From Pseudomonadota bacterium (lineage in GTDB: Bacteria > Pseudomonadota > Alphaproteobacteria > RF32 > CAG-239): a DNA stretch of 64,000 nt. Below are positions 1 through 64,000 of the stretch, piece after piece. The notes below the pieces were generated by a model. It saw nothing but the letters and a program-made list of their open reading frames with translations, was not told where the DNA came from and did no database searches. The translations under genes and the position numbers were made by a program. The stretch spans positions 20,354 to 84,353 of the forward strand of contig CAKJXZ020000024.1 of assembly GCA_918234285.1 (NCBI GenBank), in the 5' to 3' direction. Positions within the stretch are counted from its first letter, which is position 1, and each line of letters begins with the position of its first letter.

Positions 1-1
1 G

Positions 2-505
2 TTGGGGCATGACATCGGTTGTGTTGGTGAAGAAAGATACGCTGTATTTAAACAAAAACGCACGGAAATTGCAAAATTTAATGCGTATTGCGAAGGAAAA
101 ACAGTGTCTTTTACTGATATTGAAAAGCAAGGATTGAGTGTTAAACATAACGGCAAAAAGACATTAAAAGATGTAATGAGCTATCCGAATGTTTCACGTG
201 AAACAATGGAAAAAATTGATTCCGAAATAGCTAAAACCGATCCTAAAGTTTATGAGCAGATTGAGATTGATGCTAAATATTCGGGATATTTAAAACGTGA
301 ATACGAGGATATTGCCGTATTTAAAAAAGATGAAAATCTGAAAATACGCGAGGATCTTGATTATAGTAAAGTAGGGGGATTATCTACCGAAATGGTGCAG
401 CGTTTCTCAACCGTGCGCCCGAAAACCATCGGAGAGGCTTCCAGAATTACCGGCGTTACACCGGCCGCGGTCACTGCTTTGTTGGGGTATATCAAAAATG
501 CCTGA
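2..505 (+). CDS. mnmG: tRNA uridine-5-carboxymethylaminomethyl modification enzyme MnmG/GidA, C-terminal part (5' end outside window)
   Basis: EIDAKYSGYLKRE, LDYSKVGGLSTE, RPKTIGEASRITGVTPAA are GidA C-terminal motifs; upstream of rsmG-parAB. Confidence 0.93.
   Translation: MGHDIGCVGEERYAVFKQKRTEIAKFNAYCEGKTVSFTDIEKQGLSVKHNGKKTLKDVMSYPNVSRETMEKIDSEIAKTDPKVYEQIEIDAKYSGYLKREYEDIAVFKKDENLKIREDLDYSKVGGLSTEMVQRFSTVRPKTIGEASRITGVTPAAVTALLGYIKNA
190..205. promoter_or_regulatory. parS centromere site inside mnmG
   Basis: Perfect palindrome TGTTTCACGTGAAACA matching the parS consensus; parAB 2 kb downstream. Confidence 0.92.
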
Positions 506-1343
506 GTTTCAACCATATACGTATCATAGCCATACTAATTTTTCCGACGGCCATGATGAATTGCTTGCCATGGTTCGGCAGGCCAAAGAAATCGGTTTTA
601 CCGAACTTGGTGTCAGTGACCACTTAATTGTCCATAAAAATATGAAGCAAAGTTTAAGTTGGTCATATTTAGAAAAAAATCGCGCTTCGTATGTATATAA
701 CGATAATTTTAAAAGTATTTTGGAAAAATATCAACGCCATTGTGAAGAGATAAGGCGCGTTTCTCGGCAGGAGAATTTTCGATTGCTGGTCGGATTTGAG
801 GTTGATTATTTTCCGTATAACGGTTGGGAAGAAGAATTTAAGTGGTTTGTTTCGCAGCTTGATGTTGATTATTTACACAGCGGCAATCACTTTTTTTGCA
901 GTGAGGATTGCGAACAGATTATTAATATGACTTTCTTTTTAAGTGTATGTAAAGATGCGTCATTGCATAAGCAGTATTTTTCGCAACACTTTAAGATTTT
1001 GGAACGGGCCGTTAACTCCCAAATGTTCAAATTTTTAGCGCACATGGATTATATGCGACGCTTTGCCGGTGATGAATACGGCGTTGATACGTTGCGGCCG
1101 GAGAAAGAAGTAGTGTTAAAGGCATTGCGTGATACCGGCACGGCGCTGGAAATCAGTACTAAAGGACTGCGGAAAATAGGGGATTTTTATCCGGATTTCT
1201 CTATTTTGCAATTAGCCGGAAAAATGGGAATTTCGGCAGTGATAAGTGATGATGCACATTGTGTTGCCGAGCTGGGAATGGATTTTAAAAAAGCGGAAAA
1301 TGCTCTGCAAAAGGCCGGAATAACCAAACGACTTAAGCTTTAG
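498..1343 (+). CDS. PHP-family phosphoesterase, histidinol-phosphatase HisK/HisJ-like
   Basis: PHP motifs YHSHT, SDH, GFEVD, GNH, AHMD, EISTKG, SDDAH. Confidence 0.8.
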   Translation: MPEFQPYTYHSHTNFSDGHDELLAMVRQAKEIGFTELGVSDHLIVHKNMKQSLSWSYLEKNRASYVYNDNFKSILEKYQRHCEEIRRVSRQENFRLLVGFEVDYFPYNGWEEEFKWFVSQLDVDYLHSGNHFFCSEDCEQIINMTFFLSVCKDASLHKQYFSQHFKILERAVNSQMFKFLAHMDYMRRFAGDEYGVDTLRPEKEVVLKALRDTGTALEISTKGLRKIGDFYPDFSILQLAGKMGISAVISDDAHCVAELGMDFKKAENALQKAGITKRLKL

Positions 1344-1479
1344 GATATTAACTATCGTAGCGGAGTGTTTTTTAGCAAAAAAAACATTGTAAATTTCGCT
1401 TAAAAATTTTTAGTTTAAAAACCCATATATTTTGTTGCAAATTTAAAAGAATCTTCCATACTATCGCTCAGAGGGTAAA

Positions 1480-2106
1480 ATGGATATTGATTTTGAACTG
1501 CAAAAATACAATGTTTCACGTGAAACAATCCAAAAATTGCAAGATTTTGTGGCGATTTTGCGCGACTGGAACGAAAAAATGAATCTGGTCAGCAAAAATT
1601 CCATGGAAGATGTATGGGTACGCCATATTTTGGATTCTTTACAATTGATAGAGTATTTGTCGCCGGATGTGAAAAGTTTGGTAGATATCGGTAGCGGCGC
1701 CGGATTTCCCGGAGTAGTGCTGGCAATCGCTATGCAAGAAAAATTTCCGACGTCGCAAATCACTCTGGTTGAGAGTATTACTAAAAAAACGGTGTATTTA
1801 AAAGATGTATGCCAAAAATTGGGTCTTAATAATGTAAAGATTGAAAATAATCGCGTCGAGAGCATTGTATTTAAAGATGTGGATGCAATAACGGCACGCG
1901 CGGTTGCTGCTTTGGAGATTTTATGCGGCTATGCTTATAAAATCGGTAACAAGCAGACCGAGATGCTGTTTTTGAAGGGGCAAAGCTATGCGCAGGAGGA
2001 TGCCGCGGCAAGGCAGAAGTGGCGCTACGATGCAGATGTATATCCTAACCGCTACGCTGAAGGCGGTGTAATTATGAAGTTGCGTAATTTAAGGAAGCTC
2101 AAATGA
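1480..2106 (+). CDS. rsmG: 16S rRNA m7G527 methyltransferase RsmG/GidB
   Basis: WNEKMNLVS, RHILDS, DIGSGAGFPG, ITARAVA. Confidence 0.96.
   Translation: MDIDFELQKYNVSRETIQKLQDFVAILRDWNEKMNLVSKNSMEDVWVRHILDSLQLIEYLSPDVKSLVDIGSGAGFPGVVLAIAMQEKFPTSQITLVESITKKTVYLKDVCQKLGLNNVKIENNRVESIVFKDVDAITARAVAALEILCGYAYKIGNKQTEMLFLKGQSYAQEDAAARQKWRYDADVYPNRYAEGGVIMKLRNLRKLK
1512..1527. promoter_or_regulatory. parS centromere site inside rsmG
   Basis: Second perfect TGTTTCACGTGAAACA palindrome. Confidence 0.92.
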
Positions 2107-2870
2107 AGATAATATCTATTGCGAATCGTAAAGGAGGAGTTGGTAAAACCACTACCACAATCAATATTGCCACGGCGCTGTCGGCCGTCGGTAAAAAGGT
2201 ATTGGTGATTGACTTTGACCCGCAGGGAAACGCCACAACGTCGTTAGGTATTGCCAAGAAGAAAGGTCAATTTTCTTCATACAATGTATTGACCGGAGGC
2301 TGCGCGGCGGCTGAAGCAATAGTTCACACCGATATTACGCAGTTTGATTTAATGCCTTCTTCAGCGGACCTTGCGGCGGCGGAAATTGAGCTGGTTGAGT
2401 TACCGAATCGCGAATTCGTGCTTAAAAAAGCTTTGCAAAATTTGCAAAGTATCTACGACTATATACTAATTGATTGCCCGCCGTCGCTTAATTTGATAAC
2501 CATTAATGCGTTGGTATCTTCGGCATCGGTTATTGTGCCTTTGCAATGCGAATTTTTAGCGTTGGAAGGGTTGGCGGATTTAATCAAGAATATCAATGCA
2601 ATCAAACGTAATTTTAATCCGGAATTGAAATTGCAGGGAATTATTCTGACTATGTTCAGTCGGCAGAATAATTTAAGTAAAATGATCGAGGCCGATGTGC
2701 GCAAATATTTCGGCGACAAGGTCTATCGAACCGTTATTCCGCGGTGTGTGCGGATTGCCGAGGCGCCGTCTTTCGGTAAGCCGATTTTGGTGTATGATTT
2801 TAAAAGCACCGGTGCGCAAGCATATATTCAGTTAGCTAAAGAATTTTTAAAGCGTGAAAAGGAGATGTAA
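2103..2870 (+). CDS. parA: Chromosome partitioning ATPase ParA
   Basis: Deviant Walker A KGGVGKTT, DPQGN, IDCPPSL, EAPSFGKP; adjacent parB. Confidence 0.96.
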   Translation: MKIISIANRKGGVGKTTTTINIATALSAVGKKVLVIDFDPQGNATTSLGIAKKKGQFSSYNVLTGGCAAAEAIVHTDITQFDLMPSSADLAAAEIELVELPNREFVLKKALQNLQSIYDYILIDCPPSLNLITINALVSSASVIVPLQCEFLALEGLADLIKNINAIKRNFNPELKLQGIILTMFSRQNNLSKMIEADVRKYFGDKVYRTVIPRCVRIAEAPSFGKPILVYDFKSTGAQAYIQLAKEFLKREKEM

Positions 2871-3767
2871 ATGAACGCAAACAGCAGAAATCCTCTGGGT
2901 AAAGGTATAGGAGCATTATTGGGTGACGACGTCGATATCTTACTTGATGATGATAACGATGTCGAAAATTTTGTGCAGAACACTGTATTTAAAGATTCTA
3001 AAATCAACCCGTTTGAAGTTGCTACGGATTTGATAAGTCCGTGTGCTTTTCAGCCGCGGTCTGCATTTGATGAAGATGCTCTGGTATCTTTAAGCGAATC
3101 AATCAAAGAAAAAGGAGTTTTGCAACCGCTTTTGGTGCGCAAAAAAGATAATCGCTATGAAATCATCGCCGGAGAGCGTCGTTGGCGTGCTGCCCAAAAA
3201 GCCGGACTGAGAACGGTTCCGGTAATAATTAAGGATTTTTCAGATCAAGAGACGCTGGAAGTTGCTTTGGTTGAGAACTTGCAACGTGAAAATCTTTCGC
3301 CGATTGAGGAAGCCGAGGGTTTGAACCGATTAATGGCAGAATATGAATATACACAGGAAACTCTGGGAAAAGTTATCGGTAAATCTCGCAGTTATATTGC
3401 TAACAGTTTGCGTCTTCTGGTCCTGCCTTTTGATGTACAACAAATGGTTGCCGACGGCGCTTTGTCGGCCGGACATGCCCGAGCACTGGTGGGGTTGCCG
3501 AATGCTACCGAAATTGCCAAAGAAGTGGTTCGTAAAGGTTTGAATGTTCGCCAAACCGAAAAAATGATTGCCGGAATGAAGGATAACAAACCAAAACCGG
3601 AAAAATTAACCGACAAAGATTTACTGCAAATTATTGCTGATTTAGAACGTAAATTAAGCCTAAAAGTCAAAATTAATGCTGGTAAAAACGGAAAAGGTAG
3701 TGTAACATTAAAATACAATAATCCGGCGGAGCTCAGCTCCATTCTGGATATTTTGGAACAACGCTGA
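2871..3767 (+). CDS. parB: Chromosome partitioning protein ParB
   Basis: LGKGIGALL, QPR, IIAGERRWRAA, ENLQRENL, HTH SRSYIANSLRLL, GHARAL. Confidence 0.96.
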   Translation: MNANSRNPLGKGIGALLGDDVDILLDDDNDVENFVQNTVFKDSKINPFEVATDLISPCAFQPRSAFDEDALVSLSESIKEKGVLQPLLVRKKDNRYEIIAGERRWRAAQKAGLRTVPVIIKDFSDQETLEVALVENLQRENLSPIEEAEGLNRLMAEYEYTQETLGKVIGKSRSYIANSLRLLVLPFDVQQMVADGALSAGHARALVGLPNATEIAKEVVRKGLNVRQTEKMIAGMKDNKPKPEKLTDKDLLQIIADLERKLSLKVKINAGKNGKGSVTLKYNNPAELSSILDILEQR

Positions 3768-3785
3768 TATTATAAGGAGACGAAA

Positions 3786-4031
3786 ATGCCTACAATCTTG
3801 GAAATGATGTTGGAAAACTGCAAAAAAGCCGGATACCATCCGACACAAAATATTGAAAAAATCGCTAAAGCCAAGAATATGATGTTTGGTGAAAGCGAAT
3901 GGCGTCGCTGCCCGTGCGATGGCCAAAACGAAAAAAGATATTGCATTTCGGAATTATGCCGCAGCGATATTGAGCGTGACGGTATTTGTCATTGTCGTTG
4001 CTATCAAAAAGTTTCCGGCGATAATAAATAG
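3786..4031 (+). CDS. Ferredoxin-thioredoxin reductase catalytic-subunit-like small Cys-rich protein
   Basis: CPC...C-x4-C...CHC arrangement in 81 aa; SD AAGGAG upstream. Confidence 0.65.
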   Translation: MPTILEMMLENCKKAGYHPTQNIEKIAKAKNMMFGESEWRRCPCDGQNEKRYCISELCRSDIERDGICHCRCYQKVSGDNK

Positions 4032-4063
4032 ACGTCTGATCTTTAAACTTTCGGAATTTACAG

Positions 4064-7000
4064 ATGCGTAATCCGCAGTTCATACATTTGAGAGTGCATA
4101 CGGCTTATTCGCTTTCACTGGGCGCAATACCCGTGTCTAAGCTGACGGAGCGCTTGCATGAACTGAATGTACCGGCTTGCGCCATAACCGATCGCGGTAA
4201 CCTGTTCGGCGGGAAAGCTTTTTCCAAAAGCGCCGCCGATATGGGTATTAAACCGATTCTCGGGGCGGAATTGAGTCTGCATAATGACGATTCCGAAAAT
4301 CTTTCCTTATCTAAAGGGCAGGAGCTTGAGCCGCAACGCATAATATTGTTGGTGAAAGACGCACAAGGTTATGCTTCTTTAATGAAATTATTTCACCGCT
4401 ATTATCTGGATAATATGGAGAACAGCATATATCCGCAGATAAATATGACGGATTTGCGCAACTATGGTGCGGGGTTAATTTGTCTGACCGGCGGCTATGA
4501 AGGGCCGCTGGGGCAACTTATTTTGCAAAACCGCAAGGCAGATGCCGAGAAAAAACTGTTGGAACTGAAAGAGATTTTCGGTGACCGGCTGTATGTCGAA
4601 ATTTCACGTGTCGGCTATGATGAAGAGGCTGCCACCGAACCGGTGTTTTTGGAACTAGCCTACAAACACAATATACCTTTAGTGGCAACTAACGATGTTT
4701 TCTTTTTTGATGAGGATATGTATGAGGCGCATGATGCCCTAATTTGTATTGCCGCCGGCGAATATGTTGCCGACGACACGCGCCGTAAATACTTACCGAC
4801 AAATCGTTGGCGCAGCGAAAAAGAAATGGTCGAATTGTTCGCTGATATTCCGGAAGCTATTGAAAATACAGTAAAAATTGCTGAAAGATGCAATTATTTA
4901 TCTAAAAAAGTCGAGCCTTTGCTGCCGATATTTATATGTCCGGACAACAAAACCCAGGATGAATTTATTACCGAAGAAGCCTACAAGGGATTGCACGAGC
5001 GTATGGTAGCTCAAGTTTATACGCCGGAGATGACACCGGAAGAACGGTTGGCGATTGATGAAGAATATTATGCGCGACTGGAATATGAACTGAGTGTCAT
5101 TAAAAAGATGGGATTTCCCGGCTACTTTCTCATCGTTTCGGACTTTATTCGCTGGTCTAAAACACACGGCGTGCCGATTGGTCCGGGGCGCGGATCCGGT
5201 GCCGGTTCGATTGTGGCGTGGTCACTCAAAATTACGGACTTGGATCCGATTCGGTTGGATTTGTTGTTTGAGCGTTTTTTGAATCCGGAACGTGTCAACA
5301 TGCCGGATTTCGACGTTGACTTGTGTCAGGAGAATCGCCACAAAACCATCGAATATGTGCAAGAAAAATATGGTCATGAAAAAGTAGCGCAAATCATAAC
5401 TTACGGTAAGTTGCAGTCAAAGGCGGTGATTCGCGATGTGGCGCGCGTATTGCAAATGCCGTATAGTCAGGCTGATAAAATCTCCAAAATGATACCTCCC
5501 GGTTCCGGCGGCAAAAATCCGACTCTGCCGCAATCTCTGGAAATGGTGCCGGAACTGCGTGAAATGCGCGATACCGATCCGCAAATCAATAAGTTGTTCG
5601 AGATTGCCATAAAACTAGAGGGGTTGTATCGCAACTCCGGTATGCATGCGGCCGGAGTAGTTATCGGTGACCGTCCGCTGGATGAACTGGTGCCGCTGTA
5701 TAAAGACCCGCGCGCTGATATGCCGGTGACGCAATATGATATGAAGTTTGTAGAAGAAACCGGCCTGATTAAGTTCGATTTTTTGGGCTTGAAAACGCTG
5801 ACGGTAATTGAACGGGCGGTTGAATGGGTCAAAAAAATTCACGGGGTTGAACTCAAAATGGCCGAAGTGCCGCTTGATGATGTAGAAACCTATAAAATTT
5901 TGCAGGAAGGTAATACCAGTGCCGTCTTTCAATTTGAATCCGCCGGTATGCGCGACGTGATGAAACAAATCAAACCGGACCGTTTTGAGGATTTAATTGC
6001 GGTGATTTCGCTTTATCGACCGGGCCCGATGGCTAATATTCCGACATTTATCAATCGTAAGCACGGCATTGAAAAAATCGAATATCTGCATCCGGATTTG
6101 GCTCCGATACTTGATGAGACCTATGGCATTATGGTGTATCAGGAGCAGGTGATGAAGATTGCGCAGGTGCTTGGCGGATACACCCTCGGAGGTGCCGATA
6201 AATTGCGTAAGGTTATGGGTAAAAAAATGGTGGCGGAGATTCCGCATCAACGCGAAATGTTTACCGAGGGTGCCACCAAAAAAGGCATTGATCCGAAAAT
6301 TTCCGGAGCTATTTTTGACCAGATGGCCAAGTTTGCCGAGTACGGTTTTAATAAATCTCACGCCGCTGCTTATTCGCTGATTTCCTATCAAACGGCGTAT
6401 TTAAAAGCGCATTACCCGGTGGAATTTATGTGTGCGGTTATGGATTTTGATATTACCAATACCGATAAAATAGCGTTCTACACCGACGAAGTGCGGAAGA
6501 TGGGATTTAAAGTTTTGCCGCCGGATATAAATCGCTCCGATGCATTGTTCAAAGTGGAAGACGGTAATATTCGTTTTGCCCTTGCCGGAATCAAAAACGT
6601 GGGCGAGGCCAATATGAATGCAATCGTTGAAGAACGTGAAAAGAACGGTGTATTTAAAAATCTGTCGGATTTTATTCATCGGGTTGATATCAAACAAATC
6701 AATCGCCGGCAGATGGAGCAACTGATAAAGGCCGGTGCCTTTGACGGGCTGGAACAAAACAGAGCAAAATTATATAATAATATCGATACGGTTTTACGCC
6801 ATATTGCTGCGGCGTGCGAAACCAAAAACAGCGCGCAGACTTCGCTGTTCGGCAACCAGGAATTGGTGGCGGAAGTCAAACTGGAAAATGCCGGCGGTTG
6901 GTCCGACTTGGAAAAATTGCAGTATGAAGCGGAGGCCATCGGCTTCTATCTGTCGGCACACCCGCTCGACGTTTATAAAGACAGCGTTGAAAGATTGGGT

Positions 7001-7537
7001 ATCAAAAAATATATGGACGCCGTAAAAGGTATCAAAAACGGCGATAAAGTATTGGTAAATTTAGCCGGTTGTGTGCAGGGGCTGCAAAAACGCATCGGTA
7101 AAACCGGTAAAGAATACGGGATATTGCGGGTAAGCGACACCACATCTGCGTTTGACGGTTTTGTTTTCGGTGATTCGCTGTCGGCGGCAAAAGAGGCGGT
7201 CGCACAGGGAGTTCCACTATTTTTGGGAGCGCGGATTGAGAAAAAAGATGATGATACTCCGCCGCGTATAATTTTTGATATCGTGCGTACGCTTGATGAA
7301 CAGATTACCGATAATTCCAAAGGTTTGGTAATCGGGATATCCGATGTGGCGGCGGTACGTCCGATTAGAGAAATGTTGTCGCATGAACACTACGGACCGT
7401 ATAAAATATATATAGAGCCGGAATTACCGGATTGGGATATCAGAATCCAACTGAAAAACAGCTATGCGCTGGATAACGGCAAACTGATGACCAATATCCG
7501 CGCGGTTTCCGGCGTAACCTTGGTAAAGGAATTGTAA
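4064..7537 (+). CDS. dnaE: DNA polymerase III alpha subunit
   Basis: N-terminal PHP, GPGRGSGAGS, FERFLNPER, MPDFDVD, KFDFLGL, YGFNKSH. Confidence 0.98.
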   Translation: MRNPQFIHLRVHTAYSLSLGAIPVSKLTERLHELNVPACAITDRGNLFGGKAFSKSAADMGIKPILGAELSLHNDDSENLSLSKGQELEPQRIILLVKDAQGYASLMKLFHRYYLDNMENSIYPQINMTDLRNYGAGLICLTGGYEGPLGQLILQNRKADAEKKLLELKEIFGDRLYVEISRVGYDEEAATEPVFLELAYKHNIPLVATNDVFFFDEDMYEAHDALICIAAGEYVADDTRRKYLPTNRWRSEKEMVELFADIPEAIENTVKIAERCNYLSKKVEPLLPIFICPDNKTQDEFITEEAYKGLHERMVAQVYTPEMTPEERLAIDEEYYARLEYELSVIKKMGFPGYFLIVSDFIRWSKTHGVPIGPGRGSGAGSIVAWSLKITDLDPIRLDLLFERFLNPERVNMPDFDVDLCQENRHKTIEYVQEKYGHEKVAQIITYGKLQSKAVIRDVARVLQMPYSQADKISKMIPPGSGGKNPTLPQSLEMVPELREMRDTDPQINKLFEIAIKLEGLYRNSGMHAAGVVIGDRPLDELVPLYKDPRADMPVTQYDMKFVEETGLIKFDFLGLKTLTVIERAVEWVKKIHGVELKMAEVPLDDVETYKILQEGNTSAVFQFESAGMRDVMKQIKPDRFEDLIAVISLYRPGPMANIPTFINRKHGIEKIEYLHPDLAPILDETYGIMVYQEQVMKIAQVLGGYTLGGADKLRKVMGKKMVAEIPHQREMFTEGATKKGIDPKISGAIFDQMAKFAEYGFNKSHAAAYSLISYQTAYLKAHYPVEFMCAVMDFDITNTDKIAFYTDEVRKMGFKVLPPDINRSDALFKVEDGNIRFALAGIKNVGEANMNAIVEEREKNGVFKNLSDFIHRVDIKQINRRQMEQLIKAGAFDGLEQNRAKLYNNIDTVLRHIAAACETKNSAQTSLFGNQELVAEVKLENAGGWSDLEKLQYEAEAIGFYLSAHPLDVYKDSVERLGIKKYMDAVKGIKNGDKVLVNLAGCVQGLQKRIGKTGKEYGILRVSDTTSAFDGFVFGDSLSAAKEAVAQGVPLFLGARIEKKDDDTPPRIIFDIVRTLDEQITDNSKGLVIGISDVAAVRPIREMLSHEHYGPYKIYIEPELPDWDIRIQLKNSYALDNGKLMTNIRAVSGVTLVKEL

Positions 7538-7538
7538 A

Positions 7539-8528
7539 ATGCGTAAGAATAAATATACATTTTTCGGAGTTTTGCAAACGTGGACACAGCTGATAGTGCG
7601 CGCTTGCCGACAGTGGCGAATTTTCGGAGCATATGCTGCCGTGATAACGGTTATAGATGCGGTTTTCGGAAACTGGTCTTATTCTTGCCGCGGTGACGAG
7701 CCGGAGTTTTGGTGTGTCACTCTTCCGAACAATAAATATGTGGTAATTGCCGCTATGTGCATATTTTATTTATTGCTGACATACCTGATTTGCGCATTTG
7801 CAACGGATTTACACAATTCGCTGTTCAAGAACAGTGTATTTAAATCGCGGAACGTATTCTCTATCAGCAAGCAAAAGCTAAATATAACTGTTGTTCTGGC
7901 CGGATTGTTTTTGGGGGCGGCAATTTCTTTATTGGTAGCTTATTATATTATTCAGCGCCCGGCTAATCCGGATTTTGAGGTTGAGTTTGGCTACTTTCTG
8001 ATAGTGTTTGTGTTGCTGATGATACCGCTGATGATGATTCGATGTGCGGCTTGTTTTGCCTATTATATCGACACCGGGCACTTTGCTTTGGGCAAAGTAT
8101 ATAACTACACGAGCGGTCGTTCTTATATCAGTGTGATGATGTTTTTACTGTTGGCGATAGTTTTGCTGATAATAAGCATGAATGCCTACGGATTTTTCAA
8201 TCGTATCTCATTTGAATATAACAGTCTTACAACCGCTGTGGCAACCGATTTTACCGATAATCTGCTTAAATTGGTAATAGTAACGGCATTTTTATTGTTT
8301 GCACAGGCGCAATATATTCGTATGGAAGAAACTGAAGAATTGCACAGGGAACTTGTTGCTGCCGAAATTAAAGCTCATTTGGAAAGAGAAATCCCGGCAG
8401 ATTCTCAAACATCTGCAGCTTCTCTAACAGAAACCAAATTAACCGCGAAGGCTGCCAAAAAGAAGAAGAATCAGCATAAATCATCAAAGGTGTCCACAGC
8501 AAAAACCGCGAGGAAGCAAAACAGATGA
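7539..8528 (+). CDS. Hypothetical polytopic membrane protein with Lys-rich C-terminal tail
   Basis: About 6 hydrophobic segments; starts 1 nt after the dnaE stop. Confidence 0.65.
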   Translation: MRKNKYTFFGVLQTWTQLIVRACRQWRIFGAYAAVITVIDAVFGNWSYSCRGDEPEFWCVTLPNNKYVVIAAMCIFYLLLTYLICAFATDLHNSLFKNSVFKSRNVFSISKQKLNITVVLAGLFLGAAISLLVAYYIIQRPANPDFEVEFGYFLIVFVLLMIPLMMIRCAACFAYYIDTGHFALGKVYNYTSGRSYISVMMFLLLAIVLLIISMNAYGFFNRISFEYNSLTTAVATDFTDNLLKLVIVTAFLLFAQAQYIRMEETEELHRELVAAEIKAHLEREIPADSQTSAASLTETKLTAKAAKKKKNQHKSSKVSTAKTARKQNR

Positions 8529-9271
8529 AATACATAATTTCGATATTGTTCGGTTTGTTTTTATGGCCGGCATCAATAAGCGTTGCCGCACCGAGCGTTG
8601 CCGATGTTGAAAACGCCATAAAAAAGAGTGATGTTGCTACGTTGGAAAAAATGATTAAGAGCGAGCTCGATTTGAATATGCATGATTCACATGGAAATTC
8701 GCTGTTTTATTTTGCGCTTACCAATACGCGTTCGCCGCAGATATTACGCTTTTTGGCAGATAACGGTGCCGATTTGAATACGCCGGTACCATCGACCGGA
8801 GAAACTCCGTTGGTTTATGCTGTTGCGGCAGCAGACAGGATACAGGCAGACGCCGAGCGGGTATTTATCGGAGAACTATCGCCGCGGGATCGAGAAAAAA
8901 TGGCGGATGATTTTAAAAAGGTTGCGGCCAAAGAAATGAAACGTGCCGTAGAAACGGTGCGTCTGCTTGTGGATTTAGGGGCAGATATCAATCAGGAAAC
9001 ACCGCTCGGCACCCCGTTGATGAAGGCGGCAACCAATGCGTGGAATGGTGAGATTGTGGCTATGTTGCTTGAAGCCGGAGCCGATGTGAATCAAGAAGAT
9101 CAAAACGGACGTACGGCTTTGTTTTATGCCGAAGCATACGGCAATTCCGACATTTCTCTGCAGCTTATTGCCGCCGGTGCCGATGTTTATCACACCGACG
9201 TCAACGGCAAAACATATATCGAAGCTGAGAAAAAAGACTTGCAGCCCGAAGAAATTATCCACGATATGTAA
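8525..9271 (+). CDS. Secreted ankyrin-repeat protein
   Basis: Signal peptide; ankyrin motifs GETPLVYA, GADIN, GTPLMKAA, GADVNQEDQNGRTALFYA. Confidence 0.85.
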   Translation: MKYIISILFGLFLWPASISVAAPSVADVENAIKKSDVATLEKMIKSELDLNMHDSHGNSLFYFALTNTRSPQILRFLADNGADLNTPVPSTGETPLVYAVAAADRIQADAERVFIGELSPRDREKMADDFKKVAAKEMKRAVETVRLLVDLGADINQETPLGTPLMKAATNAWNGEIVAMLLEAGADVNQEDQNGRTALFYAEAYGNSDISLQLIAAGADVYHTDVNGKTYIEAEKKDLQPEEIIHDM

Positions 9272-9383
9272 AATTTTATCACAAAGATAGTGAAAAGTAT
9301 TTTTTTATGCTTTAGTATACACTCAACCGGTCAGGGTAATGAAATTACTTTGGCCAAAGTTTAATTTTAAAAAGGAAGGAAAA

Positions 9384-11903
9384 ATGTTTAGCAAAGCAAA
9401 GATTTGTAAGGTTGCATTATCAGCCTTGACTATATTGTTTTCTGCTATAAACGTTGCCAATGCTTCGGAATTGGATTTGGTTATTCCGAATTTGGGTGAC
9501 GCAACTTATAGCATTTTCGGTCATAGTACGATTTTCGGCTGTCCTATTACCGGCAATTTGTTACTTTTGTGCGGTATGGGTATCTGTCTTTTGGGTATGA
9601 TTTTCGGTTTGTGGGAATTTCTCAGCATTAAAAAAATGCCGGCCCACGAAGTAATGCTCAAGGTATCGGAAACCATCTATGCCACCTGCACTACATATAT
9701 GAAACAGCAAGCCAAACTGTTGTTTGTTTTGGAGCTGTTCATCGGTGCATGCATCGTTTATTATTTCGCAGGCTTAAACGCTACTCCGTTGCCGCAGGTT
9801 GTTATCATTCTGTTATGGTCAATCCTGGGTATTTTGGGTTCGTTTACGGTAGCATGGTTCGGTATGCGTATCAATACTTATGCCAACTCTCGCACTTCCT
9901 TTGCCTCGCTCAAAGGTAATGCTTATCCGGTTATGCACTTACCGCTTCGTTCCGGTATGTCTATCGGTGTATTACTGATTTGCGTTGAATTAATTATGAT
10001 GATGTTCATCTTGGTATTTGTTCCACGTGAAACCGCCGGTGCCTGCTTTATCGGTTTTGCCATCGGTGAATCTTTGGGTGCTTCGGCCTTGCGTATTTGC
10101 GGCGGTATTTTTACCAAAATTGCCGATATCGGTGCCGATTTGATGAAGATTATCTTCAAAATTGATGAAGACGATGCACGTAATCCGGGCGTTATTGCCG
10201 ACTGCACCGGCGACAATGCCGGCGATTCCTGTGGTCCGACCGCCGATGGTTTTGAAACCTACGGTGTTACCGGTGTTGCTTTAATCAGCTTTATTGTTTT
10301 GGCTGCCGGACACTTCTTTACGGCCGACGGTTCTTTGGCTGCCGACATCAATGCTCAACAATTACAAGCTCGTTTGATTACTTGGATTTTCGTAATGCGC
10401 ATTTTGATGATTATCACTTCGGTATTCTCTTATGCCATTAACGGTTTCTTCGCTAAATTGATTTACGGTAAGTCTAAGGAATTTGACTTTGAAAAGCCGT
10501 TGACCAGTCTGATTTGGATTACCTCGCTGATTTCTATTGCCGTAACTTTCGGCGCTTCTTACCTGATGTTGCCTAAATCTCAGTTCGGCCCGTACATTTG
10601 GTGGGAAATGTCGGTAATCATCAGCTGCGGTACTTTGGCTGCGGCGATTATTCCGGAATTTACCAAAATCTTCACTTCTTCCAAGTCTAAGCACGTACAA
10701 GAAGTTGTGAATGCCAGCCGCGAAGCCGGTGCTTCGTTGAACATTCTGTCCGGTATCGTATCCGGTAACTTCTCCGGTTTCTGGCAAGGTGTGGTTATTG
10801 CCGGCTTAATGGCATTGGCTTATGCTACCGCCTCCGGTCATGTTGCCGAATTTTTCAGCAGCTGGCTCGGTTATGAGGTTTTGCCGCAAGCTCACATCGG
10901 CGCAATCATGATTTATCCGACGGTATTCGCCTTCGGTTTGGTTGCTTTCGGTATGCTCGGCATGGGCCCGGTAACAATTGCCGTAGACAGCTATGGTCCG
11001 GTTACCGACAATGCGCAATCCGTATTTGAATTATCGCAAATTGAAAGCATCAAAGGCATTAAGAAAGAAATCAAAAAAGAATACGATTTCGAGCCGGATT
11101 TTGAACATGGTAAACATTTGCTCGAAGCCAACGATTCGGCCGGTAATACCTTTAAAGCCACTTCCAAGCCGGTATTAATCGGTACGGCCGTAATCGGTGC
11201 TACCACCATGATTTTCTCAATCATTTTGCTGCTGAACTTACAACTGAACTTGATTGATGCGCGCGTATTAATCGGTATGATTTTGGGTGGCGCCGTGATT
11301 TACTGGTTCTCCGGTGCGGCGATTCAAGCCGTTTCCACCGGTGCTTATCGTGCGGTTAACTACATTAAAGAGCATATTAAGCTTGATACCAAGAAAGCTG
11401 CTTCGGTTGAAGATTCTAAGACGGTGGTGAAGATTTGCACGCAATATGCACAAAAGGGTATGTTCAATATCTTTATCGTGATTTTCTCGTTTGCGATTGC
11501 GTTTGCTTTCTTCGGTCCGGAATTGTTCGCCAGCTATCTGGTTTCCATCGCTATTTTCGGCTTGTATCAGGCACTGTACATGGCTAATGCCGGCGGTGCT
11601 TGGGATAACGCCAAAAAGGTAGTTGAAGTTGATTTGAACGAAAAAGGTACACCGTTACACGATGCTTCCGTTGTCGGCGATACGGTGGGCGATCCGTACA
11701 AAGATACGGCTTCGGTTGCCTTGAACCCGATTATTAAATTTACCACACTGTTTGGTTTATTGGCTGCAGAAATGTCGGCAAAAGTATCGGAAGAAAATCC
11801 GAACCTTGCTTTCGGTATTGCCTGCACCTTCCTGGCCATCGGTTTGGTATTTGTATGGCGTTCATTCTACGCTATGCGCATTGAAGCCAAAAAAATGGAT
11901 TAA
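9384..11903 (+). CDS. hppA: Membrane-bound ion-translocating pyrophosphatase, divergent K+-independent H+-PPase type
   Basis: GGIFTKIADIGADL, EDDARNPGVIADCTGDNAGD, GNTFKA, GGAWDNAKK, GDTVGDPYKD; start moved to the ATG after SD AAGGAAGG. Confidence 0.93.
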   Translation: MFSKAKICKVALSALTILFSAINVANASELDLVIPNLGDATYSIFGHSTIFGCPITGNLLLLCGMGICLLGMIFGLWEFLSIKKMPAHEVMLKVSETIYATCTTYMKQQAKLLFVLELFIGACIVYYFAGLNATPLPQVVIILLWSILGILGSFTVAWFGMRINTYANSRTSFASLKGNAYPVMHLPLRSGMSIGVLLICVELIMMMFILVFVPRETAGACFIGFAIGESLGASALRICGGIFTKIADIGADLMKIIFKIDEDDARNPGVIADCTGDNAGDSCGPTADGFETYGVTGVALISFIVLAAGHFFTADGSLAADINAQQLQARLITWIFVMRILMIITSVFSYAINGFFAKLIYGKSKEFDFEKPLTSLIWITSLISIAVTFGASYLMLPKSQFGPYIWWEMSVIISCGTLAAAIIPEFTKIFTSSKSKHVQEVVNASREAGASLNILSGIVSGNFSGFWQGVVIAGLMALAYATASGHVAEFFSSWLGYEVLPQAHIGAIMIYPTVFAFGLVAFGMLGMGPVTIAVDSYGPVTDNAQSVFELSQIESIKGIKKEIKKEYDFEPDFEHGKHLLEANDSAGNTFKATSKPVLIGTAVIGATTMIFSIILLLNLQLNLIDARVLIGMILGGAVIYWFSGAAIQAVSTGAYRAVNYIKEHIKLDTKKAASVEDSKTVVKICTQYAQKGMFNIFIVIFSFAIAFAFFGPELFASYLVSIAIFGLYQALYMANAGGAWDNAKKVVEVDLNEKGTPLHDASVVGDTVGDPYKDTASVALNPIIKFTTLFGLLAAEMSAKVSEENPNLAFGIACTFLAIGLVFVWRSFYAMRIEAKKMD
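10019..10034. promoter_or_regulatory. Candidate third parS site inside hppA
   Basis: TGTTCCACGTGAAACC, 15/16 match to TGTTNCACGTGAAACA. Confidence 0.5.
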
Positions 11904-11931
11904 GTCGTTGACTAATTCGTTTTAGTTTGTT

Positions 11932-11969
11932 AGAACGGCGGCATTATTACGATGTCGTCGTTCTTTTTT
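11932..11969 (+). terminator. Intrinsic terminator after hppA
   Basis: AGAACGGCGGCAT / ATGTCGTCGTTCT stem (G-U pairs) followed by T tract. Confidence 0.75.
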
Positions 11970-11985
11970 ATAAGGAGAGTTTGTT

Positions 11986-12618
11986 ATGCTTAATTCTGTG
12001 TTTGAATTTATAAAAACCTTTAACATAACGCAATTTACCGGTGCGTTTATTGTTTTGTTTGCCATTATCGATATTATCGGCACTTTGCCGATTGTGATGA
12101 ATTTGCAACGCAACGGCCGCATTGTCAGCGCCCCTCGCGCCAGTATCATATCGTTTGTTTTATTTGTCGGGTTTATGTATATGGGGGAAGCCTTTTTGGG
12201 GTTGTTCAGCCTTGATTTATCTTCATTTGCGGTTGCTGGTTCTATAATCATTTTTGTTATTGCTATGGAGATGGTGCTCGATTTGGAGATTTTCCGCTCC
12301 AATAATGCTACCGGAAACGATGCTACTTTTACGCCGGTGGTGTTTCCGCTGATAGCCGGTGCCGGTTCGTTTACCACTTTGCTTTCGATTCGTTCGCAGT
12401 ATTCCGACTTCAATATTTTGTTGGCGGTGTTGGCAAACGTCATCATTGTTTATTTTGCTCTTAAGTCTTCTAAAAAACTGGAGAAAATATTGTCTCCGGG
12501 TGTTATATGTATCTTCCAGAAGGCATTCGGGATTATTTTATTGTCAATCTCGGTAAAGCTGTTTACTTCCAATTTGACCATGATTGTCGGCAGTATTTCG
12601 CATAATTGCGGCGGATAA
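11986..12618 (+). CDS. MarC family membrane protein
   Basis: LFAIIDIIG, SFAVAGSII, PVVFPLIAGAGS. Confidence 0.9.
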   Translation: MLNSVFEFIKTFNITQFTGAFIVLFAIIDIIGTLPIVMNLQRNGRIVSAPRASIISFVLFVGFMYMGEAFLGLFSLDLSSFAVAGSIIIFVIAMEMVLDLEIFRSNNATGNDATFTPVVFPLIAGAGSFTTLLSIRSQYSDFNILLAVLANVIIVYFALKSSKKLEKILSPGVICIFQKAFGIILLSISVKLFTSNLTMIVGSISHNCGG

Positions 12619-12632
12619 TATTTGAATAAAAG

Positions 12633-12660
12633 AAAAGCCTCGCTTATCGGCGGGGCTTTT
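12633..12660. terminator. Bidirectional terminator between marC and virD4
   Basis: AAAAGCCTCGC-ttatcg-GCGGGGCTTTT. Confidence 0.7.
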
Positions 12661-12679
12661 ATCATAAATAAAGCGGTTT

Positions 12680-14893
12680 TTAGGCTTGTGGAGCATCCAT
12701 TTCGAAACCTTCGCTGTCATCCTCCTCGGCGTTGTATTCAATGCCCAGTTTGGCCAACATATCGTCATTGATGTCTTCACGCTGTGCCACCACCCAATCC
12801 GGAACGTTAGCGCAAGGCGGAAGTTTTGCTAACTTGGTCATTCCCTTATCCAAATACCAACGAGGCGAGTCGGCAATAATCGGACGGTCGATGTGGCTTT
12901 GCATCAATACCACTTGCTTTAACATCGGCAAACTCAGTAGTTGGGTCGAACTGATAACCGGAATACCCTGCAGTTGGTAGTTAACGTTTTTAGCCAGCGG
13001 GTTAAAGTCTTTACCCAAAGAACCTTCCGTACGTGAGAACGAAGAAATACGTACCGTTTTGTTACCAATCATCTTGGAGAAACGTTGCGCCGTAACCTCG
13101 TTGTTTTGGGACAGAATAACTTTACAGGCGGTAGTGGAAATCACCGTTTCCAAGTCATCCTTACCGTATTTACCGGAAATTTGGCCCAAATCTTGTCCGA
13201 TAAGTAAATACGACACCTTCTGACCACGACCTACGGCCGGTCCGTCAATAATAGCTTTCATCTTAGGCATTTGCGGAAACTCGTCGAGCACGAACAGAGC
13301 AGGGAAAGGCCCCATCTTGCCGTCGGTACGGTTGACGTGATTCGGCGGGTTAGAAATCAGATAAGAACTCATCAACTCAATAAAGGTGGAGCTGATAACG
13401 CCCAACGCACGCGCATCAACCTGGTTAACCGACAAATAAACCGAAATCGGTTTCCATTCACCGGTAATCGGGTCTTTCATACCGCGCAAATCCTTAAACT
13501 GCAAATCGGAAAAACTGGTACGTGCTTTAACCGCCTGGTTCTTAAATATGTTAATACCGGCAAATGCGGTAGAAAGAATGGAACCGCGCTCCTTATCCGG
13601 GGTGTTACTCAAGGTACTTAACTCGGTAACGCAACGCTGGGCATATCCGTAATTACGTGCTTCTTTAATAGCTTCTTCCAACATATCGTGGGTCGGATCG
13701 GCCATCGCCGCCATCTGATCGCCTTCATCCAAACGACGCTGAATTTCTTGAGCGGCATTGATTTGCGCTTCGGTAATCCATTCCATAATCATGGCAATAC
13801 AAGCTTCACGCCCCATCCATCGTGCCGGCAACAAGTTCCAAGTGCCGATAGGCAGGTAGTTTTCCATGGTTAAAGTGCCGTTCTTGAGGTTTTGAATAGC
13901 GCGCGGCGCACCCGGATCACGCATATCTTGATAATAACCCTCCAGAACTTCCTTATCTTTTTCATCAAGCTTGCCTTCATAAATGCGGCCGATGAAATAG
14001 TCATTGGCACGGGCGCGGTCACATTTGGAAACCACAAATTGAATAAACCCGGTTAATGCGGCACGTCCGGTTTGTGACCAGTGCGGGTCGGCACCGCCTT
14101 TAGGGTCTTCCACCAAAATATTGCACATGGAGTCAACGTACATGTCGCGGTCCGGACCTTGTTCCGGAATACAGTTCGGTGACAACGGGTTCCAACTCGG
14201 GTAATAAATACCTTCGCTCGGGTTATCTTCCGCACCCCAGTTAATAATGAATACCGGCCCTACTTTAGCGCGTGCACCGGAAGTCTTATAACAAAGCTCC
14301 GGTTTCGGGTCATTAATCACCAAACTCAGACCATCGGAGTGGAAAATCGTCGGCATCACCACGCCCACGGTTTTACCGGTACCAGGAGGTGCGCAGCACA
14401 GGGTTGCCAGTGTTTCTTTCAAGAGCAAAAACTTGCCGTCGAATTTTCCGACCACTTGGCAGAAGCCGTCAAAACCTAAAAGAGGCATATGTTTAATGTC
14501 GCGCAAGTCGGCAATTTTGGCCTGACCTTGATAGTTGACTTGGAATTTATACGGACTGAAAATAGCACTGATGATAATACCGAGCGGTATGGTGATAAAC
14601 GGTAATATCGGAATCCACAAACTCAAAGAAAACGGTCCGCGGTGATTCCATAACTGTTTCCACCATTTGCCGTACATGGTAAATAAATGGTCAGGATGTT
14701 GCCATACCAGTGATAAAAACTTTTGTACCACGGTAGTTGATGATTTAGATACACCATGTCCGACAATGTATGATAACGGCAGACTGAAGACAAATAAAAT
14801 GGCGCTCAATACAATGCAGATAAGCAGTGTAATCAACATCCATTTGACGGCTTTGTCATATTCTTTCCATTCCTCGCCACGATCATTTGCCAT
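12680..14893 (-). CDS. virD4: Type IV coupling protein, VirD4/TraG family ATPase
   Basis: Two N-terminal TM helices, Walker A APPGTGKTVGVVMP, INDPKPEL, WNPL, DPHW, Walker B LFVLDEF, GRGQKV..LIGQDLGQI..KYG. Confidence 0.88.
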   Translation of the reverse strand: MANDRGEEWKEYDKAVKWMLITLLICIVLSAILFVFSLPLSYIVGHGVSKSSTTVVQKFLSLVWQHPDHLFTMYGKWWKQLWNHRGPFSLSLWIPILPFITIPLGIIISAIFSPYKFQVNYQGQAKIADLRDIKHMPLLGFDGFCQVVGKFDGKFLLLKETLATLCCAPPGTGKTVGVVMPTIFHSDGLSLVINDPKPELCYKTSGARAKVGPVFIINWGAEDNPSEGIYYPSWNPLSPNCIPEQGPDRDMYVDSMCNILVEDPKGGADPHWSQTGRAALTGFIQFVVSKCDRARANDYFIGRIYEGKLDEKDKEVLEGYYQDMRDPGAPRAIQNLKNGTLTMENYLPIGTWNLLPARWMGREACIAMIMEWITEAQINAAQEIQRRLDEGDQMAAMADPTHDMLEEAIKEARNYGYAQRCVTELSTLSNTPDKERGSILSTAFAGINIFKNQAVKARTSFSDLQFKDLRGMKDPITGEWKPISVYLSVNQVDARALGVISSTFIELMSSYLISNPPNHVNRTDGKMGPFPALFVLDEFPQMPKMKAIIDGPAVGRGQKVSYLLIGQDLGQISGKYGKDDLETVISTTACKVILSQNNEVTAQRFSKMIGNKTVRISSFSRTEGSLGKDFNPLAKNVNYQLQGIPVISSTQLLSLPMLKQVVLMQSHIDRPIIADSPRWYLDKGMTKLAKLPPCANVPDWVVAQREDINDDMLAKLGIEYNAEEDDSEGFEMDAPQA

Positions 14894-14911
14894 TTTATAT
14901 CACCTCATAAG

Positions 14912-16414
14912 TTATTTTATGCTTTTTAATAATTTACGTAAGTTATCCAATTCTTTTTTAGAAACCCTACCGTCAGCTTCGTTTAAGAGTTTAGAGAACA
15001 GTTTGATTTCTTTCGGCGCACCCCGATTAATACGTGTGACCTCTATTCCCATTTCGTTCCAGATTTCGAACATATCATCGGCATTGATGATGTTGGCCAT
15101 CTGAATAACCACACACGAAGTTATTTTTTGCTCGAATCCGCCGTCGTCCAATGCACTTTCAATTTGCTTCTTGACGTTGTTTAGTTTGCATACCGGAGAA
15201 ACGCGGTGGCTGCTTTCTGAGAACCACAGCGGTTCTTCGCCGTTGAACATTTCTTCATCGGCAAGCCAATCTCCGCTTTCTTTATCAACCAGGCACAAAT
15301 AAATATCATTTTCCGAAACGCCGACAAAGTCGATAACGGTGTTATTGACCGTAACATTACTGATAATCTCATAATTCTTCTGCGCCAAGGCATCATATAC
15401 AGGTCCCTGAGATACATCAGCCGATTTGCTCTCACTGGTTTTGCCGCGGCGATTACTTTCTCCATCATCCTCGGTATTGCGTTGCGAGCGGGTGCTGCGT
15501 TTTGGAGTATCTTCGGATTTACGGCTTGTTCTACGGCTTTCTTTCTCCTTACTTTCACGACGGTTCGACGCCGATTTTTCAAATTTGGCTTCAGCCTCAT
15601 CATCATCGTCATCGTCATCATCATCAAAATCATATTTCGGTTTCGCCCGTTTAGAACGCGTGAACTCCTCATCGTCATCATCTATCGGGCGTTTTTTAGC
15701 TTTACTTTCTCCGGACTTCTTCTTATTGATATCCGCTTTTTCAAACGAATCTATATCCAAATCGAAATCATCATCATCGTCATCGTCAAATTTAAACAAA
15801 GCATGATCGATTGTGGCTGCAACATCAGTTTTCTTCTTAACCGGTGCCGGAGCCGGAGTTGCAACGGCCGCCGGAGCAGAATACGGTGAAGAATAAGATG
15901 ACACGGTAGATGTGGTCAACGGAGCGGATGTGGTCGAACTGCCGTAATCGGAAATCGGTACGCGCAGAGTGTTAATTCCCGTCGGACGAATCAGTTTATA
16001 AGACTTGCGTTTAACCACACCGTAACGATTGTTTGTAGTAATTGCGGTCGGAGCGGATTTACTGATATATTTGGTATAAAGGGTATATGGAAGTTTCAAT
16101 ATGTTCCAAATAATTTCTTCCCAGGCAACCATACATAAAGTCCACCAACCGGTAATTAACATCGGGAAGAAAACGATAATCAGCATAATAAAGGCCCACT
16201 CTTTCGGCGCTCGCGGAAACCAACCTGCTCTCCAGGCGGTTGCAAATTGATGCCAGTGATCAGGCCAAAAAATATCAAAATGCCAGTTGCACAGCATGAT
16301 TACACGGATGCCTTCGGTAAAAACAATACCCCATAGGCAACCGACAATCAAAATTCTAAGAAATACCAATACCGATTTCAACCGTGCACTCCGTAATTCT
16401 ATAAACGTACCCAC
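14912..16414 (-). CDS. Hypothetical membrane protein: 2-TM N-terminus, acidic/charged disordered linker, C-terminal NERD/PD-(D/E)XK-like domain
   Basis: Hydrophobic N-terminal segments; poly-Asp runs; C-terminal NVTV..IDFVGV....IYLCLVD..G.W......W.....SP pattern. Confidence 0.6.
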   Translation of the reverse strand: MGTFIELRSARLKSVLVFLRILIVGCLWGIVFTEGIRVIMLCNWHFDIFWPDHWHQFATAWRAGWFPRAPKEWAFIMLIIVFFPMLITGWWTLCMVAWEEIIWNILKLPYTLYTKYISKSAPTAITTNNRYGVVKRKSYKLIRPTGINTLRVPISDYGSSTTSAPLTTSTVSSYSSPYSAPAAVATPAPAPVKKKTDVAATIDHALFKFDDDDDDDFDLDIDSFEKADINKKKSGESKAKKRPIDDDDEEFTRSKRAKPKYDFDDDDDDDDDEAEAKFEKSASNRRESKEKESRRTSRKSEDTPKRSTRSQRNTEDDGESNRRGKTSESKSADVSQGPVYDALAQKNYEIISNVTVNNTVIDFVGVSENDIYLCLVDKESGDWLADEEMFNGEEPLWFSESSHRVSPVCKLNNVKKQIESALDDGGFEQKITSCVVIQMANIINADDMFEIWNEMGIEVTRINRGAPKEIKLFSKLLNEADGRVSKKELDNLRKLLKSIK

Positions 16415-16457
16415 AATATTAATAACATGTAAATGTTAAAAAAGTGAATATATTTTT

Positions 16458-16934
16458 TTATTTTTCAGACTTTTGTATTTTTTCAATAATTTCTTTTCTA
16501 AAATCAGTTGAACCGCTGGTTTGGTTTTTCTTTTTCTCCAAATCAAGCCGTTCTTTAATAAACTGATCTAAGGTTTTTTTCTCTTCAATCTTTAAGTTTT
16601 TGATGTTTACATCCGGAGCGACATAGTTGTCGAATCCGCTGTTAAATATCTTATTCAGCGGCACCGTCAGCAGTTTCATATACTTAAAGTGATAAAGACG
16701 GTACAACCCGTAAAAACAAAGCGGTACCAATAGGATAATTGTCATAATAAAAATTAAATCATGTCCGTGAAGGACATAGCCTTGATTCCAAAAAAGAGCC
16801 AGTTTTTGATAAAATATCAGCGGGGTGGTGTGATACATCAGCATAATGGCTGATGATACCAAAACGGCCAACAAAGCAATCCACAAGCATGAAGCAACAA
16901 TCACGCAAATGCAATGGAAAAATTTTTTAATCAT
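16458..16934 (-). CDS. Hypothetical 2-TM membrane protein
   Basis: Two hydrophobic segments and a charged C-terminus; ATGA overlap with the upstream gene. Confidence 0.7.
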   Translation of the reverse strand: MIKKFFHCICVIVASCLWIALLAVLVSSAIMLMYHTTPLIFYQKLALFWNQGYVLHGHDLIFIMTIILLVPLCFYGLYRLYHFKYMKLLTVPLNKIFNSGFDNYVAPDVNIKNLKIEEKKTLDQFIKERLDLEKKKNQTSGSTDFRKEIIEKIQKSEK

Positions 16935-19078
16935 TCACGCGGCCCCTGATTTTTCTGGATTCTTGTCTGTTTTGTCTGGTATTTACCTTCAATGCGCCGT
17001 TTAAAGTCTTTTACTTTAACCTTCCGTTGAGCGTTTTTACTTCTATCGGCCTCATTTTGTGCTTTTTTGGCACCTATATCGTCTTCCCATGTCTGTTGTT
17101 TTTTCTCCCCGGTCTGCTCGGCGTGAGCTGCTTTCACTATATCCATAGGTTCGGTGTTGCCTTTTTTACGGGTTTCGGTAGGTTGCACATCATCGTCCGG
17201 CGAGCGATATTTGTTATAAATCTTATCAAATTCGGCGGACTTGATGCGAATTTCCTGTTCCAACAGATTTTTCTGGGTAGCATCCGTCGCGACATGACGT
17301 TCACACAATTGTTGCGTCAAATCGCCGCCGGCATGACACATTTTCTCAAAATATCCCTTCATCTCGACAGCGGCATTTTCTGCAACTACCTTCAACTGTT
17401 CCTTAGAAAGTTCGGCATCCGGCCGCAAATTGTTGTTATGCTTGAACTTAGTTTCTTCTTCGCGAAGAATATGCGCGGCAGTTTCCGTCATATCCTTGAA
17501 CTTAATCAACGTGTCTTTACGAATCTTTTCTGCGGCTGCGGCATTGCCGTCCAAATCTTTGCCCGGATGTTTCCGAATATAGTCGATGGTGGCTAAAGCC
17601 GCACACATTCTGATTTTATCTTTGGAGAAAAGCTCGGATAAAATTTTCGGGTTCTTCATCAAAGTTGCCAAATTGCCGCGGAACAGGGCTTTATTGGCAA
17701 AAAACGATTTATTCAGACTTGCCGCAAATTCCGAATGATTATGCGGATTAAATCCGTCGACCGCTGTCCACAAGTGCAGACCTTTGCCGACATTGTTTTG
17801 AATGCACTCAAGAACGGCTTTAAGTGTTTTGGTATCTTTCATAACCTTGCTGAATTCGTTGAGATGATTATCTCTGGCCATATCAATCATTCGGGCCATT
17901 TGCTTGTTGAATTTCATGGCTTCCGGACTGAATTCAAAACCGTTACGTCCGCCGGTTGTCGGGCCGGTAGGAGTCTGTTGTGCTCCGTTTGCCGGATTGC
18001 GTGTCGCTACCGCAGAACGTACCGGCGCTTTACCGGAATCCCCACACAGATAGTCGATGGCGCCGTCAAGGCCTTGAAAAGCCTTCTTCAAGGTCCAGTT
18101 AATCAAGCCCAAAAACCATACGTTATAAAGATATTTGATTAAATCCTGTTCGGATACCGGCTTAAAGTCAAAGGATGATTTGCCGTGTTTGGAATCTCTT
18201 TGCTGTTTTTCCAACTGCGCCGGCTTTTCCTCCGTTTCGTCATCCGTCTTTTGCGGCGGCGGAGGAGTATTGGTTGAAACATTCAGATTATCCGGTTGCG
18301 CCGAAAACGTAAGCGTATCTGAATTTTCCGGCATTCCGCCGAAGCGAACCGGTTCTCCCGCCGGAGTATTTTCTGTTTGTGTGCGTGCCGGTTCGGCCTG
18401 ATGCTGAGCGGCATAACGCTCTGCTTTTTCAAGGCCGTCCTTCATCATAAACGATTTCTTTGCCAAATCACTGTATTTAAAATTCCTGCCGGTATGGTCA
18501 TCTTCTTTATTAAATGCTTCATACAACAATTCTCCGTCAAGTTTGCCGAGAGTATTTTGAATTTCCGCGGCTGCTTCGGAGTTTTTATATAATTTTTCGC
18601 GTAATTTGGTTAAATCGTCGCGCAAGTCGTCGCTGATACCTTCTTCCTGCAATTTTTTATCAAATCTGGCATCTTTAAACTCTATGGCATAAGTGTTTAA
18701 TGCCACTTCGGCCAACAGGGTTTTGCCGTAGCGATAGCTGATTTCGCCGTTTTCGTCTTTTTGCTCAATCCGTTGCGGTTCGGTTAAAAAGGCCAGCATA
18801 TCTTCTTTGCTGATTGCCCCTTGAGCATATAAATCTTGCATAACGTGCAGAGTATGGTTGATTTTATCCAAGTTTTTAAAACCAAGTTTTTCGGCATCTT
18901 TTTTGCCGCGCGGAGTCGGTTTCGGAAATATCGCCGCTTGAAACATCGCTTTTTGCGAATCGGTAAGTTGCGAAAAGCCGAATTTTTCGATGCCGGCTCT
19001 GATTTTGTCAGGATCCGGCGATGATTTTTTTAATTCGCTGCAGAAAGCTTTAAAATCCGCATCATTAGTATCAGCCAT
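16931..19078 (-). CDS. Large hypothetical helical protein with basic C-terminal tail
   Basis: Long ORF; start set at MADTND after SD GGAGA; ends KVKVKDFKRRIEGKYQTKQTRIQKNQGPRE. Confidence 0.75.
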   Translation of the reverse strand: MADTNDADFKAFCSELKKSSPDPDKIRAGIEKFGFSQLTDSQKAMFQAAIFPKPTPRGKKDAEKLGFKNLDKINHTLHVMQDLYAQGAISKEDMLAFLTEPQRIEQKDENGEISYRYGKTLLAEVALNTYAIEFKDARFDKKLQEEGISDDLRDDLTKLREKLYKNSEAAAEIQNTLGKLDGELLYEAFNKEDDHTGRNFKYSDLAKKSFMMKDGLEKAERYAAQHQAEPARTQTENTPAGEPVRFGGMPENSDTLTFSAQPDNLNVSTNTPPPPQKTDDETEEKPAQLEKQQRDSKHGKSSFDFKPVSEQDLIKYLYNVWFLGLINWTLKKAFQGLDGAIDYLCGDSGKAPVRSAVATRNPANGAQQTPTGPTTGGRNGFEFSPEAMKFNKQMARMIDMARDNHLNEFSKVMKDTKTLKAVLECIQNNVGKGLHLWTAVDGFNPHNHSEFAASLNKSFFANKALFRGNLATLMKNPKILSELFSKDKIRMCAALATIDYIRKHPGKDLDGNAAAAEKIRKDTLIKFKDMTETAAHILREEETKFKHNNNLRPDAELSKEQLKVVAENAAVEMKGYFEKMCHAGGDLTQQLCERHVATDATQKNLLEQEIRIKSAEFDKIYNKYRSPDDDVQPTETRKKGNTEPMDIVKAAHAEQTGEKKQQTWEDDIGAKKAQNEADRSKNAQRKVKVKDFKRRIEGKYQTKQTRIQKNQGPRE

Positions 19079-19158
19079 CAGAATATCTCCCATAAAGCAA
19101 TTCCATTTAACATGATAATATCATAAAAAAACATTTTTGTCCACATTTATTTTTTTGC

Positions 19159-20148
19159 CTAAACTTTTACTTTTTTCATGAATTTACCGATTTCCAGATT
19201 AACGCGAATACCATCCTTCGGGGTAACTTTAACCAGCCCGAAGAAACGCGGCTTGATTTTGGCAAAGTCAATCGGAGCAAAAATAGCCGGATTGGTCGTA
19301 AGCGCCGCAAATGCGCCGTCAATATCTTTTTGCGCCACCCTGAAATAGTTACTGATCAAGCGTTCGGCATCAATCGGGAAGTTTTTCTTTTTAACCGCTT
19401 CAACAAAGCGTCTTTGGCGTTCTTTGCGTTCCAAATATTCTTCATACAGCAAGCGTTTGATGTGTTTTTCCTGATATTTCAGAAGTTTTGCCTGATATGT
19501 CAGTTCGCAGCTTTCCATATCAATCAGGATTTCTACATAAGAAATAACCGCCAGTTGCAGGTTTTGGTCACGTAATGTTTCGGCAAAATTCAAAAATTCC
19601 TCGTCTGTTGATGAAACCCTGAATTTGCCGATGGTATCCGGAAAAATTTCTTGCAAAAGGTTCCAGCCGGCAATTAAGTCTCCGGCTAATAAATGACCTA
19701 CGCTCGGCTTGTAGTTAGGATACAGATAGTCAATATCAAATTCCCAATTCAGAGGGGATATTTGCTTGTTTTTGCATATTTTATCTATAGAGCTTTTATA
19801 ATTGATGAAAGCCTGAGCAAGTTCCGATTCTTCACCTCTTAGTTCCGGACTTTGATCTTCTTCTTCAATCATGGTGCGTGCTACATCAAACGTTTCGGCA
19901 ACTTCTTTTTCAAATTCCGCAGATGCTTCTTCATTTTCGCTCTGTCCCTGCGGACTCAGTCGCAACTCATCTTCATCATCGCCTTCTTCCAGCGGAAAAT
20001 CTTCCGTCCCGTCGTCATTTTTTTTGTTTTTAGCTTCTTTTTTATCGTCATCATCGTCATCATCAAAGTCATCTACTTTGGAATTGATGAAGCTGTTCAA
20101 GAGTTTTTCAAAATCATCGCCGTCGCTAAAAGTATCTTCATCGCTCAT
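19159..20148 (-). CDS. Hypothetical protein with acidic N-terminus
   Basis: Long ORF; SD AGGGAG before MSDED; divergent from rluD. Confidence 0.75.
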   Translation of the reverse strand: MSDEDTFSDGDDFEKLLNSFINSKVDDFDDDDDDDKKEAKNKKNDDGTEDFPLEEGDDEDELRLSPQGQSENEEASAEFEKEVAETFDVARTMIEEEDQSPELRGEESELAQAFINYKSSIDKICKNKQISPLNWEFDIDYLYPNYKPSVGHLLAGDLIAGWNLLQEIFPDTIGKFRVSSTDEEFLNFAETLRDQNLQLAVISYVEILIDMESCELTYQAKLLKYQEKHIKRLLYEEYLERKERQRRFVEAVKKKNFPIDAERLISNYFRVAQKDIDGAFAALTTNPAIFAPIDFAKIKPRFFGLVKVTPKDGIRVNLEIGKFMKKVKV

Positions 20149-20247
20149 AAAATCAGCACTCCCTTTAAACTTTTCTTGCAATTGAGTATATCAACCCTTA
20201 TTATAAAAGAAAAGTAAAATCGTAAAATATAATAAAAAAAGCTTAAA

Positions 20248-21222
20248 ATGGATACGGAAAACCTGATAATAACGCCGGAAGCCGGCGCGGCCGAAGCCAA
20301 AATGCGCTTAGATAAGTACCTGGCACAGAAAATGCCGGATATATCGCGCTCGCGAATCCAAAAATTAATCGCTACCGGCATGGTGACTTGTGAAGATGTT
20401 ATAATTACCGATAATTCTTTTGCGGTGCGGGCGGGCGATTCGTTTCAGGTTACTCTGCCGCCGCCGCAAGAGGCAGAGCCGATTGCCGAGGACATTGCAT
20501 TAGATGTGGTCTTTGAAGATGATGACTTAATCGTGATAAACAAGCCGGCAGGTATGACGGTGCATCCGGCAGCCGGCGCGTATAGCGGGACATTGGTTAA
20601 TGCGCTTTTATATCATTGTCGCGATAACTTATCGGGAATCGGCGGCGTCAAGCGTCCAGGTATTGTGCACCGCATAGATAAAGAAACCAGCGGTTTGTTG
20701 GTTGCCGCCAAAAATGATTACGCTCATAATTTTTTGAGCGAGCAATTTGCCGAACATTCTATTGAACGAACGTATATGGCGGTGGTTTACGGAGTTCTTA
20801 ATCCGCTAAACGGCAGAATTGAAGGTAACATCGGCCGCAGCAAATTTGATCGTAAGAAAATGTCATTGGTGGAAAGCGGCGGGAAATTTGCCGCTACCAA
20901 TTACAAAACTCTGCAAGCATTCGGCAAGGCGGCATCTTTGGTGCAGTGCAATCTTGAAACCGGCCGCACTCACCAAATCCGTGTACATTTAAGCAGTAAG
21001 GGCAATGCGCTTATCGGCGATAAAGTTTATGTTAAAAACAAAAAATCCGAATTGGCGCTGCCGACCGATTTGAAAAACTATGTCAATACTTTTCCGCGAC
21101 AAGCGTTGCATGCTAAGAGTTTGGGGTTTGTGCACCCGCGCAGCAAACAATTTATGCAGTTCGATTCGGAATTGCCGGCGGATATGGCTGAATTATTGGC
21201 AAAGTTGGCGGCGGTTTCCTAA
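20248..21222 (+). CDS. rluD: 23S rRNA pseudouridine synthase RluD
   Basis: S4 domain RLDKYL, NKPAGMTVHP, HRIDKETSG, LETGRTHQIRVH; next to rpoH as in other alphaproteobacteria. Confidence 0.93.
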   Translation: MDTENLIITPEAGAAEAKMRLDKYLAQKMPDISRSRIQKLIATGMVTCEDVIITDNSFAVRAGDSFQVTLPPPQEAEPIAEDIALDVVFEDDDLIVINKPAGMTVHPAAGAYSGTLVNALLYHCRDNLSGIGGVKRPGIVHRIDKETSGLLVAAKNDYAHNFLSEQFAEHSIERTYMAVVYGVLNPLNGRIEGNIGRSKFDRKKMSLVESGGKFAATNYKTLQAFGKAASLVQCNLETGRTHQIRVHLSSKGNALIGDKVYVKNKKSELALPTDLKNYVNTFPRQALHAKSLGFVHPRSKQFMQFDSELPADMAELLAKLAAVS

Positions 21223-21322
21223 ATTAATATAATCCCTTATATGTTTTTAAATCTAAAGTTCAGGTTGTGAAACTTTCGGTTCGTTCTTATCATTTGGAAC
21301 GGTCAACAGAAAGGAGGACAAC

Positions 21323-22195
21323 ATGGAAACTGCTCTTACCGGACTGGACTTTTCACCCGACAACAATTTGTCGCGCTATTTGCAAAACATTCGCAAATAT
21401 CCGTTACTCACTCAAGAAGAAGAATATGAGCTGGCGGTAAAATACAAACAAACGCAGGATAAAGATATTGCCTATAAATTGATAACCTCGCATTTGCGGT
21501 TGGTAATCAAAGTTGTTTCCAAATACAAAGGCTACGGTTTACCGATAAACGAGATGATTTCGGAAGGTAACATAGGTTTATTGTATGCTATCAACAAATT
21601 TGAGCCGGATAAAGGGTTTCGTTTTTCTACTTATGCTTTGTGGTGGATTAAGGCCGCGGTGCAAAAATACATCCTCAATTCGTGGTCGCTGGTTAAACTC
21701 GGCACGACTGCCGCGCAAAAAAAGCTGTTTTTTAATCTGCGTAAGATAAAAAACAGCCTTAATTTAACCGACGACCGCGAACTTTCCGACCGAATAATAC
21801 AGGATATAGCCGATTCGCTTGATGTCAGTACTCAAGATGTTACCGATATGAACACGCGGCTGAAGGCGCATGACGGTTCGCTGAATATTGTGATTGATAA
21901 TCAGAGCTCGGACGGCGGGGCCGAATGGATAGATTTTATCTATGACACCAAACCTAATCAGGAAGAACAATTGGCCTATCGCGAAACTATGAATTATCGC
22001 CGCAAACTGTTTAATCGGGCCATCACGGTTTTAAACCCGCGTGAAAAAGATATTTTATATAAACGCCGCCTGAGCGAAGAAAATATTACATTGGATGATT
22101 TGAGCCGCACCTATCATATTTCAAAAGAACGGGTGCGGCAGATTGAACTTAACTCGATTCGCAAAATTGCCAAAGCCGTTGAGGTAATGCAATAG
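21323..22195 (+). CDS. rpoH: RNA polymerase sigma-32 factor
   Basis: RpoH box AQKKLFFNLRK, WSLVKLGTT, ISKERVRQIE. Confidence 0.93.
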   Translation: METALTGLDFSPDNNLSRYLQNIRKYPLLTQEEEYELAVKYKQTQDKDIAYKLITSHLRLVIKVVSKYKGYGLPINEMISEGNIGLLYAINKFEPDKGFRFSTYALWWIKAAVQKYILNSWSLVKLGTTAAQKKLFFNLRKIKNSLNLTDDRELSDRIIQDIADSLDVSTQDVTDMNTRLKAHDGSLNIVIDNQSSDGGAEWIDFIYDTKPNQEEQLAYRETMNYRRKLFNRAITVLNPREKDILYKRRLSEENITLDDLSRTYHISKERVRQIELNSIRKIAKAVEVMQ

Positions 22196-22255
22196 CCGGC
22201 ACTTGAAAACACAGACTTACGGCATATTTTAGCAGATGACAATCCGGAGGATATT

Positions 22256-23389
22256 ATGAAAGAAAATCATAAAAGAATAATCGGACGTGTTGCGGCGGTT
22301 ATATTACTGGTGCTCGGGCTTAACCTCGGATATTGGTTGTATCATCATAGCCATTCTCCCATAGCCATCAAGGCAGAAGATTTGCCGCAAGTGGTAGCAA
22401 TTAAACCGCAATCGCACGAAATCACCGTAACCGACAACTATATCGGGCAGGTAGATGCCATAAATCAGGCGCAGATTGTGCCTTATATCAGCGGATACAT
22501 TGTCAATATTACCGCCGAGGGCGGTAAGTTTGTGAAAAAAGGCGAAATTCTGGCCACCATTAAACAGGAGCAATATATTGCCGCATTAACCCGGGCCGAA
22601 GCGGATGTATCGGCAGCCAATGCCGATTTGTTTAACGCCAAAACCAAATACGAGCGTATGCAAAAAGCCGGGGACAAGGCTGTTTCACCGGCAGAAATGG
22701 ATAGTGCCGAAGCCGATTATCTGACGGCGATTGCTGCCTTAAAAAAAGCTCAAGCGGGGAGGGAAACGGCGCAAACCGAGTATGATTATACCTATTTGAT
22801 TGCGCCTTTTGACGGGGTTTTAGGCAACATTAACCTGTCAATCGGGCAATATGTGTCGCCGCAAAGTCGCAATTTGATGGAAATCGTGCAATATAATCCG
22901 ATTCGTGTGGTATTTTCCGTATCTGACAAGGAATATTTAAATCATTTCAGAAATTTCGAGCCGCAAAATTTGGTGATAAGACTTAAATTGGCCAACGGTG
23001 AAATATTTGAACAAACCGGCAATATAGAATATGCCGCCAACATCGTAAACGAGCAAACCGGTTCGGTAGCGGTATATGCCGAGTTTGCCAATCCCGACCG
23101 CAAGCTGATACCCAATGCGTTTGTAGAAGTTTTGTTGGAGCGGACATATGACAACGTGTTGCTTTGGCCTAAAAATTATGTGGATATGCGGCCGGACGGA
23201 AATTATATAAATATCGTGCAAAACGGAATACTGCAAACGCAAAAAATCCACATATACGGCACATATGATAACCAATATGTTATCGGCGATGAATTTTCCG
23301 CCGACACTTATTTGGTTAAAGAAAGTGTTGAACCGCGCTTACTCAATCAAAAAGTTACGATTAAAACCCCTCAGGCGGAGCAAAATTGA
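22256..23389 (+). CDS. RND efflux membrane fusion protein
   Basis: N-terminal TM, lipoyl/barrel-sandwich motifs, IAPFDGVLG; upstream of an RND permease. Confidence 0.9.
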
Positions 23390-26300
23390 TGTTTTCGGCA
23401 TTTTTTATCAATCGGCCTCGCTTTGCCATTGTAGTTTCAATAGTGATGATCATACTCGGTCTGTTGGCGGTGGCGGTGCTACCGGTGGCACAATATCCGG
23501 AAATAACCCCGCCGCAGATTGTTGTTTCCACCACCTATATCGGTGCCGATGCCAAAGTTTTGGCCGATACGGTGGCGGTACCGGTAGAAAACGAGGTCAA
23601 TGGTGTAGACAACATGCTTTATATGTCATCTTCTTCCGATGATAACGGTTCGTATAAATTGACGGTAACGTTTGAGGTGGGAACCGATGCCGATATCGCA
23701 CAGGTTAAGGTGCAAAACCGCCTGCAACAGGCAATGTCGGAATTACCGTCGGAAGTTACGCAGTACGGTATAAATGTCAAAACGCAAAATTCCAATATAT
23801 TGGCAATGCTGGTGTTGCGTTCGCCAAACCATACTTACGACGATTTGTTTTTGAGCAACTATGCTTATGCTAACTTAAAAAATGAACTCTCCCGCGTTAA
23901 AGGGGTTGGCGATGTGCAAATATTCGGACCGCAATACAGTATGCGGATATGGCTAAACAGCGACAAACTGTATTCTATGGGGTTGACGGCGGCCGATGTA
24001 ATGAATGCGGTTAAAAACCAAAACGTGCAGGCTTCAGTCGGCAGCATCGGTGCGGCACCGAGCAGCCCGGATAACAAAATAGTGCTTTCGTTGACGGCTA
24101 AAGGATTGTTGCAAACGGTGGAAGATTTTGAAAATATCGTAATCACTTCTGCTGCTGACGGCGGTATTGTTTATCTTAAAGACGTTGCTCACATCGAACT
24201 CGGAGCCGATATTTATAACTTAAAATCGGCATACAACGATTCGCCGGCATTGATAATGGCCATCAATCAAACGCCGAATACCAATTCGCTGCAAATTATG
24301 AAAAATATTCGCAAAAAAATAGAAGAAATGACAACAAAACTGCCGGAAGATATAGAGTTTCGCGTCTTATACGATTCAACCGATTATGTGCGAGCCTCAA
24401 TTAAAGGTATTTTGGATACGCTCCTAATAACATTTATTTTAGTGATTTTGGTTACCTACGTATTTTTGCAAAAAATAACCACCACCTTGATACCTTTGTT
24501 GACTATTCCGGTTTCGTTGATTGCCACCTTTGCCGTGATTTATGTGTTGGGATATAATATTAATATCCTGACTTTGTTTGCGATGATTTTGGCCATCGGT
24601 TTGGTGGTTGACGACGCTATTATCGTGGTGGAGCGGGTGCAATATTTAATCAGTCGGAACAATCTGAACGCACACGAGGCAGCAATAACGGCGATGCGGG
24701 AAATCGGCAGTGCGGTTATTGCCACGACTTTCGTACTGTTGGCGATTTTTATTCCGGTGGGGCTGATGGCCGGCATAACCGGCAAAATTTATCAACAATT
24801 TGCCGTTACCATCGCTACGGCGGTCAGCTTCTCTTCAATAAATGCATTGACCTTAAGCCCGGCCTTGTGTGCTATTTTTCTCAAAGATGAAAAAACGCAA
24901 AAAATCGGTATATTCTTTCAAAAATTTGATGAATTGCTGGCCTGGAGCCAAAAACATTACCTTAGCTTTGTCGGCTATTTTGCCGAGCGATTAAAGCTGA
25001 CCGCGCTGGTTGTTTTGACGGTGATAGCCGGCATAGGATTAATGTTTTGGCGGACTCCTACATCGTTTTTGCCTGAGGATGACCAGGGAATTTTATTTGC
25101 CAACGTGCAGCTTTCCGATATCTCCGGTATAAACCGCACCAACGAAGTTATCAGCAAAATGAATGAGCGGGTTTTACAGACACCCGGAGTTAAATATTTC
25201 ATGACGGTTGCCGGATACAGTATGCTCGGCGGTGGCGGTGAAAATGTAGCCTTCGGAGTTATCGGGCTGGAACCATGGGACAAACGCACCGCGAAAAATC
25301 TGTCGGTTGAAGCGATTCGACAGACGTTAAGTCGCAAATTTGCTGAATTTAACGAGGCGGAAATTAACTTTTTTGCGCCGCCGGCTATTGTCGGGGTGGG
25401 GCAAAGCAACGGCATTTCGTTTGAATATTTGGCAACCGATAATCAAATATCGGCTTCGGAATTAGCTGCTTCACTCAATAAATATTTGCTTAAAGTAAAT
25501 CAATCTCCGGATTTCAGCTATGCATTTTCTACTTTTACCGCCGATACACCGCATATATACCTCGATATAAATCGCCGCAAAGCCGAGTATTATAAAGTAA
25601 ATGTTGCGGATTTGTTTGCGGTATTGCAAAATAATCTGGGCTCACGCTACATTAACAACATTACTCTGAGCGGACAGGTTAATAAAGTTATTTTGCAGGC
25701 GGATTATGCCTACCGCGGCAATATGGAAGATATCGGACGTCTGCAGGTACGTTCGCAAGACGGCAAACTTATTCGTATCGACAGTTTTGCCAAGGTGCAG
25801 ACGGAACTTTCACCGAAGACAATTTATCGTTTTAATCAATATACTTCAGCCGGTGTTACGGCTATGTCACGCGAAGGTATCAGTAGCGGCACTGCGTTGA
25901 AAACTTTAGAAACTTTGCAACAAAAATCGGGTAAAGAGTTCGATATTTCGTGGACCGGACTAAGTCTGCAAGAAGTGGAAAACCGCGGAGTTGCCGGCTT
26001 TCTCATTGCTTTGGCGGCAGTGTTTTGCTACTTGTTCTTAGTGGCCTTGTACGAAAGTTGGTTTCTGGCCTTATCGGTGATTTTTTCCACCGTGTTTGCA
26101 ATATTGGGAGCATTGGTCGGCCTGCATTTTATGGGAGAATCGCTGAGTATTTATGCTCAGCTCGGCTTGGTAATGCTTATCGGATTGGCTGCCAAGAATG
26201 CAATCCTTATTGTAGAGTTTACCAAAATGTATAGAGAACAGGGTTTTAGTATTGTTGAGGCAGCCGAAAAAGGTGCGGAGGAGCGGTATCGTGCGGTTCT

Positions 26301-26514
26301 GATGACGGCATTTACCTTTATTTTGGGAGTATTCCCGATGATTATAGCCAAAGGTGCCGGTGCCGGTTCGCAAATAGCCATCGGCTCGGCGGTGTTTTTC
26401 GGTATGATTTTTGCCACCGTCATCGGCATAGTATTTATTCCATCGTTGTTTGCAATTTTTGAACACTTAAAAGAACATTTTCAGTCTTCGACCAAGGAGA
26501 AAGCAAATGGGTAA
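23389..26514 (+). CDS. RND efflux permease, AcrB/HAE1 family
   Basis: [52 protein letters not shown]; TGATG coupling. Confidence 0.95.
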
Positions 26515-27883
26515 GATTTTATGGTGCAGTGCACCGATTTTACTTTGTGTTGCCTGTAATGTCGGACCCGATTACGTGCGGCCGGAATTTTATGACGACG
26601 CGACAATATCAAGAGAATTGCATCTTAAAGAAAATCGGCCGCTGCCGGAAAAATGGTACCGTCGGCTCGACGATTCGCAACTTAACAATCTGGTGGAAAA
26701 AGGTTTGCAAAATAATACCGATATTCATTCTGCGCTCGAGCGATTGCATCAGGCTCGCGCCACTTCACGCATAAATTCGGCTGATTATTTGCCGCAGGCC
26801 GGTCTTAAGGGTGGTTACAATTATGAAAAATACGGCAAAAATAACAACGCTGTCGATTCGCATTATTATTCGGCCGGATTTGATGCTTCATGGGAGCTTG
26901 ATTTATGGGGTAAAGGTCGCCGTCAGAGCGAAGCAGATACGGCAGCGATGCGTGCGGCCGAATATACTTTGCAAGATGTCCGTAATGTGGTTGCGGCTGA
27001 AATTGTCGCCGATTATATCGGTTTGTTGCAAAATACGGAAAATCTGCGCTTTGCCGAACAAAATGCCCGATTGCAGCAAGATATTTTTGCCACGGTCAGA
27101 GCCAAATATGAAAGCGGACTAAGTGACGAAACCAGCTATCGCGAAGCACAATATTTGTTAGAAAACACGCGAGCGCAAATTCCGCAATATCAGGCGGAAA
27201 TTGAAAAATACAGGAATGCTCTGGCTGCAGTTATCGGCATATTACCGTCGGGATTAGATTCGATGAAGTTCTCAAAAAAAATGTTGTCGCTTTCGGCAAC
27301 AGAGGCGAAATTATTTAATTTTCCGCTGTATGTGGTGCGATTACGGCCGGATGTGGCAACAGCCGAGCAAAAACTGGCGACGCAAAATGCGTTGGTAGGT
27401 GTCGCGGTGGCGGAGCTTTATCCCGATGTTAACATCAGTGCTTTGTGGGGTTATGCGGCACAAAGCGGCAATAAACTGATTCGCTCAAGCAGTCAGACCT
27501 ATAATTACGCTCCTTTGTTGACCATGCCGTTTTTGGATTGGAATAAGTTGCAAAATAACATAAAATTGCAAGAATCGGTACGGCAAGAAGCTTTGGAAAA
27601 TTATAAGCGAGCGGTATTAAACGCCGTGGCTGAGATTCGTAATGCGCAAACCGCATATACCACAAGCAAAAGCAGTGCACGCAACAAATATATGGCATGG
27701 CGCAATATGCAGACCGCGGCAGAACTGACGCAGAAAAAATATGAGAGCGGGTTGGGGGAGTTTGCCGATGTAATGCGAACGCAACAAAATCTGATAACAG
27801 CACAACAAGACTATGTTTCCGCTATGGCGCAAACCATACAAAACCTCGTTGCTTTTTATAAAGCAATCGGAGCGCCGGTATAA
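26507..27883 (+). CDS. Outer-membrane efflux lipoprotein, OprM/TolC family
   Basis: Lipobox [32 protein letters not shown]. Confidence 0.92.
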
Positions 27884-27900
27884 TTTTAATCCATGATAAA

Positions 27901-28362
27901 TCAGTAATAGTTCAAATCTTCAAACGGTATACGGTCGGACGGTTTTTGCGGCTTATAAACATATACGTTGGTTACGGTCGGAATATTGTATTTGCGATGC
28001 CAGTATCCCTTCTTTTCCATACACAGACGATAATCTTTCGGATTGGATTCGGCCGAGTCGCGAATAGAATTAACGAGAAGCGGCGAAGCACCGCGATACG
28101 GCACATAACTCGCCCAGATACCTTTTTCTTTATGCCAATCGACATGAATATTGTAACGATATTCTTCGGAATAGAACCAGTTGGCAAAATTAGGCCAATG
28201 GAACCAGCTTTCAGCCTGTTTTAAGCACTCCGAATGGTCGCGCGAGAATTTTGCCACACCGGTATTTTCCCGCTCCCAGTGATAAATTACCTGTCCCTTG
28301 CCTCCGTAAGTAGAAGAGCAGGCACCTAAAAACAGACTGAATAAAAACAACAAATATCTCAT
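27901..28362 (-). CDS. Hypothetical lipoprotein
   Basis: Lipobox LGAC; D..EC and CMEKKGY pattern. Confidence 0.75.
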   Translation of the reverse strand: MRYLLFLFSLFLGACSSTYGGKGQVIYHWERENTGVAKFSRDHSECLKQAESWFHWPNFANWFYSEEYRYNIHVDWHKEKGIWASYVPYRGASPLLVNSIRDSAESNPKDYRLCMEKKGYWHRKYNIPTVTNVYVYKPQKPSDRIPFEDLNYY

Positions 28363-28363
28363 G

Positions 28364-29029
28364 TTAAAAATCCAAATTGGTATAATGGGTTGACGGATAT
28401 ATATTCTTGATACGGTCGTTTAAAATTTCTTTAAAACTCGGCCGCGACTTAATTTGCGAATACCACTGTTTGGCATTTTTAAAATCTTCCCACGGTACAT
28501 CGCCTAGATAATCTATGATGGATAACTGCGCTGCCGCACTTATATCGGCCATGGAAAATCCGCCGTTAACCAGATAATTATTACGCTCAACCATCCAATC
28601 GATATATTCCAGATGGAATCGCAGATTGTTTATTCCTGTCTGAATACGTTTGGATTCCGGCGGTTGATGCAAGGCAAATCGTTTATATATTTTTTCACCG
28701 ACAATATACTGATAAACTTCCCGATGGAACTTGTTATCAAACCAGTCGACCAACCGGCGGGTTTCGGCACGTTCTTTATTGTTACCGTTAATCAGACGAT
28801 TTTGAGTGTACGTTTCCTCCAAAAATTCGGTGATGGCATAGTTGCCGGAAATAATGTTGCCGTCAAAAATAAACACCGGTAATTCTCCGGCCGGATTAAT
28901 CTTTTTGATATCCGTAGACAAGGCCCATGGTGTTTCTTCTTTCAAAACATACAGCATTCTCTTTTCGGCCATTAATATCCGAATTTTGCGGCATTGTGGT
29001 AAAATATTGCTATGTACCAAAAGAACCAT
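28364..29029 (-). CDS. fzlA: FtsZ-binding GST-family protein FzlA
   Basis: GST fold NPAGELPV, ADISAAAQLS..DYLGDVPW, KSRPSF, C-terminal HYTNLDF. Confidence 0.8.
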   Translation of the reverse strand: MVLLVHSNILPQCRKIRILMAEKRMLYVLKEETPWALSTDIKKINPAGELPVFIFDGNIISGNYAITEFLEETYTQNRLINGNNKERAETRRLVDWFDNKFHREVYQYIVGEKIYKRFALHQPPESKRIQTGINNLRFHLEYIDWMVERNNYLVNGGFSMADISAAAQLSIIDYLGDVPWEDFKNAKQWYSQIKSRPSFKEILNDRIKNIYPSTHYTNLDF

Positions 29030-29037
29030 AAAACCTC

Positions 29038-30036
29038 CTAGTAAATTCCCTCTATAACCTCATCTATCGATTTTTCTTCGACTTTTTGTTCAATTACGTG
29101 TCCGCTCCTGCCGGCTAAATCATCCTCAACTTCCAAAAAGTTTTCTTGTGTATCTTCGGTATCGTATTGAACAAATGACGGCGGCACCGTACCTTCATAG
29201 CGGCGTTCTTCTTCGCTGACGATGCGTATAATTTCTTCCTTAACCGCGGTGGCGTACTCCGGTTTTGCAAACTCATCCTGAAAAACCTCCATATATTGCG
29301 AAAGCCGAGGGGTTACTTTGGATATAGCAATGAATACCGGGATTTTAAACAACGGTTTTTGTGAATAAGACAAAAAACTTCCAACGCCGTAGTGGCTTGC
29401 CATCATGCGGTTATAATACAATCCTCCCACCATATAATCGGCTTTTCCCAATATAATTCTTTCGTAACATTCATACGGTGTGTCTACAAATTCCACACCC
29501 AAATCTGCAACTTTGCGTACGATGAAATCGCTTAAGAGTTCGGTTTTAGACATGACACCGCGCATATTTTTTAAGTCTTCAAAGTTTGAGATTTTGGTCA
29601 TACTGTCCGCAGAAGTAATAACGTGAATAGGGTTGGAAACACTGGCCGGAAAAATCATCTGTAAGCCGCTGTAGAGCTGGGTATTTGAATATGCACCTAT
29701 AAATACTTTATGTTTGCCGCTTCTGACATCAAGCAACATCAATTTTAAATCCAACTCATCATCGTCAAGCTCGACCGGAACAATGTTTATGCCGTGCTTA
29801 CTCATAACGTCAATTGTCGGCTTCAAAAAGGCACTCTCCAACTCCATCAGACCATATTTACCGACTTTTTTCGAAGGCACATAACGCGAAAACGGAGGAT
29901 AATCAGCCCATCCCACGGTATTTAGAGGTGTGTCGAAATAATTTTCCACTTCAACCATATTGGTAGAATCTTCGTCTGCATAAGCAGCAGCGATGCCTAA
30001 CGCCCAAAAAAATATAAAAATCCGCAAAAATCTCAT
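29038..30036 (-). CDS. Periplasmic solute-binding protein, family 3-like
   Basis: Signal peptide, VGWADYPPF, FEDLKNMRG, LGKADY. Confidence 0.7.
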   Translation of the reverse strand: MRFLRIFIFFWALGIAAAYADEDSTNMVEVENYFDTPLNTVGWADYPPFSRYVPSKKVGKYGLMELESAFLKPTIDVMSKHGINIVPVELDDDELDLKLMLLDVRSGKHKVFIGAYSNTQLYSGLQMIFPASVSNPIHVITSADSMTKISNFEDLKNMRGVMSKTELLSDFIVRKVADLGVEFVDTPYECYERIILGKADYMVGGLYYNRMMASHYGVGSFLSYSQKPLFKIPVFIAISKVTPRLSQYMEVFQDEFAKPEYATAVKEEIIRIVSEEERRYEGTVPPSFVQYDTEDTQENFLEVEDDLAGRSGHVIEQKVEEKSIDEVIEGIY

Positions 30037-30104
30037 AGCTTTATATCCCGTTTTTTTATGCCGTTAATGCCATTATTTACCACATTAAGCATAAATAAAT
30101 TGTG

Positions 30105-30120
30105 TTAAAAAGATTTTAAC
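30105..30120 (+). promoter_or_regulatory. CtrA-box-like site
   Basis: TTAA-aaagatt-TTAAC in the divergent promoter region. Confidence 0.55.
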
Positions 30121-30179
30121 CGATTGCATAAAAGCAATAATTCTGTAACATATTACAAAAGAAAATTGAAAAGTACAAG

Positions 30180-30961
30180 ATGGTAAATATAAATAAAAAT
30201 TTATTTTTGCAACGAAACCGCAATATTATTGCTATAACTTCGGGTGTCGGCAGCATGGGTAAAACTTGGCTGACTCTTACGCTCGCGCACGCACTTAACA
30301 TCTTGCAACAATCGGTTTTGTTATTTGATGCGGATAACGGACTGTTAAATGTTGCGGCGCAGACAGATGTTTCGTCTCTGTACTCCCTCAACGATGTTTT
30401 GACTTCTGATATTACGCTCAATCAAGCTATAGCACCGATTAACCGAAGAAAATTTGATACCGTTTTCGGAGAAACCGGAAGTAATATTCTGGAAAGTACT
30501 CCCGTCGGGCGTTTGCAGATATTGCGCGATGATTTGTTGCTGGCGGCCCAGGATTATGATTATCTGTTGATAGATTTACCGTCTTCGGAAAAAATTTCGC
30601 TTAATATTTTGCCTTCCGACGGTAACTTGATTTTGGTGTGTACCAACGAACCGTCTAATTTGGTGTCGACCTATAAATTTTTACAAGATACCGCCGCTAC
30701 CGAACGCTATAAAAATATGCAGATTGTGGTTAATCATGCCCAATCGTATGAAGAAGGATTGCAAACCTATAATACTCTGCGTCATGCTTGCGAAGAATAT
30801 ATTACCAAAACTCCGGCGCTGTTGGGAGTGGTCCGACGTGATACCAGAGTGCGTGACGCCATCCGCAATCGTTTTTTACTTCTTAACCGCTATCCCAATT
30901 CCGAAGCCGCGGAAGACATGATGCAGATTGCGCGCAAAATTTTGCAAAAAGGAGAAGAATA

Positions 30962-30962
<1 letters not shown>
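30180..30962 (+). CDS. MinD/FlhG-family ATPase with degenerate Walker A
   Basis: IAITSGVGSMGKT, LLFDADNGLLNV, LLIDLPS, GVVRRDTRVRDAIR. Confidence 0.8.
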
Positions 30963-33234
<2,272 letters not shown>

Positions 33235-33235
33235 T

Positions 33236-34186
33236 ATGAGCAAAGGTGCCGAAGTTAACGATAAAGTTTTGGAAAGCTTTAAAAAAGAAAACAAAAAAGC
33301 GGGTATCAGAGTTTTTGTGGCCGGCGGTTCGCGTTCCGGCAACGAAAAACAATATGCGCAAGAGGCGTATATTCTGGGCCGCAAAATTGTCGAAATGGAA
33401 TTTAAGCTCGACTTCGGACTCTCCAACAGAGGTATTATGGGCGCTGTGGCCCGCGGTGTTATCGATGGTTGGAATGATAAACAGGAAGAAAAAGGCGAGT
33501 TTCCGATTCAAGGTATCACCACCAAAAAATATTTTGATTTATATCCGAGCGATGATGAACTTATTCGCAAAATGGATATTGTGGTGGCGCGCACACTTGA
33601 GGAACGTAAGCGTAAATTACTGAAAGCCGATTTTGTGGTGTTTACACCGGGCGGTGTCGGTACTTTGGACGAACTGGCCTACGATTGCGTGGCCATGCAG
33701 GACGAAATGTTGCCGATAAAGCCTTTCATCATTTATAATATTAACGGTTTTTTCCATCATTTGTTGGAGTTTTTGAAACATATTGCGCAGGAGGGATTTG
33801 CCGATCCGGTTCCGTTTATCGTGGTAGATAACCCGGAAGAATTGGAAATAGCCTTTCGTTGGCTGAAGCTGAAAAAAAACGATTACAGCAGCAGCAAAGA
33901 AGTGTTTGTTATGTCACGTAAGCTGATTTATGAGCTACCGTATTACAATAAGCAAAAGGAGAATTATAATATGGATGTCGAAACGTGTGCCGAGCGGATG
34001 GATATTATCAAAGAACACGGCAGCGATTTTGACCGACAGGTTTTGCAAGATGAAATTCGCACCGCCTATTTTGAAAATGAAATCGAAAAAATGTATAATC
34101 GTTTGGCGCAAACCGGTCGCGATACCGGTATGGTCAGCGAAAAATTAGCCGCCCTTAAAAAGCGACGGAAAGAGATGTTGGAATGA
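33236..34186 (+). CDS. LOG-family nucleotide nucleosidase with C-terminal extension
   Basis: GIMGAVARG, EERK, PGGVGTLDEL motif. Confidence 0.8.
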   Translation: MSKGAEVNDKVLESFKKENKKAGIRVFVAGGSRSGNEKQYAQEAYILGRKIVEMEFKLDFGLSNRGIMGAVARGVIDGWNDKQEEKGEFPIQGITTKKYFDLYPSDDELIRKMDIVVARTLEERKRKLLKADFVVFTPGGVGTLDELAYDCVAMQDEMLPIKPFIIYNINGFFHHLLEFLKHIAQEGFADPVPFIVVDNPEELEIAFRWLKLKKNDYSSSKEVFVMSRKLIYELPYYNKQKENYNMDVETCAERMDIIKEHGSDFDRQVLQDEIRTAYFENEIEKMYNRLAQTGRDTGMVSEKLAALKKRRKEMLE

Positions 34187-35919
34187 ACGTATTTGCCTTT
34201 ATTTTAAAGTATTTACGCAAAACAAAATTTATGGCGAGCGTTATCGTGATCGGCATGATTATTCGCAGTGTGGCCGATCGCGGCGAGGTTTATGCTATGT
34301 CGCAAACCATCGGTATTTTGCCGCAATACGCCAGCGACCACAGTGTGTTGAACCGCATTATTTTTTACATCGGGTTATTGGCGTTTTTCCTGGTTATCGA
34401 AGCAATTTCTAACTATATGTGGCGCTACATGGGCGGCAAATTTCAGCCGTATTTCTCCAGCTTGATTTACCGCGATATTTTTGCGGCGGTGCATCACCAA
34501 TCGGTTAGTTTTTTTAATATGGAGATGTCGGGCAAAGTGGCCTCCAAAACCAAAAACATTGTCAGCGGAATTCGTGATATTTATGTAAACTCTTTGTTTG
34601 GATTGTTGCGACCGGTTACCGGTATTGTTGTCAGTTTGTATTTAATTTGTCGTGCCGATTTGCTGATGGGGGCGATAATTACCGTTTTGAACCTGATTTT
34701 TATCGGCATAAACATTATCATCCGCAAAAAAATCGGCTCATTTTCGGAAAAGCGTGCACGTTTCAGTGCGGAAACCGACGGGGTGTTTATCGATACGGTC
34801 ACCAATTCCGATTTGGTAAAGAGTTTTGCCAATTATTTTTATGAAAAAGGGCGATTTTACCATGTTTTGCGCACGGCGGTGCGTTCCGAACAGGAAGAGC
34901 GCACCAAAGACGCATGGTTTGATTTGCTGGGAAAAATAGTGTTTTATTCCGTTTATCTGGCCTCGTGTATTTGCGTGTTTTATTTTTGGTATTTGGGGCG
35001 CTTGGAGTTGGCGGATGTGGTGATGAGCACGTCACTGATGACCGGTTTGATGATGGAAGTCACCAACATCGGCTTTTTTGCCAGTGAATTTTCGCAACTC
35101 TACGGACAAGTTAAAGACGGTTTAAATCTGATTTTTCAGCCGTATCAGGTTAGAGATGCGCCGGATGCCCACAATATTAAAATGCGCGGCAGTGCCATAA
35201 ATTTTGATAAAATTACCTATCATTACGAAGGTAAAGAAAACTTGTTTAATAAGTTTAATCTCAAGATTAAGTCGGGCGAAAAAGTCGGTCTGGTCGGTCA
35301 TTCCGGCAGCGGTAAGTCCACACTGATAAAGCTTTTGGTGCGCTATTATGATGTTGACGGCGGCAAAATTACCGTCGGCGGCGAAAATATTGCCGATGTG
35401 CGGCAAAACAGCTTGCGGGCGCAAATTGCCGTGATTCCGCAAGACACAACCTTATTTAATCGTACCATTATGGAAAATATTCGCTACGGCAACGTTAAAG
35501 CCACCGATGAGGAAGTAATAGCTGCCGCCAAAGCCGCCTATGCCGATGAATTTATCCGCCAGCTTCCGAACGGCTATGAGAGCAAAGTAGGGGAACGCGG
35601 AGTAATGCTCTCCGGCGGCGAACGTCAGCGCATCGCTATTGCCAGAGCTATTTTGAAAGACGCACCGATTCTGATTTTGGACGAGGCAACCTCGGCGCTC
35701 GACAGCGAAAGCGAGCAATATATTCAAAAGTCGCTCAAAAAACTGATGAAAGGCAAAACGGTGATTGCCATTGCCCACCGGCTTTCCACTTTGCGCGAGA
35801 TGGATAGGTTGATAGTTATGGATAACGGTAAAATCGTCGAAGAGGGCAGTCATGACGAATTATTGAAGCGTGCGGGCGCCTATTACGAATTTTATCGCAT
35901 TCAAAGTTTGAACAAATAA
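34183..35919 (+). CDS. ABC exporter, fused permease/ATPase
   Basis: TM domain plus GHSGSGKS, LSGGERQR, LILDEATSALD, IAHRLST. Confidence 0.93.
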   Translation: MNVFAFILKYLRKTKFMASVIVIGMIIRSVADRGEVYAMSQTIGILPQYASDHSVLNRIIFYIGLLAFFLVIEAISNYMWRYMGGKFQPYFSSLIYRDIFAAVHHQSVSFFNMEMSGKVASKTKNIVSGIRDIYVNSLFGLLRPVTGIVVSLYLICRADLLMGAIITVLNLIFIGINIIIRKKIGSFSEKRARFSAETDGVFIDTVTNSDLVKSFANYFYEKGRFYHVLRTAVRSEQEERTKDAWFDLLGKIVFYSVYLASCICVFYFWYLGRLELADVVMSTSLMTGLMMEVTNIGFFASEFSQLYGQVKDGLNLIFQPYQVRDAPDAHNIKMRGSAINFDKITYHYEGKENLFNKFNLKIKSGEKVGLVGHSGSGKSTLIKLLVRYYDVDGGKITVGGENIADVRQNSLRAQIAVIPQDTTLFNRTIMENIRYGNVKATDEEVIAAAKAAYADEFIRQLPNGYESKVGERGVMLSGGERQRIAIARAILKDAPILILDEATSALDSESEQYIQKSLKKLMKGKTVIAIAHRLSTLREMDRLIVMDNGKIVEEGSHDELLKRAGAYYEFYRIQSLNK

Positions 35920-36072
35920 ATAAAAAATACTTGATTTTTGCGGAAAACCTCATATTATACACTCAATATGTTGCGGCTGCGAAGAGATTCTGCAGTCGGC
36001 TTTTTTAACCTTAATGAAGATGCCTATATAGCAAAGATATAGGTGTTTTTTGTTTGATTTTTGGAGGATGAA

Positions 36073-36546
36073 ATGGAAAAGTTTCCGCTGACAAAGACCG
36101 GCTATGCCATGTTGGAGCAGGAATTAAAAAGACGTAAAGGCGAAGATCGCCCGAGCATTATCGAAGAAATTGCCGAAGCACGCGCTAAAGGTGATTTGTC
36201 GGAGAATGCCGAATACTCTGCGGCCAAAGAAAAACAGAGTTTTAACGAAGGACGTATTCAGGAACTGGAGGCGGTTATCAGCCGTGCTCAGGTAATTGAT
36301 CCGACGCAAATGAGCGGCAATATCGTTCGCTTCGGCGCCACGGTTTTGTTGGCCAATATCGATACCGACGAAGAACGCGAATATCAGATTGTCGGCGATT
36401 ATGAGGCTGATATCGAAAAGAACAAAATTTCGCTTTCTTCGCCGCTCGCTAAAGCGCTTATCGGTAAAGAAATCGGCGATATTGCCGAATATCTGGCACC
36501 GTCGGGCAAACGTTCGTACGAAATTTTGCAAGTTAAATGGTTATAA
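36073..36546 (+). CDS. greA: Transcription elongation factor GreA
   Basis: ARAKGDLSENAEYSAAKE, SPLAKALIGK; start after SD GGAGG. Confidence 0.96.
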   Translation: MEKFPLTKTGYAMLEQELKRRKGEDRPSIIEEIAEARAKGDLSENAEYSAAKEKQSFNEGRIQELEAVISRAQVIDPTQMSGNIVRFGATVLLANIDTDEEREYQIVGDYEADIEKNKISLSSPLAKALIGKEIGDIAEYLAPSGKRSYEILQVKWL

Positions 36547-36550
36547 AACA

Positions 36551-36576
36551 AAGGCCCTCATCCAAGGGCTTTTTTT
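36551..36576 (+). terminator. Terminator after greA
   Basis: AAGGCCCT-catcca-AGGGCTTTTTTT. Confidence 0.7.
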
Positions 36577-36683
36577 AACGCTATAGCTCAGGCTGATGTA
36601 CTAAAAAATAAATAATGCTTGCAAAAAAAGTCAAATGGCATATATTCAAGCCAGATGAAATTTAATTTTTATGGGAGATAAAA

Positions 36684-37733
36684 ATGGCTTTAGTTTCTAT
36701 GCGTCAGATTCTTGACGATGCAGCCGAGCACAATTACGGCGTGCCGGCATTTAATATCAACAATATGGAACAGATTATTGCCGTAATGCAGGCAGCGCAA
36801 AAAGTAAACGCTCCGGTGATTATGCAAACTTCGACCGGTGCGCGCAAATATGCCGGCGACCCGATGATTCGTCATATGGTGGCGGCGGCAATCGAAATGT
36901 TTCCGAACATTCCGGTTTGTATTCACCAAGACCACGGCACATCGGTAGATATCTGCCAATCGGCGATTGTTAACGGCTATTCGTCGGTGATGATGGACGG
37001 CTCCCTTGAAACAGACGGCAAAACTCCGGCCTCGTTTGAATATAATGTTCGCGTAACTCAAGAAGTGGTAGCACGTGCTCACGCTGTCGGCGCTTCGGTG
37101 GAAGGCGAGCTCGGTGTTATCGGTTCGCTCGAAACCGGTAAGGCCGACAAAGAAGACGGTATCGGTGCTGAAGGTAAGCTCGACCGCAAGCGTTTGGTAA
37201 CCGATCCGGATGAAGCAGCCGAATTTGTGGCTCTTACTCATCTTGACGCTTTGGCGGTGGCTGTCGGTACTTCGCACGGCGCTTACAAATTCACGCGCAA
37301 GCCGGACGGTGAAATTCTGGCTATTGATGTGATTGAAAAAATTCATGCCAAGTTGCCGAATACCCACCTGGTGATGCACGGTTCTTCATCGGTTCCGCAG
37401 GAATTACAGGATCTGATTAATGCGTATGGCGGCCAAATTCCGCAGACCTACGGTGTGCCGATGGAAGAAATCGTTCGCGGCATTAAATCCGGTGTGCGCA
37501 AAGTCAATGTTGATACCGATTCGCGTATGGCTATTACCGGCGCGATTCGCAAGGTTTACGCCGAGAAACCGTCGGAATTTGACCCGCGTAAATATCTCAA
37601 ACCGGCAATCGAAGAAATGCAAAAGGTTTGCGAAGAACGCTATATTGCCTTCGGCGCGGCCGGCTATGGCGATAAAATTAAGCCGATTAAACTTTCGGAT
37701 ATGGCCAAGCGTTACGCTGCCGGCGAAATTTAA
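36684..37733 (+). CDS. fba: Class II fructose-bisphosphate aldolase
   Basis: [43 protein letters not shown]. Confidence 0.96.
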
Positions 37734-37751
37734 TTTTTGCAAAACACAAAT

Positions 37752-37787
37752 AAAAAAGCTGTCGGAATAAAATCCGACAGCTTTTTT
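37752..37787. terminator. Bidirectional terminator
   Basis: AAAAAAGCTGTCGGA-ataaaa-TCCGACAGCTTTTTT. Confidence 0.85.
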
Positions 37788-37789
37788 AT

Positions 37790-39112
37790 TTAACAGATAA
37801 TCTTACCTGCACTATGGTTGGAAGGAGGTAACTTAATCCAACCGGCCGAAATTGCCTTGAGCATAACCTCATTATCAAGAGTGTAGCCTTGGGCAAAATA
37901 CTTACAAATGAGTTCCTCATCATTATCCGGCTCAAGCAGATGCTGATGCAGCTCCTGCGGCAGCGGCCAACGAGTAATATACTCCAACGCCAAATCCCCG
38001 GCAGACGGACAGTCAAACATCTTTTCGATATCAACATAATCCGGCTTAATGCCTTTCTTCATCTGCTTTTTCATCCGCTTGGTGAAATCCTCGATTTCTT
38101 CCTGCAAAATCGGCGGAATGTTCACGAACCTCTTTAAACAGAATTTGATGTTTTCGCTCTGAATAGCGAACTTGGGCTCATAACGGAAAATCAACCGACA
38201 ATAAGTAGGCGTAGTGTTGCAAATCAGATAGGCAATTGCCGCCTTATCCAGCAGATGCCCGGTTTCGTGGAAGATTTTGTACTGCTCATCATCCATCTCC
38301 ATTTGCGCACCAGCATAAATTTTGCTGTTGAGCTTGCAGAACTTCCGCCATTTTGCCGGATTGTTTACATTTTTCCGACAAGCCAAATCGCGCACGATAC
38401 ACTTTTGCAAGTGCGTTTGGTAAGCATCATTGACGCGCTCTTTGAAATCGGGCGTTGCATCGCTGTTGGCAATCTTTTTCAGCAAATCTTTGCTCAGATT
38501 GCAGTGCTCGATGTATTCGCACAAAATCCTCGCCAGACAGCCGTAAGGATATTTGTTGCTTTCCGCAATAGCCTTATCCACCAGAATGCTCGCCTTTTGC
38601 TTGGTCAGCGTGCCGAAGTGCATATACTCCTTCATCAGCGAGCTTTCTTTTTGCTCGGCTACGGTGGAATCCACCAGAGCAGCAAACAAATCGTCGCGCA
38701 AGTCCATTGCGCTGATAACATACGAAAGCCTGCTTACATGGCCGTTTTTCATACACAGAATCCACGCTTCGGGACTCATCGCATTGAACACCTCATTGTC
38801 GTTGCGCACCTCGTTCAGATAAACCAGCTGCTCATCCACCGAATAGTTCTTCAAGTCATCAAGTTCAATCCACCACTTTGCCCACTTAAAAGGCCACTTT
38901 AAGGCCAATCGGGTATAAAAAGCGCGAATACGATCACCGAACAGAACATCCCAACGGACAAGCTTGGCTGCAGTTTGCGGCCGACGCCAGTGGAGTAAAA
39001 ACATTGAGAGAGGATTTCCCGCAAGGAGAAATAGCACAGATGCAATGCCGTAGACACATAAGCTCATCAGCTTGGTCGATACCGGCGACTGAATGAAATT
39101 TTTGAAAATCAT
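37790..39112 (-). CDS. Hypothetical protein (N-terminal TM, helical body)
   Basis: 440-aa ORF with its own promoter and terminator. Confidence 0.7.
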   Translation of the reverse strand: MIFKNFIQSPVSTKLMSLCVYGIASVLFLLAGNPLSMFLLHWRRPQTAAKLVRWDVLFGDRIRAFYTRLALKWPFKWAKWWIELDDLKNYSVDEQLVYLNEVRNDNEVFNAMSPEAWILCMKNGHVSRLSYVISAMDLRDDLFAALVDSTVAEQKESSLMKEYMHFGTLTKQKASILVDKAIAESNKYPYGCLARILCEYIEHCNLSKDLLKKIANSDATPDFKERVNDAYQTHLQKCIVRDLACRKNVNNPAKWRKFCKLNSKIYAGAQMEMDDEQYKIFHETGHLLDKAAIAYLICNTTPTYCRLIFRYEPKFAIQSENIKFCLKRFVNIPPILQEEIEDFTKRMKKQMKKGIKPDYVDIEKMFDCPSAGDLALEYITRWPLPQELHQHLLEPDNDEELICKYFAQGYTLDNEVMLKAISAGWIKLPPSNHSAGKIIC

Positions 39113-39333
39113 AGTCGTAAAATTTTACGATTACTGCTCTGTCCCTCTTGAGCAAATATTTGTGAGACTGTTCGGGGGAACATGAAAACCGCTAGCGCTT
39201 CTCAGACGAACAATCTGCTTACGTGCAATGAACTCCTTGGTTTGACCTATCTTGACATTACCGCTTGATCCACAAACCAGATCGGATAAATAATAAATCA
39301 ATAATAGAATATCATTATACATAAAGCAGTACA

Positions 39334-39361
39334 ATTATAGCAAATACGGAAAATTTGTCAA
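39334..39361 (-). promoter_or_regulatory. Sigma-70 promoter
   Basis: TTGACA-16 nt-TATAAT with extended TG on the minus strand. Confidence 0.7.
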
Positions 39362-39408
39362 GATTGTTTTTTTGTGGTTTGCAGTGATAAAAGCGCAAAG
39401 TTGCTTAC

Positions 39409-39438
39409 AAAAAATCCCGCCGTTAACAGCGGGATTTT
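39409..39438 (-). terminator. Terminator after the atp F0 operon
   Basis: AAAATCCCGC-cgttaaca-GCGGGATTTT. Confidence 0.8.
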
Positions 39439-39456
39439 AATTTCTACTTTTATAAA

Positions 39457-40104
39457 TTAAGAAGCAAATTTGTCCAACTCGGCGATGGCTTCATCAATAA
39501 GCGCACTTTTATCGGTTTTTTGCAAATAACGATTAATGGTTTTTTGCGCCAACTCAACCGAAGCCTTACTGGCCGAAAGATTGATTTCATCCTGCGCCTT
39601 TTGCGTTGAGGCTCTGATACGGCGTTCCGCTTCTTTTTCTTTATCCTTCAAATCGTTTTTCAAGTTACTTAACTCGCGCTTTTTCAGATTTTCCAGAGTG
39701 CTTTTAGCCTTTTGCATAATCTGCGACGCTTCTTTTTGCGCATCAACATATTTACGCTCATAGTCAGCCAACAGAACTTGGGCATCATCCCTCAACTTAG
39801 CGGCATCGTCAATATCTTGTACCACCTTGTCGATTCGCTTATGCAAGCCCGAAAGAATGGCACCGGTCAGCGGTTTAAGCAAAATACAGACGGACAGCAC
39901 GAAAGCCACAGCAATCCAGAATTCTACCTCGGAATAAAACGGCACTTCGTGAATTTCGGTTGCCGCGGTTTTGCCGGCGGCAATCACCTCAGACACGTTT
40001 TCCGCAGCTCCCATAATCATATTCTGCGTTGCATCGATTATCTCCTGACCGGCAGAAGTTGCGGTTGCATCACTTTGCGTTTCCATCAAAAGTTCTTCAT
40101 TCAT
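39457..40104 (-). CDS. atpF: ATP synthase F0 subunit b
   Basis: EFWIAVAF TM followed by coiled coil; position in the F0 operon. Confidence 0.88.
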   Translation of the reverse strand: MNEELLMETQSDATATSAGQEIIDATQNMIMGAAENVSEVIAAGKTAATEIHEVPFYSEVEFWIAVAFVLSVCILLKPLTGAILSGLHKRIDKVVQDIDDAAKLRDDAQVLLADYERKYVDAQKEASQIMQKAKSTLENLKKRELSNLKNDLKDKEKEAERRIRASTQKAQDEINLSASKASVELAQKTINRYLQKTDKSALIDEAIAELDKFAS

Positions 40105-40585
40105 GCGCTTTATCCTTTACGGCCAAGGCTGAAACATCTTTTCTGCTGATTTGCTTAAAGCCGAGTTTTTGCACGATTTCATACGCCAAGTCAACGGCAA
40201 TTGTTTCAATTTGTTGCATGGTGTCTTTCTTTTCTTTTGCCAGCGTAAATTCATTGTCGGCAATTTTTCGATTCAGCTTTTTAGATAAGTCGGCCTCGGT
40301 GTTTTTCAGATATTTTTGCAACTCATCGCGGCCTTTCTGAATTTCGGCCTGAGATGTATGCTCAGCCTCATTCAAAATCGCATGATATTTATCAATCGAT
40401 TCTTTGGCCTGCTGATTGAGTGCGTCGGCTTTTTGGATATACTCATCGATTTTGCGCTTACGTTGCTCCATAACATCGGCAATTTTCGGAATCACAAACG
40501 TCGAAAGCAACGCCCATAAGCAGCAAAAGCAAACGAGCATCCAAAACAGTTGAGAAATGTATGACGACGGGTCTAACTGCGGCAT
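40097..40585 (-). CDS. ATP synthase F0 subunit b'
   Basis: MPQLDPSSYISQLFW motif. Confidence 0.9.
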   Translation of the reverse strand: MPQLDPSSYISQLFWMLVCFCCLWALLSTFVIPKIADVMEQRKRKIDEYIQKADALNQQAKESIDKYHAILNEAEHTSQAEIQKGRDELQKYLKNTEADLSKKLNRKIADNEFTLAKEKKDTMQQIETIAVDLAYEIVQKLGFKQISRKDVSALAVKDKAHE

Positions 40586-40606
40586 AACCTGTTCCTCAAT
40601 TTGTTA

Positions 40607-40843
40607 TTACAGAATCATCAACAATGCGATAACCAGAATATACAAAGCGATGGATTCGATGGTACCCATACCAAGGAAACCGAATACCGTAACATCTTTT
40701 TTAACTTGCGGATTGCGACCGACCGTTTCAATCAAAGAAGTCCACAACTTGGTCAAACCCCAAGCGGCAACGCTCATGCCCAAGGCGCAGATACCGGCAG
40801 CAATAAAAGCTAAAGATTTGTCTTGTAAGATTTCGTTTTCCAT
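40607..40843 (-). CDS. atpE: ATP synthase F0 subunit c
   Basis: Two TM helices, RNP loop, essential Glu in IESIALY. Confidence 0.92.
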   Translation of the reverse strand: MENEILQDKSLAFIAAGICALGMSVAAWGLTKLWTSLIETVGRNPQVKKDVTVFGFLGMGTIESIALYILVIALLMIL

Positions 40844-40875
40844 TTTTTTATCCTTTCTGTAGATTTAAGTTAATT

Positions 40876-41601
40876 TTATTCTTCGTTACTTATCGCCTGA
40901 CTTAGGTATACGCAACTTAAAATCGTATAGATGTAAGCTTGCAATAAAGCGATAAACATTTCAAACATAATGATACACATATCCGCAACTAACGGGATAA
41001 AACCGAAAAATTGCATTGCAATAATAAATGTACCCAAAACTTTCAACATAATGTGTCCCACCGACATGTTGATAGCCAAACGCAAAGTCAGGCTGAACGG
41101 TTTTGCCAGCAAAGACAAGGTTTCCACCGGAATAATCAGCGGTGCCATAAATATCGGCAATCCTTCCGGACAGAAAGTATGAAAATAAGAAAGACCGCGG
41201 TGCTTAATACCCAAAATTATGTTCAATATAAAGCAAAACAGCGAGAGTGTGCCGACGGCGGCAATATGCGATGTAAAGGTAAAGCTGTACGGAAACAGGC
41301 CGAGCAAATTACCGAAAGATACAAACACAAACAGCGTAAACACAAAGGCCACGAACTTGAAACCCTCTTTGCCTAAAGTTTCGCCGATTATGTCCTGCAC
41401 AAATTCATAAATCGATTCCGCAAAAGCCTGCCCCATGGTCGGAATAATGTTGCATTTTCTTAAACTCAAACACAGACCGAGAAAAACTACCACAACCGTG
41501 ATAACCATACATAAGGATGAATTGGTGAAAGATATATCAATCCCGTTAATGTCAAGCGGAAATATCTTTTTAATCTCAAATTGTTCCAAAGGATTTTCCA
41601 T
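40876..41601 (-). CDS. atpB: ATP synthase F0 subunit a
   Basis: NPLEQFEI, FTNSS, NLLGLFPYSFTFTSH, LRLAINMSVGH, LQAYIYTIL. Confidence 0.95.
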   Translation of the reverse strand: MENPLEQFEIKKIFPLDINGIDISFTNSSLCMVITVVVVFLGLCLSLRKCNIIPTMGQAFAESIYEFVQDIIGETLGKEGFKFVAFVFTLFVFVSFGNLLGLFPYSFTFTSHIAAVGTLSLFCFILNIILGIKHRGLSYFHTFCPEGLPIFMAPLIIPVETLSLLAKPFSLTLRLAINMSVGHIMLKVLGTFIIAMQFFGFIPLVADMCIIMFEMFIALLQAYIYTILSCVYLSQAISNEE

Positions 41602-41606
41602 CCCGA

Positions 41607-41912
41607 TTACTCCTTATCCATATCTTTATCAATCTGTTGCGCGGCCCGGTATAAATTCAGTGTCCCGGCGGCAACACCGAAAATTGCCAGAATCAGCATA
41701 ATTATCGGCTTGGTATGCAGCAGCCTGTCCAAAACATAACCGATGCACAATCCGATGATTACCGGTGCGCCAAACTCGGCTGCCATTCGGAAAGCATATT
41801 CCATAAAAATACGCAACCGCGACCGACTTTTATGTTGTGTTGCCATTCTTTTATCCTGCATTTTACGGATTCTCAAATCCATATCGCGAATGTCCGACGG
41901 CAACTTATTCAT
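41607..41912 (-). CDS. atpI: ATP synthase protein I (AtpZ/AtpI)
   Basis: GLCIGYVLDRLLHTKP..FGVAAG..NLYR. Confidence 0.88.
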   Translation of the reverse strand: MNKLPSDIRDMDLRIRKMQDKRMATQHKSRSRLRIFMEYAFRMAAEFGAPVIIGLCIGYVLDRLLHTKPIIMLILAIFGVAAGTLNLYRAAQQIDKDMDKE

Positions 41913-41923
41913 TTCTCCGCCCC

Positions 41924-42652
41924 TTAACGTTGCAACCGTGCCAAACGGCTGTCCAAATATTCTTTGAATGAAGAATATGTTACAACACCGTGAACAATCT
42001 CTTTACCGTCCGGACCGACCACCAAAAAGGCCGGCGTACCTTTGATATCCAGCTGTTTAAACGCTTCGTATCTGGTTGTGGCGATATCCGTTGCTTTTTT
42101 CTTGTCTTTCAGGCAGGCAACCGCTTCATCATAATCCAAACCGAACTCGGTTGCATAGCTGAGAAGACGTTCCGATCTTTTATCCATCCACCATGAACGT
42201 TGGTCATAAAACAGCTTATTGATGAAAGGCGCATAATTTTCATAAGTCATGCATTCCGATAAAAGGGCAGCCTTCATGGCATTTTTATCCAGAGGATAAT
42301 TAACAAAAACCACTCTAAGCAGACCTGTCGCAACATATTCATGTTCAATCAGCGGCATGGTATCAAGATGAAAGTCGGCACAATGCGGACAGGTCAACGA
42401 CGAATATTCAAACAAAGTTAACGGTGCCTTGGCAGAGCCGACGGCATATTTTTGCGAAGCGTTAATTGCTATATCTGCCGGCAAAACGGTAGCAATTCCG
42501 TTATATTCGGCCGCTACTGCCGTTTGTTCGCGCAAATAAATTTTGCCGTCCTCATAAACAAAACCCTTGTAATTAAAATAAATTACGGCCGAAAAACAAA
42601 ACATCACAATCAACGAGAGCGTGTTACTTATTTTCTTTATTATTTCATCCAC
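41924..42652 (-). CDS. DsbA-family thiol:disulfide oxidoreductase
   Basis: EYSSLTCPHCADFH, cis-Pro GTPAF. Confidence 0.9.
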   Translation of the reverse strand: MDEIIKKISNTLSLIVMFCFSAVIYFNYKGFVYEDGKIYLREQTAVAAEYNGIATVLPADIAINASQKYAVGSAKAPLTLFEYSSLTCPHCADFHLDTMPLIEHEYVATGLLRVVFVNYPLDKNAMKAALLSECMTYENYAPFINKLFYDQRSWWMDKRSERLLSYATEFGLDYDEAVACLKDKKKATDIATTRYEAFKQLDIKGTPAFLVVGPDGKEIVHGVVTYSSFKEYLDSRLARLQR

Positions 42653-42657
42653 TGATG

Positions 42658-43185
42658 TTACTCCTGACGGTTATTATCGGTATACACTGCACGCCCCAAT
42701 CTTTCGATTGCGTCTCGAAGATCGTCACGTTCGATATCTTTAACTAACTCCGTAATATATGATTCTTCCTCGGCAGATACAACAGTTTTTTTAACTTTAT
42801 TAATCGGTTTTTTCTTGATTAAAAAGTCTGCGGCGTTACCGTTTTGCAAAATTTTGATTTTAGTCACGGCCGAATAGCCGAAAAAAGTATTGATTTGCGT
42901 TATGATTTTAGCTTCATTTTGCTTGATTTCCATGGCAAAAGCTCCGGTCGGCACCATAATGGTCAGACAGCCGTTGCCGCGCTCGTTTTTCGGGAATATC
43001 AATTTTTGCGGCAGACTGTATTGGGCTAAATTTTTGCCGACAATCGTTTCCCATGACGAAAGTAACTCAATATGCGTAAATCCGTGCTGCCCCAAAAGCT
43101 GCTGCGCCAGGGGCAGGGCGGTCTGGGCAATGCCTGTCAACCCTTTCAACGTGTGTTCTTTGTTGATTTTGATTCCGCGCGTCAT
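42658..43185 (-). CDS. DUF721/DciA family protein
   Basis: WETIVG, IITQINTFFGYSAVTKIKILQ, LRDAIERLG; start set at MTRGIK after SD GAGG. Confidence 0.82.
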   Translation of the reverse strand: MTRGIKINKEHTLKGLTGIAQTALPLAQQLLGQHGFTHIELLSSWETIVGKNLAQYSLPQKLIFPKNERGNGCLTIMVPTGAFAMEIKQNEAKIITQINTFFGYSAVTKIKILQNGNAADFLIKKKPINKVKKTVVSAEEESYITELVKDIERDDLRDAIERLGRAVYTDNNRQE

Positions 43186-43187
43186 CT

Positions 43188-44105
43188 TTATTCCTCGTCT
43201 CTGTTTGCATATTTTGCCAACGGATGTTTTTGACATACGGTATCGAGAAGTTTTTGCGACGTGATATGGGTATATATCTCCGTTGTGGTAATATTTTCGT
43301 GCCCGAGCATTTTTTGCACCGAACGCAAATCGGCATCGTTATTCAATAAATGCGTGGCAAACGAGTGGCGCAGGACGTGCGGTGAAATACGTGACGGATA
43401 AATACCGCATTCTGCCGCCAGCTTTTTCAAATCCTTAAAAAACGCATCGCGAGTCAGATGTCCGTCAACTGCCGTCAATGATGGGAACAGATAATTGGAA
43501 TGAGCATTCTTCTTTATAAATTCCTGTCGCAACTCGGCATATTTTTGCAAAGTGTTTCCGGCGCGTTTTGCCATCGGCACAATGCGTTCCTTGCTGCCTT
43601 TGCCGAAAATGGTAACTTGCCCTTTATCAAAATTTACGGCCGTTATCGGCAGTGCCACCAATTCGGAAACCCGCATTCCGGTTGCATACATCAGCTCAAT
43701 CATTACGGCGATTCGCTGGATTCGGTAATCATCACTGGAGGCCGCGGCTTCAATCAAGTTTTTTATTTCCTCGGCGCTTAAATATTTCGGCAACGGCTTT
43801 TCTTGTTTCGGTGTCAAAATATTTTGCGCCGGATTATCGCTGATGACTTTTTCCGAATACAAAAACTTGCAAAATTCTTTTATTACCGAAAGCTTGCGGG
43901 CAATGGTTTTGGGTGCGAATTGTCGCGAATGTAAATCCTGCAAAAAAGATTCTACCGCCTGTTTGGTAATATCGGCGGCTTCGGTAAAATTACCGAATAT
44001 GATGAACTGTCGCAAATCGCTTTCGTAGGCGCTGATGGAATTTTGGGCAGAACCTTTTTCTGCCGCCATCATTTGCAAAAAGTTATCAACTTCGCGGCCG
44101 AGCAT
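43188..44105 (-). CDS. xerD: Tyrosine recombinase XerD
   Basis: YATGMRVSEL, GKGSKERIVP, SPHVLRHSFATHLL, LGHENITTTEIYTH; divergent from aroK as in alphaproteobacteria. Confidence 0.9.
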   Translation of the reverse strand: MLGREVDNFLQMMAAEKGSAQNSISAYESDLRQFIIFGNFTEAADITKQAVESFLQDLHSRQFAPKTIARKLSVIKEFCKFLYSEKVISDNPAQNILTPKQEKPLPKYLSAEEIKNLIEAAASSDDYRIQRIAVMIELMYATGMRVSELVALPITAVNFDKGQVTIFGKGSKERIVPMAKRAGNTLQKYAELRQEFIKKNAHSNYLFPSLTAVDGHLTRDAFFKDLKKLAAECGIYPSRISPHVLRHSFATHLLNNDADLRSVQKMLGHENITTTEIYTHITSQKLLDTVCQKHPLAKYANRDEE

Positions 44106-44107
44106 TT

Positions 44108-44263
44108 TTATTTTTCGAGTTTTAATTCAACATCTTGCGAAACGTGTTCCGTCGGTGCCGGAATGTCTTGCATCGCTACTACACCGACACCGATAATGAG
44201 TGCAAGCAACACAGTATAAACGATGATTCTGGAGTTATTTTGTTTGGAATAAGAGTTTCTCAT
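44108..44263 (-). CDS. Small single-TM protein
   Basis: One hydrophobic segment, ends 2 nt before the xerD start; start uncertain. Confidence 0.55.
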   Translation of the reverse strand: MRNSYSKQNNSRIIVYTVLLALIIGVGVVAMQDIPAPTEHVSQDVELKLEK

Positions 44264-44349
44264 TTTATTTTTTCCCATAAGTGTTAAAAGATATTGATTA
44301 TATATTAACAAGGTTATATGCTGAGGTCAATAGTTAAGAACATAAAGAA

Positions 44350-44922
44350 ATGAAAATGCCTAAAATAAATAAAATAATATTGTTGGTCGGGTTGATGGGA
44401 AGCGGAAAAACAAGCGTCGGTAAGCGGTTAGCGCGCCGATTGTCGTTGCCGTTTGTCGACGGAGATCAGGAAATTGAAAAAGCGGCCGGACTTTCATTGG
44501 TTGATGTATTGAAATGCTTTGGCGAAAAAGAGTATCGCGCCGGCGAAGAACGGGTAATGAAACGCTTGTTGAAAGGGGCTCCGTGTGTGCTTGCTTCCGG
44601 CGGCGGTTCGTTTGTGGCGGAAACAACACGTGAATTGGCAAAGGAAAATGCGCTGACAATCTGGCTCAAGGCCGATATCAATACATTGTATCATCGTACT
44701 GCCGGACGCACTCGTCGACCGTTTTTGCTTGGCGATAACGAAACGGTTAAAAATAAATTGCAGGAATATATAACCGAGGAATATCCGTATTATTCCGAGG
44801 CCGATATTGTGGTCGAAACGCGCGATGAACGGGTTGAAAATACCGTGCGTCACGTGATTGCCGCCATCAACAGATTTTATAAACAAAACAAACAACAAAG
44901 GAAAGAGAATGCGTCCGAATAA
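44350..44922 (+). CDS. aroK: Shikimate kinase
   Basis: GLMGSGKTSVG, DQEIE, GEKEYR, SGGG, RPFL. Confidence 0.92.
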   Translation: MKMPKINKIILLVGLMGSGKTSVGKRLARRLSLPFVDGDQEIEKAAGLSLVDVLKCFGEKEYRAGEERVMKRLLKGAPCVLASGGGSFVAETTRELAKENALTIWLKADINTLYHRTAGRTRRPFLLGDNETVKNKLQEYITEEYPYYSEADIVVETRDERVENTVRHVIAAINRFYKQNKQQRKENASE

Positions 44923-45619
44923 TCGTACGGCCGAACAGATGCGTCCGTTGGAAATCATTACCGACGTTAACGCGTACGCCGAAGGCTCTTGCTTAATCAA
45001 AATTGGCAATACTCACGTTTTGTGCACCGCCAGTATTGATAAAAACGTGCCGGCGTGGCTTAAAGGGCAAAACCGCGGCTGGATTACCGCCGAATACGCG
45101 TTATTGCCGCGGGCAACGCAAACTCGTGTGGCACGCGAAACCAAAGGGGTGGGCGGCCGCACCCACGAAATTCAGCGACTTATCGGTCGTTCTTTGCGAG
45201 CGGTTACCGACCTGACGGCAATGCCGGAAATTTGTGTGCAAATTGATTGCGATGTGTTGCAGGCGGACGGAGGAACGCGAACTGCGTCAATTTCCGGCGC
45301 ATTTGTGGCTTTATATAAAGCAATGCAAAAAATGGTAAAAGACGGTGAGTTGCCGCGCAATCCGATTCGCGAATATGCTGCGGCCGTTTCGTGCGGAATA
45401 TATGACGGAGAGCCGATTCTCGATTTGGAATATGCGGAAGATTCGCACGCCGATGCCGATACCAATTTTGTGCTGACCGAAAGCGATCGGATTATTGAAA
45501 TTCAAGCAACAGCCGAGGGAGCAACTTTCAGCGAGGCGGAGTTTAATGAATTGTTGCGTCTGGCAAAATCGGGGATTCATCAAATAATTCGCGCGCAGAA
45601 AAAAGTTTTGGAGGAATAA
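44909..45619 (+). CDS. rph: Ribonuclease PH
   Basis: MRPNNR, GWITAEY, GRTHEIQRLIGRSLR, LQADGGTRTASI. Confidence 0.96.
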   Translation: MRPNNRTAEQMRPLEIITDVNAYAEGSCLIKIGNTHVLCTASIDKNVPAWLKGQNRGWITAEYALLPRATQTRVARETKGVGGRTHEIQRLIGRSLRAVTDLTAMPEICVQIDCDVLQADGGTRTASISGAFVALYKAMQKMVKDGELPRNPIREYAAAVSCGIYDGEPILDLEYAEDSHADADTNFVLTESDRIIEIQATAEGATFSEAEFNELLRLAKSGIHQIIRAQKKVLEE

Positions 45620-46213
45620 ATGAAGATCAGCGAGATTTTGTTTGCCAGCCATAATGCCGGAAAAATTAAGGAAATCAAGCAAATGTTGGAACCGTTGGGA
45701 ATTACGGTTAAAACGGCGGCAGACATGGATTTACCCGACGTAGAAGAAACCGGCACTACATTTGCCGAAAATTCGCTGCTGAAATCGCAAACCATCGCAA
45801 AGGCAGTGGGCATACCGTGTATTGCCGATGATTCCGGATTGTGCGTTGATGCGCTTGACGGTGCTCCGGGTGTATATTCGGCGCGCTATGCTCCGAATCG
45901 CGATTTTGATAAGGGGATGGATAAATTACTGCAAGCTATGGAACAAAGCGGCAATAAAAGCCGTAAAGCTCATTTTTCGTGTGTTGTATCTTTAGCTTTT
46001 CCGGACGGTAAATATGAACTGTTTGAAGGCCGGGTTGACGGCACCATAGCCGGGCAAAAAATGGCGGGAGTTGAAGGTTTCGGTTATGATCCGCTGTTTA
46101 TTCCCGACGGTTATGACATCAGTTTTGCGCAAATGGCGAAGGCCGATAAAAACAAAATATCTCATCGCGGTCGTGCTATGCAAAAATTCAAGGAATATCT
46201 GACTTCGTTATAA
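45620..46213 (+). CDS. rdgB: Non-canonical purine NTP pyrophosphatase RdgB
   Basis: ASHNAGK, ADDSGL, PGVYSARY, GFGYDPLF, KNKISHR. Confidence 0.95.
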   Translation: MKISEILFASHNAGKIKEIKQMLEPLGITVKTAADMDLPDVEETGTTFAENSLLKSQTIAKAVGIPCIADDSGLCVDALDGAPGVYSARYAPNRDFDKGMDKLLQAMEQSGNKSRKAHFSCVVSLAFPDGKYELFEGRVDGTIAGQKMAGVEGFGYDPLFIPDGYDISFAQMAKADKNKISHRGRAMQKFKEYLTSL

Positions 46214-46223
46214 GGACTTTGCC

Positions 46224-49130
46224 ATGCAACAAAAAATATTCAACATCAGCGCCGGTGATTCGTTTGTTGATGTGTTGGCCGAGCGCTATTTAAAAATATA
46301 TGAAACGAATCCCGAAGGTTTGGCGCAAGTTTTGTTTTTGCTTCCTAACCGTAGAGCTTGTCAAAGTTTGGCTGATGCATTCGTACGTCAGCGCGGATTG
46401 ACTCCGACGATTCTGCCGCAGATGAAACCGTTGGCAGAGGCGGATGAGGATGAGGTGTTGCTGACATCCGATACGTCGGTACTGAAAGATTTGCCGCCGG
46501 CTATTGACGATACGGACAAGATTATGCAGTTTACCAAACTGATTTTGAAAAAAACGAGTCTGGGATTGGATGAGATTTCTTTGGCACAGGCTTATGCCTT
46601 AGCCCGTAATCTTTCGGCACTCAGAGATATGGTTTATAACGAAGGTTTGAGTTTTGATAAAATCGCGGATTTGGTGTCGTCGGAATATGCGGAACATTGG
46701 CAACAAACTTTGAAGTTGTTGGAAATTATAACCGAATATTGGCCGCAGATTTTGGCAGACCAAGGGAAAATCGACGAAGTCGAGCGCCGCAATTTATTGT
46801 TGCAGGCCGAGATGGACTTGTGGAAAAAAACACAAACCGAGCAACATATTGTGGTAGCCGGTACCACGGCGGCTTTTCCGATTTTGAAAGAGTTGGTTAA
46901 AACGGTTGAGGATTTGCCGCACGGTGAAGTTTATTTGTATGGGTTGGATAAATATTTAAACGATGACGAATGGGCAAAAATCGACGAGAATCATCCGCAA
47001 TATGAACTGAAGGAACTTCTGGATTATTTGCAAATTACCCGCGGCTCAGTTAAAAACATCGGCACCGATGTGTTTTCCGTACGGGAAAAGATAGTGGCGG
47101 AAACTTTTCGTCCGGCCGAAACTTCGGCCGCATGGCGTGATTTAACCACGCACCCTCTGCCCGAAAAAGCGTTTGAAAAAATTAAACTGATAAATTGCGA
47201 TGATATGCGACAGGAAGCTCAGGCGATTGCTCTGATTATGCGCCATACTCTGGAAAATCCGAACAGAACGGCCGCTTTGGTCACCATGGACCGTAATTTG
47301 TCGCGTCGAGTGGTGTCGGAGTTGCAAAAATGGAACATCGCTGCCGACGATTCGGCCGGAAAACCGCTGAGTCTGACACCTCCTGGCATCTACCTGCAAC
47401 TTATCTGCGAGTATGTGAGCGAACGCACCGATACGGCTTTAATTACACTGTTGAAACACCCGTTTACCTCGTGCGGTTTGGATGTTTCGACTTTTCACCG
47501 GTGTATAAAAGCGTTGGAATATGCTTTGCGTAATGGTGAAAATTTTGATGCCGAAACTCAGGCTTTTTACGATGACTTTTGTTCCCGCATTCAGCCGTTG
47601 CTGGATTTATACGAACAACCGGCGGTCGATTTGCAGACCATTTTTCTGACCCATATTCACGTGGCGGAGTGTTTGGCCGATACCGATGTTAAAATCGGGG
47701 CACAGATAATTTGGAAAAATGATGCGGGTAAAGTTGCCGCCGAATGGGTAAGCGATTTTGCAACCAAATGCGATAATATGGGAACGATAAAAACCGCGGA
47801 ATACGGCGCATTTTTAGCAACACTGCTGGCAGAACAAAGCGTGCGCACACGTTACGGTACTCATCCGCGTATAAAAATACTGGGACCGATTGAAGCCCGG
47901 TTGACCCAATATGATGTAACGATAATCGGCGGAGCCAATGAAGGGACATGGCCTAAAATTCCGGAAGCTGATATGTGGATGTCGCGGCCGATGAAAAGGG
48001 ACTTCGGGTTGTCGCAGCCGGAACGGCAAATCGGAGTGGCGGCCGCAGATTTTGCACATTTGATGAACGCTCCCGAGGTATATATCACTCGCTCCAAAAA
48101 GGTGGGAAAAGATCCGACCAACAAGTCACGGTGGTGGCTTCGTTTTGAAACCGTGCTTGAGGCCAATTTCGGCACCGAGGTTGCCAAACGGGCATTTGTT
48201 TATACTCAGCCGTATGCTTATTGGGCCAAAACGGCGGACCGTACCGGCGGATATCATCCGATTACGGCACCGCACCCGTGTCCGGAACTTAAGCGCCGGC
48301 CGAAGAGAATGTCGGCAACCAATATCGAGCGATGGATGCGCAATCCGTACGATATTTATGCTAAGTATATTTTGAATCTGTACCCTCTGGATGAATTGGA
48401 TGCCGAGCAGAAGCCTTACGATTTCGGTAATATGGTGCATGATTTGCTGAAAGAGTTTAATAATAAATACAACGGTGATTTTTATCCTGCGCCGGAAGAA
48501 GCGCGCAAAATTTTGTTGCAACGCGGGCGCGAGATGTTTGCAACCCAAGGCGTTCCTCCGGATGTTATGGCCTTTTGGTGGCCGAAATTCGAGCAACAGA
48601 TAGAATGGGTAATTTCGCAAGAAATTGAGATTCGCTCTGATATTAAGAATCTGTATAACGAAAAATCCGGCAAAATTTATTTGCCAAATCCGGCAGGCGG
48701 ATTATTTGAAATTTTTGCCAAAGCCGATCGCATCGAAAAATTAAAGAACGGTACGTTGAGTATTGTGGATTATAAAACCGGCAACGACAGCAGAAAACCG
48801 AAGGAAATAGAGAAATGTACGGCACCGCAATTACCGGTGGAAGGACTGATTGCGGCTCAGGGCGGGTTTGAAGACGTGTCGGCGGCGCCGGTTACAAAGT
48901 TACAATATTGGGCATTGAAAGAAGAAAAAATAAAGGAAATAAAAGATGCCGATTGTTTTAAATCTTTGGATAAAATGGAGCGACTTGTGCGCAATCTGAT
49001 TGAAGAATATGCCAATCCGCACCGGCCGTATAACGTTAAACCGCGTCCGGCCGATATTGATAAAAACTCAGATTATGACCACTTGGCGCGTTTGCAGGAA
49101 TGGTGCGTACACGCGGATAAGGAGAATTAA
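46224..49130 (+). CDS. addB: Double-strand break repair protein AddB
   Basis: LPNRRAC, AGTT, DDSAGKPL, GPIEARL, PD-(D/E)XK nuclease KADRIE..IVDYKTG. Confidence 0.93.
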   Translation: MQQKIFNISAGDSFVDVLAERYLKIYETNPEGLAQVLFLLPNRRACQSLADAFVRQRGLTPTILPQMKPLAEADEDEVLLTSDTSVLKDLPPAIDDTDKIMQFTKLILKKTSLGLDEISLAQAYALARNLSALRDMVYNEGLSFDKIADLVSSEYAEHWQQTLKLLEIITEYWPQILADQGKIDEVERRNLLLQAEMDLWKKTQTEQHIVVAGTTAAFPILKELVKTVEDLPHGEVYLYGLDKYLNDDEWAKIDENHPQYELKELLDYLQITRGSVKNIGTDVFSVREKIVAETFRPAETSAAWRDLTTHPLPEKAFEKIKLINCDDMRQEAQAIALIMRHTLENPNRTAALVTMDRNLSRRVVSELQKWNIAADDSAGKPLSLTPPGIYLQLICEYVSERTDTALITLLKHPFTSCGLDVSTFHRCIKALEYALRNGENFDAETQAFYDDFCSRIQPLLDLYEQPAVDLQTIFLTHIHVAECLADTDVKIGAQIIWKNDAGKVAAEWVSDFATKCDNMGTIKTAEYGAFLATLLAEQSVRTRYGTHPRIKILGPIEARLTQYDVTIIGGANEGTWPKIPEADMWMSRPMKRDFGLSQPERQIGVAAADFAHLMNAPEVYITRSKKVGKDPTNKSRWWLRFETVLEANFGTEVAKRAFVYTQPYAYWAKTADRTGGYHPITAPHPCPELKRRPKRMSATNIERWMRNPYDIYAKYILNLYPLDELDAEQKPYDFGNMVHDLLKEFNNKYNGDFYPAPEEARKILLQRGREMFATQGVPPDVMAFWWPKFEQQIEWVISQEIEIRSDIKNLYNEKSGKIYLPNPAGGLFEIFAKADRIEKLKNGTLSIVDYKTGNDSRKPKEIEKCTAPQLPVEGLIAAQGGFEDVSAAPVTKLQYWALKEEKIKEIKDADCFKSLDKMERLVRNLIEEYANPHRPYNVKPRPADIDKNSDYDHLARLQEWCVHADKEN

Positions 49131-49132
49131 AA

Positions 49133-52100
49133 ATGACGGATTTTGCCTTACAAAAAGAAGAACGAGCTCAAACCGCTTCGGCCCAGCAACGCAAAGCTGC
49201 AAATCCGGAAATGTCGGTATGGGTTGAAGCTTCGGCCGGTACCGGTAAAACCAAGGTACTTACCGATCGGGTTTTGCGTTTGTTGTTGAACGGAGTTAAT
49301 CCGATTCGCCTGTTATGTCTTACTTATACCAAAGCCGCCGCGGTTGAGATGTTGTCACGCATTTCGCAAAAGCTGAGCGAATGGGCGGTTAAAGATGAGG
49401 ATAAGTTGGATAAGGATTTGCACAATCTGCTTGAAGAAGAAATTAAATCGGCGGATGATTTGCGTCGCTATCGACAACAAGCCAGAACTCTGTTTGCCAA
49501 GCTGTTGGATACACCCGGCGGCATTAAAGTTCAGACTTTGCACAGTTTCTGCACCGATGTTTTGAAACGTTTTCCGCTCGAAGCCGGTGTTTCGCCGTAT
49601 TTCAGTGTTTTGGAAGATGAAGAAGTGCAAAAGGCTCTAACCCAAATAAAAGCGGGAATAGCACGAGATGATACCTCGGACAACGCTTTATTTGCGGCGG
49701 CTCGGGAGTATTTGATAAATAATGCGACGGAAAATACCTTCGGCAGTACGATACAGAAAATTATCGGCAATCGTCGGCAAATGGTAAAAATTATGGAAAA
49801 TCACGGCGGATTGGATGGTTTTTTGGCGGCGCTTTCCGCTCGGCTCGAGATTAAGGACAATGATACGCAGGAAAGTTTGAAAACGGAATTTATGGATGCG
49901 GTCCGGGTGCGAATTGATGAAATAAAAGCCATTATTGAAGCCTGGAAACACGGCTCTCCGTCTGATGTATCCAAGGCCGATAAATTACAAAAGATATTGG
50001 AGCGCGGTTTCATTCGGCAAGATTATGATGACTATAAAAGTTGCTACTTTGCTAAAACCACAAACACCTTGAATCAGGGTAAAAATTTAGCTACCAACGG
50101 TGCCAAAAATTTTGACCATTTGCTGTTGGACAGACTGAATTTTGAAGGTGATTTATTGCAGCAAACCGAACAAAAATTACTACGCCAAAAGTTGTACCAA
50201 TCCACCAAAGCCGCGTTTATCTTGGCAGAAGAAATCAATCGCCGTTATGAAAAATATAAGCAAGAGCAATCGTGCATGGACTTTGATGATTTGATTTTTC
50301 ATACGCGTAACCTGTTAGAAAATTCGAGCTCGCGACAATGGGTGTTGTATAAGCTGGACGGGGGTATAGACCACATTTTGTTGGATGAAGCGCAAGATAC
50401 ATCGCCGGAACAATGGGACATCATCGCCCGCCTGAGTGAAGATTTTTTCAGCGGCGACGGACAAAGCAATGTCAATCGTACGTTGTTTGTGGTTGGCGAC
50501 CGTAAGCAATCGATTTTCAGTTTTCAGGGAGCAGATCCCGATAAATTTGATAAAATGGCACGGGATTTCAAGGATAAAGCCGAGAAAGCGCAGAAGCCTT
50601 TTGAAAAAGTTGATTTGGACATCTCCTTCCGTTCTGCACCGGCAATTATGGATTCGGTCAATAAAATATTTGCCACCGACAAAGCCGCCGACGGCGTGGT
50701 TATAGAAAACCGAAAAGTTGAGCATAAACCATATCGTGTCGGGCAATTTGCCAAGGTGACGATTATGCCGCTGATGGAGCCGGAAGAAAGTGAAAAGGTT
50801 CACAATGAAGATGAGTATATGCACACACCGATGGAACGGGTGTATAAAACCGCATTGGTTACCAAAATGGCAGAAGCTACCGCACACCGGATTCGGCAAC
50901 TGATTGATGCTCGTGCCCAAACCGATAAGCCGTTGCATTATCGCGATATTATGGTTTTGGTGCGTACCCGCAACGATTTTGTAGAAGAATTTATCCGTGC
51001 TTGCGAAAAAGAAAATGTGGCGGTTTCCGGTGCCGATAAAATGGTGCTTTCCGAACAAATCGCCATTCAGGATTTAGTTTCGCTCGGTAAATTTTTATTA
51101 TTTCCGCAGGATAATCTGTCTTTGGCCGAAGTTCTGACCTCGCCGCTGTTTTCCATCAATGGAGAATTGTTGGAAGATTTATGTTACGGCCGTCAAAAAA
51201 ACGAAACGCTGTGGGACAGAATGGGGCATGAGCCGCGTTGTGCCGAAATTTACAGCCAGTTGGTAACGTTGCTCAATAATTTGGATTATATTCGCCCGTT
51301 CGAACTGTTCAATTTCGTGCTCTCAAAAATGGAAGGACGCCGCAAGTTTATTTCGCGTATGGGACAAGAAGTCGAAGATGCATTGGATGAATTTTTGAAT
51401 TTGTCATTAGATTATGAGCAACATCAAATTCCGAGTTTGCAAGGATTTATCTCTTGGTTTGAACAAAGCAATCGCGTCATCAAGCGCGAGAGTGATGATC
51501 AGGAAACCGATGCGGTGCGATTGTTTACCGTACACCATTCCAAAGGTTTGCAGGCGCCGATAGTCTTTTTGCCCGATACCGGAACCGTTCCGAAAAATGC
51601 CAAAGAAAATGCCTTTTTACAAGATAACGAGCTCGGGTATTATCCGTTGAACGCAAGTTATTACGATGAATACTGCACCGCTCTCAATCAGAAAAAAGCG
51701 CTCAAATCCGCTCAGGAATATCATCGTTTATTGTATGTTGCTTTGACCCGTGCCGAAGATGAACTTTATATCGGAGCTTACGGGAGTCGCAATGCCGATT
51801 CCTGGTATGAATTATGCCGCAGGGCTTTTGATGTTGACGATGTTAAGAGAGATGTTGAGATTGAAGAGATTTCGCAGGAGTTTGTGGCAAAAGAGCAAAA
51901 GAAAAAGAACGTTCTGACAATGGGAGAATTTGCTTTTGAACCATGGATAGCGGCAAATCTGGAGCCGGAAAAAGCGTTGGCCAAACCGTATACACCGTCC
52001 AAGGAAGATACGGATGAAGAACCGGATTCGGCTTCTCCGTTGGCCGATAATAAAAAATTTTACCGCCGCGGTACACTGATTCATCGCTTATTGCAATTTT

Positions 52101-52519
52101 TACCGCATAATGCCGGCAATCAGGAAGAGGCCGTCGATATTTATTTGCAAAAGTATGCTACCGACTTTTCCGCTGCAGAATGTCAGCAGATAAAATCGGA
52201 AGTTATTCATCTGATAAATAATCCGGAATTTGCCGAAATTTTCGGCCCGTGTTCCAGAGCCGAGGTGCCGATAATGGGCGCGGTTGCCGACAAAATCATC
52301 TCGGCGCAGATTGACCGCTTGGTAGTGTTGCCGGATAAAATTATGATTGTTGACTTCAAAACCAATCGACCGGCCTGTAAAAGCGTTGAGCAAACACCGA
52401 GTGTGTATCTCAATCAGCTCAATACGTATGCCGAACTGGCAGCGCGCATCTATCCGCATAAACCGATTGAAACTTATATTTTATGGACCAACGAAACGCG
52501 GTTAATGCGAGTTGCGTAA
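49133..52519 (+). CDS. addA: Double-strand break repair helicase/nuclease AddA
   Basis: ASAGTGKT, LDEAQDT, VGDRKQSIFSF, SKGLQAP, YVALTRA, IDRL..VDFKT. Confidence 0.95.
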   Translation: MTDFALQKEERAQTASAQQRKAANPEMSVWVEASAGTGKTKVLTDRVLRLLLNGVNPIRLLCLTYTKAAAVEMLSRISQKLSEWAVKDEDKLDKDLHNLLEEEIKSADDLRRYRQQARTLFAKLLDTPGGIKVQTLHSFCTDVLKRFPLEAGVSPYFSVLEDEEVQKALTQIKAGIARDDTSDNALFAAAREYLINNATENTFGSTIQKIIGNRRQMVKIMENHGGLDGFLAALSARLEIKDNDTQESLKTEFMDAVRVRIDEIKAIIEAWKHGSPSDVSKADKLQKILERGFIRQDYDDYKSCYFAKTTNTLNQGKNLATNGAKNFDHLLLDRLNFEGDLLQQTEQKLLRQKLYQSTKAAFILAEEINRRYEKYKQEQSCMDFDDLIFHTRNLLENSSSRQWVLYKLDGGIDHILLDEAQDTSPEQWDIIARLSEDFFSGDGQSNVNRTLFVVGDRKQSIFSFQGADPDKFDKMARDFKDKAEKAQKPFEKVDLDISFRSAPAIMDSVNKIFATDKAADGVVIENRKVEHKPYRVGQFAKVTIMPLMEPEESEKVHNEDEYMHTPMERVYKTALVTKMAEATAHRIRQLIDARAQTDKPLHYRDIMVLVRTRNDFVEEFIRACEKENVAVSGADKMVLSEQIAIQDLVSLGKFLLFPQDNLSLAEVLTSPLFSINGELLEDLCYGRQKNETLWDRMGHEPRCAEIYSQLVTLLNNLDYIRPFELFNFVLSKMEGRRKFISRMGQEVEDALDEFLNLSLDYEQHQIPSLQGFISWFEQSNRVIKRESDDQETDAVRLFTVHHSKGLQAPIVFLPDTGTVPKNAKENAFLQDNELGYYPLNASYYDEYCTALNQKKALKSAQEYHRLLYVALTRAEDELYIGAYGSRNADSWYELCRRAFDVDDVKRDVEIEEISQEFVAKEQKKKNVLTMGEFAFEPWIAANLEPEKALAKPYTPSKEDTDEEPDSASPLADNKKFYRRGTLIHRLLQFLPHNAGNQEEAVDIYLQKYATDFSAAECQQIKSEVIHLINNPEFAEIFGPCSRAEVPIMGAVADKIISAQIDRLVVLPDKIMIVDFKTNRPACKSVEQTPSVYLNQLNTYAELAARIYPHKPIETYILWTNETRLMRVA

Positions 52520-52607
52520 AAAAAGTGTTGTAATTATTTTGTTTATCTTTAATATGAATACAAACAGAATATATTTACGGCACAATTAATAACATGAGGA
52601 GAAAAAT

Positions 52608-52925
52608 ATGACGCAACCTTTAACAGACAGCCAGTTCGGCGAGAACGTATTAAATGCCAAAGGCTTGGTATTGGTGGATTTTTGGGCGGAATGGTGCGGA
52701 CCTTGCCGTCAGCTCGGACCGATTTTGGAAGCAATTGATAATGAAATCGGTAGTGATGTGAAAATCTATAAGATGAACGTTGACGATTCGCCGGCGATTG
52801 CCGGACAGCTCGGGATTCGCAGTATTCCGACCATGTATCTGTTTAAGGACGGAAAACAGGTTGATTTTAAAGTTGGCCTGAATACGCAATCCACTATTCA
52901 GGATTGGATTCAATCATATAAATAA
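52608..52925 (+). CDS. trxA: Thioredoxin
   Basis: DFWAEWCGPC, SIPT. Confidence 0.97.
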   Translation: MTQPLTDSQFGENVLNAKGLVLVDFWAEWCGPCRQLGPILEAIDNEIGSDVKIYKMNVDDSPAIAGQLGIRSIPTMYLFKDGKQVDFKVGLNTQSTIQDWIQSYK

Positions 52926-52950
52926 AATTACTTCGTTGAAGATAATCAAG

Positions 52951-52977
52951 AACCGTGCAAAGTCGCACGGTTTTTTT
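52951..52977 (+). terminator. Terminator after trxA
   Basis: AACCGTGC-aaagtc-GCACGGTT followed by T tract. Confidence 0.8.
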
Positions 52978-53014
52978 ATTGTACATATATTGCCGTAAGT
53001 GTAACCGCTACTTT

Positions 53015-53425
53015 TTATCCTTCGCGCTCGCCCGGCTTAAATTTCTTTTTGAACGCGGCGTATCCGGACTTAAGATTTTCACTCCGTTTTTTATCTGCCT
53101 CATCTTTATTCTGATTATTCCTTTTTGCAAGAATTCGATTAACACATATCTCGCTTTTATAGGCTGTACTTTTAATCAAATCTTTGTAGTAAATACCGCC
53201 ATTTTTTGATTTAGGGCAATCATATTTTTCGTTTAACTCATTATTGCATAATATTTTCTCATTTTCCGGCATCTCAGGCAATCCGAACAAAGAGGATAAA
53301 TCCGGATTATAGTAGCAATAAAAACCTTCACCGATTTTTTGCGGCGCACCTTCTAAGGAAGTCAGTTGATTGCTGCCGCAATTATATTTATGTCTAACAA
53401 TAGCATAAAATGCCGCAAAACGCAA
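53015..53425 (-). pseudogene. Probable 3' remnant of a leucine-rich-repeat protein gene
   Basis: CGSNQLTSLEGAPQKIGEGFYCYYNPDLSSLFGLP is an LRR unit starting almost at the ORF start; only a TTG start. Confidence 0.5.
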
Positions 53426-53465
53426 CAGAATTTTACGGGATTTTCCTTATTCCTAATGCCGATTT

Positions 53466-53573
53466 TCAATCAATATAGCGGTAAATCGCCTGCATGGCCG
53501 GCGACGGTTGTCCGGTTTGATTTGTCCCTTCCGTCGGAGTTTGCCCCGTCGGTTGTGCCGGTGAAGGTGCAAG
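53466..53573 (-). pseudogene. Start-less Q/P/T-rich linker fragment (LAPSPAQPTGQTPTEGTNQTGQPSPAMQAIYRYID*)
   Basis: GC-richer patch read manually, begins directly after the TAA of the upstream gene. Confidence 0.4.
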
Positions 53574-53996
53574 TTAATCTACCAAAAACCGAGGATTTTT
53601 TCTGACCCACGCAATTACCAAAGAAATACCGATGCAAATCCAGCTTATAGGATAATCATTCCATAACTTTTCGCCTAAATATCGGGTATTTTCATTTAGA
53701 GATATAAAATAAACAATTCCGCAAATTATGTAAGCGTAAAATATCCATCCGACAGATTTAACATAATATGCAACATCTGGATAATCAGTAAAAAATCTGT
53801 TTAGAAGCTTAACTCCGAAAATTATCGCAACAAACAAATATAACAAAAAAATTACAACGAAAAACACCATAAAAGGAATAACATTACAAAAAACGGAATG
53901 ATGATAACAATATGAATCGATACCTGATAAGACTTCAAATACGGCTAACATTAACGCACCGACAAAGAGCAATTCATTAACTATGTTATTCATCAT
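53574..53996 (-). CDS. 4-TM membrane protein, putative immunity protein
   Basis: Four hydrophobic segments, very AT-rich, SD GAGGAG, directly after the orphan cassette. Confidence 0.65.
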   Translation of the reverse strand: MMNNIVNELLFVGALMLAVFEVLSGIDSYCYHHSVFCNVIPFMVFFVVIFLLYLFVAIIFGVKLLNRFFTDYPDVAYYVKSVGWIFYAYIICGIVYFISLNENTRYLGEKLWNDYPISWICIGISLVIAWVRKNPRFLVD

Positions 53997-54028
53997 TCCG
54001 TCTCCTCTTACCTAATCATAATTGAAAA

Positions 54029-54684
54029 CTATTTATTTTGCAACGGCAAAAGTTCTTCATCACTGAATACCCGTTTATTACGATAACTTTCGCGATAAGC
54101 CCTCGTAAGATTATCATAATAGCCGGCTCCCATATATCCGTATTTATATGCGTTTAATGCTAAAGCTGCATAAGGCATATATTGCGCAATAAATTTCATT
54201 ACAACGGCATCTGTTATGTTATTTCCTGTTGAAATAGGATTAGCCATAGGATGCTCCTGATTTATTTTTAAGAAATTATTATATACTGACTTTATGTTTC
54301 CCCCGCGGTCATATGGTTCCGGCACTGCCCACGCATAATTTTTATCATCTCGAATATTATATTCGTTGTTATAATCAGTGCTCTGCATTTCACTGGAAAG
54401 AACTGCTTGATTGTTTATAATATTTTCTCCCCATTTAGCATAATCAACTTGCCCCGGTGAAGAAGTGTTTTGTTGATTATGATATATGACAGGTGTCGGC
54501 TGGTTTTGTTTTTGCCATACATACATATTTTCAGAGACATAACTCGGCTGCTGCCAAGTGGGCACTTGCCCGGCTGATTGAACCTGTGTTTCCGGTTGTT
54601 GCGTTGATACTTGTGTCTGTACTGCTGGTGGCGGAGTGTTGCCGTAGAGCTGTTTATAGTTATAATCGTCGTGTTCGTATAAAT
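54029..54684 (-). pseudogene. Orphan toxin-like C-terminal cassette lacking the N-terminal start
   Basis: Frame open from RDLYEHDDYNYKQLYGNTPPPAVQ through the listed 54029..54565 ORF; an in-frame TAA precedes it and no ATG precedes the homology block. Confidence 0.6.
54591..54684. repeat. 94-bp direct repeat, copy 1
   Basis: Identical to 56175..56268 except one base (gcgTtg vs gcgCtg). Confidence 0.95.
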
Positions 54685-54711
54685 CACGTTAGAAATGTAA
54701 TATCTATCCCA

Positions 54712-55440
54712 TTAGTAGCAACGCTCGTTTTTCCAAATTCCTTTGCATTGTAAGCATGCTTTTTCAGATAATTTTTGTTTATCTTGAGGACAAGGATAAC
54801 TTAAAACATCATCTTTTCCAAAATAGCGTTGTCCATGGCACACTATACCTTGACGATTGTATTTCGCTCCTAAGATTTTTTCTTGATTAAAACTTAAATC
54901 TATCGGGGTTGGCTCATCACAACTCCAACAGGCAAAAAATCTATCCATCAGTGGCCGCTCCGGAGGACACTTTAACACACTTATAGCTGTTGTCGGTGAT
55001 GTGTATTGTAATACCCTGTTTGGGCAACGGTATAAACACTCATCTTTTTGTTCGCACTTAGGATCCATCCAAACTGGAGTTATTGTATTGCAGGGATAGC
55101 AACTATCATTATGAATGCCATAAAAATATCCTTCTTTTCTTTCACAGTTTTCTAACGAAACTTGTTCATGATTGGTATGAAACGAATAGAAGTTACCATC
55201 ACTCGTATCGTTAAGTTCGCATGAGTTAAAGTATTCTCCTTCAAAGTAAAATCTGTTTGGACAATGTTGAACACAATTTTCTTTTGTACCCAATTCTAAT
55301 GTATAGGGTGTATCGCAATTGAAGCACGTTCCGGAAATGAGAAATACACAATCCTTAGGAGTTTGGGCACAGGCTGCATTGCAGCCCATGCTCAAACAAA
55401 TAATACCGATAAATTGTATAAGGTTACTTTTTAATACCAC
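54712..55440 (-). CDS. Secreted Cys-rich protein, putative lysozyme immunity protein
   Basis: N-terminal hydrophobic signal, many Cys in repeated CxxC...CPNR units; overlaps the 3' end of the lysozyme gene by 17 nt. Confidence 0.65.
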   Translation of the reverse strand: MVLKSNLIQFIGIICLSMGCNAACAQTPKDCVFLISGTCFNCDTPYTLELGTKENCVQHCPNRFYFEGEYFNSCELNDTSDGNFYSFHTNHEQVSLENCERKEGYFYGIHNDSCYPCNTITPVWMDPKCEQKDECLYRCPNRVLQYTSPTTAISVLKCPPERPLMDRFFACWSCDEPTPIDLSFNQEKILGAKYNRQGIVCHGQRYFGKDDVLSYPCPQDKQKLSEKACLQCKGIWKNERCY

Positions 55441-56452
55441 TTTTACAGTGCTCCATTTTCATTTTATCCGTATCCAATCCTGGATACATTCTATCCACGG
55501 TTTGTTTATTGCGATCAAATCCTACACCGCAACGCCATGCCTCATTTGCTGCTTGCTTCCAGTTATTTTGCAAAATGGCATCACGCATATTGGTATATTT
55601 AGAAAAACGTGGAGTTCCAAGTCCATACGCCATATCCATCAATGCTTTCTGCCTGTTTTCGGTATAAACAGGAAAATCAGGATATTTATCCGTAACATAG
55701 TTATATCCGTCTACATATTTCTCTTTCATAATACGATCATTTTCTTCGGGTGCAATACGCATATTGGATTTATCCGCATAATATGTATATAATTTCCCAT
55801 ATTCGCCGCTCTTCAGTTTTTTTATTTCTTCCTCTAATTCTTCTTCACTTAAAGGTTTACCTGTTAGCGCGTGATATAATTGAATATTTGGAGTTTGATC
55901 AACATTAATTCCGCAACCTATTGTAGTATTCGGCGGAGTAGCCGTATCCAAATATGCATACGGCACAAAACCTCCTTCATTAAAACATAAATCATCTTTA
56001 TCACGGCTAAAATAATAGTTTACATCACGATTATTCGATGTAATTTGTGAGGACACGTTGTTTTTTAAATTATTGTTGGATTCGTTATTGTCAATATTAA
56101 AGTTAGAAGGTGTGTTATTGTTATTTTGAAAATAACTGCTCGGCTGTCCAAGCGTGGCATTGGCAGTATTATTCTCCGGTTGTTGCGCTGATACTTGTGT
56201 CTGTACTGCTGGTGGCGGAGTGTTGCCGTAGAGCTGTTTATAGTTATAATCGTCGTGTTCGTATAAATAATTCTGTATTTCGTCGGCAAACGGGTTCGGC
56301 GAGTTCTCACTCGGCACGGGAATTTCCTTCATCTCAGCAAAAGTTCTTGCTCCGCGCGGATCCAAATAATAATATTCGTCTTGCCCTGTTTGCGGATTTA
56401 TTCGGTGTACCGTACGTTTCCCGAATATTCTTTCTCGATTTAAATAATCCAT
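55424..56452 (-). CDS. Modular protein: unknown N-domain, Q/N-rich linker, C-terminal T4-lysozyme-like (GH24-like) muramidase
   Basis: NEGG...AYLDT...TTIGCG (Glu-Asp-Thr triad), RQKALMDMAYGLG, NWKQAANE; start set at MDYLNR. Confidence 0.75.
   Translation of the reverse strand: MDYLNRERIFGKRTVHRINPQTGQDEYYYLDPRGARTFAEMKEIPVPSENSPNPFADEIQNYLYEHDDYNYKQLYGNTPPPAVQTQVSAQQPENNTANATLGQPSSYFQNNNNTPSNFNIDNNESNNNLKNNVSSQITSNNRDVNYYFSRDKDDLCFNEGGFVPYAYLDTATPPNTTIGCGINVDQTPNIQLYHALTGKPLSEEELEEEIKKLKSGEYGKLYTYYADKSNMRIAPEENDRIMKEKYVDGYNYVTDKYPDFPVYTENRQKALMDMAYGLGTPRFSKYTNMRDAILQNNWKQAANEAWRCGVGFDRNKQTVDRMYPGLDTDKMKMEHCKSGIKK
56175..56268. repeat. 94-bp direct repeat, copy 2
   Basis: Encodes LYEHDDYNYKQLYGNTPPPAVQTQVSAQQP in the full-length gene. 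Confidence 0.95.
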
Positions 56453-56513
56453 CTTGTTTTTCAAAATGCGAAAACCGCACGTCATAAAACGCACGGTTTT
56501 CAAGTATTAATAC

Positions 56514-56544
56514 AAAAAAAGAACGCAGACTAAAAATTGCGTTC
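56514..56544 (-). terminator. Intrinsic terminator in the leader of the lysozyme-domain gene
   Basis: Minus strand GAACGCA-atttttagtc-TGCGTTC-TTTTTTT. Confidence 0.65.
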
Positions 56545-56587
56545 GACCTTAGATAACGAATTCACCCACGAATCCATTATGGTAATT

Positions 56588-56616
56588 TTTGTAGCACACA
56601 AGTCACTAAATGTCAA
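56588..56616 (-). promoter_or_regulatory. Sigma-70-like promoter
   Basis: Minus strand TTGACA-17 nt-TACAAA with extended TG. Confidence 0.55.
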
Positions 56617-56660
56617 GTATTTTCTTATTTATAATAATAAAAATATTATCAGAATCGCAT

Positions 56661-56690
56661 AAAAAAAGAGGCCGGAGCCTCTCTTTTTTT
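56661..56690 (-). terminator. Terminator after pfk
   Basis: AAAAAAAGAGGC-cgga-GCCTCTCTTTTTTT. Confidence 0.7.
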
Positions 56691-57769
56691 TATTCTTCGC
56701 CAACATACATTCCGATATTGTGCGCGGCTTTTACATACGGACTGTTCGCATCCAAACCGGTAGTACCGGCCGCCACAACCTCCTCCAAAGCAAACGAGGT
56801 AACTTTGCCACCGGAAAGCGCCACCATTCTGTCAGTGTGTCCCTCAGAGAGCAGACGCACCGCTTCCGAACCGAGAATCACACCCAAACTGCGGTCAAAC
56901 ATCGTCGGGTTGCCTGAGCGTTGAACGTGCCCGAGTTTAGTAACGCGGGTTTGGAAACCTTTGTAATTGGCATTAATCAGCTTGCTCAGATATTCGCCAA
57001 TACCGCCGTTGATTTTTTCGCCGACCATATTAACAGCATCGGTTACTGCCTCGCCGTTTTCGGTTTTAACCCCTTCTGATACCACAATCAGCGCATGGCG
57101 ACGACCGCTTTTTTTGATTTCTTCCAATTTATTTATAATGCCTTGCAATGTATACGGAATCTCCGGTACCAAGCAAATATCGGCGAATCCGGCAACCGCG
57201 GCGTGTATGGCCAGATGTCCGGCATCACGTCCCATAACTTCCAAAATCAGCGCTCGATGATGCGAACGAGCAGTTAAGAGCAAATCGTCGAGAGCATTGG
57301 TGCAAGCCTGACAAGCTGTGTTGAAACCGACGGAGAACTCGGTCAACGGAGTATCGTTATCAATGGTCTTCGGAATACCGATCATTTTTACTCCGGCCAT
57401 TTTGCAATAGTTGCTGACAATATTCATACTGCCGTCACCACCCACAACCAAAATTGCGTCCAGTCCCAACTCCTTAACACCTTCGCCGAAACGCTTGGCA
57501 ATCACTTCCGGAGCTTCTTTAACGCCGGTATTGAGTGAACCGAGATAAGAACCGGAAAGGCGCGGCCACGGAGAGTTCGAAAAATTCGATTCGGTTAAAA
57601 TTTCATAAGAAAGCGGGCGATTGGTCAAGCCGTCGGTTCCGTCATGGATTCCGTATACTTCCCAACCGAAACGGGTTGCGGCATTGACAACCGAGAAAAT
57701 AACGGCATTCAAGCCGGCACAGTCGCCGCCGCTGGTTAAAATACCTATCTTTTTAATTTTTTTCATCAA
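56690..57769 (-). CDS. pfkA: 6-phosphofructokinase, PfkA family, probably ATP-dependent
   Basis: TSGGDCAGLN, GGDGS, PKTIDND, EVMGRDAG, LGHVQR. Confidence 0.92.
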   Translation of the reverse strand: MMKKIKKIGILTSGGDCAGLNAVIFSVVNAATRFGWEVYGIHDGTDGLTNRPLSYEILTESNFSNSPWPRLSGSYLGSLNTGVKEAPEVIAKRFGEGVKELGLDAILVVGGDGSMNIVSNYCKMAGVKMIGIPKTIDNDTPLTEFSVGFNTACQACTNALDDLLLTARSHHRALILEVMGRDAGHLAIHAAVAGFADICLVPEIPYTLQGIINKLEEIKKSGRRHALIVVSEGVKTENGEAVTDAVNMVGEKINGGIGEYLSKLINANYKGFQTRVTKLGHVQRSGNPTMFDRSLGVILGSEAVRLLSEGHTDRMVALSGGKVTSFALEEVVAAGTTGLDANSPYVKAAHNIGMYVGEE

Positions 57770-57899
57770 CTCTCTCCGTCTTTTTGTAGTTGCATTTATA
57801 CTAAAAATGATGTATACTCTTTACAACTTTGATATAAAATTTCCACAAAAAAAGTAAAGTTTATGACAACTTTATTTTAAAGAAAGGACTAACGACCCT

Positions 57900-58112
57900 A
57901 TGACTATGAACGATAAAACGGCTAAATTACAGCTCTTGCTTTGTGAATTGAAGTTGGAGCAACGCCATGTTAATACGGATATGTCCCGTTTACTCAAACA
58001 AGGAAAAACCATTGATTTTTTTCAGGCGCGCCGTTTAAGCTCTCAAAAAAGCGGATTAGCTAAAAAGATAAATAAAGTGGAATCCAGTATCAATCCGAAT
58101 ATTATTGCATAA
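57900..58112 (+). CDS. YdcH/DUF465-like small coiled-coil protein
   Basis: LKLEQRHV...RRL..K..L..I...P.IIA C-terminus typical of alphaproteobacterial DUF465. Confidence 0.6.
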   Translation: MTMNDKTAKLQLLLCELKLEQRHVNTDMSRLLKQGKTIDFFQARRLSSQKSGLAKKINKVESSINPNIIA

Positions 58113-58201
58113 CAAAAACATTTTTTGCTTGCAAAATAAAAAATCATGTGCTACATAAGGGCACAATTTAACAATATACTAAACCGAAAGGGGTGATTTA
58201 A

Positions 58202-58408
58202 GTGGTTCAGGTTACGGTTATCGGCAACGATGTAAACCAATCTTTGAAAATTTTGAAGAAGAAAATGCAAAGAGAAGGCGTTTTCCGCGAAATGAAGTTG
58301 CGCCGTTGTCACGAAAAGAATTGCGAGAAAAAAGCTCGTCGTAAAGCTGAGGCAGTACGTCGTGCACGCAAACAAATGCGTAAGCGCTTAGATACCGAAG
58401 GTTTCTAG
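58202..58408 (+). CDS. rpsU: 30S ribosomal protein S21
   Basis: [25 protein letters not shown]. Confidence 0.95.
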
Positions 58409-58428
58409 AAATTTGAGACTATTGTCAG

Positions 58429-58461
58429 ACGTCTTGCTTGAAATGAGCAAGACGTTTTTTT
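58429..58461 (+). terminator. Terminator after rpsU
   Basis: ACGTCTTGCTT-gaaat-GAGCAAGACGT followed by T tract. Confidence 0.8.
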
Positions 58462-58562
58462 ATGTAAGAATTCCTTTTTTCTTTATGGCAATAAGCCGTG
58501 ATTTAGCTTGACAATCGTTAAAAATTAATTAAGTTATAGCCAACACTTAATATATTATATAG

Positions 58563-59852
<1,290 letters not shown>

Positions 59853-59870
59853 TTCAAAACAAACAGAATC

Positions 59871-59906
59871 AAAAAAACACCGTTTCATAATGAGGCGGTG
59901 TTTTTT
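59871..59906. terminator. Bidirectional terminator between eno and the pilin gene
   Basis: AAAAAAACACCGTTTC-ataat-GAGGCGGTGTTTTTT. Confidence 0.8.
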
Positions 59907-59925
59907 ATTTATAAAAAGCGATAAA

Positions 59926-60480
59926 TTAATAGAATGTCCAGATAATAGTATTATCAGTTGCACTGGTACATTGCGACACTGCCGTACCGATTCCTATGGA
60001 ACCATTCGCTGCCAGAGTTTCAGTACCGTTAATTCTGATGGAATACAACCCCGAAGTTTTACCCTTGCCCCATTCTTTGGTAGCTAACTCGATACATGCG
60101 GATTGAGGTACCATACCAAATGACACGGAAAATGCTTTATCGGTGCGATCTCCTTTATCTGCCTTGTTGAGCAACACCGTACCGCCATAAATATTTTCCA
60201 TACTATCGCCGTTAATCATATCATCAGGCACTAAATGAGCCTTTTTAATCAGCGCCATATTAGGTTTGTTGCTGCTGGTTAAAGCCGTATACTTTTTGTG
60301 TCCGGCAAACAAAGCGCGCGTACTGGCGGCAATTTGCATCAGTTGATCAATACATTTGTTTACCCGATATACGTTCATAGCTTTGGAATATCCGGCGATT
60401 CCGCCAACGGAAAGTACACCGATAATAGCTAACACACCGAGCATTTCAATCATTGAGCGGCCGGATTCGTTTGTTTTCAT
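59926..60480 (-). CDS. Type IV pilin-like protein (class III signal peptide, PilS-like body)
   Basis: MKTNESG|RSMIEMLGVLAIIGVLSVGG with Glu at +5; ENIYGGTV, VPQSACIELA, C-terminal Cys. Confidence 0.8.
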   Translation of the reverse strand: MKTNESGRSMIEMLGVLAIIGVLSVGGIAGYSKAMNVYRVNKCIDQLMQIAASTRALFAGHKKYTALTSSNKPNMALIKKAHLVPDDMINGDSMENIYGGTVLLNKADKGDRTDKAFSVSFGMVPQSACIELATKEWGKGKTSGLYSIRINGTETLAANGSIGIGTAVSQCTSATDNTIIWTFY

Positions 60481-60564
60481 GATAATTCTCCTTGTAGTTA
60501 CTTTTAATTAAATATAGCAGAATATATACTATCCGTCAATTACGAAAAATGATATATGACATGG

Positions 60565-60580
60565 GTTAATTTCAGATTAA
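60565..60580 (-). promoter_or_regulatory. CtrA-box-like site upstream of the pilin gene
   Basis: Minus strand TTAA-tctgaaa-TTAAC. Confidence 0.55.
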
Positions 60581-60612
60581 AAAAAAGGGAACAAACTAAT
60601 GTTCCCTTTTTT
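60579..60612 (-). terminator. Terminator after the 60612..61010 gene
   Basis: A tract-GGGAACA-aactaa-TGTTCCC-T tract. Confidence 0.75.
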
Positions 60613-61010
60613 TATGCAACCGGAATCCGTTGATAGATTTGTTTGTTGACGAGCTTCAGAAAATCGGCAACAATCTGCGAGTTTTTGAAGTCTTCCAAGT
60701 CTTTGGCTAAATCCATCAGCTTCGGCAGGTCAAACTGCTTCAGGTAATACTCGACCTTGGCCGGATTTTCCTGCATCATTTTGAAGAAGTTCAGCGGTTG
60801 GCTGCCGCGATGTTTCAATTCATCCTCAACGCTTTGCAAGGCACTCTTAATTGCGTCCTTCTGATCTTCGTCAAAGGTGGCAAAAAAGCACTCATCGTCC
60901 ATGCAAACCGTTAGCGCGGCCCACAATTCTGAAAGTTCTTCCAAATCAAAATCTCTTAAATTGCCGACTTCGACTACCGCGACAATCAGCAAAATTTCGA
61001 ATTTTTCCAT
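60612..61010 (-). CDS. Hypothetical acidic helical protein
   Basis: 132-aa ORF followed by a terminator. Confidence 0.65.
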   Translation of the reverse strand: MEKFEILLIVAVVEVGNLRDFDLEELSELWAALTVCMDDECFFATFDEDQKDAIKSALQSVEDELKHRGSQPLNFFKMMQENPAKVEYYLKQFDLPKLMDLAKDLEDFKNSQIVADFLKLVNKQIYQRIPVA

Positions 61011-61113
61011 AATAAGAGGATTAATAGTTATAATTTATGTCCAAAGTATACAAAACTAATCGCAAAATTGCAAGTCAAAATAACGGTATTTGCGGTATAA
61101 ATGTATGAAGAGA

Positions 61114-62922
61114 TTAGCGGCCGGCTTGGAGGGTTTGTGCCTGTGTCACGGTATTGTCGATAGTTCGTGCTTTAGCCTTGGTCTTTTTACGGGATTTTTT
61201 CGATTCGCCGCTCAGATTCGGGTTGTTGCCCATGCGCAAATTGTCGTTTATAAATTCATGCTTTTCCTGCGGCGACATATCTTTTACTTTTTTGCCGGTA
61301 GGTTGAGCCTCGGCAACCGCTTGTTGCGGTGCCGGTTGTGCTTGTTGCGGCTGAGCGGTTTGCGCTTGTTGTGTTACTTCCTGAGAAGCCGGAGCAACAG
61401 CCGGCGTATCAATGGTTTGCTCAGTTTGCAAAGCATCAGCTTGCAACGATTCCGAACTTTGGTAGCGCCCGCTTCTGCCGCTCAATGCGGCAATCAGTAT
61501 CTTATCATCAGCAGGTATTTCTGCAGTACGAGCCTGTGGTACAGCCGAATTTCCGGAAAACTCATTGCCTTTAGCCTCTGTTGTGTGTGTCGTAATATTA
61601 GCCTTACCTTCTTTGCCTTCAATGGTGCGATTACCGGCAGCATCATAATGTTCAACCAAACCGTCGGCATAAATAATGGTGCCTTTGTTCTCGCCGTCCA
61701 TGCTGAGCAAAAGTTGTTTCAGCCCTTCATCATGTTTACCGTCACGCAACACTATATGGTCGTAGTTTTCACGTAAATAAGCCATTTTTTCGTCATTGGA
61801 ATGCAACCCTTTGGTTTCCAAATATTCGGAGAGTTTGGAAATCTGGGCAAAGGTCATATCAGAACCCAATCTTCCGTTAGGCATTTTACTGAATGTCTGA
61901 AGGACTTGTTCTTCCGATATATCATCCAATAAATCACGACAATGCGATAAATCTACGTTGGTATTGTTGCCGATATACAGGTCTTTCAACATACCTTTGG
62001 CAACGGCATCATATTGCTCTTTATTTGATTCGAGTGCTTCAAAGATGTTGGCTGTTTTATTGGCACTGCACGCATTCATTATATGGTCATATCTGTAATC
62101 GTCCGCCCGATTTTCATTCCACCATTTAGTGGCAATTTCGGTAACGGCCCGTACATCTTTCTTATTGTCAGGCGAATAACTGTTTTGCGTCATGTATTCT
62201 TTTAAACCTTCAAACGGTTCCAGAATACTCTCAATCGGTTTGACTTTGCCGTCTAATTCAATTTGGGTGACATTTTGCTTTTTGAGAATGGTATAAAGGT
62301 TCGCTGCATTTTGATATTGCACGGTTGTGCCAATTTTTTCGCTCAGCTCGTTTCCCCTGAAAATATCTACCGGACGGGTTAATTCTTTATAATGGTCGTA
62401 TTCTTCATGCTTCAGGTGTGCCAATTCATGATAGACGGCGGAAACTTTGGCCAGAGAGTCACCTTCCTTATATTTTCGAGTCTGCAGAGAGTCGTTTTCA
62501 TTGATATCGCCCTTAATATCTTGGAGGATAATTTTGCCGTCTTGGCAAAATGCCAGAGCTGTTTCGTCATACCCTTCTTCGCCCGGACGAATCACTTTGA
62601 CTGTATCGCGTTTAAGCAAATCTTTCGGTTGTTGCAAATTAGGCTTGTCAACGTGCGCCTCTTTATCTTGGTTGCTCATAGAGGCGGTATCATTATGTTT
62701 GAGTGGGCCGATTCGGGAGTCATTACAATAATGATTTATTGTCTCAAAATCACCGTCGCGCAACACCACCGGTTTTTGGAGCTGCTCCAAAAACTTTTGG
62801 GCCAGCGCATCATTATCAGCCTGTGGAACTTGCGCATTGGCCGCATTTTGTGGGGTAGCTGCCGTTTTCTCTTCCGAGGCTGCACCATCTGCAAAGGCAG
62901 CCATCAACTCATCATCAGCCAT
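61114..62922 (-). CDS. Hypothetical protein with HExxH zinc-peptidase motif and basic C-terminal tail
   Basis: YHELAHLKHE plus downstream Glu (NELSE); SD GAGGAG; Q/A-rich linker; ends SKKSRKKTKAKAR...QAGR. Confidence 0.72.
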   Translation of the reverse strand: MADDELMAAFADGAASEEKTAATPQNAANAQVPQADNDALAQKFLEQLQKPVVLRDGDFETINHYCNDSRIGPLKHNDTASMSNQDKEAHVDKPNLQQPKDLLKRDTVKVIRPGEEGYDETALAFCQDGKIILQDIKGDINENDSLQTRKYKEGDSLAKVSAVYHELAHLKHEEYDHYKELTRPVDIFRGNELSEKIGTTVQYQNAANLYTILKKQNVTQIELDGKVKPIESILEPFEGLKEYMTQNSYSPDNKKDVRAVTEIATKWWNENRADDYRYDHIMNACSANKTANIFEALESNKEQYDAVAKGMLKDLYIGNNTNVDLSHCRDLLDDISEEQVLQTFSKMPNGRLGSDMTFAQISKLSEYLETKGLHSNDEKMAYLRENYDHIVLRDGKHDEGLKQLLLSMDGENKGTIIYADGLVEHYDAAGNRTIEGKEGKANITTHTTEAKGNEFSGNSAVPQARTAEIPADDKILIAALSGRSGRYQSSESLQADALQTEQTIDTPAVAPASQEVTQQAQTAQPQQAQPAPQQAVAEAQPTGKKVKDMSPQEKHEFINDNLRMGNNPNLSGESKKSRKKTKAKARTIDNTVTQAQTLQAGR

Positions 62923-62991
62923 TGATTTACTCCTCTATTGATTTTTGAGCATAACACAACAGCTTGCTAAAGGCAAATAAAAAATAAACAC

Positions 62992-63031
62992 AAAAAAACA
63001 GCGCCTTCAATTAAGAAGACGCTGTTTTTTT
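62992..63031 (-). terminator. Terminator
   Basis: AAAAAAACAGCGCCTTC-aattaa-GAAGACGCTGTTTTTTT. Confidence 0.8.
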
Positions 63032-63048
63032 AATATGCAGGTGAAATG

Positions 63049-64000
63049 TTACTTCTTACCCTTGTAAGTAGCGAACTTTTTACCGTCGCGGTAAATTGTC
63101 AACACACTCTTATCACTATTCAGCTCTACCGATATCTTGTCGGTGAAGACAGTCGGATGTCCGCCGGACGTATGACCGTCATCCCAACCCCACATGGTAG
63201 CGGTTGAATAGATGAGAATACCCATGGTCTCGCCATTTGCATCTCTCCAAGCCATGTGCTTCGACTCGTCACTGGCGATGGCATTATGCCAAGTACCGTT
63301 GATGTAGTAAGCACCATTCAGATTCGAATTTGTAGACGAAGTCTTGTAGCCGAGGTTGATTGCATCCGGAGCACTTGCATTCTGACGAATCAGAATGGGG
63401 AAAGTACCGTCGGTACAATGTACGCTCACTGCATACATCCAAGTCTTGTGATTCTCATCCATGGTAGCAGTTACCTTCGCGCCGGTGAACTTGACATTGA
63501 TGTCAGGATTCCAAGGAGTAGCTACCGTAATCTTACCGGGAGCCGATGAGTTGAACGTGTTAGAACCGTAGGAAACCGAAATGTTGTCGGTATAACCGTA
63601 AACTGTTTCGGTATCGGTCGAACTTGCCTTCTTCACATTGGCACCGGTTTCGGTGGCATTGAAGTTGATTGTTCCGAAGTCATGTGTCTTACCTTCGCGG
63701 CTGTACACAATCTTGTTCGGATCAACCGACTGCCACTTGTTCTCCTGGCTGGAGCCCTTCAAACGAGCTGTGGTGCTGATGTTTCGGGTTTCCTTAACAT
63801 AGCTCCAGTTGCCGTCTGTCTTACTCTCAGAACCGGAGAGGTTCACGCTAGCTGCGGATGTGGACTGCGTGTTATCATCCTCCTTTGACGACCAGTTGGT
63901 CAGAACGCGGAAGCTGCGCGGGAACGACTTGTTCACTGCCTCAGTCTTCTTGGTTCCGTCAGAATACTTGGTAACCCATGTCAGAGACGTGGTCACATCA
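63049..64000 (-). CDS. Ser/Thr-rich beta-strand protein, probable surface protein (5' end outside window)
   Basis: Frame stays open to the window edge; S/T/N-rich with alternating aromatic residues. Confidence 0.65.
   Translation of the reverse strand, partial: DVTTSLTWVTKYSDGTKKTEAVNKSFPRSFRVLTNWSSKEDDNTQSTSAASVNLSGSESKTDGNWSYVKETRNISTTARLKGSSQENKWQSVDPNKIVYSREGKTHDFGTINFNATETGANVKKASSTDTETVYGYTDNISVSYGSNTFNSSAPGKITVATPWNPDINVKFTGAKVTATMDENHKTWMYAVSVHCTDGTFPILIRQNASAPDAINLGYKTSSTNSNLNGAYYINGTWHNAIASDESKHMAWRDANGETMGILIYSTATMWGWDDGHTSGGHPTVFTDKISVELNSDKSVLTIYRDGKKFATYKGKK

Follow-up and report, generated by a model that had tools for sequence, protein, structure and literature searches.

A candidate polymorphic toxin island with a putative phage-derived loading domain in Alphaproteobacteria

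A toxin-like island between trxA and pfkA

The window analysed here, a 64,000-nt stretch of alphaproteobacterial DNA, carries between trxA and pfkA a small island with a full-length toxin-like gene, two candidate immunity genes and parts of further cassettes. The borders of the island are defined by the empty site in the closest relative (G125), which aligns to window positions 52000-52985 and 56689-58000 with 10 nt between the two blocks. Compared in this way, the island proves to be a recent insertion. The first-pass annotation had described an AT-rich island at 53466-56452 in this interval and proposed that the interval be compared among related genomes. Its view of the composition agrees with the measured G+C content (37.0%, against 44.1% in the flanks), and all of the elements that it listed are present on the minus strand, but the extent was drawn too small. 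The island lies outside any prophage and is found at 99-100% identity on contigs of an independent bovine-gut sequencing run. An Rfam search of the island returned chance-level matches only (E 0.75-0.8), and a consensus promoter scan found promoter-like sites at chance level (14, with 15.2 expected). The features, read 5' to 3' along the minus strand, are as follows.

52986-56688 (3,703 bp): whole inserted island, between the trxA terminator and the pfkA stop codon
56458-56500, minus strand: conserved hairpin or palindrome, GAAAACCGTGCG-loop-CGTGCGGTTTTC, about 20 nt 5' of the toxin start codon
55424-56452, minus strand: full-length toxin gene, 342 aa, beginning MDYLNRER...
56213-56452, minus strand: N-domain (residues 1-80), modelled as a helix, two short strands and two helices
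56175-56268, minus strand: direct repeat copy A, inside the full-length gene
56036-56212, minus strand: N/Q/S-rich linker (residues 81-139), disordered, its first part being the recombination block
55424-56035, minus strand: toxin tip 1 (residues 140-342), a T4-lysozyme-fold, muramidase-like domain
54712-55440, minus strand: candidate immunity gene 1, a secreted Cys-rich protein, overlapping the toxin stop
54029-54688, minus strand: orphan cassette, a stop-to-stop frame of start-less linker plus tip 2 without an N-domain
54591-54684, minus strand: direct repeat copy B, at the head of the orphan cassette, with the translation LYEHDDYNYKQLYGNTPPPAVQTQVS
53574-53996, minus strand: candidate immunity gene 2, a multi-pass membrane protein by its hydrophobic segments
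53466-53573, minus strand: scar of a third cassette, the end of a linker and the junction motif GQPSPAMQAIYRY, then a stop
53015-53446, minus strand: truncated LRR-family gene, C-terminal part only, belonging to the island

The full-length frame is intact, and both its N-domain and its tip are confidently modelled. The N-domain is folded (pLDDT >90), and the modelled fold spans about 80 aa rather than the 60 or so that the first-pass annotation gave for the domain. It has no match in Pfam, and a structural search returned no fold neighbour to indicate a binding partner; with neither a Pfam family nor a known fold, it goes unrecognised as a carrier. The linker that follows is modelled with pLDDT <50 over residues 88-136 and is rich in amides, with 17 Asn and 6 Gln between residues 86 and 140. 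In tip 1, Foldseek against the PDB finds the T4 tail lysozyme gp5, which is the closest structural match, and T4 lysozyme (E 1e-4, TM about 0.65, target-normalised), while the Pfam Phage_lysozyme model scores 21.4 (E 3.3e-4), just below its cut-off of 22.3. An E..D..T motif is retained in NEGG...LDT...TIGCG, as read by eye. With the fold and the Glu-Asp-Thr catalytic motif both present, tip 1 is predicted to be a GH24, T4-type lysozyme. The protein has no signal peptide, and at E<=1 the Pfam search gave no match to Phage_Mu_F and no Rhs, PAAR, TPS or MafB domain.

Upstream of the gene stands a stable hairpin (-25.4 kcal/mol, z -5.9), whose motif occurs four times in the genome, each time immediately upstream of a full-length toxin gene; an alignment of the upstream regions agrees with it. 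A terminator scan did not call this hairpin as a terminator, so an attenuator or operator is suggested by visual inspection only.

The Cys-rich protein encoded next has a hydrophobic leader and contains 23 Cys among its 242 residues. The start-less frame behind it had been described as the same internal block with another C-terminus, and this is borne out by repeat copies A and B, which are 94 nt long and 99% identical, far above chance within 3.8 kb. Tip 2 has no Pfam match and no PDB sequence match. The membrane protein that follows is present as annotated, though not clearly with four transmembrane segments: three hydrophobic segments are clear and a fourth is possible. In locus L010, where the adjoining tip differs, a gene matches it at 97.9% identity, and it is weakly related (E 2.6e-4) to membrane proteins that follow related tips. 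What had been taken for a last linker fragment exists, but as a junction scar ending in GQPSPAMQAIYRY, a motif that marks the linker/tip junction in seven other frames on contigs C36 and C50 of this genome. The truncated LRR gene matches the C-terminal third of multi-copy LRR proteins, which are found also after the toxin array on C36; a full LRR copy, when scanned, gave LRR_4.

One N-domain, diverse tips and their partners

Residues 1-95 were searched with phmmer against 1.84 billion cluster representatives (E<=1e-3), giving 57 matched representatives, in 56 of which the match begins within the first 29 residues. The matched proteins are short (170-490 aa), and the family is almost confined to Alphaproteobacteria of gut and rumen. 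A Pfam scan covered 32 of the 57, and 12 of these carry a named tip: SAA-like (4), GH108 (4), VgrG3-like_C (2), Tlde1 (1) and Pesticin (1). Phage_Mu_F was found in eight, two of which also have a named tip, and 14 were without any family. In a second homology search none of 75 matches bore a functional name, and in an alignment of 29 members conservation stops with the N-domain/MuF region, no column beyond it being conserved. The first-pass annotation had asked whether proteins that share the first 95 residues differ at the C-terminus and have small, variable genes behind them, and they do.

Further copies and orphan cassettes lie on contigs C10, C36, C50, C12 and C3 of the same genome, the copy on C3 being of the MuF type and frameshifted, and stand-alone tip/immunity cassettes form arrays on C36, C50 and C12. 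At least three unrelated short leaders share the same tips, and tip/partner pairs are common to different leaders, with homologous tips followed by homologous partner genes. For instance, the tip on C10 and a G025 tip share 52% identity, with 32% between the membrane proteins that accompany them; on C12, a full-length toxin with another leader has a tip that matches tip 2 at 53% identity (E 7e-66). The pair of tip 1 and Cys-rich protein recurs on an independent metagenome contig (L098; tip 74% identical, partner immediately after); a metagenome scan with tip 1 returned one short contig.

The diversity of tips behind one N-domain, together with the joint travel of tip and partner, argues for a real polymorphic toxin system. 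Three features of such systems in the sense of Zhang et al. (2012) are seen here, namely N-terminal conservation, a tip-linked downstream gene and stand-alone cassettes, and on these sequence grounds we regard membership as very probable. The partner genes would confer immunity, and both the toxicity of the tips and their neutralisation by the partners are predictions. The layout is that of Rhs, CdiA and MafB loci, in which a full-length gene and its immunity gene are followed by start-less cassettes with 5' homology, and the first-pass proposal of a toxin-immunity pair followed by an orphan C-terminal/immunity pair is upheld by the 94-nt repeat, the start-less frame and the arrays. Unlike those loci, this one has no Rhs, PAAR, TPS or MafB domain, its proteins are of only 170-490 aa, and no T6SS was found.

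None of the contigs from four sequencing runs joins the two 94-nt repeats, so cassette switching is not directly seen, although contigs can hide rare forms. Run X4 contains a joint of 53524->56211 (90-95% identity, with 43 nt on the shorter side), which is most probably not a deletion in the island but part of a paralogue with a long linker, as on C50.

Probable phage ancestry and the podovirus-like element

In the homologues that bear a MuF core, the match covers positions 56-111 of the 112 in the Phage_Mu_F profile and comes directly after the N-domain. Genes of this type sit among terminase, portal, scaffold and capsid genes in L040-L042, and a scan of a viral collection for the N-domain found one locus, L099, which is also in a head-gene module. 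The statement in the first-pass annotation that no MuF is present thus holds for the window protein, but not for these distant members. The window toxin appears to derive from such a form by loss of the MuF core, and descent of the N-domain from phage head cargo is in our judgement quite likely.

MuF toxins are the closest point of comparison. Jamet et al. (2017) recognise the family by N-terminal PF04233, PF06152 or MuF3/MuF4 profiles, and here the window protein was scored against Phage_Mu_F, without a match at E<=1. The window family resembles MuF toxins in its head-associated N-terminal carrier, variable C-terminal toxin and adjacent small immunity gene, and its distant members have the PF04233 core and lie within head-gene modules, next to portal and terminase in L040-L042 and L099. 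The window locus differs in other respects: it is outside a prophage and away from any head-morphogenesis module, it has orphan cassettes, and its protein is without a MuF match, the 80-aa N-domain being an unclassified module that precedes the MuF core in those members that have one. The tips are predicted to attack the cell wall, whereas the published MuF toxin sets (Zhang et al. 2012, PMC3482391; Jamet et al. 2017, PMC5576092) stress nucleases, peptidases, ADP-ribosyltransferases and alarmone synthetases. One of these studies found MuF toxins mostly in Firmicutes, whereas the hosts here are Alphaproteobacteria. As far as the treatment of MuF toxins in these two papers and that of Bxa and Apk2 (PMC11699363) goes, capsid loading is still a hypothesis and the biological role unsettled.

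The head-gene modules that hold these distant members belong to a compact, podovirus-like element of head, tail, packaging and lysis genes that is single-copy in most positive genomes. An N-domain toxin without MuF comes after the virion gene c62 in L030, and on contig C37 of the window's genome a toxin gene with another leader begins immediately after c62. The capsid gene of the element occurs in 32 of the 34 N-domain genomes against 65 of 151 overall, an association that arises in part by construction, since the element itself encodes the MuF-type members, and that is also confounded by kinship. Two genomes have an N-domain toxin without a capsid match: G144, which is of high quality and also lacks a c62 match, and G001, which is only 87% complete. 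The slot after c62 holds an immunity-like gene alone, with no toxin, in 8 of 13 same-genus loci examined. As a general toxin slot it was rejected, a tail-fibre gene standing there in 14 of 17 loci of other genera; the rule is confined to the genus of the window, in which the element ends with c62.

In three of three same-genus genomes the element occupies one chromosomal site, with mutS-priA as its left flank. Replication and integration genes were not seen in the three same-genus maps (drawn by BLAST to the genomes' own copies and by eye), and a small serine recombinase lies at the edge of the element in one of them. Capsid and enolase identity are correlated (Spearman 0.74, n=62, or 0.46 without g1 and g19, kin not being independent), and the element and its hosts seem to have diverged together in seven genera. 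In its compact, single-copy gene set the element is like gene transfer agents, among them FpGTA of Faecalibacterium, which is also podovirus-like (PMC12946183). It resembles them too in its single site and in a capsid identity that tracks host identity. It differs from them in having genuine prophage relatives, for example on C16, and any packaging of host DNA by it is hypothetical. A C27 prophage with an HK97-type portal and a reverse transcriptase was rejected as the carrier, having no genes in common with the N-domain loci.

How the toxins may be delivered

Our main explanation, to which we give a probability of roughly one half as a whole, is that the island is a locus of a lineage-specific polymorphic toxin system and that its N-domain is a particle-loading tag. 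The product of the expressed gene would have three parts: the folded N-domain of 80 aa, the N/Q-rich linker, which is disordered, and the tip with its T4 lysozyme fold. The N-domain would load the toxin in or on particles of the podovirus-like element encoded elsewhere in the genome, lysis would free the particles, and these would eject the toxin into the periplasm of a target. There, tip 1 would cut the cell wall of the rival, while the producer would be shielded by its own secreted Cys-rich protein. The start-less cassette and its membrane-protein partner would be a spare tip/immunity pair, which recombination at the 94-nt repeat could bring behind the N-domain.

Short-tailed phages eject internal proteins; T4 internal proteins and T7 core proteins are targeted to capsids, and proteins that act on the cell wall are known among those ejected. 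Ejection into the periplasm would suit tips directed at the cell wall whose partners are periplasmic or membrane proteins. The toxins are like capsid-targeted internal proteins in having a short N-terminal tag and interchangeable cargo, and unlike them in that the cargo is mostly encoded at scattered chromosomal sites, together with immunity genes, and in that loading is putative. A complex prediction of the portal (G057, 7-row alignment) with the N-domain (27-row alignment) scored 0.01, against a mark of 0.32, a value that speaks neither for nor against binding. That delivery is particle-borne today is a tentative proposal, to which we give somewhat less than even odds. We hold as a bolder and doubtful extension that the toxins are chromosome-encoded cargo of a vertically inherited, podovirus-derived particle resembling a gene transfer agent. 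This particle would be a family-wide device for the delivery of cell-wall toxins, with at least three interchangeable leaders as loading tags and the scattered arrays as ammunition.

With regard to contractile systems, neither VipB/TssC nor Hcp had a match in the window's genome (rated 100% complete), i.e., no T6SS was found, and Phage_sheath_1 had no match there either; the apparatus or sheath required by a T6SS effector or PVC/eCIS cargo is thus not found. An alternative that we consider unlikely is that the same polymorphic system is exported into neighbouring cells by a chromosomal vir-type T4SS. Machinery is at hand, with VirB4 in a T4SS-like cluster of the window's own genome and a T4SS in 148 of the 151 genomes of the family, hence in every toxin-bearing genome. 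In addition, a VirB8-family paralogue lies about 1 kb upstream of a pair of c1 and toxin in L024, L031 and the G057 locus, although these three loci share flanking genes and therefore count as one event; c1 itself gave nothing significant in Pfam and no usable ESM Atlas match. The killing T4SS of Xanthomonas delivers cell-wall effectors that are paired with periplasmic immunity proteins, and the tips and partners here, predicted to be cell-wall hydrolases and periplasmic immunity proteins, resemble such pairs. A vir-type T4SS in free-living relatives of Rickettsiales has also been proposed to kill other bacteria (PMC11077975). Against export of this kind, the conserved module is N-terminal and the C-termini are hypervariable, with no family-wide C-terminal recognition domain in the 29-member alignment. 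To our knowledge, known T4SS signals are C-terminal. Moreover, the relatives of the N-domain are phage head-module proteins, and the toxins are patchy, following the phage-like element rather than the universal T4SS.

It is also rather improbable, though conceivable, that the toxin is a diffusible bacteriocin of the colicin or pesticin kind, released by lysis (perhaps through the holin and hydrolase of the element), whose N-domain binds an outer-membrane receptor and whose linker threads until the tip reaches the periplasm. Pesticin and modular bacteriocins have a lysozyme-like killing domain and a protective partner that acts outside the cytoplasm. The order of folded domain, disordered stretch and C-terminal T4-lysozyme-fold tip agrees with such a design, as do the Pesticin match of one family member's tip, the predicted periplasmic or membrane location of the partners, the lysis genes of the element and the lack of any signal peptide or dedicated secretion marker among those sought. 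The N-terminal part is, however, unrelated to that of Pesticin, and the family is polymorphic with orphan cassettes. A receptor-binding domain would not explain the MuF-fused homologues in capsid-assembly modules, and three unrelated leaders on the same tips fit loading tags better than three import routes.

There is a slim chance that the tips are virion-associated cell-wall enzymes for particle penetration and the downstream genes exclusion factors against kin particles. The top structural match to T4 gp5, the MuF-type members integral to phage genomes and the immunity-like genes that stand alone at the end of the element accord with this, but the island is outside any phage, arrays of orphan tips exist, Tlde1 and SAA-like tips are not entry enzymes, and every tip has its own partner gene. 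Least probable of all, the island might be an inert, decaying remnant of a toxin array copied here, as the truncated LRR gene, the cassette scar, the orphan without a start and the frameshifted copy on C3 could suggest; the intact and confidently modelled full-length frame with its catalytic motif, the 5' hairpin that it shares with the other three full-length genes and the near-identity of the island in the bovine-gut run speak against this.

Returning to the polymorphic toxin system with a particle-loading N-domain, the N-domain family accounts for a set of "hypothetical proteins" that are widespread in rumen and human-gut Alphaproteobacteria. If their carrier is indeed a particle resembling a gene transfer agent, this would be neither a phage nor a gene transfer agent but a system of capsid-borne bacteriocins. 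If the N-domain alone loads proteins into particles, it would be a minimal loading tag, and a domesticated phage particle would have become a toxin gun. Should the universal type IV system export the toxins instead, a phage head protein would have come to serve as a secretion signal, an outcome no less unexpected. In any of these cases, the family is an unusually clean test case for MuF-type toxins, whose mode of action is a question standing since 2012: the carrier is small, at about 80 aa, the tips are predicted enzymes with simple periplasmic assays, the producers have one compact and conserved particle gene set, and the carrier appears to have been kept in some lineages after it had lost the MuF core and left the phage.

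The island between trxA and pfkA

The island lies on the minus strand of the window and comprises the following features:

55424-56452, minus: full-length toxin gene, 342 aa, product starting MDYLNRER
54712-55440, minus: Cys-rich protein (242 aa, 23 of them cysteine) with a hydrophobic leader, overlapping the toxin stop
54029-54688, minus: orphan cassette, a stop-to-stop frame without a start codon at its head
53574-53996, minus: membrane protein in which three hydrophobic segments are clear and a fourth is possible
53466-53573, minus: short frame with the C-terminal end ...GQPSPAMQAIYRYID
53015-53446, minus: LRR protein, C-terminal part only

This ORF reading bears out the gene order and AT-richness stated in the first-pass annotation, with a G+C content of 37.0% in the island vs 44.1% in its flanks. 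The gene described there as four-transmembrane is indeed that of a membrane protein, although only three of its segments are clear. The orphan cassette opens with LYEHDDYNYKQLYGNTPPPAVQTQVS, the block found at residues 63-88 of the full-length toxin, and the block common to both is a 94-nt direct repeat of 99% identity, with 1,584 bp between its copies. The comparison of the trxA-pfkA interval proposed at first pass confirms that the island was inserted. G125, the genome closest to the window's in the collection (enolase 97-99% and pfkA 96.7% identical), has only 10 nt between the trxA terminator and the pfkA stop and aligns to the window at 52000-52985 and again from 56689; the island therefore spans 52986-56688 (3,703 bp). 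Pieces of it are found at 99-100% identity in a bovine-gut sequencing run of another study, and a 90-95% relative carrying both cassettes is found in a run of a third.

AlphaFold, given a 51-row alignment, models the whole toxin at a mean pLDDT of 85.9, with values >90 at residues 1-80 and 140-336 and <50 at residues 88-136. The C-terminal domain, tip 1, matches T4 gp5 and T4 lysozyme in Foldseek (E 1e-4, 16-18% identity, TM ~0.65 normalised to target), and NEGG...LDT...TIGCG, read by eye, would be the Glu-Asp-Thr motif of T4 lysozyme. The folded ~80-aa head, here called the N-domain, reaches a pLDDT of 88.5 when modelled alone and has no fold neighbour, with a best BFVD match at E 0.7 and a best Z of 2.7 among 48,161 PDB representatives. 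Tip 2, the C-terminus of the orphan cassette, has no sequence match in Pfam or PDB.

The N-domain family and its exchangeable tips

Among 1.84 billion cluster representatives, phmmer finds 57 proteins that match residues 1-95 at E<=1e-3 (41 at <=1e-10). The match starts within the first 29 residues in all but one, an 862-aa repeat protein (E 2.6e-4) that is probably a spurious match, and four matches begin mid-domain, as does the window's orphan. The Pfam scan took in the 32 of these 57 that were fetched and have >=170 aa. Named tips occur in 12 of the 32 (Tlde1 in one, SAA-like in four, GH108 in four, VgrG3-like_C in two, Pesticin in one) and Phage_Mu_F in eight, two of which also have a named tip, while 14 carry no Pfam family whatever. 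The search suggested at first pass thus finds homologues with diverse C-termini, representing at least five named tip families among the 32 of 57 scanned. A word-indexed search with the whole toxin returned 75 matches, none with a functional name (one is titled 'DUF2778 domain-containing protein', the others 'hypothetical protein'); the window's tip is common to the first eight alone, over 55-70% of the query.

When one genome per species was scanned, 40 loci with family members were found. Their labels are Alphaproteobacteria, Rhodospirillales or 'Azospirillum' in 35 cases, just 'Bacterium' in one and other names in four. Because three of these four have flanking genes common to the alphaproteobacterial loci, they are probably mis-binned. 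According to record titles, the sources are the rumen and gut of deer, goat, yak and cattle, and human gut. In 22 of the 40 loci (within L011-L049, e.g. L014:7444-7911) a gene designated c1 stands immediately 5' of the toxin gene, in the same orientation; its product, a conserved, basic, 150-160-aa protein with neither a Pfam nor an Atlas match, may be a regulator or chaperone. The sole c1 copy in the window's genome (C30:114038-114505, minus) lies 5' of a different small toxin-like gene and adjoins a tRNA-like stretch and a serine recombinase.

The N-domain occurs at three further places in the window's genome. On contig C10 a 70% identical copy has a different tip followed by a membrane protein, on C50 the domain is present as a fragment, and on C3 it is joined to a MuF core and frameshifted. 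The C3 copy (C3:117912-119265, minus; L005:330-1683) has a lysozyme-like tip, is frameshifted in the middle of the MuF motif and adjoins a ribosomal protein S4-like gene outside any prophage. Adjoining the C10 toxin is a divergent gene (C10:102989-104242, minus; L002:2-1255) whose N-terminus appears by eye to be filamentous-haemagglutinin/TpsA-like.

Two other leader types in this genome head genes with the same linker style and tips. The class 2 leader begins MINF(K/R)(D/N)ED...TVRQTLERVARE (C36, C37 and C50), and the class 3 leader contains DSYGVDHSGF(T/S)xRDELEY (C12). Four cassettes stand in succession on C36, each preceded by the junction motif ...QAIYRYL, and are followed by LRR genes, so that the distal end is the same as the window's. 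The LRR protein family is very large, with the repeat GAPQKVGGNFYC.NN.LTSL, and often tandem. Examples are C36:6943-9005, window 53015-53446 and the ends of C14, C69, C39, C11, C46, C70 and other contigs; many contig ends are breaks that this family causes in the assembly, and it adjoins toxin arrays, also in loci L010 and L036.

Comparison of tips across leader classes indicates that tips move between leaders along with their partner genes. The class-1 tip on C10 is 52% identical to that of a class-3 toxin in genome G025 (E 1e-34), and the membrane proteins that follow the two share 32% identity (E 9e-17). Orphan tip 2 shares 53% identity with the class-3 toxin tip on C12 (E 7e-66). Cassette exchange is further supported by two observations. 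An independent 1.1-kb metagenome contig carries tip 1 without the N-domain, with a Cys-rich gene directly after it. L010, a locus of a related MAG, has an N-domain region and a membrane protein that are 87% and 97.9% identical to the window's, with a tip and a partner gene between them that differ from those of the window. At another locus (L095, G144:C2, 8634-10455), near-identical 137-aa secreted proteins flank an N-domain toxin on both sides on the opposite strand, 1.3 kb from enolase; G144 is without a match to either the capsid or the c62 gene of the element described below.

Phage-head genes and the podovirus-like element

Alignment of the family shows that the eight proteins with MuF share the N-domain of the window's toxin. 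In them it is followed by an insertion (IWRT..D.KVR..H..REG...W..PP.GG.PGEDYNCRC) that corresponds to positions 56-111 of the Phage_Mu_F model, which has 112 positions. At this point in the window's toxin ..DYNYK runs straight into QLYGNTPPP, and we read the window form as a derivative that has lost the MuF core, a direction that we infer. MuF-type genes are present in eight of the 40 loci. In L040, L041 and L042 they are accompanied by recurring genes that PHROGs assigns to terminase large subunit, GroES-like protein, portal, scaffold, major head protein, two tail proteins, acetyltransferase and a virion structural protein, c62. The sole N-domain match in a viral collection is a 25.9-kb contig, where the gene of a 343-aa toxin (N-domain plus MuF core) comes immediately after terminase and precedes scaffold and capsid; the other strand encodes a secreted protein. 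In L030, c62 is followed by a toxin that has no MuF core.

Two copies of the head gene set are present in the window's genome. The C16 copy, with a lysin and further phage genes, reads by eye as a genuine prophage; the C37 copy (pieces also on C66 and C71) ends in 250 nt that form the beginning of a class-2 toxin gene. A separate prophage at C27:9493-30983 has an HK97-type portal, protease, capsid and tape-measure-sized gene, and at its end a reverse transcriptase that by eye resembles that of a diversity-generating retroelement.

The C37 type of element, a compact podovirus-like gene set, is ~15 kb long and adjoins mutS-priA in all three genomes examined of g1, the window's genus. Its locations are:

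Window's genome: C37:2679-8578 (plus C66 and C71 pieces)
Other genomes: G025:C3, G002:C8, G057:C17 (loci L055-L062)

It contains a repressor-like gene, GroES-like gene, portal, fibre genes, holin-like gene, cell-wall hydrolase, terminase, scaffold, capsid, tail genes, acetyltransferase and c62. BLAST and inspection by eye found no replication or integrase gene in the element of the three g1 genomes, one of which has a small serine recombinase at its edge. The element is a candidate for a domesticated, GTA-like entity.

In a family sample of 151 genomes from 23 genera, the capsid gene occurs in 65 genomes, mostly as one copy, and in seven genera (g1 12/12, g21 11/11, g12 11/12, g5 10/12, g23 9/11, g6 7/11, g19 4/11); the distribution of c62 is nearly equal. 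Capsid identity to the C37 copy tracks enolase identity (Spearman 0.74, n=62; 0.46 without g1 and g19).

Table. Identity to the C37 capsid and to the window's enolase
Genomes; capsid; enolase
G125; 96%; 99%
G145; 80%; 96%
G135; 76%; 95%
Other g1; 71-75%; 94%
Other genera; 62-71%; 84-90% (four g19 genomes: 59-67%)

Enolase is 59-69% identical to the window's in g19 (G019, G038, G090, G132) and in G139, G142 and G148, vs 84-90% in the rest of the family, which suggests replacement by a foreign enolase.

As we read the match table, 34 genomes match the profile in its N-domain part and 45 match it in any part. The capsid gene is present in 32 of the 34, the exceptions being G144 (100% complete) and G001 (87% complete). 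The N-domain is found in 5/7 capsid-positive vs 0/4 capsid-negative genomes of g6 and in 3/4 vs 0/7 of g19; these co-occurrence counts are confounded by kinship and by MuF-type members being encoded inside the element.

Table. Content 3' of c62 in 13 g1 loci
Class-2 toxin start; 2
Class-3 toxin and membrane protein; 1
Immunity-like genes only; 8
Terminase; 1
Nothing clear; 1

Outside g1, the gene after c62 encodes a fibre protein in 14 of the 17 loci, and in G134 (g23) toxin cassettes are found at the element's end, after the lysis genes.

Control and delivery of the toxins

About 20 nt 5' of the start codon of the window's toxin lies a hairpin, GAAAACCGTGCG-loop-CGTGCGGTTTTC, with a 13-15-bp stem followed by GCATTTT (folding energy -20 to -25 kcal/mol, z -3.1 to -5.9). 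It recurs at exactly three other sites in the window's genome, each 5' of a class-2 toxin gene, one of them the gene after c62 on C37. Only two of the fetched loci have it, both from the nearest MAG. This distribution suggests that the scattered and the element-linked toxin genes are controlled together, with the hairpin as a putative operator or attenuator.

With respect to export, TssC, Hcp and phage sheath were not found in the window's genome. The toxins may instead be exported by a vir-type T4SS, which is present in this genome and in 148/151 family genomes; VirB4 is single-copy in 148/151, and the system is therefore ancestral to the family. One syntenic group of loci has a VirB8 paralogue close to the toxin. 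Because the T4SS is universal, it leaves the patchy distribution of the toxins unexplained, although effectors are often patchier than their machine. The chromosomal vir-type cluster (C17:20739-44000) has two VirB8-like genes and neighbours of 1,411 and 1,789 aa.

Toxins fused to MuF, and the prediction that they are packaged into phage heads, have already been published (PMC3482391, PMC5576092), and a 2024 paper describes the role of MuF toxins as still unknown and capsid targeting as a hypothesis (PMC11699363). The titles and opening abstract lines of the papers surveyed on MuF polymorphic toxins and gene transfer agents mention neither the N-domain nor alphaproteobacterial toxins linked to an element of this kind. 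Taken together, the sequence comparisons argue that this is a real polymorphic toxin/immunity island with a new carrier family, for which phage head-cargo ancestry appears demonstrable. The interesting part is the mechanism by which the N-domain toxins are delivered.
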